A stretch of DNA of 37,035 bases from a virus (Duplodnaviria > Caudoviricetes). Each line of letters begins with the position of its first letter. The first letter of the stretch is position 1. The position numbers and the translations under genes were made by a program. Location of the stretch: positions 1 through 37,035 of the IMG/VR virus record IMGVR_UViG_3300042468_000248, one strand, 5' to 3'. Positions 1-37,035 of the stretch are shown here, one piece after another. The notes under the pieces are model-generated. The model searched no databases. It was not told where the DNA came from and saw nothing but the letters and a program-made list of their open reading frames with translations.

Positions 1-352
1 ACCGGCGGTCGGCAGCTTGCTGACCGTGGCGAGGGCGTGCGTCGGGCCGTACACAGCCGGCAGGAACTCAACATCGACGAACTCAGTCGCAGCCGAGGTC
101 ACGGTGTTTTGCACCACAAACTGCTGGAGCGCACCAGTGGACTCGCGGGTCTGCGGGTTGACCGCATACACGCCAGCAATGGTGAACACGTCGCCAGGCA
201 CCAAGGTCAAGCTATCGGTCACGTTGTCGAGCGTCAGCTTGCTGGCGCCGTTGACAAGCGTGGTCTTCACAATCGGGGTGTCCGCGCGCGAAGCCGAGCC
301 GTTGGTGTGCTGCTTGATCGACTGAGACATGTTGATCTCGTCGTAGCCGAGG
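1..352. repeat. Terminal overlap, copy 1 (matches 36684..37035, ~92% identity)
   Basis: Manual alignment: identical flanks (1-68 and 293-352) and ~27 substitutions in between, no indels. Confidence 0.95.
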
Positions 353-951
353 ATGCCTTCGCCCATCATGCCGTTCTTGAACTGGCGGCTGATCGAATCA
401 ACCGGGTTGAACAAGCCCTTCATGCCTTCGACGAGGCTAGCATTGGCAGCCGGGTTGACGGTGGCGTAGCGCGGGGCCATGCCAGCGGCAGCTTCGTTCA
501 GCTTCTGCTGCGCCTGCAACAGAACGAGCGAGGTGCCGGGGGTGACGCCAGGCGTACCGACCGACTGAAACACGTTTTTGTACGAGTTCGCCACGTCGGC
601 GTCAATGCTGGAAGCGAGCTGGCTGATACGCGGCTTGAGCACGCGCTCGGCAAAGTCGTCCAACTGAAGGGCCATTTCGGCGCTGGTGAAGTTGACGCCA
701 ATGTGCTTCTGCGAGGCGACGGTAAGCGTGGTGAACTGCTCATTGTCGTCCTGAACCTGAAGCGCAGCGCCGTCGGTCACAAGAGCGCGATCCGGCAGAC
801 GGATGCGGAGGGTCGAACCGATTTTGGCACCTTCGACAGCGAAGCTGTCGTCGTACTGACGGTTCACGTTACGGGTGATTACGAGGTTGTTCTCCAGGAT
901 TTCCAGAGCCTTCCGCGTAATCATGTCAATAGTAAGAAGTGTATTAGCCAC
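1..951 (-). CDS. Major capsid protein, P22 coat (gp5)-like, 5' part; continues across the circular junction into 36423..36683 (about 403 aa in total)
   Basis: Absent from the ORF track because it runs off the contig end. Read manually: GTG at 951 after a GGAG SD gives MANTLLTIDMITRKALEILENNLVITRNVNRQYDDSFAVEGAKIGSTLRIRLPDR. It follows the scaffold gene and is in frame with the C-terminal part at the other end. Confidence 0.92.
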   Translation of the reverse strand, partial: MANTLLTIDMITRKALEILENNLVITRNVNRQYDDSFAVEGAKIGSTLRIRLPDRALVTDGAALQVQDDNEQFTTLTVASQKHIGVNFTSAEMALQLDDFAERVLKPRISQLASSIDADVANSYKNVFQSVGTPGVTPGTSLVLLQAQQKLNEAAAGMAPRYATVNPAANASLVEGMKGLFNPVDSISRQFKNGMMGEGILGYDEINMSQSIKQHTNGSASRADTPIVKTTLVNGASKLTLDNVTDSLTLVPGDVFTIAGVYAVNPQTRESTGALQQFVVQNTVTSAATEFVDVEFLPAVYGPTHALATVSKLPTAG

Positions 952-972
952 AATAAATCTCCAAAAAAGAAG

Positions 973-1749
973 TTAGCGGTTACGTCGCGCTTCCCACTGT
1001 TTAATCTGTCTCAGGCGCTCGGCTTCAATCCACTCCGACGTGCTCATGTCCTTAACTGAGCGTGGGTCCGTCGTGTCTCGGGCCGGCGCGCCTACGGTTT
1101 TAGCCGTCACAGGCTTAATCGGCGGGGGCGCGTTGGTTGTTCGTTTGACCGGCGGATTGTCGGTCAACTTGACCTCAATCTTACCGATCTCCTTGGCTTG
1201 CAGGTAGGGCGACAGGCGGGAAATACGTTCAGCTTCACGGGGGTTGGAACCTAAGTAGTATGCTACGTCGGGGCCAACTTCTGAAGCCTGAATCGTCTCG
1301 GCCATTACGTTCGTGATTGGCAAGGCTTTGTTGTACACGACTTGTTCAAAGTCGTCGTACTTGTCAAAGGCCGCTTCCTCACGTTCCTTATAGGCCATCA
1401 ACAGCTCGCGCTGCTGCCGGTCTGCCTCCCGTTTGGCCAGCAACTCCTCGGCTTTGCGGGTTGCCAAAGCATCCGCGTAAGCGTCGGGGTCGATGTCCCG
1501 GTCAGGCAGCGTGGCGGGCGTCTGAGCTTGGGACTCAGGCGCTTTTAGCGCTTGCTCTCGCTCCCACTTGCGACGTTCCCGTGCAAGTCTTTTGCCTACC
1601 AGTGCGTCGAGCTCCTCTTGGGAGAACGTCTTAGCAGGCTTTTCTTCCGGCTTTTCGGCCTCTTGGGCCACTATTTCGGGTTCCGGTGCTGCCGTAGCTT
1701 CCGGTTCCGGCGCGGGTACTTGTTCCGCTACTACTTCATTTTCAGACAT
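973..1749 (-). CDS. Capsid scaffolding protein
   Basis: Acidic Glu/Pro-rich N-terminus, KTFSQEELDALVGKRLARERRKWERE coiled coil, C-terminal DMSTSEWIEAER helix; directly upstream of the coat gene; AAGGA SD. Confidence 0.85.
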   Translation of the reverse strand: MSENEVVAEQVPAPEPEATAAPEPEIVAQEAEKPEEKPAKTFSQEELDALVGKRLARERRKWEREQALKAPESQAQTPATLPDRDIDPDAYADALATRKAEELLAKREADRQQRELLMAYKEREEAAFDKYDDFEQVVYNKALPITNVMAETIQASEVGPDVAYYLGSNPREAERISRLSPYLQAKEIGKIEVKLTDNPPVKRTTNAPPPIKPVTAKTVGAPARDTTDPRSVKDMSTSEWIEAERLRQIKQWEARRNR

Positions 1750-1794
1750 TGTGATTCCTTACGAATCCCTGGTCAATCGGGCCAGTACGAATTT

Positions 1795-1803
1795 AGTATA
1801 GCA
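1795..1803 (-). promoter_or_regulatory. Candidate extended -10 promoter (TGcTATACT) for scaffold/capsid genes
   Basis: Minus strand reads ttttTGcTATACT ~45 nt upstream of the scaffold ATG in an AT-rich gap; no clear -35. Confidence 0.5.
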
Positions 1804-1814
1804 AAAAGAATAGT

Positions 1815-2609
1815 TTACGCTTTGATTTCGGTAAAGACCCAATTTAGTGCGCCGCCAAGGACGCCGTTTCCGCCGCCATCGCCCGACACGTTAGTGCGCA
1901 GATCAAGGCGGGGGCTTCGACTGTCGTATCGGCTAAATCCGCCAAGTTTTACGGTAACGCTGGACCCGCTGATGCTTGTCTTAAACCCCTGAATCATTAA
2001 AGGAGCATCCGGTACGTATGTTGCTCCGCAGGACACATCAGTGCCATCAATTTGCAGATACCATGCAAACGCATCGCCAGCATTGCTGAACAAAAGGCGT
2101 CCACCACATACCGAAACAATAAGTGTACTGCCGGCGGTCAAACCAGTAATTGTCTGGTTAAATTCGGAGTTGTAATACAACTCGTCAGTATTTGTGCCGG
2201 TGTATAAATCTTTTAGAGCGTTAGGGGCATAACTTGCAACTTTAGTTTGCAACACTTGCCCAGATGCCGGAGCAACATAATCTGTCCCGGCAGAGGCAAT
2301 TGACAATACGCCTGTGGATGTCGTGTTTTTAACAATTCCTGTTGTAAGGGAACCTAAAAACTGTGCCCCACTTAGTCCGGCATCCGCAGTGCCTTGCACT
2401 ACAAATTTATTAGAGAACGCAACATCAGCTGATCCGTCAACCGAATTGCCTGCCAGATTTCGTGCAGTTGTCCACTTGGCAGCACTGCCAGCATTAAAGT
2501 TTGATACAGAGACTTTAACGGTGCTGGCGCTTTGAACAATTGGCAATACTTCAGTTCCGGTCAGCGGGACTGCGGCATTGCTCAACTGCGATATTTTCTT
2601 GTCTGCCAT
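1815..2609 (-). CDS. Fibre-like virion protein with MADKKISQL N-terminal domain
   Basis: N-terminus MADKKISQLSNAAVPLTGTEVLPIVQ, fibre-type segment AAKWTTARNLAGNSVDGSADV, Thr/Ser/Gly-rich. Confidence 0.7.
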   Translation of the reverse strand: MADKKISQLSNAAVPLTGTEVLPIVQSASTVKVSVSNFNAGSAAKWTTARNLAGNSVDGSADVAFSNKFVVQGTADAGLSGAQFLGSLTTGIVKNTTSTGVLSIASAGTDYVAPASGQVLQTKVASYAPNALKDLYTGTNTDELYYNSEFNQTITGLTAGSTLIVSVCGGRLLFSNAGDAFAWYLQIDGTDVSCGATYVPDAPLMIQGFKTSISGSSVTVKLGGFSRYDSRSPRLDLRTNVSGDGGGNGVLGGALNWVFTEIKA

Positions 2610-2622
2610 AAATTACTCCGAA

Positions 2623-4908
2623 TTAAATCGGTTCAAACTGAACCAAAGCGCCAATGACTGTGTTAAACGGCACAGCCACAGTTTGTGGGGCATCGTTATA
2701 CGTCGGGGTTAAATCTACTTGAACAACATGACCGCCCGCCGTCACCATAGCTTTGTCAAACGCATTTCCAGCGCCGGTAAACAGAATGGAAGACGTGTTA
2801 ATTTGATTGCACTCAATCATGCTTGCCGTTGCGGGCATAGAGCCAGTTCCTTTATTAACAAAAGCGTTGTTAGACAACATTACTTGGCTAAACAACGGGT
2901 TTCCTTGCGTGATGAACAAACCGCTTTCAGTTGCAAACGGCATATACCATCTGTTGTTTGAAAATGTTAATTGCAGATGATATTCCGTCGCGCTTGCGCC
3001 GCCTTCGGTCTGGAACCGCAATTGACGCCTAATGTCACAGTTTGTGATGCGCTTCGGCGATTCGGTATTTTCAATTAGGCCCACGCTTACCGTTGCACGA
3101 TTGATAGATGACGGATTCGCGTCCGCGATAATGCAGTTGTCAATCCACCAACCAGGGTCAAATCGAATGTCGCCACGATAGTCAAACAAATCGCAATCGG
3201 TAACGCGCAAAGTCCCATCGCTTCCCGCATTGTTAGGCTTGCGCAAACAAACGTTTGTTTTGTCAAATTTAAGGGACGATCCACTAAGTAATTGAAACGC
3301 CCCCATGATATAGCCAAATGACAAGTTTTGAGAATTTGAAATCGTAATGTTTGCACGACAACGAAAGTCGCCAGCGCCGCCGTAATCGTTAAGGCCTGAT
3401 GCGGTAATGTCGCCAAATTTTCCAGACGTACAGGTTTCAAAAACAGTTCGAGCAGCGGTATCCACTGCCCCCGCCGCAGTCAACCATGCAGTTTGCAATC
3501 CATTGACATTAATGACGAACTGTTTTGCAGTTGCTGCTGCTGCTGCGGAGTTGGCAATACAGATCGCGCCCCACTCTGTATTTGCTGGAGATAGTGACCC
3601 GAAATCAATCATCTCCATGCGCATATTAGTGATGTTGTAAGTTACTGCATTACTTGCGCCAGCGGACAACTCGCTTTGCAGCCATATTCCGTTTCCATAA
3701 CCCGCCGAGACAGGATTTCCTGTTGGAGCTAATGCCGATGCACTTGATGCAATGCACTGTCCAAAGCAATCGGTAACGTTAATGTTGGCTTGTTTTTCAA
3801 ACCCACCAACAAAACGACCAAACTTATATACACGGATGGCAGAGCAGTTTACATACGAATGATTTGACGCATACGCCTGTCCTGTCGCATAAAAATTGCC
3901 AGACGCTAAAAACCCTGAACCGGACGAATTAACTTGACAGTTTGTTAAAACAACATCCTGCCCAATTTCCGTCCAGAATCCATAGTTAGATTCCGGCAAA
4001 ATACCATCGTGCCCAAGTTCAGCATAACAATCCGAAAACCGAACATGGGACGGCGTTCTCTCGATTGCAACGTCACCAAACTCTAAAACAAATCCGATGC
4101 GTTGATAGTCATATCCTGTGCAGCCATGAACAACTACGTTGTTGACGCCGCCAAAATAAAACGAATCGCCATAAATTCCGCGAGTTCTTTGAATATAACA
4201 GTCCGAAACAATCAAGTTTTTACAGGCTTGATTACCGTCAAATTGATTGTCTGCGCGGAATCCTGCGCGTAGAAAATTCTTAAACGTGCAATCTTGTACA
4301 ATTGCGTTTTGCGCGCCACGAAGCACTACGCCATATATTTGCGACCAAAAAGTTTCGCTTGCGCTGTCGCCTGCCGCTACATAGGTGCCAATAGGCGGAT
4401 CGTTGTTTGGGACTGTCGGAGTTGAAGCCGTTGTGACCTGGCCATCAAATGTTAGCCCTTTCAACACCAATCCAGTTTTGTTGAACTGAGTTAGCGTAAA
4501 ATAAGCCGTCGTACTGCCAAAATCCAAACGACGAATTGTGGCGTCATTGTTAGCAAACCATGACGTAGTTTGATTTAGCGCAACCCCCGCTGCGGTGGTA
4601 TTAATACCGTAAATTCCCGCCGGAAAATATAACGCTTTATTTTGTGCTGCGGCAGCATTGTTTGCGGCTTGAATGGCAGCAAAATCATTTGTAGTGCCGT
4701 CGCCGACCGCGCCAAAGTCTTTAACGCTAATACTTTCTCGCAATTTTTCCTGAATAGTGCGAGTAATTGCGCTGGAACCAGCAGGTAAAAAACCAAACTG
4801 GTCAATAGCCGCTTTTTTGGTAACGCCGCCTTGAAGCGCCGGAACAACATCTGACGGCGAAACCGGCGACGTTGCGGCAGGAAGTTCAGAAATTTTAATG
4901 ATCGCCAT
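2623..4908 (-). CDS. Tailspike / putative polysaccharide depolymerase (pectate-lyase-like beta-helix)
   Basis: RTIQEKLRESISVKDFGAVGDGTTNDFAAIQAA...LYFPAGIY is the typical start of a beta-helix tailspike; repeated I/V-x-D/N-C rungs; Asn/Cys-rich; 761 aa. Confidence 0.85.
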   Translation of the reverse strand: MAIIKISELPAATSPVSPSDVVPALQGGVTKKAAIDQFGFLPAGSSAITRTIQEKLRESISVKDFGAVGDGTTNDFAAIQAANNAAAAQNKALYFPAGIYGINTTAAGVALNQTTSWFANNDATIRRLDFGSTTAYFTLTQFNKTGLVLKGLTFDGQVTTASTPTVPNNDPPIGTYVAAGDSASETFWSQIYGVVLRGAQNAIVQDCTFKNFLRAGFRADNQFDGNQACKNLIVSDCYIQRTRGIYGDSFYFGGVNNVVVHGCTGYDYQRIGFVLEFGDVAIERTPSHVRFSDCYAELGHDGILPESNYGFWTEIGQDVVLTNCQVNSSGSGFLASGNFYATGQAYASNHSYVNCSAIRVYKFGRFVGGFEKQANINVTDCFGQCIASSASALAPTGNPVSAGYGNGIWLQSELSAGASNAVTYNITNMRMEMIDFGSLSPANTEWGAICIANSAAAAATAKQFVINVNGLQTAWLTAAGAVDTAARTVFETCTSGKFGDITASGLNDYGGAGDFRCRANITISNSQNLSFGYIMGAFQLLSGSSLKFDKTNVCLRKPNNAGSDGTLRVTDCDLFDYRGDIRFDPGWWIDNCIIADANPSSINRATVSVGLIENTESPKRITNCDIRRQLRFQTEGGASATEYHLQLTFSNNRWYMPFATESGLFITQGNPLFSQVMLSNNAFVNKGTGSMPATASMIECNQINTSSILFTGAGNAFDKAMVTAGGHVVQVDLTPTYNDAPQTVAVPFNTVIGALVQFEPI

Positions 4909-4911
4909 GTA

Positions 4912-5076
4912 TTACTCCAACAGCAGTTGGCCGCCGTCTTCCTGAACCAAGTTGTCGCCCGCTTCGGTCAATAAGTTGCCGACAGATGCGCCGCTATCAA
5001 GCGTGCCTGAAAACAGCGTAATTACGGCTCCAAGGCCAATTGCTACGCCGTTTCGCAGTGCGACCCCCCAACTCAT
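4912..5076 (-). CDS. Small 54-aa virion protein with C-terminal LLTEAGDNLVQEDGGQLLLE motif
   Basis: Below the ORF-track cut-off. Read manually: MSWGVALRNGVAIGLGAVITLFSGTLDSGASVGNLLTEAGDNLVQEDGGQLLLE. ATGA overlap with the upstream gene; it fills the gap and its 3' end supplies the GGAG SD of the tailspike. Confidence 0.8.
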   Translation of the reverse strand: MSWGVALRNGVAIGLGAVITLFSGTLDSGASVGNLLTEAGDNLVQEDGGQLLLE

Positions 5077-5375
5077 CGGATGTTAATGGGCTTTGCGTAC
5101 ACGTCGCCGTCAGCGCTAACGCGGATCGCACTTACTCGCCAGGGCGCGCCAGTGCCTTGCGGCACAATAAACGGAATCGGCGTGTACGCCGGGATCGGAG
5201 TGCTGGAGGTCGTCGCGGTGACGCCTTCGCCCACAACGATATACGCCGGGGTCGTTGCCCATACCACCACGCCCTGCGGGCCCGCCTGCCAAGTTGCCGT
5301 ATCGCCCGCCGTGCCGGTGTAAGAAACCGTACGACCGGGGTATACGGCATCGGCCATCGGATTAAGAAGTTCCAT
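5073..5375 (-). CDS. Hypothetical beta-rich virion protein (100 aa)
   Basis: Tightly packed in the operon with a GAGG SD; Thr/Val/Pro-rich beta-strand pattern. Confidence 0.7.
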   Translation of the reverse strand: MELLNPMADAVYPGRTVSYTGTAGDTATWQAGPQGVVVWATTPAYIVVGEGVTATTSSTPIPAYTPIPFIVPQGTGAPWRVSAIRVSADGDVYAKPINIR

Positions 5376-5384
5376 GCTCTACCC

Positions 5385-5747
5385 TCACGCTAAAAAGCGC
5401 AGTTTGTACAAAGTGCTCAAGTAAAGAGCCACAATTTCGTCAATAATGTTCTGAATTGCAGTCTCATCTTCGTCGCAAAACTTGTAGCGATTGGCTTCAA
5501 TTTCGGCCAAAGACTCCTGCAAAAACTCAATGACGTTGCCGGTTTTCTTGGCCGATTGCAACGTAATCGGGCCGATCAGGCCATGACGGCCCTGATAAGC
5601 CTCCGCGAACGAGTCCGCCAAATCTATTACCTTGTCGTAAAACGATCCCAGAGCTTTGTGCTTGGCATAGCTACGCGTATTGAGATGCACCGAGTGAGTG
5701 ACATCTCGCGCTAGGAATAGGTGCCCGACAAAATCTGCTGGTTTCAT
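5385..5747 (-). CDS. Ferritin/Dps-like four-helix protein (DUF5856-like)
   Basis: HSVHLNTRSYAKHKALGSFYDKVIDLADSFAEAYQG resembles the Dps H...H...D-x-x-A-E pattern; ends LYKLRFLA; ATGA overlap with the portal stop. Confidence 0.7.
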   Translation of the reverse strand: MKPADFVGHLFLARDVTHSVHLNTRSYAKHKALGSFYDKVIDLADSFAEAYQGRHGLIGPITLQSAKKTGNVIEFLQESLAEIEANRYKFCDEDETAIQNIIDEIVALYLSTLYKLRFLA

Positions 5748-7912
5748 TGCGGCGGTAACTCCGTGCCCATTTCAGGCATTGTCCGTTGGGCGGTCGGCGG
5801 CACAAGCTCGCCATTTGACATCATACCGGCCAAAGTGCCCATTATGATGTCTTGAATCTGCTGCTCATTCAAGCCACTTTCGACTGCTTTGATGCGATCG
5901 GTCTCAGCGCTATACGCTTTAACCTCTGCCTCAAACTCTTTGATCTGCACCTCGCGGGCTTCCATTGACTGCTGCACGCGCTGGAGCATCTCCTGCATCA
6001 TCTGCATTTCCTGCGCCATAACCTGCATCTGCTGGTTGGCCGCTTGGAGTGCCGGGTCTTCCTCATCCGCCAAGAGCTTCGGATCAATGACCTTTTGGAG
6101 CCGCTTGCTGATTTCTTGAGCGCCCGGCCAGTCCATGTTCTTGACGAACAAGTCGCCCGCAACCTGCCACAAGTTCGGGTTGGCTTGCAAAATTTGCCCC
6201 ATCGCGTCCATGGCTTCCTGACGCTTGGTCGCGTAGGACGGGCCGGTCGTGACCGCCACGTCGTACTTACCGACCGACGGGTTGTAAATCTTTTCAATCA
6301 CAATACCCGTTTCGTCCATTAACCGGCGGACCGGCTCGGCTTGCATCGGGTTGATCTTGACCGTTGCGGTCTCTCCGTCAATGCCGATAATTCGCGCGAT
6401 ACGCTGGGTATCGTAAATTTTCGGAATCAAGTCAACGAGTTGGCGCGTCCCATAGCGAATGGCCCGAGCTAGGTTATCTACAAAGTGGTATGTGCCTGTG
6501 TCGCCTTGCCGTTCACGCGCCAAAATGGCTCGACCCGTGCGCTCATTGGACCGCATACCGAGGCTGGCATCATATTGGCCGGTCGCGGCCTTGATGTCGT
6601 CGGCAGCGCCCATCTTCGCCTGGATCAAGCCCGTCTGGGCAAGCGGCGGCGGGGCACGTCGTGGCAGCGGCAGGACTGCGCCCTGACCGTCTGTCACGTC
6701 GGGATTAACTTCTAAGTACGGCCAATTGGTTGTGTTGGCCGTCTTCCATTGCTGTTCGTAACCTTCAAACTGACCGCCGTAGCCGATGAACGGCGCCTTG
6801 GGCGCGAGGGCCAGCATTTCGGCTTCCTGCGATACCCAATAGTTGTACATGCGCTGTGCGTCCTTGGCGTTGCGCACCAAGCCCGACACGTACATGCGGC
6901 CTTCAACTTCAAACTCGTTGCCGATTACACGAATGACCGGAATCCACTTGCCCGGCCACTCGCTTTCTTCAAGAATTTCGTAGCCGTTAGTCTTGACCCA
7001 TTTGACGCGTTTTACGTCAACTTCACGCTTGCGGATCGGCTGAAGGCCAAGCATTTCCAGCTCTTGCGCTTCGGGCGACCTTTCAAACGCCGTTTGGTTG
7101 CCGGCGTAGAGATTCAGCGTCTCGCGCGTGTGTTCCTTGTAGAAATACTCCGCAATACGGATCGTATTTTCGTTAATCCATTGCGAAAGCGCCTGATCGC
7201 CGACGCCGCGCTGCAAAACCGACGAAATCGGCTCTGCGTCAGGATACATGCGCTCAAAATCCGCCTTTGGAATGTCCTCGGTGATGAAGCACCACTCCGC
7301 ATCCGCGCCACAAGGGTCTTGGATGGTCGGGTCCATGTACACACTGAAGCTATTTCGGATACGGCCTATGCGAAGGTCTTGATCGAACGTGTTTTCGTCG
7401 CAGTATTCCGTTAAAATGCGGAAATACCCTTCGCCGTAGGTGACTTGGTTGTCACAAGCGGTGTCGTACGCGACATCCGCATCCGAAATGTACTCAATAT
7501 GACGGACAATTCCGTCAAATATCTCAGCGACCTCAATATCTGCCTTGTCATCGACCGGAATGACCTTGCCCGAGGGCCGATTCTGTCGCTGATCGTTGGT
7601 CACTTGCCGCACATGCTGCGGCAGCTTGTTGATCGTTAGGCACGGACGGGCGTTGACCGTCTGTCCTTGCACCGAGCCGCGCGTCGCCAACACGTCTTGG
7701 GGCCACTGCCACTGATTGTCCGGCGATCCTGCCATGAAACGCAGGTCATCCAGCTCGTCTTCTCGGCTGTCAGAGTACGCCGAGAGGGCCATTGTCAGGC
7801 GCGAGCGCGCCGTGGCCAGTACATCGGCTGGGTCGCGGGCGGCTTTGCCCCGGTTGGTCGGCGTGTTGGCGACGCGAGCGGCGCCTCTAAGCCCTGTAGG
7901 GTCTTTAGCCAT
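5744..7912 (-). CDS. Portal protein, P22 gp1-like
   Basis: 722 aa; RPCLTINKLPQHVRQVTNDQRQNRP, GLVRNAKDAQRMYNYW, GKYDVAVTTGPSYATKRQEA; Gln/Met-rich C-terminal barrel helix; downstream of terL. Confidence 0.93.
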   Translation of the reverse strand: MAKDPTGLRGAARVANTPTNRGKAARDPADVLATARSRLTMALSAYSDSREDELDDLRFMAGSPDNQWQWPQDVLATRGSVQGQTVNARPCLTINKLPQHVRQVTNDQRQNRPSGKVIPVDDKADIEVAEIFDGIVRHIEYISDADVAYDTACDNQVTYGEGYFRILTEYCDENTFDQDLRIGRIRNSFSVYMDPTIQDPCGADAEWCFITEDIPKADFERMYPDAEPISSVLQRGVGDQALSQWINENTIRIAEYFYKEHTRETLNLYAGNQTAFERSPEAQELEMLGLQPIRKREVDVKRVKWVKTNGYEILEESEWPGKWIPVIRVIGNEFEVEGRMYVSGLVRNAKDAQRMYNYWVSQEAEMLALAPKAPFIGYGGQFEGYEQQWKTANTTNWPYLEVNPDVTDGQGAVLPLPRRAPPPLAQTGLIQAKMGAADDIKAATGQYDASLGMRSNERTGRAILARERQGDTGTYHFVDNLARAIRYGTRQLVDLIPKIYDTQRIARIIGIDGETATVKINPMQAEPVRRLMDETGIVIEKIYNPSVGKYDVAVTTGPSYATKRQEAMDAMGQILQANPNLWQVAGDLFVKNMDWPGAQEISKRLQKVIDPKLLADEEDPALQAANQQMQVMAQEMQMMQEMLQRVQQSMEAREVQIKEFEAEVKAYSAETDRIKAVESGLNEQQIQDIIMGTLAGMMSNGELVPPTAQRTMPEMGTELPPQ

Positions 7913-8052
7913 TACTTGCGCTTCTTACCTTGTGCCTTACGTTTAACCGCGTACGCGATCGCCACGGCCTGTTTCTGCGGTTTGCCGCGCGCCATTTCCG
8001 CTTTAATGTTCTTACGGAACGCGCCTTTGCTAGCAGACTTAACAAGGGGCAT
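7912..8052 (-). CDS. Small basic protein (46 aa)
   Basis: Read manually: MPLVKSASKGAFRKNIKAEMARGKPQKQAVAIAYAVKRKAQGKKRK; GAGG SD; TAATG coupling to the portal start. Confidence 0.8.
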   Translation of the reverse strand: MPLVKSASKGAFRKNIKAEMARGKPQKQAVAIAYAVKRKAQGKKRK

Positions 8053-8054
8053 AC

Positions 8055-8210
8055 TTATTTCCTCTTTTTAGCCGTTTTGGCCGACTGACGGAACGCCTTG
8101 GCGGTCGGCGCCCCCTTGCTACCCGGTTTGCGCATCTTCTCACCACTACCGGCTGCGATGCGCGCCCGCTTAGCGTGAATGTTCGCGTAAAGACCTTTCT
8201 TACTAGCCAT
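8055..8210 (-). CDS. Small basic protein (51 aa)
   Basis: Read manually: MASKKGLYANIHAKRARIAAGSGEKMRKPGSKGAPTAKAFRQSAKTAKKRK; TAATG coupling to the upstream gene. Confidence 0.8.
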   Translation of the reverse strand: MASKKGLYANIHAKRARIAAGSGEKMRKPGSKGAPTAKAFRQSAKTAKKRK

Positions 8211-8473
8211 TAGCCACACTTCCAGCGTCTGAGCGACGCCCTTGCTCGTTCAGCCGGCCCCTTGGCCTTAGCCACCACGCCCTTCATGCGCGCACAGAAC
8301 GACTTCTTACGTCCCGCGTCCGCCTTAGTCTTAGGGTTGGGTGCTGGCGCCTTGAGCTTACTGCCCGTAGCGCGGTTGTACTTCGCTCGGCCCTTGGCCG
8401 TCAAGCCCGCGCCCTTAGACACGGGCTGCTTCTCGCCTCGTCCCACCGACAGACTGACCGACTTGCGTGCCAT
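8210..8473 (-). CDS. Small basic protein (87 aa, DUF6321-like)
   Basis: GAGLTAKGRAKYNRATGSKLKAP...RKKSFCARMKG...SLRRWKC. Start placed at MARKS (8473), a TGATG overlap with the terL stop, rather than at 8488. Confidence 0.8.
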   Translation of the reverse strand: MARKSVSLSVGRGEKQPVSKGAGLTAKGRAKYNRATGSKLKAPAPNPKTKADAGRKKSFCARMKGVVAKAKGPAERARASLRRWKCG

Positions 8474-10002
8474 CAGGCTCCCATCCAACTGCTTGCCATG
8501 CCGTTGCCGCCCTGCCGGGCGACGACTCGTCTTGGCGCGTCGCGGGCCTCACGGCTGGCGAGCGGGTAGGCGAAAGTGACGGCGAGGGCGTCTGCCGCAT
8601 CGGGCGACGCTTGACCTCTAGCCTTCATCTCCTTCTTACCCTCCAAGAAGATCGTCCCCGACGAGTTAGGCTTGACGTGCGGCCCGCACAGGTCCGACTT
8701 GAGTAACCGATCATGCGGTATGCTCGCCGTGCGTAGCCATTCTCGCATGTCGCCCCACATCTCGGCGCGCTTGTTGCCCCACATCACAGGGTTCTTAGCC
8801 TTCCAGCCAAAGTTTACCCCACGAACCTTATACCGCTGCTCTTTCAGCCGGTCAAGTATGCCATAGCCAAGACCGCCTTCGTCAATGACTGTAAGCGCTG
8901 GGTTGAACTCCTCGATCGCGTCGATGACGCGTCCGACGGTCGCCATGGTGTCCTCGCCCCGGTAGCGCTTGATCGCTACGATGTCGCGCCCTTGTCGGAC
9001 GACGATGACGGTGGAGTCTGAGCCGCTTCGCGCTGGATCGACTCCGATAACGCGTGGCGCTGTCTCGTCCTTGTACCGTGCCCGCGCCACAGCCTCGTCC
9101 ACAATTCGCGGAGCAATGAACTGGTCGTCGCCGTCTGAAGGAAACTCTCCGTAGACCTCGACTTTTGCCTGGCTACTATCTGCTCCATACTCAGCAATGA
9201 TTTGCTCGTAGACGGCTTTATCCGTATCTTCAACTTGGCGGGCGTCGATGTTTTGCGTTTGCCAGAAATCTCTTTTCGCGTTGAAGCACTCATAGAAATA
9301 CCCCTCGTTGCGTCGTGGGTTGCTGAAGGCGAGCCAGAAGCGGTTCGGTGTGTTCTCCGTAAAGAAGCCCGCCGACACCGCCCAGATGGAGTCCGGTATA
9401 CCGCTCGCTTCGTCGAAGATGAGCATGACGCCCGCGTGGTTGTGCACGCCCGCGTACGCGTCGGGGTTCTCCTCGCTCCAGAGCCGTCCCTCGACTGCCC
9501 AGTACCGCGTGCCCATCTTCAGGTCTCTCTCGACGATCTCCGCCAGCCACTTGGCCGGCATCACCCGCGTCGCGCTGACCTCAAACCAATGACTGTTGAG
9601 CAGCAGTGAGAGCCACTTAGTCACCTCGGCCCATGTGACCGAGCGTAGCTGCGCCTCGCTGTTAGCCGAGACGATGATCGTTGACCCTATGCGCGTCGTC
9701 AGCATCCACAGGATCAGCCAGCTCACCAGCGCCGACTTACCGATGCCGCGTCCCGAGGCTGTCGCCATGCGCAGCACGTCGTAGCTCGTCGCGTCCTTGT
9801 TCTTAGCGATGTGCGCGGCGACCTTGCGCAGCGTCTCGCGCTGCCACTTGCGCGGTCCCGCGAAGTGCTCCAGTGGCGTACCCTTCTGCCCCCACGGGAA
9901 CGCGAACAACACGAACGCCTCGGGGTCGTCCTTGATCGCAGGCGACCAAAGACGCGTCATTATGAGCTGCTCGTCTTCGGGGCTATATATCGGAACTTGC
10001 AT
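8473..10002 (-). CDS. terL: Terminase large subunit
   Basis: Walker A ASGRGIGKS, Walker B LIFDEASG, coupling motif FSNP, RNase H-like nuclease IGVDPARSGSD and SPDAADAL. Confidence 0.96.
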   Translation of the reverse strand: MQVPIYSPEDEQLIMTRLWSPAIKDDPEAFVLFAFPWGQKGTPLEHFAGPRKWQRETLRKVAAHIAKNKDATSYDVLRMATASGRGIGKSALVSWLILWMLTTRIGSTIIVSANSEAQLRSVTWAEVTKWLSLLLNSHWFEVSATRVMPAKWLAEIVERDLKMGTRYWAVEGRLWSEENPDAYAGVHNHAGVMLIFDEASGIPDSIWAVSAGFFTENTPNRFWLAFSNPRRNEGYFYECFNAKRDFWQTQNIDARQVEDTDKAVYEQIIAEYGADSSQAKVEVYGEFPSDGDDQFIAPRIVDEAVARARYKDETAPRVIGVDPARSGSDSTVIVVRQGRDIVAIKRYRGEDTMATVGRVIDAIEEFNPALTVIDEGGLGYGILDRLKEQRYKVRGVNFGWKAKNPVMWGNKRAEMWGDMREWLRTASIPHDRLLKSDLCGPHVKPNSSGTIFLEGKKEMKARGQASPDAADALAVTFAYPLASREARDAPRRVVARQGGNGMASSWMGA

Positions 10003-10465
10003 ACTCTGCCGTCAGCGCGGGGGTCGCGCGGGTGGTGGGTGCGGGACTGTGGCTCAGTGCAGCCGGTGTATCTGACACCACTCGGCCCTCGAGGACGCGA
10101 GACTCCGCCTCTTGCAGCGCCGCGATGACGCTGATCTGCTGCTTGACATCAACCTGCACCTGCTGCTTCGCCACCCAGCCGTGCACATGCTGGAGGATTG
10201 CCAAAGAAGCCTTTGAATCGCCATTGCGAGCCGCCAGACGCAGTTGGTTCGCGGCCTCAAACTCACTGTCTGCACGACCCTTAGCCTCCGCCATCTGGGC
10301 GAGGGGGTCCATTTGGCATAGTCGGCGGAACTCCGCTGGCAACATCCCCGCCGCCAGGGCAAGGCTATCACCCTTCAGCCCGAGCGCGGCGGCATCATAA
10401 ATCGCCTGAAGGCGGGCCTCAGTGGCCTTTAACTCGCGGGGCTCATACGGGAGCGATTTGAACAT
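9983..10465 (-). CDS. terS: Terminase small subunit (putative)
   Basis: Overlaps the terL start; N-terminal HTH-like helices, AARNGDSKASLAILQHVHGW oligomerisation-type segment, then a beta strand (QQVQVDV). Confidence 0.8.
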   Translation of the reverse strand: MFKSLPYEPRELKATEARLQAIYDAAALGLKGDSLALAAGMLPAEFRRLCQMDPLAQMAEAKGRADSEFEAANQLRLAARNGDSKASLAILQHVHGWVAKQQVQVDVKQQISVIAALQEAESRVLEGRVVSDTPAALSHSPAPTTRATPALTAEYASSDI

Positions 10466-10471
10466 GTCGCA

Positions 10472-10500
10472 ACAGTACCGTGCGCGTAAGGAATTGACAA
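10472..10500 (-). promoter_or_regulatory. Sigma70-type promoter giving a leaderless terS mRNA
   Basis: TTGTCA(10500-10495)-N17-TACTGT(10477-10472)-N6-ATG(10465); no SD. Confidence 0.7.
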
Positions 10501-10647
10501 GCGATGTGCAGGATCCCCTGCCGGGAGGCCGCGATCTCGAACATCCGTCGAGCCTGTGTGCCGGGGCGGAGATTGCCTTAATGATGCAGCACGATTGTGC
10601 CTTCAGCTTCCTCCCGGTCGCTACCAGCGCACCTGGTCAGACACCGC
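10501..10647 (-). ncRNA. Candidate ~147-nt structured non-coding RNA upstream of terS
   Basis: Terminal helix GCGGUGU/ACAUCGC; hairpin ACCAG-GUGCG-CUGGU; 8-bp helix CCGGGAGG/CCUCCCGG; hairpins CAGG-GGAU-CCUG, GGCAC-AAUC-GUGCU and CUCGA-N7-UCGAG; helix CCGC/GCGG. G-U pairs favour the minus strand, and an upstream promoter places +1 at 10647. Confidence 0.7.
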
Positions 10648-10653
10648 AGCGTG

Positions 10654-10682
10654 AGGATAGTTGCGCGCGGCGTGTAAGGCAA
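10654..10682 (-). promoter_or_regulatory. Sigma70-type promoter of the candidate ncRNA
   Basis: TTGCCT(10682-10677)-N17-TATCCT(10659-10654)-N6-G10647; an A/T tract at 10695-10718 upstream could act as an UP element. Confidence 0.65.
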
Positions 10683-10807
10683 TAGTTGTTTGCTGAAAAA
10701 ATAAAAAAAATTGTTTTCAAGCCCATTGTCACAATGACCACCAGCTCGCGGGCCGGCCCACCCCCTCAAATGCAAGTGATTCCCGTTTGCATCCAGTCGT
10801 CGGCGTG

Positions 10808-11172
10808 GTGGGCAATGTGGGCACGACCCACGCGGCGCGCGGCGGTGTGGCGCGCGGCCTGGCAGGTGTGGGCAATGTGGGCAATGCGCCGACAAGTCGT
10901 GTTGTGGGTCATGTGGGCAATTGGGCGCAAAGTCGTGTTGTGGGTCATGTGGGTCAAATGGTCATCGAAATTAAATCGCAGCGGCTCCAACGATGCGAGC
11001 GCTGCACGCTGTATGCTGTATGTTTATACAGTATATTTTTTTTACTGACTTAAAGATAAAGAGATAACCCACATTGCCCACAAGTCATGTTGCGCCCTAT
11101 GTTTTCAGGCCTTTGCGCGTGGGCAATTCTTCCGAAAAACATTGCCCACACGACTGCCCACAATGCCCACAA
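10808..11172. repeat. Field of ~14 9-bp TGTGGG(CA/TC)A repeats in both orientations around an AT-rich core; candidate replication origin or packaging site
   Basis: Tandem pairs at 10808/10816, 10867/10876, 10903/10912 and 10939/10948; exact 24-bp repeat AAGTCGTGTTGTGGGTCATGTGGG at 10894 and 10930; inverted TTGCCCACA-type copies at ~11066-11082 and ~11142-11172; AT-rich 11010-11066. Confidence 0.8.
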
Positions 11173-11218
11173 CCAAAAATGCATAGCATCGCGGGCATAT
11201 GTTATTGTAAGAAAATCC

Positions 11219-11247
11219 TTGACAGGCTATTCGGCCGCATTTAATCT
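11219..11247 (+). promoter_or_regulatory. Strong sigma70-type early promoter
   Basis: TTGACA(11219-11224)-N17-TAATCT(11242-11247), at the head of the plus-strand gene cluster. Confidence 0.8.
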
Positions 11248-11281
11248 GTACCCACTGACAACGCAACTCGAGCAAGCACAA

Positions 11282-11413
11282 ATGAAAAACAGAGCGAAAA
11301 AGACCATTTCAGCCGCGATTGAAAAAGGGCTGTTCATCTTTGTAATTTTCAGTTTCATTGTTATGTGGATTTTTTCGGCTTACGAAATGTCGCGTTTCAT
11401 TGCTAACAACTAA
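11282..11413 (+). CDS. Small single-TM membrane protein (43 aa)
   Basis: MKNRAKKTISAAIEKGLFIFVIFSFIVMWIFSAYEMSRFIANN; first ATG after the promoter; weak SD. Confidence 0.55.
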   Translation: MKNRAKKTISAAIEKGLFIFVIFSFIVMWIFSAYEMSRFIANN

Positions 11414-11428
11414 CTGGAGATAGCACAC

Positions 11429-11581
11429 ATGACTTACCGCTACTCAACCGTTCTTATGCTGATCGCCTACCCGCTACTCATCGGCACGTTTTTTGTCCAC
11501 GAGTCCGCACAACTGGCCGTTGGCCTTGCGGGTATGTTCGCCGCACTCGCCGCCGCCATCACCAACGCTTGCGGCGACTGA
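11429..11581 (+). CDS. Small two-TM membrane protein (50 aa)
   Basis: Read manually: MTYRYSTVLMLIAYPLLIGTFFVHESAQLAVGLAGMFAALAAAITNACGD; GGAG SD. Confidence 0.7.
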   Translation: MTYRYSTVLMLIAYPLLIGTFFVHESAQLAVGLAGMFAALAAAITNACGD

Positions 11582-11641
11582 TCACACTCTGTAAACTTTT
11601 CCCTGTTCGCTAACCTAAACTAACCTAAAGGATTAATCGCC

Positions 11642-12244
11642 ATGAAATTTGAAATTTCACACAACACGCTGAAAGCTCTGTTACTGATCGCCGCCAAAAA
11701 CGACCGCCGATGGTATTTGAACGGCATTTTGCTCGAGGTCCGCGCGAACGACATCACGGCCGTGGCCACCGATGGCCATCGCCTGATGGCCGTACCGGTC
11801 ACGCTCGCCGATGGCGCGCGCATGGTCGGTCAATACATCATTCCGCGCGACTTGCTCGACGGCGTTAAGCCGTCGCACAAGACGCTACCGATTGGCGTCA
11901 TCATTAATGACGCGATCAACGTCACCATTGACACCGGCGGCGCGCAATTGGCCGGCAAGCTGATCGACGGCACGTATCCCAATTGGCGTACCGTCGTGCC
12001 GCATACCGTGACCGGTGCGGCTGGCCAGTTCAACCATGAGTACATCGCGAGCTTCGGTAAAGCTCACCAGCTACTCGGCGGCAAGTATTCGCCGACGATG
12101 TTCCACAATGGCGATGGTGCCGCGCGGATCAAATTGGCCGCCGATGCCGTGGGCGTGCTCATGCCGTTGCGCGAGTCCGAGCCAGGCCCGCTCGACAACC
12201 CGAGCTGGATCGACCCGCCCGCGCCCGTGTCCGCCGCTGCCTAA
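11642..12244 (+). CDS. Truncated DNA polymerase III beta-clamp (DnaN)-like protein
   Basis: DRRWYLNGILLE, AVATDGHRL and KLIDGTYPNWRTVVP match the DnaN central domain; GVLMPLR matches the DnaN C-terminal motif; only 200 aa; AAGGA SD. Confidence 0.85.
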   Translation: MKFEISHNTLKALLLIAAKNDRRWYLNGILLEVRANDITAVATDGHRLMAVPVTLADGARMVGQYIIPRDLLDGVKPSHKTLPIGVIINDAINVTIDTGGAQLAGKLIDGTYPNWRTVVPHTVTGAAGQFNHEYIASFGKAHQLLGGKYSPTMFHNGDGAARIKLAADAVGVLMPLRESEPGPLDNPSWIDPPAPVSAAA

Positions 12245-12246
12245 CA

Positions 12247-12307
12247 TGGCGAAACGTGCGGCGCCCATGGCCGCACGTCTACGGGTACGACCCGTACTGA
12301 CGAGCCA
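12247..12307 (+). ncRNA. Hammerhead ribozyme, type II
   Basis: UGGC-GAAA-CGUGCGGC[GCCCAUG]GCCGCACG-UC^UACGGGU[ACG]ACCCGUA-CUGACGA-GCCA. Complete core (CUGANGA, GAAA, GUC triplet) and three perfect helices; predicted cut after C12279; intergenic and on the sense strand. Confidence 0.93.
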
Positions 12308-12334
12308 CTAACCTAAACTAAAGGAAACAACGCC

Positions 12335-12823
12335 ATGCAACCAGCTATCGAAACGACCACCGGCGCCATGCCCGCGCGCGACCATCTGCGCGAGACCATC
12401 CTTGACACGCTCCACGCATGGGTGCGCCAGCGTCCCGGTCTCGACCCGCGTAACTATATCCGCGACTGGGACGACCACGCCGGGCGCGCCGCGTACCGCT
12501 CCGACTCGCGCGCCATCACCACGCACCTGCGCGACGCGCGCGCCATGCTGCGATATATCGAACTGCGCTCGACCATCACGGGCGCCGATCTGCTGGCCGC
12601 GCTCAACATGGGCGGGCGCTTGACGTATACGCCGGGTCGCGGGCTCGACTACACCACCGGCCAGTATTGGTCGATGGAGTACCGCGCCGCCGCGTGTCGC
12701 GTGTTGTCGAGCGTGATCTGGGATTACCTGCGCGAGGGCATGGCCGACCCCGACGGCGACAAGCTGCGACTCGCCGCGCGGCGCGAGCTGGGGCCGAGCA
12801 TCGCCCGCCGGTGGTTCCGATAA
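12335..12823 (+). CDS. Hypothetical early protein (162 aa)
   Basis: AAGGA SD, GC3-rich codon pattern, fills the operon; no family recognised. Confidence 0.75.
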   Translation: MQPAIETTTGAMPARDHLRETILDTLHAWVRQRPGLDPRNYIRDWDDHAGRAAYRSDSRAITTHLRDARAMLRYIELRSTITGADLLAALNMGGRLTYTPGRGLDYTTGQYWSMEYRAAACRVLSSVIWDYLREGMADPDGDKLRLAARRELGPSIARRWFR

Positions 12824-12862
12824 TTTTTGACCGCGTAAACCACAACCAAAAGAAATGACACA

Positions 12863-13222
12863 ATGAAAACTGCAATCATTACCGCCGCACTGGCGGCCAC
12901 TCTCGCCACTACGGCGCACGCTGACGTGTTCGCCACCGGCCCCATGGCCGACGACCGCGACGGGCGCGTGGTGCTGACGACTGAGATATGCGTGGAGAAG
13001 CTCGACACGCTAGCGCTTGGCACCAATAAAAGCGCTCTAGATGGACTGCGCCGCGCGTTCTACTATACGGGCGCGGGCGTGACCAATGAGGGCTGTTGGA
13101 AGCATGAGGCCGGTACCGTGCTGCTAGTGTGGCCGACTGAGAACATCATCCGCCGGCGGCCTATCAAAAACTTTAAGCTCGAAGCTGCCGCCGTGGGTCC
13201 GACGTGGGACACGCTGCGATGA
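12863..13222 (+). CDS. Putative exported protein with Sec signal peptide
   Basis: MKTAIITAALAATLATTAHA|DVF (AxA cleavage site); two Cys, including a GCW motif. Confidence 0.75.
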   Translation: MKTAIITAALAATLATTAHADVFATGPMADDRDGRVVLTTEICVEKLDTLALGTNKSALDGLRRAFYYTGAGVTNEGCWKHEAGTVLLVWPTENIIRRRPIKNFKLEAAAVGPTWDTLR

Positions 13223-13341
13223 TCCGTTGGCTGCGCGGCTTCTGGCGTTCGCTGGAGGCCGCGCGTCAGTACGAGTGGCGCCGCGTGCCGCCGCCTAACT
13301 GGGCGTGCTCACGTCGGCGCTGGGGTGGCGACTATTGGTAG
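13219..13341 (+). CDS. Small Trp/Arg-rich protein (40 aa)
   Basis: Read manually: MIRWLRGFWRSLEAARQYEWRRVPPPNWACSRRRWGGDYW; ATGA overlap; fills the gap before DUF3310. Confidence 0.6.
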   Translation: MIRWLRGFWRSLEAARQYEWRRVPPPNWACSRRRWGGDYW

Positions 13342-13352
13342 AGGGTAACAGT

Positions 13353-13775
13353 ATGCACAACCTGACAACGCTAGAGGCTATCGAGTTTGAACGCGACATA
13401 GGCCGACCGCCTGACCCGCCCATCGACCCTGAAACCATGTACAGAACGTCGGAGCGCGCGCGCTGCACGCTCAGTACGGACGAGCTGCGCGCCATCCTGG
13501 GCGAGTACGACGCGGGCCACAGTACGCCTGAGCACGCGCCCGCAGTAGGCGACGCCATCGAGCCCGACCATTACAAGGTCGGCGGGATCGAAACCATCGA
13601 CTACATGCGCGCTAAGAGTACGCCCGAGGAGTTTGAGGGTTACTTGCGCCTGTCGGCGCTCAAGTACCTGAGCCGCGTCGGGCATAAGAACGGCGACCAC
13701 GACGCCGCGCGAGCCGAGGAGTATAAAAAGGCGCGATGGTTCATCGACCGGCTGATACAGGAGATCGACCCATGA
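13353..13775 (+). CDS. DUF3310 (SaV / T7 gp1.7-like) protein
   Basis: PDHYKVGGIETIDYM...ALKYLSRVGHK...EEYKKARWFIDRL; start placed at ATG 13353 (GAGG SD). Confidence 0.85.
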   Translation: MHNLTTLEAIEFERDIGRPPDPPIDPETMYRTSERARCTLSTDELRAILGEYDAGHSTPEHAPAVGDAIEPDHYKVGGIETIDYMRAKSTPEEFEGYLRLSALKYLSRVGHKNGDHDAARAEEYKKARWFIDRLIQEIDP

Positions 13776-13966
13776 GCGCGCCCGTAGACCGCGACGAGCT
13801 CACGCGTGTAGTGAAGCTCTACACCGAGGCCGTGTATAAGCTGCTGCACTACGAGGCGGCGCTGCACCGCATAGCCAACATGAGCCGCGACCAGTGCGAG
13901 GACGCACACGCCATCGCACGGCGTGCGTTGGAGCGGCTGAACGATGGCCAGAGTCGAGCTAACTGA
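13772..13966 (+). CDS. Hypothetical protein (64 aa)
   Basis: MSAPVDRDELTRVVKLY...; ATGA overlap with DUF3310 and AGGAG SD. Confidence 0.7.
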   Translation: MSAPVDRDELTRVVKLYTEAVYKLLHYEAALHRIANMSRDQCEDAHAIARRALERLNDGQSRAN

Positions 13967-14147
13967 ATGGTGGCGGCGGCGGCTGGGTCGATGGATCGAC
14001 CTTGCGCGCAAGGACGCGCGCCGGCCCCGCTGGCACCGCCCACCGCCGCCCAGTACGCGCACCACAGTACGCGCTCGCTACCATCAACTAAAGGCCAAGC
14101 AACGTGATCTACTTTCTCTTGACTATCGCCGCGACCGTCATCCTTGA
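13944..14147 (+). CDS. Hypothetical Arg-rich protein (67 aa)
   Basis: GGAG SD; last plus-strand ORF before the converging primase. Confidence 0.5.
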   Translation: MARVELTEWWRRRLGRWIDLARKDARRPRWHRPPPPSTRTTVRARYHQLKAKQRDLLSLDYRRDRHP

Positions 14148-14151
14148 CTGG

Positions 14152-16446
14152 CTATTTTCCGACCACTGATAGCACGGGCTCTAGGCCCTCGGCCATCCGT
14201 CGCAACTCTGACTTGCCAAGGCTCGCAAACTGCGGGTGTGCGAAAACGTGCTTTTTGGTCGGAAACTCGCGCGAGTGCAAGCGCCCGCAATCAACCCAGC
14301 CCGCATCGCGTAGCGCGTGCATGAGCGCCGCCTGTACAACCTTGACGCCCGACGGCGCGAGGCCTTGCAGACGATCGCAGATGGAGTAGAAGGGCGAGGC
14401 GATAACGCCGCGCGCGAAGTCGCCCTGCCGCGTGCGGATCATTTCGACGAGGAACGACTCGGCGGTACTCATGGCCGACTCGATCATAATGAGCTTGGCC
14501 TCGGTCATCGGCGGCGCGGCGCCAGGGTTGAAGGCCGACACGTCGCGGGCATCGAGCCACGCGGCAACGGCTTGGAAGCCGCCGGCGTAGTACCAGCTCC
14601 AGAGCACACGCGCCTCGGCGGGCGGCATCCGGTCGGCGTCTGACCAGACGACGAACCAGCGCCGATCGTCTGACGGCAGACTGATCGCAGCGCGCTCGTT
14701 GCTAAACGACACCACCAGTACGCGGTTCAGCGCCTCGTAAGGGTGTAAGCCCTTACGGTTGACCGTGAGCAGCTCAGGGGGCGCGGCGATGATGGGTTTA
14801 AGGCTGTTCTCCAGCGCCCGACGGTCTCGCGCCTCGGCCTGTCGCAGCTCGTTGATGACGATGACCTCGGACTCCAGCGCGTAGCCCCACTGGCTGTTGA
14901 GCTCCTCGTTGCGCACCGTGGTGACGTTGACGCGCTGGTCGCCGCCGATAGACCAGAAGAACGGCGCCCAGAGCGTGTCCTTACCGCTGCCAGGCTTGCC
15001 GGCGTGCAGTACGGCATGGTTGATCTTTTGGTTGGCGTGCTGGCGCTTGTAGGCCATCACATCGAGCACATGCTCGCGCTCGGCGGGGTCTGGGATCATG
15101 CGCTCGGCGTGGGCGAGCCATGGGCCCACGTCGCCTGCACTGACAGTAGGTCGAGCGTCGCGCCAGCGGTTGCCATAGACGACACCGTTGCGGCTGACAA
15201 GGATGGACTCGCCAGCGGCGAACGTGACGCCTGCGAGCACATGCGCGCCCATGGCCTGACGGTTCTCGTCGTAGCAGACCGACGCCTCGATGCGGCGGTT
15301 GTTGTGGATGCTGTGGCACGTCACATGGCGGAACAGGGCGTTGAACGACGTGCGGGCGATCTCATGGCGCTCGGCTAAATCAAAATAAGCATCGTCGCTC
15401 ACAACGTACGCGAAACGCTCATACCACTTGGACTTCTCGACGCGACCGAGCTCACGGCGCTCGACCTCTTTGATGACCTCGGCGGCTTCGTCTGGGTATT
15501 CTTCGGTCGGTGTGATCTTCGACAAAGCAGCCTCCATCTTCTTGGCGAGCAGGTCATCGCGCAGGCCGTAGCCCGTCTTGGGGCCGCCCTCGGCCTCGAC
15601 CCAACGCAGGAACTTCTCGCTGTTCCAGTCGCTGCAATGCCCGTGGAAACAAGTATAGCTGCGCGTGACGGGGTGATACCGCCCCTGCGCGTCGGCTGTG
15701 GTGTGCTCAGCGTGGTTCGGGCAGACGACGCCGTACCAACCCTCGGGGTTGGCCTTGGCGAGCAGTAGCCCGCGCTCTTGTATCCACTCCAGCACGTTGT
15801 CGAGGCCGTCATCTTCGATGGCGATGCCGTGGATACAGGCCGTATCGACCTCGCCCGGCGTGACGCCGCAGGCTGTAACGATCTGCGTTAAAGAGAACTC
15901 GCGCTCGGGGTGGAACTCAGTCAACACGGCGGCGAAGTTGTCGCGGCCTTCCTTCAAGTTAACGCTGCCCTCGATGCGGAAATTACGCACCGGATTCACC
16001 GCACCAGGGTCAGTGTAGCCCGCCTCGGCCATGGCCTTGATCGCAGCGCTGAACTCGCCCTTGGTCGGCTGATCGTCAAGCCCAAAGGTGTAGCCCCACT
16101 GGAAGTTGCCGGGGCTCGTTTCTAGCTTCCACGTCGGCTCGATGGGCGGCGTCTTGCTCTTGGTGCCAATGTCATCGAGCACCATGAACGCCACGCGCTC
16201 GCAGTTAGCCGCCGATGCCGACACGCCGTCCGTCAGGCGGTCAAGGATGAAGCAACCCGTGTTGGCGTACCACGCGCCCTTGGGGTTGCGCATGTACTTG
16301 CCGTAGAGGCCCGCAGGCCAGGTGTAGCGCGGCGTGCCGTCCTTGTGCATCAAGTGCTCGCCGTTGCGGACGATCGGCACCTGACGCACGAATAAAATTG
16401 TTTCCCCTTCGGGAGCGATACTGTTAATATATTCAGCGAACTTCAT
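14152..16446 (-). CDS. Primase-helicase (RepB-like primase, Cys/His zinc-binding region, DUF5906/SF3-type helicase)
   Basis: FMVLDDIG and PTWKLETSPGNFQWGY (RepB-like primase); CPNHAEH...CFHGHC; Walker A GKPGSGKDT, Walker B VIVINE, sensor FSN. Confidence 0.88.
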   Translation of the reverse strand: MKFAEYINSIAPEGETILFVRQVPIVRNGEHLMHKDGTPRYTWPAGLYGKYMRNPKGAWYANTGCFILDRLTDGVSASAANCERVAFMVLDDIGTKSKTPPIEPTWKLETSPGNFQWGYTFGLDDQPTKGEFSAAIKAMAEAGYTDPGAVNPVRNFRIEGSVNLKEGRDNFAAVLTEFHPEREFSLTQIVTACGVTPGEVDTACIHGIAIEDDGLDNVLEWIQERGLLLAKANPEGWYGVVCPNHAEHTTADAQGRYHPVTRSYTCFHGHCSDWNSEKFLRWVEAEGGPKTGYGLRDDLLAKKMEAALSKITPTEEYPDEAAEVIKEVERRELGRVEKSKWYERFAYVVSDDAYFDLAERHEIARTSFNALFRHVTCHSIHNNRRIEASVCYDENRQAMGAHVLAGVTFAAGESILVSRNGVVYGNRWRDARPTVSAGDVGPWLAHAERMIPDPAEREHVLDVMAYKRQHANQKINHAVLHAGKPGSGKDTLWAPFFWSIGGDQRVNVTTVRNEELNSQWGYALESEVIVINELRQAEARDRRALENSLKPIIAAPPELLTVNRKGLHPYEALNRVLVVSFSNERAAISLPSDDRRWFVVWSDADRMPPAEARVLWSWYYAGGFQAVAAWLDARDVSAFNPGAAPPMTEAKLIMIESAMSTAESFLVEMIRTRQGDFARGVIASPFYSICDRLQGLAPSGVKVVQAALMHALRDAGWVDCGRLHSREFPTKKHVFAHPQFASLGKSELRRMAEGLEPVLSVVGK

Positions 16447-16470
16447 CGTGACATCTCCAGTCCTGTGTTT

Positions 16471-16499
16471 AAGCCCGGCCTAACCCGCCGGGCTTTTTT
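16471..16499 (+). terminator. Intrinsic-terminator-like hairpin between polA and primase
   Basis: AAGCCCGGC-N7-GCCGGGCTT followed by a T run (16494-16499) on the plus strand; only TT on the minus strand. Confidence 0.65.
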
Positions 16500-18453
16500 A
16501 TTTCCCGTACCGCTCCATCACCTTGACTTCGGCGTTGAGCGGGAAGCCCTGAGCCCAATCAGGCGCAGTGCACATGACCTCATGCAAATGCTCGGCGACG
16601 AACTCCGCCGCCTCGCTCGCACACTCGATAACGATTTCGTCGTGCACATGCAGCACGACATCAAACCCCATGCGATCCAGCTCGCGTAGGCTGTGGCGCA
16701 ACAAATCATTGGCCGTGGCCTGTGTGATGTTCTCGCAGGCAAGCCCCTTCCATAACCGTGCGCGGGGCCACTCTTTAGCGTCCTGCGCAGGCTTCCATGC
16801 TGCCTTGAGATAACTCACACCGTCTGACTCCAGACGGGCGAACGGGTAACATAGCACGCGCCCTGACGGCAGCGCGTACCAAAGATGCTGACCGTCAAAC
16901 ATATACGCCACGCGGCCAACAATGAATTCGTGGTTGACATTTCGCATGGCGCGGGTGTAAGCGTCCTCCAGCTTCTGCCAGTAACGCACGGCCCACGGGT
17001 TCGCCCGACGCCACCGATCCACAATGCGCTGCGCTTCGTGCTCGTTCATATGCACGCCGTAAGCGCGGCCCATGGCGCTGAACGCACCGACGCCGCCCGC
17101 GAAACCGAGCGACAGGATGGCGACCTTGCCGATCTGGCGCTGGTCGCCCGTCACGGCCTCGGGTGTGGTGTTGTAGATGCCCGCCGCTTCACGCTTGTAG
17201 ATGTCGCCGCCTGCGCGGAACACATCGAGCACGGGCTCGGCAAGCGGGTCAGCGGAGAGCCACGGCGTCGCGCGGGCTTCTATCGCTGCCCAGTCGGCCA
17301 CGACGAGAACATGGTCTCGCTTGGGAATGAGTGCGGGCCGCAGCATCCCCTTGAGAACGTCCGTAACGCGCTTGCCGTATCGGGGCACGATACTGTGACC
17401 TCGTACCAGGGCTTGACGGGTTGCGTCAGGCTCGGCACTGCACTTACGCGTAAAGTTATGGACTTGGGCGCCGTAGCTAGATGCGCGTCCGGTGGCACTT
17501 CCACCAGCAAATATAAAGGCTCCACGGACACGGCTGTCCTCCCCGGCTAGCTGCTTCAAGCGGCTGAACTTAGCGACCGACGACGCCCACAGGTCATCCG
17601 CGCACTGCACAACGTCAGCCACGTCGGGCGGGAGCTCATCGGGGTTGTCCATGGCGAGCAGGTTGGCCCGCACGGTCTTGTCAATACTAAACTTCGCCGC
17701 GCCGTCTTTGTAGACGGTCATCAGCTTCTTGGCTTCAGGCCCGACGCGGGCGAGCACCCACTCGCGCATCTTGGGGCTGCGCACGGTCGTAATCTCGTTA
17801 TGCGTGATCTCGCATACTAAACGCTCGATGTCCTGCAATTCAGATTCCGCGTGACGGATCGCCGCCTCACAGAGCGGCACATCAACGCCGACGCCGCGAT
17901 CGTTGACGCGCTCGTTGACGTGGTAATCGGCAAGCTCTGTATCCGATAGGCTACGCATGGCCTTGCTAATCTCGCGCATGACGCGCACGTCCTGCTCGCA
18001 GTAGGCGATCATCTCGGCCATGAGCTCAGGGTCATTGTTGAACGTCCCATCGGCACGCGGGATAGACAGTTGCCGGATCAACTGCGAGCCACGGTAGTCC
18101 TTCTTCATCTTGGACGAGAGCGCGCGGCCTATGTCCTCAAGGCTGCCAGGCAGGCAGTTGGCCCGCGCCTGTGCAGACGTGCAGTAGAACTGCTCCAGCG
18201 CAAACGGGATGTCGAGCACATGCCAAAAGATAAGCCGCTCAAACGCTGCGTTATGCGCGCGAATCTGGCCCTTGAAGTTGGCTATGCGCTCGGGGAACGG
18301 GTACTTGGGCACCCACGTCTCAACCTCGCCATCGTCAAAGGCGTAGGACATGCAGAGCACTTCGGTGCTCGGGTGCTTGGCGTAGTTGTACGCGCCGGCT
18401 GACGGCAGGTCACACCGGCTGCGGGTCTCAAAGTCTAACCAAAGTATTGCCAT
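16498..18453 (-). CDS. polA: DNA polymerase family A (APSE-type) with 3'-5' exonuclease
   Basis: ExoI LDFETRS, ExoII AHNAAFE, ExoII/III YCEQDV; motif A VVADWAAIEAR, motif B RQIGKVAILSLGFAGG, motif C LHVHDEIV. Confidence 0.95.
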   Translation of the reverse strand: MAILWLDFETRSRCDLPSAGAYNYAKHPSTEVLCMSYAFDDGEVETWVPKYPFPERIANFKGQIRAHNAAFERLIFWHVLDIPFALEQFYCTSAQARANCLPGSLEDIGRALSSKMKKDYRGSQLIRQLSIPRADGTFNNDPELMAEMIAYCEQDVRVMREISKAMRSLSDTELADYHVNERVNDRGVGVDVPLCEAAIRHAESELQDIERLVCEITHNEITTVRSPKMREWVLARVGPEAKKLMTVYKDGAAKFSIDKTVRANLLAMDNPDELPPDVADVVQCADDLWASSVAKFSRLKQLAGEDSRVRGAFIFAGGSATGRASSYGAQVHNFTRKCSAEPDATRQALVRGHSIVPRYGKRVTDVLKGMLRPALIPKRDHVLVVADWAAIEARATPWLSADPLAEPVLDVFRAGGDIYKREAAGIYNTTPEAVTGDQRQIGKVAILSLGFAGGVGAFSAMGRAYGVHMNEHEAQRIVDRWRRANPWAVRYWQKLEDAYTRAMRNVNHEFIVGRVAYMFDGQHLWYALPSGRVLCYPFARLESDGVSYLKAAWKPAQDAKEWPRARLWKGLACENITQATANDLLRHSLRELDRMGFDVVLHVHDEIVIECASEAAEFVAEHLHEVMCTAPDWAQGFPLNAEVKVMERYGK

Positions 18454-18461
18454 AGAAAGAT

Positions 18462-18488
18462 CGGGGGCCGCAGGCGCCCCCGCTCCTT
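18462..18488 (-). promoter_or_regulatory. GC hairpin between the SD (AAGGAG) and the polA start codon
   Basis: Minus strand: TAA-AAGGAG-CGGGGGC-gcctgcg-GCCCCCG-atctttct-ATG. Confidence 0.6.
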
Positions 18489-19136
18489 TTACGCAGCGCG
18501 ACGCCGACGGGCTGAAGCGGCTGGCGGCGGCGTGTCATCGCCACCTTCAGGCTCGCTCGTAGCCTCTCCTTCCATGGACACCCAATCGACGATCTCAAAG
18601 ACCGGCGTGTAGATGCGGCCATAGCTCTTGTGCTGGTAGTGCTCCTTCTTCAAATGCACGACTGGCACCGGCTTGCTCTGGTCACGCTCGACCTGCGCGG
18701 CGATGGCTGCTGCCAAGGCCTGCACGGCACGCTTGCCGCCCACCGACGTGGTGCTGTAGCGAGCCTCAAGGCCCGCGTCCTCACCCGAGATGCACTTCAA
18801 GCTCATGCCGACCTGCGTTTCCCAGCCCTTCTTGCTCTGCGGCGGCGCCGGGTCGAGCTCAGGCAACGGCTGTGACACCGACACCATCTTCTCGCCAAGC
18901 ACCTCACCGTCGCCCCAGGCAATGAAGCCGTGGACAAACGAGAAGGGATTGACTGCCCACTTGCTCTCGGCTTCAGCCTCGGTTTGATCCGCGCCGAAGA
19001 CCCAGTGGCCCGTCTTGTCCATCTTGAGGATAGCCGTGCCCGCAGGGCCGACATCCACTTCGATGCTACGAAGGGCGGTGGACAGGGAAGTTACCGCAGG
19101 CAATCCTGCTTTTGCGAACGCTGTGATATTGGACAT
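18489..19136 (-). CDS. Putative single-stranded DNA-binding / replication accessory protein
   Basis: Syntenic position between the DUF2800 nuclease and polA; aromatic beta-rich core (HYQHKSYGRIYTPVFEIVDW) and a flexible acidic/Pro tail. Confidence 0.6.
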   Translation of the reverse strand: MSNITAFAKAGLPAVTSLSTALRSIEVDVGPAGTAILKMDKTGHWVFGADQTEAEAESKWAVNPFSFVHGFIAWGDGEVLGEKMVSVSQPLPELDPAPPQSKKGWETQVGMSLKCISGEDAGLEARYSTTSVGGKRAVQALAAAIAAQVERDQSKPVPVVHLKKEHYQHKSYGRIYTPVFEIVDWVSMEGEATSEPEGGDDTPPPAASARRRRAA

Positions 19137-19147
19137 TACTCTACTCC

Positions 19148-20272
19148 TTACACTAGTTTAGAAAGGGCCGCAGTCAACTGAGACCCGATTTGCAACACGG
19201 CGGGACGGGGATCGCTCTCCGGCGCCATCGTGTTGCCGCTTGAGACCGAGACGACCTGATCGTCCGGCAGGCCGAGCTTCAGCTTTTTAAGCTTCTTCTC
19301 AGCTTGTGCCGGCGAGATCAGACTCGTCTCGGTCACTTCCGTAATCGGCAAGAGCGCGCACAGCGCAGCCTTTGCCGTCTCCTCATCGCGCCACTGTCGT
19401 GTGGCACGCTTGGCGACGAGCTTATAGCCCGGCACCGGATTACCTGACTCTAGCACCTGCATCGCTAGCGCGCGCAAGTCGCTGATCCAATCTTCAAGCA
19501 CTGCCGCACGCTCCAGCATCTGCCCGAGCTGCGCGGCGTCTAGCTCTTTAATCTGCGTCTGCATGGCGCGATCGACTGCGCCTGTCATCAGCGGGCAGAT
19601 CGGTTTGGCTGCGCACCAGCGGCAGTGCTCGCCAATCTTGAGCGGCGCGTCCGGCTTGGCCGACTGCTTGACCGCGTAGACCAGCTCGCGCTCGAACTGG
19701 CGCACGCGGTCGAACGACGTTACCCAGCGCTTGACCTTCGGCGGCTGGACAATGATGCACTCAATCTCTTTAGCGTCTTTGAAAACCCACTCAAGCGCCG
19801 GCGTGCGGATCGCCGCAGCCGTATAAAATAGTAGCTGAGGGTTATCTTCAGCTTCGACGGCCACTCCGTCGCCAAACTTCCAATCAAGTACAATAGCGCG
19901 GTCGCCAATGCGACCAATAAGATCACAAGAACCAAATACGCCCGGCAAAAGATCACCAAAGCTGACGGTTTGCTCAACGGCGTATTCAAGTCGGGCTTCA
20001 GGGTCGATTTCATTGATGGCGTCCATGGCTGGGCGGACCTTCTCATCGAGCAGGTCGCCGGTGAGTTTGATGCCGTTGTACTCCATGTCGAGCACATGCC
20101 GCAGTTCCTTATCGGAACCCAAAAGCTCGGCCATGACGTTGTGCAGCAACGTACCTTCATCGGCGTACTTGCTGCTCGGCTTCGGTGGGACTTTCTGGCA
20201 GAGCGCGACACTGCCGGGGCAGTTAATCACGCGCTTGGCGGTGGACCCGCCAACGATATTGCTATGACTCAT
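19148..20272 (-). CDS. DUF2800 / Cas4-like PD-(D/E)XK exonuclease
   Basis: HS..GGSTAKRVINCPGS, YADEGTLLH, FGSCD...VLDWKFG, QLLFY, HCRWCAAKPICP; start placed at MSHS (20272) with an AAGGAG SD. Confidence 0.88.
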   Translation of the reverse strand: MSHSNIVGGSTAKRVINCPGSVALCQKVPPKPSSKYADEGTLLHNVMAELLGSDKELRHVLDMEYNGIKLTGDLLDEKVRPAMDAINEIDPEARLEYAVEQTVSFGDLLPGVFGSCDLIGRIGDRAIVLDWKFGDGVAVEAEDNPQLLFYTAAAIRTPALEWVFKDAKEIECIIVQPPKVKRWVTSFDRVRQFERELVYAVKQSAKPDAPLKIGEHCRWCAAKPICPLMTGAVDRAMQTQIKELDAAQLGQMLERAAVLEDWISDLRALAMQVLESGNPVPGYKLVAKRATRQWRDEETAKAALCALLPITEVTETSLISPAQAEKKLKKLKLGLPDDQVVSVSSGNTMAPESDPRPAVLQIGSQLTAALSKLV

Positions 20273-20301
20273 CGAGGACTCTCCTTTACTGTGTTTGCGC
20301 A

Positions 20302-20352
20302 AGCGTAGACCGGCGCGTTTGGCTTGTCAAGCATTGTTTTATCACGTAGGAT
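20302..20352. promoter_or_regulatory. Back-to-back sigma70-type promoters with overlapping -35 boxes
   Basis: Minus: TTGACA(20330-20325)-N17-TACGCT(20307-20302). Plus: TTGTCA(20324-20329)-N17-TAGGAT(20347-20352). Both lie in the palindrome GCTTG-T-CAAGC. Confidence 0.75.
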
Positions 20353-20359
20353 TCTCAAC

Positions 20360-20647
20360 ATGAGAGAGAAGACGATTGAGGAATACCTGACCTGGGCGGT
20401 GGAGCGCGCAGGCGGTGTCACGTTCAAGTTTAGAAGCCCGAGCCAGCGCGGCGTCGCCGATCGCATCGTCTGCCTGCCGAACGGGCAGACGTGGTTCGTG
20501 GAGCTGAAGGCCGAGCGCGGACGTTTGTCGGCGTTACAGAAAGTGTTTGCATCTTTAATGGCGCAGACGAACCAGCGTTACAAAGTCATATATTCCATAG
20601 AGGAAGTCGATGCTTTCGTTGAGACCGTATCAAGAGCAAGCGGCTGA
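20360..20647 (+). CDS. VRR-NUC domain nuclease (Holliday junction resolvase-like)
   Basis: MREKTIEEYL...KFRSPSQRGVADRIV...FVELKAERGRLSALQ; start placed at ATG 20360. Confidence 0.9.
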   Translation: MREKTIEEYLTWAVERAGGVTFKFRSPSQRGVADRIVCLPNGQTWFVELKAERGRLSALQKVFASLMAQTNQRYKVIYSIEEVDAFVETVSRASG

Positions 20648-21947
20648 CTTTTTATACGAGCACGACCGCGCGATGGTGCTGGCGCCCGTGGGTGCCGGCA
20701 AGACCGCGCTTACCCTTACGGCCATGCGCGATGCGCTACGCTTAGGGCTTGTCAAGCGTTGGCTTGTTGTGGCGCCGTTGCGTGTGGCGCAACACGTCTG
20801 GCCAGTCGAGGCAACCAAATGGACACCCGATTTGACCCTATCCGTCGCTGTAGGCTCGCCCTCTTGGCGACTAAAAGCGTTGGCGTCAAATGCCCGCGTG
20901 GTGGTCACTAACTACGATAATTTGCAGTGGCTGGCTAAACAGAAGATGGACTTCGACGGCGTGGTGTTTGACGAGTTGACGCGCCTCAAGAATCCGTCGG
21001 GCGTTCGCTTCAAGGCGATTCTAAAGGCGCTGGAGCCAGTCAAGATTCGGTGGGGGCTGACGGGCAGCTTCACGTCAAACGGCCTAGAGGACGTGTTTGG
21101 GCAATGCAAGATCATCGACCAAAGCCTACTCGGGCGAAGCAAGGGCGCCTTTTTGCAGCAGTATTTTATCTGCCTCAACAGGGAGTATGGCGAGTGGACA
21201 CCCGCTACCGGCGCGTTACAGCAGGTGATGGCACGGATCAAGCCTGCGACCTATGTGCTAGAGCCTGGCGAGTACAAAGACAAGCTGCCGCCGCTGCACA
21301 CCGTAACGCTACGTTGCGAGCTCCTTGACCGCGAGCCCTACGAGAAAATGAAGCGGGACTTCATGGTGGAGTTCCCCGACGCGCAGGCGATTGCGGCTAA
21401 CGCGGCGGCTGTTACGGCCAAGTTGCAGCAAATGGCCTCGGGGTTCGTCTACGACACGACCCGCACGGCATCCGATCGCCCCGGCAAGTTTGACATAACG
21501 CAGAAGACGGTGTGGTTTTCTGACCACAAGTTAGAACTGCTGGAAGACTTGCTAGACGAAAACCAACACGCCAATACGATAATTGTTTACAATTACCAAG
21601 CCGAACTGGAAGCGCTGAAGCGTTGGTATCCGAAAGCGGCGACGATTGACCAACCGGGCGTCATCGACGCGTGGAACCGAGGCGAAATTGAGCTGCTGCT
21701 GATCCACCCAAAGTCGGCGGGTCACGGGCTTAACTTGCAGCACGGCGGCAGTCGGATGGTGTTTCTGTCGCTGCCGTGGTCGCTAGAGGAGTACGAGCAG
21801 ACGATCGGACGGCTGCACCGTAGTGGCCAGCGGCATGACGTGTGGGTCTATGTCCTGCAAACGGACAAGACGATTGACGAGAAGATTTGGGCGGCGCTGC
21901 ATGACAAGCGCGCCATGTCAGACGTAGCAATGTGGGAGCTGAAATGA
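20610..21947 (+). CDS. SNF2-like SF2 helicase
   Basis: LRPYQ, PVGAGKT, VVFDELT, GLTGS, SAGHGLNLQ, QTIGRLHRSGQ. Confidence 0.92.
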   Translation: MLSLRPYQEQAADFLYEHDRAMVLAPVGAGKTALTLTAMRDALRLGLVKRWLVVAPLRVAQHVWPVEATKWTPDLTLSVAVGSPSWRLKALASNARVVVTNYDNLQWLAKQKMDFDGVVFDELTRLKNPSGVRFKAILKALEPVKIRWGLTGSFTSNGLEDVFGQCKIIDQSLLGRSKGAFLQQYFICLNREYGEWTPATGALQQVMARIKPATYVLEPGEYKDKLPPLHTVTLRCELLDREPYEKMKRDFMVEFPDAQAIAANAAAVTAKLQQMASGFVYDTTRTASDRPGKFDITQKTVWFSDHKLELLEDLLDENQHANTIIVYNYQAELEALKRWYPKAATIDQPGVIDAWNRGEIELLLIHPKSAGHGLNLQHGGSRMVFLSLPWSLEEYEQTIGRLHRSGQRHDVWVYVLQTDKTIDEKIWAALHDKRAMSDVAMWELK

Positions 21948-22141
21948 ACTGGCGCGAACTAAACGCACAACTGAATCAGATGGCCGAAACTGAGGTCAAA
22001 GCCCTTCTTGACGCCGAGATGGCAGGCCGCCAGCGCGTCACCTTTGTCGAGCGACTGCACCAGCGTTACTGCGCCCTGCGCGCGACACGCGAGCGGGCTG
22101 AGATGATGGCCCTACTCGCCCCGCGCTCGCAGGTAGCGTAA
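21944..22141 (+). CDS. Hypothetical helical protein (65 aa)
   Basis: MNWRELNAQLNQM...ERLHQRYCALRATRER; ATGA overlap with the helicase and GGAG SD. Confidence 0.75.
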   Translation: MNWRELNAQLNQMAETEVKALLDAEMAGRQRVTFVERLHQRYCALRATRERAEMMALLAPRSQVA

Positions 22142-23185
22142 GTATTCGGCGCCTTCTTCGGGCGTCCACCAGACTTTGACCATATCGGGATGGTCTGGTG
22201 GCAGGCTCGGGTTGGTCGTCACTAGGGCGCAGGGACTGAACGCGTTGTCGCGGAAGCCTCGCTCCTTGGCGTAGCGATCAAACACTTTGTAGCTGGCGAC
22301 CTTCATCGTGTGCATCGCAATACCCGTAATCGGGTCTTTGAGTACCGAGTAAGCCGATTCGTGTTTGTGCCCCGCGGCGTAAATGTGGTCGCGGGTGCCC
22401 ATAATCGCCGCCTTCATTGGCCCATGAGCCGGGTTCCAGATCGACGAGCCCGTGTGGTCGTGGCGGCTGTTGACGCGCACCTCGACCCCGTTCGGAAAGC
22501 GCAGCGCGATGCGGGCTTCGCTTGACTTATAGAGCGCGTCCTGTTGTTTGGCAATCCAACGCATCGGATCGCCCGAGCCTGACCACAGGTCGTGGTTGCC
22601 GCCGAGTATCCAGAGCCAGTTGCATCGGCCAACGAACCACTCTGCAAGGCGCCAGGCCTGCGCCGCTGACGTACTCTGCTCGCCGTAGAGCTTGGCCAGA
22701 CGGCCTACCCAGTTGTTCGTGGTGTCGCCTACGTTGACGGCGAACAACCCTTCGGTGTCTTGGACGAGCTTCGTGTGGCGCTCCAGCGCCTCGATGTCGG
22801 TGCCGTCGTCATCGACATGCGGATCGCCAAAGAACAAGATGCCTATGGCGCCGGGTATTTTGATCCGAATTGGAATTAGTTTCGAGGCTTCTTCGTGGTC
22901 GCGCTTATGCGCAAACTGCCGTTTGCGGTGCTCGATAAGCTGCTCAATGGGTACGTCGTCATCGGGCAGCGGCGTAAATGAGTACCCCGGCTTTTCAACG
23001 GGCTGTTTTACAGAGTTAGAACGATACGTTGACTTCGGAATTGTGTATCCCTTGGCTGTCATCTTTTTTAGCCGCATCAACAGGCTTCGTTCGTTTAACC
23101 CCAGTTTAGCGGCGGCTACTGCTCGGATGCCGTTAGCGTCTTGTACTGCCTTTAGAATTTCATCATCAGTAGCTTTTGAATACAT
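22112..23185 (-). CDS. Calcineurin-like metallophosphoesterase with N-terminal HTH
   Basis: GDPH, GDTTN, GNHD, RHDH and GHKH metal-binding motifs; N-terminal AVAAAKLGLNERSLLMRL (Fis-like HTH). Confidence 0.85.
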   Translation of the reverse strand: MYSKATDDEILKAVQDANGIRAVAAAKLGLNERSLLMRLKKMTAKGYTIPKSTYRSNSVKQPVEKPGYSFTPLPDDDVPIEQLIEHRKRQFAHKRDHEEASKLIPIRIKIPGAIGILFFGDPHVDDDGTDIEALERHTKLVQDTEGLFAVNVGDTTNNWVGRLAKLYGEQSTSAAQAWRLAEWFVGRCNWLWILGGNHDLWSGSGDPMRWIAKQQDALYKSSEARIALRFPNGVEVRVNSRHDHTGSSIWNPAHGPMKAAIMGTRDHIYAAGHKHESAYSVLKDPITGIAMHTMKVASYKVFDRYAKERGFRDNAFSPCALVTTNPSLPPDHPDMVKVWWTPEEGAEYLRYLRARGE

Positions 23186-23188
23186 CGT

Positions 23189-23545
23189 TTATTCCATTGT
23201 TGTTAGCATCTGCTGCAACAAGTGCCCAAGCCGATCCACAAGCTGTTCGTCGCGGGACAAGTCATCATGCCCTGCCACGTCAAGCATGGCGTGTGTTGCT
23301 TCATGCGCCCACACCTGTTGGCGATTCGTGCCTTTACAAGAACTTAGAATATGGATTTCATATTTGTCTGGAAGCCACATTCCAACACAATTCTTGCCAT
23401 GCCGCCACTTTGAAGGCGGAATGACTTTTACTTTGATCGTGTGGCCGGCAAGTTGAAAGTGCTGTGGGATACCGTCGGCGCGTGTTACGGCGTCGTTTGC
23501 GCCCACTTTTGCAGCGCTCGCAGTTTTGCGTTTTGCGCGTCGCAT
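23189..23545 (-). CDS. Small HExxH metallopeptidase-like protein
   Basis: QQVWAHEATHAML with a downstream E (RDEQLVD); the 5' end overlaps the Rz-like gene. Confidence 0.75.
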   Translation of the reverse strand: MRRAKRKTASAAKVGANDAVTRADGIPQHFQLAGHTIKVKVIPPSKWRHGKNCVGMWLPDKYEIHILSSCKGTNRQQVWAHEATHAMLDVAGHDDLSRDEQLVDRLGHLLQQMLTTME

Positions 23546-23946
23546 TGCGCGGCTAGCTCTCGTAACTCGGGCCCGATGTCTGGCCCTTGTTCAATATTTG
23601 TTCCAGCCGATCCTGCACTGCTCCCGGTGGTGGAGGCGGCTCCATCAGCTCCTTGGGCGGCGCTACCGGCTGGCACTGCGGCGGGCTCACGGCACAACCG
23701 GACAGGAGTATTGCGAACAGGGCGGCGAGCAAGACTAGCCAATTCGGATGCGTACGCAGACGAAGCCATTTCAGCGCGTATGCGATTAGCACGCTCGGTC
23801 CGTAGTTCAGCTTCCAGACGCTCCACTTGAGGGCGGATTTCTTCACGGCCTTGCTCCCGAAATGTGTGTGCCGCGTAGACTGCCAGCAACCCTAGCCCGG
23901 CAGTCAAGATCAAATGCGGCGCGTACTTCAGTAACCAGTAAGGCAC
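23485..23946 (-). CDS. Rz: Rz-like inner-membrane spanin
   Basis: N-terminal TM, coiled coil, VRLC and C-terminal QCD; directly after the endolysin. Confidence 0.8.
   Translation of the reverse strand: MPYWLLKYAPHLILTAGLGLLAVYAAHTFREQGREEIRPQVERLEAELRTERANRIRAEMASSAYASELASLARRPVRNTPVRLCREPAAVPAGSAAQGADGAASTTGSSAGSAGTNIEQGPDIGPELRELAAQCDAQNAKLRALQKWAQTTP
23553..23846 (-). CDS. Rz1: Rz1-like outer-membrane lipoprotein spanin embedded in Rz (start uncertain, possibly GTG 23792)
   Basis: Alternative frame wholly inside Rz; hydrophobic stretch with lipobox LLSGC; Pro-rich mature part (CQPVAPPKELMEPPPPPG). Confidence 0.8.
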   Translation of the reverse strand: MKKSALKWSVWKLNYGPSVLIAYALKWLRLRTHPNWLVLLAALFAILLSGCAVSPPQCQPVAPPKELMEPPPPPGAVQDRLEQILNKGQTSGPSYES

Positions 23947-24287
23947 TACTTTACACCATTGTGCTCAAAACTGTAGTGGTTGCCGTCGTCAAACCGCCCG
24001 CCCCAGCGCGCAAGCGGGTGCTGTTGTTCCCACCATTCGCCAAGCGGTTTGTGGTCTTCGGACTGTTCCAGAAACTCTCCGTTTCGAAACAAGTTGAGAT
24101 CAATAGCCAAACGCACTTTATGGGCGCTGTTGGGATGGCTATAGGACTTACGTACGCCTAAAGCGCCGTGGACTCTGGGGTCTCTGTAGGCGTCGCCTAG
24201 TGAGACCTCATAGCCCAACTCGTAAGCCTTTTCAATAAGTTTGGCCACCAGACGGGCAAACACGCGCTGCTTTTGGCCTAACGTCAC
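23946..24287 (-). CDS. Endolysin, peptidase M15 (L-Ala-D-Glu endopeptidase-like)
   Basis: R...SAHKVRLAIDL...WGGRFDDGNHYS zinc-ligand pattern (SxH-x6-D, DxxH). Confidence 0.9.
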   Translation of the reverse strand: MTLGQKQRVFARLVAKLIEKAYELGYEVSLGDAYRDPRVHGALGVRKSYSHPNSAHKVRLAIDLNLFRNGEFLEQSEDHKPLGEWWEQQHPLARWGGRFDDGNHYSFEHNGVK

Positions 24288-24511
24288 GGCTTGTCCGCTT
24301 TGTCGTCCAGCTTGTCGTTTATGCGCATCAACATCGTTTTGATTTCGTCGATGTCAGCGCGATAGTCGGCACGGGTCACGTAAGTTAACGGTAATTGCCG
24401 GACGTCGCGGTCTAACCGTTCAATGCTGCGGCTAATGTTGTTGAGAATCCACCCGCCAAACAAGCCAGCGATTCCTATGATGATGTTAAAGAGAATCTGC
24501 CCGTCATCCAT
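24284..24511 (-). CDS. Holin/antiholin-like protein (N-terminal TM plus coiled coil)
   Basis: ILFNIIIGIAGLFGGWIL TM, then YVTRADY...INDKLDDKADK; directly before the endolysin. Confidence 0.65.
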   Translation of the reverse strand: MDDGQILFNIIIGIAGLFGGWILNNISRSIERLDRDVRQLPLTYVTRADYRADIDEIKTMLMRINDKLDDKADKP

Positions 24512-24690
24512 CACACGCTCCGTAGCACTAGGGTGACAAGCCAGCTAATCAGCGCTCCCGCCGACAGCCACAGCAGCTTTTCGACCCAATCAATTCGCTT
24601 TTCTAGCCTTGCTACCCGGTCGGCAACGGCCTTGATCTTGTGGCCGTAGTCCGTCTTCAGTAGGCGCAAGTCCTTGGTTTCAATCGTCAC
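24511..24690 (-). CDS. Small membrane protein (59 aa; coiled coil plus C-terminal TM)
   Basis: Read manually: MTIETKDLRLLKTDYGHKIKAVADRVARLEKRIDWVEKLLWLSAGALISWLVTLVLRSV; GTGA and TGATG overlaps at the two ends. Confidence 0.75.
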   Translation of the reverse strand: MTIETKDLRLLKTDYGHKIKAVADRVARLEKRIDWVEKLLWLSAGALISWLVTLVLRSV

Positions 24691-24893
24691 TTCTTATCGG
24701 CAAGTGCCTGCGTCGTAATCGTACGCAGCACCAGGTTCGTGGCCGCACCAACCAGCAAGATTGACGCTGCGACATCTTGACCGAACAGCGTCGTCAGGTG
24801 CCCAGCAAACATCTCAATGCTAGCGAGCAACGCCAGCATGACGTTCCACCACACCGTTTTGGATTTAAGCGCACCTTTGATTGACGGGGGCAT
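24687..24893 (-). CDS. Holin candidate (two TM segments)
   Basis: KSKTVWWNVMLALLA...ILLVGAATNLVLRTITTQAL; AAGGAG SD; first gene of the lysis cassette. Confidence 0.7.
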   Translation of the reverse strand: MPPSIKGALKSKTVWWNVMLALLASIEMFAGHLTTLFGQDVAASILLVGAATNLVLRTITTQALADKK

Positions 24894-24903
24894 AGTCGTC
24901 TCC

Positions 24904-26724
24904 TTATCGAGCTAATTGATTTTGACGGGCTTCAGCGCCTGCGAGGGCGTTTGTTACTACAGCCGCCGGAGCTGCCGCGCGCTGCGCTGCTGCGCCCGCA
25001 CGACGGACACCGCCGGTGATTTCCTGCACGGTCCCCGCGCGGCGTTGCGCGGCCTCAAGGGCAAGCGCAGCCGTCTCGGGTTGCAGCATGTCGGTAGCGA
25101 TTTCAATAGCGAGCTTGCGGTCAATCTTGCCAGCCAAACGCTTCAGGATCGCGTTAGCCACAGTCGTGACGCGGTTGAGTAATGTCGGCATCGTCACGCC
25201 GCCCGCCGCCTCGACCAAAAGCTGCGTGCCAGCCGTTTCAGCACTGGGGCCAGCCGGGCGTGCCGCGCGGGCTTGCTCGCGGTACTTTGCCTGGCGCGCC
25301 AAGTCTTTGCGGATGTTTTCGACAATATTGACCTGATCGGGCGTGAGCACGTCGGAGAGCTTTTCGTAGCGCGGCGCGCCCGCAGCAGCACGCTGGATCG
25401 TCTGCGGCGCGGCTTCAACAGCCCCCGCAAATGCTGCCGGGCGGAGTTTTTCTTCGCCTTGCAGCGCTGAAGTCAGCTTGCTCTCAAGGTACTGACCGAC
25501 TTCCATCTGGTTAATTGGCTTGCTACGCGCCTGAAACGCGCTGCGTGCCGTGCCATATTCCGGCACTTGGCCTTCTAACCAGCTAATAAACTCTTTGCGC
25601 GTGCCGGCGATTTTGCTGGCTTCAACTTTGCCAATGCCATAAGTCGCGGGGTTTTGCACCAAATCATCTAGCGCCATTTTAACGTAGTGCATGTCGGCAG
25701 CGGTATAACTACCGCTTGCACCAAACGACGCGCCTTCTTCTGCCGCCAAGTCTTTAGCGCGGTCAAACGCTTTTTTCACTGACGGACGCGATTGCAAGGC
25801 TTTAAGCGTAGCGTCTTCGGCGACGGCTTTGGCGCCAGCCTGCCCGTAAAGCAAATTAGCTTCAGCCGCGCGGGCCATTCTAGCCGACGTAAGCTGTGCC
25901 TCAGTGCCGCCCACCTCGCGGATAGAAGCCGCGCGAGCGGCGTCTTGGGCTTGTCGGCGTGCCATGTACGCGGAGGGCAGAATCTTCTCTGCCGACTCTT
26001 GCAGCGCCGAAAAGCGCGTCGCGCCCACAGGCGCTGCCGCCTCGCCCGCCGTCGGCGTAGCGCCCGGCACAATCTCAGGCTGCTGACGCAGCGCGTTGAT
26101 GATCTCCGGCGCGCGGCCTTCAGCGGCCTCAAGCAGCACGTTGGCCTTACCACCGATCGCAGCGCGTTCCAGCGCGTTAATACCCGCGCGACCAGCCGCC
26201 GCCGCAGGTGCCGTAATGACGCGTGTGGGGTCCGTAACGCGGGAGACCGTGCCCAGCACTTGACCTGCACGTCCCGGCGCCGCTACGGCACCCGCGCCCG
26301 CTAGCGTAGACACGTCGGCGGCGAAGCCAACGGGGTCTGTAGCAATGGTATTCTTGAGCGCCTCGACGCTGCCGTAACGGTCGCGGTAGACACCACCAAC
26401 GGCATCGGCTTTTGCAATAAACTCCGCAGCCTTGTCGGGTCGCGCCATCCACTCTTGCGGGATGAACCGAGCATACGCGCCGGTCAACACTTCGCCGAGT
26501 TCTTCTAGCGTCTCGCGCGGACGCGTGACTGCCGTGTACAAGCCTTTAAGCATTTGCATCCCGCTTTCGGGAATGTTGCTAATGGCTTCTCGTCCGACCT
26601 GCGACCATGTGCGCCCGGTCGGCATGACATCCTGACGCTGTTGAGCCAAGTACGCATCGGGGTCAAACGCCGGTGCGGTAGATGGCTTCTTTTGCGCCAG
26701 ATACGCGTCTGGATCAAAGGCCAT
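24904..26724 (-). CDS. Internal virion / DNA ejection protein (large)
   Basis: Ala-rich helical 606 aa; third of three genes at the P22 gp7/gp20/gp16 position. Confidence 0.7.
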   Translation of the reverse strand: MAFDPDAYLAQKKPSTAPAFDPDAYLAQQRQDVMPTGRTWSQVGREAISNIPESGMQMLKGLYTAVTRPRETLEELGEVLTGAYARFIPQEWMARPDKAAEFIAKADAVGGVYRDRYGSVEALKNTIATDPVGFAADVSTLAGAGAVAAPGRAGQVLGTVSRVTDPTRVITAPAAAAGRAGINALERAAIGGKANVLLEAAEGRAPEIINALRQQPEIVPGATPTAGEAAAPVGATRFSALQESAEKILPSAYMARRQAQDAARAASIREVGGTEAQLTSARMARAAEANLLYGQAGAKAVAEDATLKALQSRPSVKKAFDRAKDLAAEEGASFGASGSYTAADMHYVKMALDDLVQNPATYGIGKVEASKIAGTRKEFISWLEGQVPEYGTARSAFQARSKPINQMEVGQYLESKLTSALQGEEKLRPAAFAGAVEAAPQTIQRAAAGAPRYEKLSDVLTPDQVNIVENIRKDLARQAKYREQARAARPAGPSAETAGTQLLVEAAGGVTMPTLLNRVTTVANAILKRLAGKIDRKLAIEIATDMLQPETAALALEAAQRRAGTVQEITGGVRRAGAAAQRAAAPAAVVTNALAGAEARQNQLAR

Positions 26725-26726
26725 AA

Positions 26727-27953
26727 TTAACGTGCTCCAAGTCGCTGCTTGATTTCCGCCGCGCGCGGGTCGTTCGGGTTGGAGTTAGCCCAGTTAAGCG
26801 CTTCCTGATCTGCCGGCGATAACCGCGCCGCCGCGCGCTTTTCAAACTTAACTTCAGGATAGTAGTCCAGCACTTCAGGCTCTTTCTTAGCCAACATATC
26901 GCGTTCTTTGTTGTAGCGATTGATGACGTTTTCAGCCGACTGGTCATTGATGCGAATGATGCGTCGGATGGACTCAACCGACAGCGTTTCTTCGCCTGCC
27001 GCGATCTTCTTAGCAAACCCACGGTCAGCATCCGAAAGGCCCGTACCGGCACCAAACGCCGTGATGCGCTCGGCAACCTGCTGGCCAACGCCCGCGAAGT
27101 AAGCCTCCGTCGCCGACACGTCAATACCCACAGCCTTAGCAACAGCCAGACGTGCGTTAGCCAACGTGCCCGAAATAAACTTCGGATCGTTGAGTAGCGG
27201 CGCAAGCTGCTCAGAGTTTTGCAGCGAAGACACCGCCGACTCTGCCTTGGTGCGGAAATCATCCAAACGCTTGCCTGCCGTCTCACCTAGCGTCTCGCTG
27301 AACTTTTTACCGGCAGGCGGCAGATTGACCGTGGTGCGAGCCGCGCCCGCACCAGCGATGCGAACCTTTTGCGCTTCGACTTCAGCCGACATCGGTATAA
27401 ACAATTTAGCCCGTTCAGCCGGCGGAATCTGCGACAAGAACTGACCGCGCAGCGCAGCCTGAAGCTGCATGGGGTCGTCGGGTAATGCACTAGCAGCATA
27501 ATCGCGGAACTGCGGCACGATGGTGCCTTGCGCGATCATAAAGTCTAGCTGGTCAAGCACCTTGTCTTTAGTCGGCGGCGCTTCGCCGTATGCCAAATCG
27601 CCAAGCGTTTTTTGAAACCGACCGTAATTTTCATCGGCCAGTTTGGCTTCAAGGCCGCGAACTTCAAGGCCAGTCTTTTCTGCCGTCGCGCGCTCGCCTG
27701 CAATATCTGCAAACGAGGCGGCCATCTCGGCGCCAGGTTTGCCAAATCGCATAAGTGTGTTTTGCGCTTCAGCCGTGGTCAGATCAGGCGTAGCGGTAAG
27801 AAAGTTGCGCAGCTCGGCTGCGCGTTGCGCTTCTAACATAGCGGCTTGGTCTGCCGCACGTTGCCGTTTTGCGGCGCGCCCGGCTTCTAGTCCTTGCACG
27901 TACTGACCAAGGACGTTGACGGGCTCCAACTGGGTTGCACCAATGACTGCCAT
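26727..27953 (-). CDS. Internal virion / DNA ejection protein (middle)
   Basis: Helical, Ala/Gln-rich, 408 aa; synteny. Confidence 0.7.
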   Translation of the reverse strand: MAVIGATQLEPVNVLGQYVQGLEAGRAAKRQRAADQAAMLEAQRAAELRNFLTATPDLTTAEAQNTLMRFGKPGAEMAASFADIAGERATAEKTGLEVRGLEAKLADENYGRFQKTLGDLAYGEAPPTKDKVLDQLDFMIAQGTIVPQFRDYAASALPDDPMQLQAALRGQFLSQIPPAERAKLFIPMSAEVEAQKVRIAGAGAARTTVNLPPAGKKFSETLGETAGKRLDDFRTKAESAVSSLQNSEQLAPLLNDPKFISGTLANARLAVAKAVGIDVSATEAYFAGVGQQVAERITAFGAGTGLSDADRGFAKKIAAGEETLSVESIRRIIRINDQSAENVINRYNKERDMLAKKEPEVLDYYPEVKFEKRAAARLSPADQEALNWANSNPNDPRAAEIKQRLGAR

Positions 27954-27956
27954 GAC

Positions 27957-28730
27957 TTAGTCTCCCGTACCGTATTGGCCGGTGTACGGTATGGCAGAGC
28001 CGCCATACGGGCCCAAATTCTGCCCGCCGCCTGGTGTGCCGCCGGTCGGGCCAAAGTACCCGCCCCGATAGAGGCCGTATCCCATAGCGCCTTGTCCCAG
28101 CGCCTGCGCGAGCGCGTTCGCTTGACCGAGGTAGCCCGACGCGCGGGCCTGCCCAGCGCCCATCATCAAGTTGCCAATGTTGGTGCCCATCTGGCCCGCT
28201 TGCTTCGCAACCTGCTGCGAGGTCGCTAGACCGCCACCGTAAAGGCTGCCGAGCGCGCCGAGACGCGTGCCCATCAACGCCTGGGCGCGGTTAAAAGCGT
28301 TCATGTACTCTTGCGAGCCCATCTCTTGCCCATACCGCACACCCGCGCGAACAGCCCCACCACCAAGCAACTGCCCGCGCGCGGCCTGCATACGCTCCAG
28401 CGCCTTTTCGCCTTCGGCCAGACGGAACGCATAGCCAGGATCGGCTTGCATTTGTTCTGCCGTAAACGGCGCGCCGATTGATCCGTAGCCGGGTGTGCCG
28501 GGCTCGCCGCCAATGCCTAACATGCGCATCAACTCATTCTGCGACGCCATGCCCGCTTGACGGAACGGCTCTTGAAGCTCTACCTGCCGTTCAAACGTCT
28601 CGCGCTGTACTTGTGCCGCTTGATCGGCGGCCTGCTGTTGCGCTTTGGCGGCCTTGCTAGCCCCCCGCGACGCGACGGCACCGCCAATAACGGCGCTGCC
28701 AAGGATTGCTGCTGCGGTTCCAATGGCCAT
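27957..28730 (-). CDS. DNA transfer / ejection protein, P22 gp7-like
   Basis: Hydrophobic Gly/Ala N-terminus, ASKAAKAQQQAA, LQEPFRQAG, DPGYAFRL, Gly/Gln-rich. Confidence 0.8.
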   Translation of the reverse strand: MAIGTAAAILGSAVIGGAVASRGASKAAKAQQQAADQAAQVQRETFERQVELQEPFRQAGMASQNELMRMLGIGGEPGTPGYGSIGAPFTAEQMQADPGYAFRLAEGEKALERMQAARGQLLGGGAVRAGVRYGQEMGSQEYMNAFNRAQALMGTRLGALGSLYGGGLATSQQVAKQAGQMGTNIGNLMMGAGQARASGYLGQANALAQALGQGAMGYGLYRGGYFGPTGGTPGGGQNLGPYGGSAIPYTGQYGTGD

Positions 28731-29188
28731 TACGCCACCTCTCTCATAAACGTGCGTTCCATAGGACGAAACCCTTTTCGTGCATACAGGCTAGCCATCT
28801 TGCCTGCGCGGTCATCTTCAAGGGCAATCATAAAAAGTGCTGTTGCGTTTTTTGCGATTGCCCACGATTCGATCGTATCGTACATGGCTTGGCCGGCTCC
28901 TTTGCCCCGCGCTTCGGGGGTCAGCCACCACCACAACTCCTGCACTACCATATTGGTTGGGCTGAAGTACATAGGGTAGAACAATGCGCCCGCGATGCCA
29001 ATAATTTTGCCATCGTCTTCGGCCAACCAGACGCCTACCGACGGGTCGTGTATGGCGCGTAAGTAAAAGTCTGAATAGCCGTCCACGTCAAACGGGATAA
29101 CGCCGTGCATAGGGGACGCCGCATGGAACGCCTGCGCGAGTGGCAGGTAACGCGGCAAATCCTCGGCAATGGCGTTACGAACGATCAC
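28730..29188 (-). CDS. GNAT-fold acetyltransferase in the tail module
   Basis: MIVRNAIAEDLP, WWLTPEARGKGAG acetyl-CoA motif, LYARKGF. Confidence 0.85.
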   Translation of the reverse strand: MIVRNAIAEDLPRYLPLAQAFHAASPMHGVIPFDVDGYSDFYLRAIHDPSVGVWLAEDDGKIIGIAGALFYPMYFSPTNMVVQELWWWLTPEARGKGAGQAMYDTIESWAIAKNATALFMIALEDDRAGKMASLYARKGFRPMERTFMREVA

Positions 29189-29520
29189 GAAATCTCCCGC
29201 CCCGAAGCGCGGATGTTAATAGCCGTCGCCGCAGAGGCAATCGTGGAGATCGACCCGCCGGGGGCCAGCACATGGCCCACAATCTCAGGAAACGTGTACG
29301 TTTCCGAGGGCAGCAGGGTCTTGCTTTTGATGATTAGGTTCTGGTTGCCGGCGTTATCAAACTGCGTCACGAGGTTGACCGAAATGGTCCGGGCCGTCGT
29401 GTCGAAGTTGGTCGCCGTAAACTTGTCAATAATCGCCGACACGTTGGTCGCCGTGTACTGCGAGGTTTGACTGTTTTCGGCAATTTTTGCCGGGATCAGG
29501 ACTTTGACGCTAACTGCCAT
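29185..29520 (-). CDS. Hypothetical beta-rich tail protein (111 aa)
   Basis: AAGG SD, overlap with the GNAT start; IIDKFTATN...ETYTFPEIVGHVL...IRASGREIS. Confidence 0.75.
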   Translation of the reverse strand: MAVSVKVLIPAKIAENSQTSQYTATNVSAIIDKFTATNFDTTARTISVNLVTQFDNAGNQNLIIKSKTLLPSETYTFPEIVGHVLAPGGSISTIASAATAINIRASGREIS

Positions 29521-29528
29521 GTGTCACC

Positions 29529-30161
29529 TTAGAATGTAAAGACCATGCGCACGCGGCCTGAAAGGCCACGGTCGCCGTCGAAAAATGCACCGCCGTTACC
29601 ACCCGCGCCTGCCGTTAGCGACCCAACACCCGCGATACCTGCTGCGCCTGTTGACGTAAAGAACGCCCCACCGTTGCCGGTCGTGTTTGTCGTATTGCCG
29701 CCCGTAGCCGTACCACCGGCACCTTGTTGAGCGAACTGCCCCGAGTCGCCGCCGTTGCCGCCGTTTGCGGTCATGGTGGTGATTGTATACGTCCCGCTGG
29801 ATACGTTTGAAAAACCGCCGGGTTCGCCGTTTGGCGCAAAACTTGTACCGCCGGGACCACCAACGCCAACAATGTAGTTGATCGTTTTAAGGGCGTCAGG
29901 CGCCGTCAGCACCAAAATAGTCTTGCTGTAGCCGCCACCGCCGCCACCGCCGCCGGGGAACACTTCGGGTTCGCCGGGGGCAATCTCACCTAGATAGCCA
30001 TATCCGCCGCCGCCGCCGGCACCCCAAACCTGAATGGTTACGCCCGTTGCGCCCGTAGGGATAGTGACCGACCCTGAACCCGGCTCGGAAAAGTCAAACA
30101 CGCCAGCTCCAGCGCCGCCGGTGCTGCCGTTGATGAACGCAACGAGAGTAGCGCCGCTCAT
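29529..30161 (-). CDS. Glycine-rich tail-tip / receptor-binding-type protein
   Basis: VWGAGGGGG and further poly-Gly tracts, ending GRVRMVF; start placed at MSGATL (30161, TAATG coupling). Confidence 0.75.
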   Translation of the reverse strand: MSGATLVAFINGSTGGAGAGVFDFSEPGSGSVTIPTGATGVTIQVWGAGGGGGYGYLGEIAPGEPEVFPGGGGGGGGYSKTILVLTAPDALKTINYIVGVGGPGGTSFAPNGEPGGFSNVSSGTYTITTMTANGGNGGDSGQFAQQGAGGTATGGNTTNTTGNGGAFFTSTGAAGIAGVGSLTAGAGGNGGAFFDGDRGLSGRVRMVFTF

Positions 30162-30961
30162 TAGGTCAAACCCGCTCCACTGATGAGCCAAGATGTCGCA
30201 CCAATCTTGATGCAAGTGGCTACGCCGTTCTGTGCAAGCGTCCGCGTGCCAGTCGTGGTGCTGTTTACAAGCGTCAAGGTGTCGGACGTAATCGCAATCG
30301 ACAGCGCCGAGCTGTTGACGTTAATTACGATGAACACCGTACCTGTTGGAAAGGGCACCGAAGCGTTGGCCGGGATAGTCAGCGTCACGCTGCTACCGTT
30401 CATTACGATGGTTTTGCCGGCATCCGAGGCGATGAGCGTGTAGCCCGTCGTCTTGCTGTTGAGCGGCGCCTCGCGGTAGCCGACCGGATAGTTAGTGTTG
30501 CTCGGCGCGTTGTCGGGAATCAGCGCCGTGCCGGTAAAGGTTGGGCTGGCAATCGGTGCGTAGGTTGCAGCAGCGGTCGCCGAGGACAGCGCATCCGTGA
30601 TGCCATAACCTGCCAGCGTAGTCGGTGTGCCTGAAACGTTAGACCAACTAATACCCGAGACCGTCAAATCGTTGACGCCCGAAATGTCATCGTACGTACC
30701 GATCTGCACGCCAGCCGACGTTTGCAGGATGAACTTGTAGCTGACGGCCTCAGATAACCAAATCTCCGCTGGTACGCGGCCTTCGGAGTTGAGCACGATA
30801 GGGTTTGCGTGCGCCGTGCCGCCACCGATGCTGGTGTAGGTCGCCTCCGGCGTCGTGGTGCCTGCCGTGTAGGTAAAGATTTTGCCACCGGCCAACGGGT
30901 TGCCAGCGCCGTCAAAAAACTGCGCTCCAGCACCGGCCAGCGGGGAAAGAAATACGCTCAT
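30161..30961 (-). CDS. Tail appendage with P22 tailspike head-binding-like N-terminal domain
   Basis: QFFDGAGNPLAGGKIFTYTAGTTTP...NPIVLNSEGR; PTTLAGYGITDA fibre repeat; ASPTFTG; YTLIASDAGK...WLISG C-terminal module. Confidence 0.75.
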   Translation of the reverse strand: MSVFLSPLAGAGAQFFDGAGNPLAGGKIFTYTAGTTTPEATYTSIGGGTAHANPIVLNSEGRVPAEIWLSEAVSYKFILQTSAGVQIGTYDDISGVNDLTVSGISWSNVSGTPTTLAGYGITDALSSATAAATYAPIASPTFTGTALIPDNAPSNTNYPVGYREAPLNSKTTGYTLIASDAGKTIVMNGSSVTLTIPANASVPFPTGTVFIVINVNSSALSIAITSDTLTLVNSTTTGTRTLAQNGVATCIKIGATSWLISGAGLT

Positions 30962-31668
30962 ACGTACACCTGCATAACGGTCAATATGATGGATGGAATT
31001 GCCGGCACGGGAGCAGCCGCCGCAAACGTCTGAAGCTGCACGTCAAGGCTGTCCACCGAAAAATATAACTGAAAGTAGTCGCCGTTGGATAGCGGCAAGA
31101 AAAAGTTTGCAGCCGAGAAGATTTCGGCGTTGTTGCCCTGAATCTGAATCAACGACCCAGAATTGGCGACCGCCGTGCCGTTGATAGCGGGCCAAATGTA
31201 AAACTTGCCGCTACCGCCTGAAGTCTTGTCCACCTGAATGGAAAACTGCACGTTGTAGATGGCAGGCCGCGCAACTTTGATTTTGCTGCTATCCGCCGGA
31301 TCACGATAGACGCCATACGCCGTGTCGGCGTTGTTGTAAGTAATGGCATAACCCGTATTGATAACGGTCGCCGCTTGCGTCTGCGTTGAAAAAAACGACC
31401 CAAAATTTACCACATTCGGTTCGGGATACCGGGGCAGCAGTTTAAGCGCCTGTATCTCCGACTCTAGCACCGGCACGGCATCCTCTACCGTAGCCGCCAA
31501 TGCCGGGGTCAGCTCAAGGTCGGCTGTCGTGATCTGCGTTGTGCCGCCGCCCGTCAACTGGAACTGGTTGTTTAGAAACCGAAACCACTCACGTGAAATC
31601 AAGCCCGTGCGCTCGTCCACAAACGGCACGCGGGGCGCCGGAATGTTAGTCGTATTAGGTACGGTCAT
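30958..31668 (-). CDS. Tail protein at the P22 gp26 (tail needle) position
   Basis: IPAPRVPFVDERTGLISREWFRFL N-terminus, short coiled coil, C1q/TNF-like beta C-terminal domain; follows the gp10-like gene. Confidence 0.6.
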   Translation of the reverse strand: MTVPNTTNIPAPRVPFVDERTGLISREWFRFLNNQFQLTGGGTTQITTADLELTPALAATVEDAVPVLESEIQALKLLPRYPEPNVVNFGSFFSTQTQAATVINTGYAITYNNADTAYGVYRDPADSSKIKVARPAIYNVQFSIQVDKTSGGSGKFYIWPAINGTAVANSGSLIQIQGNNAEIFSAANFFLPLSNGDYFQLYFSVDSLDVQLQTFAAAAPVPAIPSIILTVMQVYV

Positions 31669-33215
31669 GCGGTTGTCGGGCTAAGTTGTAACTCCGCTCC
31701 CATGATCGCTACGATAACTGGATCAGTTCCCGACGCTTCGTACACGCGATCGCGCGACTTCATTGTTGCGCCAAGACGCCGCCAAATGACGCGGGTTTGC
31801 GTGGCACCAATTGGCCCCATATCGCGCCAATACTCATTGCTCCAAGTGTGCCCGCCGTCGTCCGACCAGCGCAGCATAACCTGCGGATCGGTGCCGACGT
31901 TTGGGCCAATCAGCGCATAGAGCGAGCTTGGTGTGGTGTTAGGCGCTACAGCTTGGTTGGTTTCAAGCTCAATCGCGCCTTCGGTGGATAAAATCAAATC
32001 CAGCGCCGACGACGACGCGTCGCCCGAAAGGCCCACACCCGTTTGGCAGTCAAGCTGCAACTGGTGATGGATTGTGCGGGTAAGATTGTTTTGCCCGGTT
32101 GGCAGCGCGCGCCAACGGCGCAACCATTTTTGCACAACGCCGGCGTCTAAATACACATCCAGTTTGAACTGATAGATGTTGCCGTTTTGGAAGTCGCCGA
32201 CCGTCGGATAGCCATTAAAGGCCGCGTGGCAATTAGACCGATGGCGCTTGTATTCACCGTTGACGAGCGCAGCACGTTCGTGCCAAGCGCCGGTCGCGGC
32301 ATCAAACACCCACGTCGTGTCGGCAGACGGAAAGATCAGCACGTAAAACGCGTGGCCGTCCTGCTGGTACGTATACGCCAACGCGTCCGACATATCGCTG
32401 TATTGTTGGATAGCAAATTCAACAGCGTGCGTTGATACGCGCACAGCTTGATAGCCGTTTGCGCGATAGACGATTCCGCGTCCTCGTGCGTCCGACCCTA
32501 GCCAAAAGATCGTATTGTCGAGCTTGGCCACTGAGTACGGTGCAATGCAGCCGACTTCGTTGTAAGCGCCTTGGATGCGTTCTAGCGGAAAGTCGATGTT
32601 GCCCGAGTTGTACCAAACTTCAGTTGAGTTGGTGCCAAAAAGCCATGCTTCGCGGTGGTCGATCATCACGGCTACAAGGCCGTCAGGCGAACCCTCTGCT
32701 GACGCGAAGTCAAGCGGGTCAACAGACAAACCATCAAGCAGTTTTGTTACCCAAATGCGCTGGCTGTTGGGTTCGTTAAAAACAAAGTACCCATCCAGAT
32801 ACCCCACGGTGACAGCACCGGGGAAGTCTGGATCGGTAATCTGAGCGAATACGCCCGTCGTAAAGTTGTAAATGTATCCGTCTGGGTTACAAGCTACAAA
32901 GAGCTGCAAACCGTTATCGGCCATTGATACCGGGCCCGTGCCCGTAATATTGCCAAGTTTAGTGATCGTAATGTTCGGCGTCATCTTAAACAGCTCATTG
33001 CCCGAAGCAATGTAAATGTCGTTCTCGCGGTTCCACAACCCACGGATCGGCCCTGACCCAACAGATGCGATCAGCTCCATGCCTGGACAACGCTGCAAAT
33101 AGGCCGGCTCTTTGCCGCCTTCAGGGATGACTTCGGGATACAAGTTAACCATGCGCGCATCAGCCGCGTTTGGGCTGCGCACCACATACGATGACCCGAG
33201 AATCGGTGTCTTCAT
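31665..33215 (-). CDS. Tail hub / packaged-DNA stabilisation protein, P22 gp10-like
   Basis: NLYPE, GPIRG, VSMADNG, LDGYFVF, FASAEGSPD, FGTNSTEVW, MLRWSDDGGHTWS, WRRLG. Confidence 0.9.
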   Translation of the reverse strand: MKTPILGSSYVVRSPNAADARMVNLYPEVIPEGGKEPAYLQRCPGMELIASVGSGPIRGLWNRENDIYIASGNELFKMTPNITITKLGNITGTGPVSMADNGLQLFVACNPDGYIYNFTTGVFAQITDPDFPGAVTVGYLDGYFVFNEPNSQRIWVTKLLDGLSVDPLDFASAEGSPDGLVAVMIDHREAWLFGTNSTEVWYNSGNIDFPLERIQGAYNEVGCIAPYSVAKLDNTIFWLGSDARGRGIVYRANGYQAVRVSTHAVEFAIQQYSDMSDALAYTYQQDGHAFYVLIFPSADTTWVFDAATGAWHERAALVNGEYKRHRSNCHAAFNGYPTVGDFQNGNIYQFKLDVYLDAGVVQKWLRRWRALPTGQNNLTRTIHHQLQLDCQTGVGLSGDASSSALDLILSTEGAIELETNQAVAPNTTPSSLYALIGPNVGTDPQVMLRWSDDGGHTWSNEYWRDMGPIGATQTRVIWRRLGATMKSRDRVYEASGTDPVIVAIMGAELQLSPTTA

Positions 33216-33218
33216 GGC

Positions 33219-33899
33219 TTAGGCGACAGTGGCGCCGTTGTTGGACACAATCCACCAGTCGGTGCCGAGAAACTGCAACAGCACGCTCTCGCCGACAGCG
33301 TTAAACGTGATGGTCGTGCCATTGCCAAAGTTAGCTGGCGTTAGCACGCCCGTATCCGCGCCGGCTGCTTCGGCCACATAAACAATAGCCTTGAGCTGCC
33401 CTGCCACACCGTCTGCTAGAGTCAAAGCGTTGCCCGTAGCGGTAGACGTGAACGCTGTAGTCAACGTCGTGATGTTGACAGCGCCGGGGCCAGAAAGCGC
33501 TTGCACGCTGCCGACCACAGCGCCCGCAAAAGTCTGCGTGCCGGTAAAAGTCTGCGCGGCGTCGGTACGAGCGACTGACGCGCTCGTAGACGGGAACGTC
33601 ATCGTCGTGGCGTCAGTGCCAGCAAACGTAATTGAATTATTGCAGGTCAGCGTCTTGCCGTTGGCAATTGTTAGCGTAGCTGACGTAGCCGGAGCGGTGA
33701 TTGTTACTTTGTTGACGCTAGTAGCCGTAGCTACGCCGAGCGCCGGCGTCACTAGCGTAGGGCTAGTTAACGTAACGCCTGTAAACAGGTTAGTGTTGGT
33801 AATCTTTTTAGTCAGATTGCTCTGGACCAACACAAATTCGTCCGCGCCCGAAGACGAGGACGTAGCCGGAAGATTATTGATGGTGATTTTTGTCGCCAT
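33219..33899 (-). CDS. Fibre-like virion protein
   Basis: N-terminus MATKITINNLPATSSSSGADEFVLVQSNLTKKIT; LTSPTLVTPALG and AQTFTGTQTF fibre repeats; Thr-rich. Confidence 0.75.
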   Translation of the reverse strand: MATKITINNLPATSSSSGADEFVLVQSNLTKKITNTNLFTGVTLTSPTLVTPALGVATATSVNKVTITAPATSATLTIANGKTLTCNNSITFAGTDATTMTFPSTSASVARTDAAQTFTGTQTFAGAVVGSVQALSGPGAVNITTLTTAFTSTATGNALTLADGVAGQLKAIVYVAEAAGADTGVLTPANFGNGTTITFNAVGESVLLQFLGTDWWIVSNNGATVA

Positions 33900-33901
33900 G
33901 A

Positions 33902-34687
33902 TTAGAAGTTCCCGGCGTAAATGTTGTAACGATTGCGACGTGCCATGAGGCTGTAGGGCATAGCCATCAAGTCGTCAGGGTTGTTAATGCGCTTCAAATT
34001 GCGCTTGCTGTACATGGCAATCCGGCGCACTTCAGCAGAAGGTTCCACGTTAAACTCAGGCGCAAGTTCAAGAGCCAAGTTGTACCGAAACGCTCGCAAA
34101 TAGCCTGGCGGAAACTCCAAGTTTGTTTCAAGCGTCGTCGGATTAGCTAACGGCTGCACCGAAATAAAATGGAACTCCAACATACGATTGGGTACTGGGT
34201 ATACCGACAGCGTAATGTTGGGAAAAGTGTTATTGACAAACAACACTTGCGGATAGGTGCTTTGCACTGTTTTTACCGCAATGTTGTTGTACTGCAACTG
34301 GTTAATAAATTTGATGCCGTACGACACGTTAGTCGTCGGGTCGCGGAAATAGGTTGAATCTTCCAGCAAAATCGGACGTTGCGTAGTCGCGTCGTCCACG
34401 CCGATATAGTCGTCTCCTTGCGTAACAATCGGGGTGTCCGATTGGTTAGCAAGAATGTATACAAAGTCGCCCGTAGGGCCGAGCGTGCGAATCCGCGCGC
34501 CAGCTTCCCAGTAGTAGGTTTGATCTTGCGTGCAAAACACCGCCAAACGCTCGGTGCTCCAGCTATCAATCATCTGGTTAAGCGCAACGAGGTTGTCTTG
34601 GTACACGGCTTCGGGCAACACGTTGCCCGAGTTCACCAGCCCCAGCAAACGATGCGCACCACTCAAAAGCTCACGGGTAGTTGCCAT
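33902..34687 (-). CDS. Head-to-tail adaptor, P22 gp4-like (paralog B)
   Basis: LLSGAHRLLGLV...LVALNQMIDSWS; VYPVP; FPPGYLRAFRYNLALELAPEF. Confidence 0.8.
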   Translation of the reverse strand: MATTRELLSGAHRLLGLVNSGNVLPEAVYQDNLVALNQMIDSWSTERLAVFCTQDQTYYWEAGARIRTLGPTGDFVYILANQSDTPIVTQGDDYIGVDDATTQRPILLEDSTYFRDPTTNVSYGIKFINQLQYNNIAVKTVQSTYPQVLFVNNTFPNITLSVYPVPNRMLEFHFISVQPLANPTTLETNLEFPPGYLRAFRYNLALELAPEFNVEPSAEVRRIAMYSKRNLKRINNPDDLMAMPYSLMARRNRYNIYAGNF

Positions 34688-34694
34688 GGTTCAC

Positions 34695-35408
34695 CTAAAT
34701 CGGAGGCATGTTAAACGTCGTGTTCGTATTCGGCACGTTATCGGTCTTGTTAACCGGCAATGGCTGAATGTTCGTGCGGATCAAGCTGTCGAGGTCAGCG
34801 CGCAGGTTAGCAATGATCTCAGGCTTGACCTGTGAACCATACTCCGGTGCTAACTCCATCGCTAATGATAGCTCTAGCAAGCGCTGGTAGCCCGGCGGCA
34901 GATACTGCGTTGAAACGAGCGTGGCATACGGCTGAATCATACGTTCAGCCTTGACAAAGATTGACACCGCCGCGTTAGGCGTGGGGTACAGCACTACTTG
35001 CCCGTACGGGATGTTGGGTCGGTACAACAGCTTAATAGGCGTGCCCGTTGCGGCTTTATTGGTAATGTTAGTCCAATACGGCTCGGTAATCAGCGCAAGC
35101 GGCGTATCCACGTTGGATATGCGCACAAACGCGCCGACGATGCGGATAGGCCGTGCCGTTACCCAATTAGCCGCTGGGGACGTGTTGGGGTCGTTGCCGA
35201 TGGTATACGTGCTCTGGCCATTGACCAACGTAAATTGTTCGGCCTGCGTGCAGAAGTAATACTGCGGGTTGGCCGAAAACGAGTCGATAATAGAGTTAAG
35301 GCTGTAAAGCGAATCTTGCGCTTCGTCAGCCGTCGTGGTTTCGCCAGACGCCAAAACGCCCAACAATCGCAACGACTTGTTGATAAGGCTTTGGGCTGTT
35401 ACAGCCAT
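34695..35408 (-). CDS. Head-to-tail adaptor, P22 gp4-like (paralog A)
   Basis: LINKSLRLLGVLASGE...LYSLNSIIDSFS; LYPTP; LPPGYQRLLELSLAMELAPEY. Confidence 0.8.
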   Translation of the reverse strand: MAVTAQSLINKSLRLLGVLASGETTTADEAQDSLYSLNSIIDSFSANPQYYFCTQAEQFTLVNGQSTYTIGNDPNTSPAANWVTARPIRIVGAFVRISNVDTPLALITEPYWTNITNKAATGTPIKLLYRPNIPYGQVVLYPTPNAAVSIFVKAERMIQPYATLVSTQYLPPGYQRLLELSLAMELAPEYGSQVKPEIIANLRADLDSLIRTNIQPLPVNKTDNVPNTNTTFNMPPI

Positions 35409-35419
35409 TGTGTAGCCCT

Positions 35420-35614
35420 CTAGGCTTCAGCCGCTACTGCCTTGCGGCGACGCTTCAACTGGTTTGGTTCCGGCGACGCAGCAGGTTCTTCCTGCGGCGC
35501 CGCCGGCTCCAAAGGATCATACTCCTCCCAACCGTGCTCGTAGTCCATAGCCGCCTCCATATCAGAGATGGCAATTTTTAGCCCGTGAACCGGGTGGCGA
35601 AGATATATGTTCAT
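35420..35614 (-). CDS. Hypothetical protein (64 aa)
   Basis: MNIYLRHPVHGLKIA...GWEEYDP with a basic tail KRRRK; tightly packed in the operon. Confidence 0.75.
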   Translation of the reverse strand: MNIYLRHPVHGLKIAISDMEAAMDYEHGWEEYDPLEPAAPQEEPAASPEPNQLKRRRKAVAAEA

Positions 35615-35616
35615 AA

Positions 35617-35937
35617 TTACGGCAGCAGTCCGTAAGCCTGCAAACGAGCCTCAAGCTCTCCAACGCGATCCTGAAGGTTTTTGATAACAGCCAACACCGT
35701 GTTGCCTTCGTTCTTCGTAACGAAACCAAACGGAGTTGTCTGCGTCAAGTCTTGAATTGCGAAGTCAGCCGGACTCGGCGCCGTAAACGTAATCGTCGTC
35801 GATTGCGTGGTAAGCGCTGCACCCTTAGCAACGGGCGTAGTCCCGTAAAAACCAACCGTACCGCCCGATGCGCCAACTACCGCGCCGTCAAGCTCGGGGT
35901 CGGAGAAGGCAACACCAACTGCCTTTGTATTCGGCAT
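35617..35937 (-). CDS. Hypothetical virion protein (106 aa; possible head fibre/decoration)
   Basis: GAGG SD; TVGFYGTTPV; C-terminal helix LEARLQAYGLL. Confidence 0.7.
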   Translation of the reverse strand: MPNTKAVGVAFSDPELDGAVVGASGGTVGFYGTTPVAKGAALTTQSTTITFTAPSPADFAIQDLTQTTPFGFVTKNEGNTVLAVIKNLQDRVGELEARLQAYGLLP

Positions 35938-35958
35938 AGATAAATCCTCTTAAAGAGT

Positions 35959-35986
35959 GCCCCCTACGGTTTGACCCGTAGGGGGC
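35959..35986 (-). terminator. Hairpin (11-bp stem) after the capsid/decoration genes; probable partial terminator
   Basis: GCCCCCTACGG-N6-CCGTAGGGGGC followed by ACTCTTT on the minus strand. Confidence 0.65.
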
Positions 35987-35993
35987 GTTGCCA

Positions 35994-36392
35994 TTACGAG
36001 ATGCGGTAGCAGGTCCACGTACCCGCGCCGGTCTTGCGCGCGCGGAAGTGACCCGACGTAGCCTCGTCAACCTTCATGTTACCAACAAGCGACCAGCCCG
36101 CCGCCGTGGCGACGGTCACATCGTCCGTGGTCGCGTCGATGTTGATGACAAAAAAGTCAAACGCAGCGTCAGCCCGCTGGGCCGACGACACGTAGGCTTC
36201 AAGGTCAGCCACCGTCGGCAGGGTAAGATCACCCGCCGTGCCGTTGAAGGTAAAAAGACCGTTCGCAAGCTGCGCCGGGGTCGCCGTCGCGGCTGCCGTC
36301 AGGGCCGTAGGGGCGCCCTGCACAAACAGAATCGGCTCGGCAGCATTGCCGGCGCCAACCTGATAACCACTAGTACCGTTAGGAAGTGCCAT
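35994..36392 (-). CDS. Putative capsid decoration / minor capsid protein
   Basis: Directly after the coat gene and before the hairpin; GGAG SD; LTLPT, Ala/Thr-rich beta protein. Confidence 0.65.
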   Translation of the reverse strand: MALPNGTSGYQVGAGNAAEPILFVQGAPTALTAAATATPAQLANGLFTFNGTAGDLTLPTVADLEAYVSSAQRADAAFDFFVINIDATTDDVTVATAAGWSLVGNMKVDEATSGHFRARKTGAGTWTCYRIS

Positions 36393-36422
36393 GTTTAGTT
36401 ACTCCGTGAATAAGGTTAAAAA

Positions 36423-37035
36423 TTAGCCCCAGATGCGGCAGGCCATCTGCGGACGGATCACCGAGTAGCCATACAGCACGTCGATACGGCAGGGCATACG
36501 GTCGTTGTTGATGTCGTACTGACGGACAACGCGCATGGAGATGCCGTTGTGGACCTGACGCGACGCCATGTCAACGCCCTGCGGGAGCAAGAGGTCGGCG
36601 GTGGCAAACGTGATCGCGTCCTTGTGGTACACAAGGTTCTGAGCGTACTGGCCAGAAGCGGCACCCACGTAGGTCACTACATCACCGGCGGTCGGCAGCT
36701 TGCTGACCGTGGCGAGGGCGTGCGTCGGGCCGTACACAGCCGGCAGGAACTGAACATCGACAAACTCGGTTGAGGCCGAGGTCACGCTGTTCTGCACCAC
36801 GAACTGCTGGAGCGCACCAGTGGACTCGCGGGTCTGCGGGTTGACCGCGTACACGCCAGCAATAGTGAACACGTCGCCGGGGACAAGGGTGAGGCCGTCG
36901 GTCACGTTGTCAAGCGTCAGCTTGGTCGCACCGTTGACGAGCGTGGTCTTGACGATCGGGGTGTCCGCGCGCGAGGCCGAGCCGTTGGTGTGCTGCTTGA
37001 TCGACTGAGACATGTTGATCTCGTCGTAGCCGAGG
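36423..37035 (-). CDS. Major capsid protein, 3' part (P22 coat-like)
   Basis: GDVFTIAGVYAVNPQTRESTG, NLVYHKDAITFATADL, RIDVLYGYSVIRPQMACR; the frame is open to the contig end and overlaps the 1..352 copy. Confidence 0.92.
   Translation of the reverse strand, partial: LGYDEINMSQSIKQHTNGSASRADTPIVKTTLVNGATKLTLDNVTDGLTLVPGDVFTIAGVYAVNPQTRESTGALQQFVVQNSVTSASTEFVDVQFLPAVYGPTHALATVSKLPTAGDVVTYVGAASGQYAQNLVYHKDAITFATADLLLPQGVDMASRQVHNGISMRVVRQYDINNDRMPCRIDVLYGYSVIRPQMACRIWG
36684..37035. repeat. Terminal overlap, copy 2 (matches 1..352)
   Basis: Same alignment as copy 1; implies a 36,683-bp circular map. Confidence 0.95.

What the first reader, a model, noticed from the sequence alone, without database searches (positions are those of the whole stretch)
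12247..12307. Canonical type II hammerhead ribozyme splitting the early transcript after the beta-clamp-like gene
Seen: it starts 2 nt after the dnaN-like stop. Stem II UGGC/GCCA is open-ended (type II), followed by GAAA, an 8-bp stem III, a GUC cleavage triplet (cut after 12279), a 7-bp stem I and CUGACGA. All core nucleotides are intact. Known: hammerheads occur in phage intergenic regions, their role there is largely unresolved, and cleavage leaves a 2',3'-cyclic phosphate and a 5'-OH. Inference: RNase-independent processing of the early polycistron, leaving the upstream mRNA with a 3' hairpin and the downstream mRNA with a 5'-OH hairpin that resists 5'-monophosphate-dependent decay. This would be functionally analogous to the RNase III sites of T7 early RNA.
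Basis: partly seen in the sequence, partly recalled or inferred. Interest (0 to 1): 0.8.

Follow-up and report, generated by a model that had tools for sequence, protein, structure and literature searches.

The report
Phage hammerhead ribozyme in hairpin's slot
A genuine hammerhead RNA motif of a kind known in phages since 2011 sits just after a gene of this uncultured phage and likely cuts its early message in two; related phages carry the same small hairpin at that spot without the ribozyme, which hints that it is an optional punctuation mark rather than a new kind of device.

Summary
The motif is real: type II hammerhead at 12247-12307, core intact, predicted cut after C12279; 0 hits in 300 shuffled windows; Rfam Hammerhead_II 32.7 bits, below its cut-off of 37. 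It lacks the usual type II pseudoknot and fits a common phage subtype with U1.7 and an A beside a 4-bp stem II (59 of 74 short-stem-I examples; U1.7 in 0 of 91 long ones). Thirteen variants follow the clamp-like gene's stop codon while the next gene changes; two have a broken core. In relatives the same slot holds a plain hairpin, a terminator-like hairpin, a promoter-like site, a long hairpin or nothing; eight plain hairpins share 17 identical bases with stem-loop III. Likely role: cutting the early message so that both pieces end in hairpins, without stopping transcription. This idea is in print (PMC3088659) and untested here; no RNA data were listed. New member of a known kind; modest interest.

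The parts
11219..11247 (+). Putative sigma-70-type early promoter (TTGACA, 17 nt, TAATCT); inferred
   Evidence: Regex hit; similar sites in L171, L181, L183 (3 of 8 relatives checked). Not called by the consensus scanner, which needs 4 of 6 in the second hexamer.
11642..12244 (+). 200-aa gene with one beta-clamp-like domain; its stop codon abuts the ribozyme
   Evidence: PF02767 E 1.1e-12; phrog_3007 and phrog_947
12246..12246 (+). A just 5' of stem II; predicted Hoogsteen partner of U1.7
   Evidence: Invariant in 13 of 13 variants; A at this place in 59 of 60 phage type II motifs that have U1.7 and a Watson-Crick 4th pair
12247..12307 (+). Type II hammerhead ribozyme: stem II 12247-12250/12304-12307, GAAA 12251-12254, stem III 12255-12262/12270-12277, cut predicted after C12279, stem I 12280-12286/12290-12296, CUGACGA 12297-12303
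12258..12274 (+). Inner stem-loop III; 17 bases identical to the plain hairpin that ribozyme-free relatives carry in the same slot
   Evidence: L179; 8 distinct ribozyme-free loci with the exact 17-mer after a clamp-like gene; same 7-nt loop in the terminator-like hairpin of L013
12286..12286 (+). U1.7, predicted tertiary contact base
   Evidence: Invariant in 13 of 13 variants while its opposite base is A or G
12308..12334 (+). A/C-rich leader with Shine-Dalgarno-like AGGA (12322-12325); near-copy of the leader of the clamp-like gene
12331..12337 (+). CGCCAUG around the downstream start codon; complementary over 7 bp to 12245-12251 (5' arm of stem II); possible competing helix
12335..12823 (+). 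162-aa ORF of no known family; replaced by other genes in relatives that keep the ribozyme
   Evidence: No Pfam or PHROG hit

Best explanation
This is an intact type II hammerhead motif between two early genes of an uncultured phage, predicted to cut the phage's likely early transcript after C12279 and so to act as an optional punctuation mark. Shown: the motif, its conservation right behind the clamp-like gene's stop codon whatever gene follows, and that relatives fill the same slot with a plain hairpin, a terminator-like hairpin, a promoter-like site, a long hairpin or nothing. Inferred: host-type RNA polymerase transcribes from about 11250; the active fold forms as soon as 12307 is made, helped by a U1.7-A12246 contact in place of a pseudoknot; it cuts, probably largely during transcription; the upstream piece then ends in stem-loop III plus two bases and a cyclic phosphate, the same hairpin that sister phages leave at this 3' end, while the polymerase goes on; the downstream piece starts with a 5'-OH base paired in stem I, followed by an open leader and ribosome site, like an engineered ribozyme insulator. 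The likely effect is two separately stabilised and separately translated messages. Rough odds: real hammerhead 0.97; cleaves when isolated 0.85-0.9; cleaves in infection 0.7; this is its use 0.55.
For: Intact core and chance control. 13 distinct variants, 232 of 234 cells paired, two pairs with changes on both sides; the only core position that varies among the 11 intact ones is N7. Cassette kept while the downstream gene changes (162-aa ORF, DUF7249-like ORFs, others) and with both clamp subfamilies upstream. Slot alleles among 72 distinct sequences of the same phage group: 24 hairpin, 18 hairpin plus T run, 13 promoter-like with hairpin, 6 long or complex, 5 none, 5 intact and 1 broken hammerhead (two rows relabelled by hand). 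Terminator-like call for L013, promoter-like call for L232. Product folds. Literature passages: phage transcript processing proposed and 14 of 18 consensus hammerheads active in vitro (PMC3088659); a hammerhead insulator raises mRNA about 2-fold and protein 2-10-fold in E. coli (PMC6206723); RNase E is much less active on 5'-OH than on 5'-P RNA (PMC10939160); conserved A-U Hoogsteen pair with U next to 1.6 (PMC2553840).
Against: No cleavage or expression data. Broken-core alleles (L010/L172: G12A and a stem II mismatch; L266: G12A and G8A) and ribozyme-free alleles lie in the same clade, so it is dispensable. Stem I never varies, so it gives no covariation, and the count of doubly changed pairs is reached by 374 of 500 shuffles. 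In longer context the folding model loses stem II (probability about 0; gaps 3.1-8.1 kcal/mol). U1.7 can pair with A12290 here, which slowed a related construct about 2-fold (PMC11875169 passages). The slot's alleles point in opposite directions for downstream expression (terminator-like versus promoter-like). The host and its nucleases are unknown.
Confidence: 0.55

Rival explanations
1. Ribosome-gated or kinetic switch. The 5' arm of stem II can pair with the last codons of the clamp-like gene or, over 7 bp, with the downstream start codon region. The motif would cut only in a window of about 25 transcribed bases, or when ribosomes clear those competitors; an uncut message would hide the downstream AUG, and cutting would free it.
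For: Stem II probability 0.99 for 3' ends 12308-12332, 0.01 or less from 12335 on, when the RNA starts at the stop codon; 0 throughout when upstream codons are free. The 7-bp match is in 8 of 11 intact variants. The core starts within 15 nt of an upstream stop codon in 71 of 96 phage type II motifs, against 15 of 94 opposite-strand controls.
Against: The match is missing in 3 of 11 intact variants and in L333. CGCCATG is also the start context of the clamp-like gene, so only 2-3 bases need be chance. Only 2 of 139 phage motifs have 6 bp or more, both of this family. Loss of stem II in context is generic in the model: 41 of 73 with downstream and 24 of 73 with upstream flank. The model ignores tertiary contacts and Mg2+.
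Confidence: 0.17
2. Near-neutral passenger. Only the hairpin (stem-loop III) matters, as a 3' end protector or protein site; the catalytic part came in once, cleaves little or to no effect, and is decaying.
For: 2 of 13 variants have a broken core; ribozyme-free alleles with the same hairpin are at least as varied as ribozyme alleles among clamp-linked 17-mer hits (9 against 3 distinct rows); all hammerhead rows fall in one clade of the primase tree.
Against: 11 of 13 variants keep every core base while loops, N7 and stem pairs change, across phages whose primases are 78-100% identical. The motif class is common in phage intergenic slots (about 650 stored stretches estimated for one narrow pattern).
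Confidence: 0.15
3. Down-tuning device. Cleavage exposes the downstream piece to decay, as glmS cleavage does, so the ribozyme lowers expression of the genes after it, much as the terminator-like allele would.
For: 18 of 72 slot alleles are hairpins with a T run. glmS self-cleavage followed by host RNase decay lowers expression (PMC6765202 passages). One 1,345-base contig with the motif lies in a bin labelled Microbacteriaceae, a weak hint of a host outside Proteobacteria.
Against: The 5'-OH base is paired in a 7-bp hairpin; hammerhead insulators raise expression in E. coli; 13 of 72 alleles are promoter-like and 5 are empty. The contig may be misbinned.
Confidence: 0.12

Closest known systems
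Type II hammerhead ribozymes of bacteria and prophages (Perreault et al. 2011, PMC3088659; Rfam RF02276)
   Same: Open stem II, hairpin stems I and III, full consensus core, phage intergenic position between small variable genes; transcript processing already proposed there, and an early-region halovirus example has a mapped 5' end near its cut site.
   Different: No loop I/3' tail pseudoknot, which most type II motifs have; 32.7 bits, under the Rfam cut-off; single copy rather than a cluster. That paper's Fig. S5 also scores a U...A loop contact for type II, but only its labels could be read.
sTRSV-type hammerheads with the conserved A-U Hoogsteen contact (PMC2553840; O'Rourke et al. as cited in PMC11875169)
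   Same: 6-bp stem I followed by U1.7, 4-bp stem II with an A directly 5' of its second strand.
   Different: Here stem II has no loop (type II), so the A comes from the 5' flank, in some variants from the stop codon itself; the contact is inferred from conservation, not from a structure.
RiboJ-type ribozyme insulators (PMC6206723)
   Same: Cleavage would leave a fixed 5' hairpin in front of a ribosome site, independent of upstream sequence.
   Different: Engineered, placed behind a promoter; this one is natural, lies inside a likely operon and also shapes the 3' end of the upstream piece.
T7 early RNase III sites such as R1.1 (PMC6121014 passages)
   Same: Intergenic processing signal in a phage early region; some relatives carry long hairpins with internal loops in this slot (L184, L213, L293, L312).
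   Different: No host enzyme needed; ends would be cyclic phosphate and 5'-OH rather than 3'-OH and 5'-phosphate (RNase III end chemistry recalled); that the long hairpins are RNase III sites is untested.

Membership tests
Hammerhead ribozyme | Core C3 U4 G5 A6 N7 G8 A9, G12 A13 A14, A15.1-U16.1, H17 | tested here: met
   CUGACGA 12297-12303, GAAA 12251-12254, U12278, C12279
Hammerhead ribozyme | Three stems round the core, paired next to it (G10.1-C11.1, 1.1-2.1) | tested here: met
   232 of 234 cells paired in 13 variants; two pairs change on both sides; stem I invariant
Hammerhead ribozyme | Self-cleavage after position 17 giving 2',3'-cyclic phosphate and 5'-OH | not testable with these tools
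   Needs in vitro transcription; no RNA run was listed
Type II hammerhead | Stem II open, stems I and III closed by loops | tested here: met
Type II hammerhead (Perreault consensus) | Pseudoknot of 4 bp or more between loop I and the 3' tail (majority feature, not universal) | tested here: not met
   Best helix 2 bp (L023) or 3 bp (L078), and the tail differs between them
Rfam RF02276 Hammerhead_II | Score of 37 bits or more | tested here: not met
   32.7 bits over model positions 1-66
Hammerheads with the A-U Hoogsteen tertiary contact | U at 1.7 and A 5' of a 4-bp stem II | tested here: met
   U12286, A12246; invariant in 13 of 13 variants; co-occurrence in phage motifs, Fisher p 2e-5 without correction for kinship
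Hammerheads with the A-U Hoogsteen tertiary contact | The pair forms and speeds cleavage | not testable with these tools
   Needs mutants and kinetics or a structure
Intrinsic terminator | G+C-rich hairpin followed by a U run | tested here: not met
   No + strand terminator-like site at the motif; met by the L013 allele

The most novel reading that the evidence does not exclude
The ribozyme was built on the phage's own intergenic hairpin: a resident stem-loop that elsewhere works as a plain or terminator hairpin became stem III, turning a terminator into a 'terminator that does not terminate', and the arms were tuned so that ribosomes at the upstream stop and the downstream start gate the cut. 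The clade would then be a natural allelic series (active, dead, hairpin only, terminator, promoter, empty) on one sequence background, in which the job of phage hammerheads can be read off directly.
Probability: 0.2. Interest if true: 0.65.

Novelty: new member of a known kind. Interest (0 to 1): 0.33.

Why it matters
The purpose of hammerhead ribozymes in phages is called an open question in the reviews read (PMC6155905, PMC6765202, passages). This copy does not answer it, but it comes with natural controls: alleles of one slot that differ only in having an active core, a broken core or the bare hairpin with the same 17 bases. That makes a clean reporter test possible. It also shows a frequent phage subtype that routine Rfam scans can miss.

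Tried and rejected
Rfam at gathering score: nothing in the window or in 18 related loci, six of which hold the motif. Rfam at E up to 1 on 12 loci with long or complex slot hairpins: 3 weak hits, none at the slot, so no other known ribozyme class was found there. blastn of 11500-13300 against GenBank phages: no match; the nearest annotated record by primase is an uncultured phage at 52.5%, so no cultured relative or host. RNA runs: no RNA holder listed, which is no evidence either way. Pseudoknot with the 3' tail: rejected. Start-codon pairing as a general rule of phage type II motifs: rejected (2 of 139, about 0.5 expected). Misfolding in context as specific evidence of regulation: weakened, it is generic in the model. 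Tail complementary to the catalytic core: absent here. Direction hairpin-to-ribozyme or the reverse: not settled; the primase tree puts the terminator-like alleles with this loop type outside the hammerhead clade (quick tree, careful search unfinished), the terminase tree leaves them unresolved among hammerhead rows; no root or one-clade test was run; slot labels were assigned by hand and rows without enough coverage were left out (53 and 47 rows used of 122 labelled loci). The automatic classes mislabelled L008 and L182 as dead (sequence cut at an ATG in the core) and include at least two doubtful rows (L186, L290) that look like coding sequence. Literature searches for a report of hammerheads trading places with terminators, or of a type II Hoogsteen subtype, showed only PMC3088659 as directly relevant in their listings; the library lacks most subscription journals, and that paper's type II alignment (page 990 of Dataset S1) lies beyond the 300 pages held, so these motifs may already be listed there.

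Full report
Setting. The window is a whole virus record of 37,035 bases, 99% complete by the tool's estimate, with portal, terminase, head, head-closure, tail-spike, primase and DNA polymerase genes. Most genes lie on the minus strand; a block of small genes runs on the plus strand from about 11280 to 14150, between the small-terminase-like ORF and the primase. A TTGACA-17-TAATCT site at 11219-11247 is the likely promoter (similar in 3 of 8 relatives checked; not called by the scanner). That this block is 'early' is inferred from layout. No cultured relative was found and the host is unknown.

Observation. The isolated motif folds as described (z -3.2). My descriptor finds this one site in the window and none in 300 shuffles. 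Rfam RF02276 matches over the whole model at 32.7 bits, under its cut-off of 37. The upstream gene has one beta-clamp domain in 200 aa.

Conservation. Protein and pattern searches gave 13 distinct versions of this motif; a further one came later (L333; one stem III mismatch) and is not in the counts. In the 13, 232 of 234 cells pair; one pair in stem II and one in stem III change on both sides; stem I never varies and so says nothing; the number of doubly changed pairs is not above shuffles (374 of 500). Eleven keep the whole core, with only N7 varying. Two are broken: L010/L172 (one contig; G12A and a stem II mismatch) and L266 (G12A and G8A). G12A slows a full-length hammerhead about a million-fold (PMC2553840, passages). 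Each broken version rests on one contig. The motif follows the stop codon of a clamp-like gene, of either of two subfamilies, while the next gene differs.

Subtype. Most type II motifs use a pseudoknot between loop I and the 3' tail (PMC3088659, section 6). This one cannot. From a pattern scan of viral contigs (149 stretches from 12 of 64 parts, about 650 estimated) I drew 167 distinct type II motifs, this family's own among them. Those with a stem-loop I of 17-19 nt have U at 1.7 in 68 of 74, an A directly 5' of a four-base stem II strand in 69 of 74, and both with a Watson-Crick fourth pair in 59 of 74; those of 20 nt or more have U1.7 in 0 of 91; two of 16 nt have none. The base opposite U1.7 is A in only 16 of the 74. 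This matches the A-U Hoogsteen contact of sTRSV-type hammerheads (PMC2553840; PMC11875169, passages). The pattern fixed GGC and GCC, and kinship was not corrected for. Perreault's Fig. S5 already scores a U...A contact for type II (labels only), so I do not claim the subtype as new.

The slot. Behind the clamp-like stop codon, 72 distinct sequences of the same phage group fall into: hairpin 24, hairpin with T run 18, promoter-like site with a palindromic spacer 13, long or complex hairpin 6, nothing 5, intact hammerhead 5, broken 1 (with two rows corrected by hand and two doubtful rows left in). L013 scores as terminator-like and has the same 7-base loop as stem III; L232 scores as promoter-like. 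A scan for the inner 17 bases of stem-loop III gave 102 stretches; 18 of the 103 loci examined (these and L333) had a clamp homolog, and of 12 distinct rows with a match 3 were hammerheads and 9 bare hairpins, 8 with the exact 17-mer and only one with a T run. So stem-loop III and the bare hairpin are homologous. On a quick primase tree of 53 rows all 8 hammerhead rows lie in one clade of 12 (SH-aLRT 99) with 2 bare-hairpin and 2 empty alleles, and none of the other 41 rows has one: one gain with later losses is the simplest reading. A terminase tree of 47 rows leaves the terminator-like alleles with this loop type unresolved among the hammerhead rows. Whether the hairpin gave rise to stem III or is its remnant is open.

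Mechanism. Shown: motif, conservation, position, alleles. From established chemistry: cleavage after C17 leaves a cyclic phosphate and a 5'-OH (PMC6155905, passages). Inferred: the upstream piece ends in stem-loop III plus two bases; the downstream piece begins with a paired 5'-OH base, then an open A/C-rich leader and AGGA. RNase E acts poorly on 5'-OH RNA (PMC10939160, passages), and a hammerhead insulator raised mRNA about 2-fold and protein 2-10-fold in E. coli (PMC6206723, passages). I therefore favour punctuation without polarity: both pieces get protected ends and transcription goes on (0.55). It is dispensable, since empty and broken alleles exist.

Against, and rivals. In the folding model stem II holds (0.99) only while the 3' end lies between 12308 and 12332 and the upstream codons are excluded; it is lost to the last clamp codons or to a 7-bp helix with the downstream start region. 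This suggests a ribosome-gated switch, but the helix is missing in 3 of 11 intact variants and in L333, is not general (2 of 139), and loss of stem II in context is common in the model (41 of 73): 0.17. A passenger reading (0.15) and a down-tuning reading (0.12) remain.

Known and new. Type II hammerheads between phage genes, their activity in vitro (14 of 18 consensus motifs of all types) and the processing idea date from 2011 (PMC3088659: passages, section 6, first part of the discussion, supplement list, labels of Fig. S5, first part of Dataset S1). A 2019 review says their purpose is still undefined (PMC6765202, passages). T7 R1.1 is a 60-nt hairpin with an internal loop (PMC6121014, passages); some relatives have long hairpins of that look in the slot, a resemblance only. 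My searches listed no paper on hammerheads trading places with terminators, but earlier notes of this scan report such swaps in other phages (unchecked, not independent support). What is particular here is the shared 17-base hairpin and the full set of natural alleles. Verdict: real, new member of a known kind, interest 0.33.

Noticed in passing
27 of 167 type II hammerheads in L018-L166 (e.g. L021, L029, L030, L055, L095): The 3' tail holds GTCAG or ATCAG, complementary to the motif's own CUGAYGA core, and follows N7: C with G 18, U with A 6, U with G 3, C with A 0. It may fold back to switch the ribozyme off or to stop religation. The window's copy lacks it. Kinship not corrected; no literature search made for it.
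   Followed up: partly
L226, L229, L232, L235-L237, L243, L244, L246, L250, L251, L329, L330, behind the clamp-like stop codon: Sigma-70-like site (TTGAC[AG], 17-18 nt, TATACT-like) whose spacer is a G+C palindrome resembling the slot hairpin; may be an operator or hairpin inside a promoter. One clade in both trees.
   Followed up: partly
L184:4673-4760, L265, L206:4604-4690, L294, L213:4541-4610, L293:3146-3205, L312:737-795: Long hairpins with internal loops or three-way junctions in the same slot (z -3.6 to -8.2), with no Rfam match there; candidates for RNase III sites or undescribed RNA motifs.
   Followed up: partly
96 phage type II hammerheads with enough flank, L018-L166: The core begins within 15 nt of an upstream stop codon in 71 of 96 (control 15 of 94); in many the stop codon supplies the first base of stem II; the next start codon lies mostly 20-35 nt after the core.
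   Followed up: partly
window 11611-11644 and 12308-12337: Near-identical A/C-rich leaders (CTAACCTAAA...AGGA...CGCCATG) in front of two neighbouring early genes; may serve as translation leader and as a crossover point for gene swaps.
   Followed up: no
window 10800-10960 and 11070-11175: Repeated TGTGGGCAA-like motifs, and their reverse complements further on, in the non-coding stretch between the small-terminase-like ORF and the putative early promoter; possibly packaging or replication signals (seen, not tested).
   Followed up: no
L333 (1,345-base contig): A further version of the motif with one stem III mismatch, in a genome bin labelled uncultured Microbacteriaceae; may be a misbinned phage piece, so only a weak host hint.
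   Followed up: partly
window 11642-12244 and relatives (alignment A1): Two subfamilies of the clamp-like gene, about 30% identical, alternate at one locus among phages with nearly identical primases.
   Followed up: no
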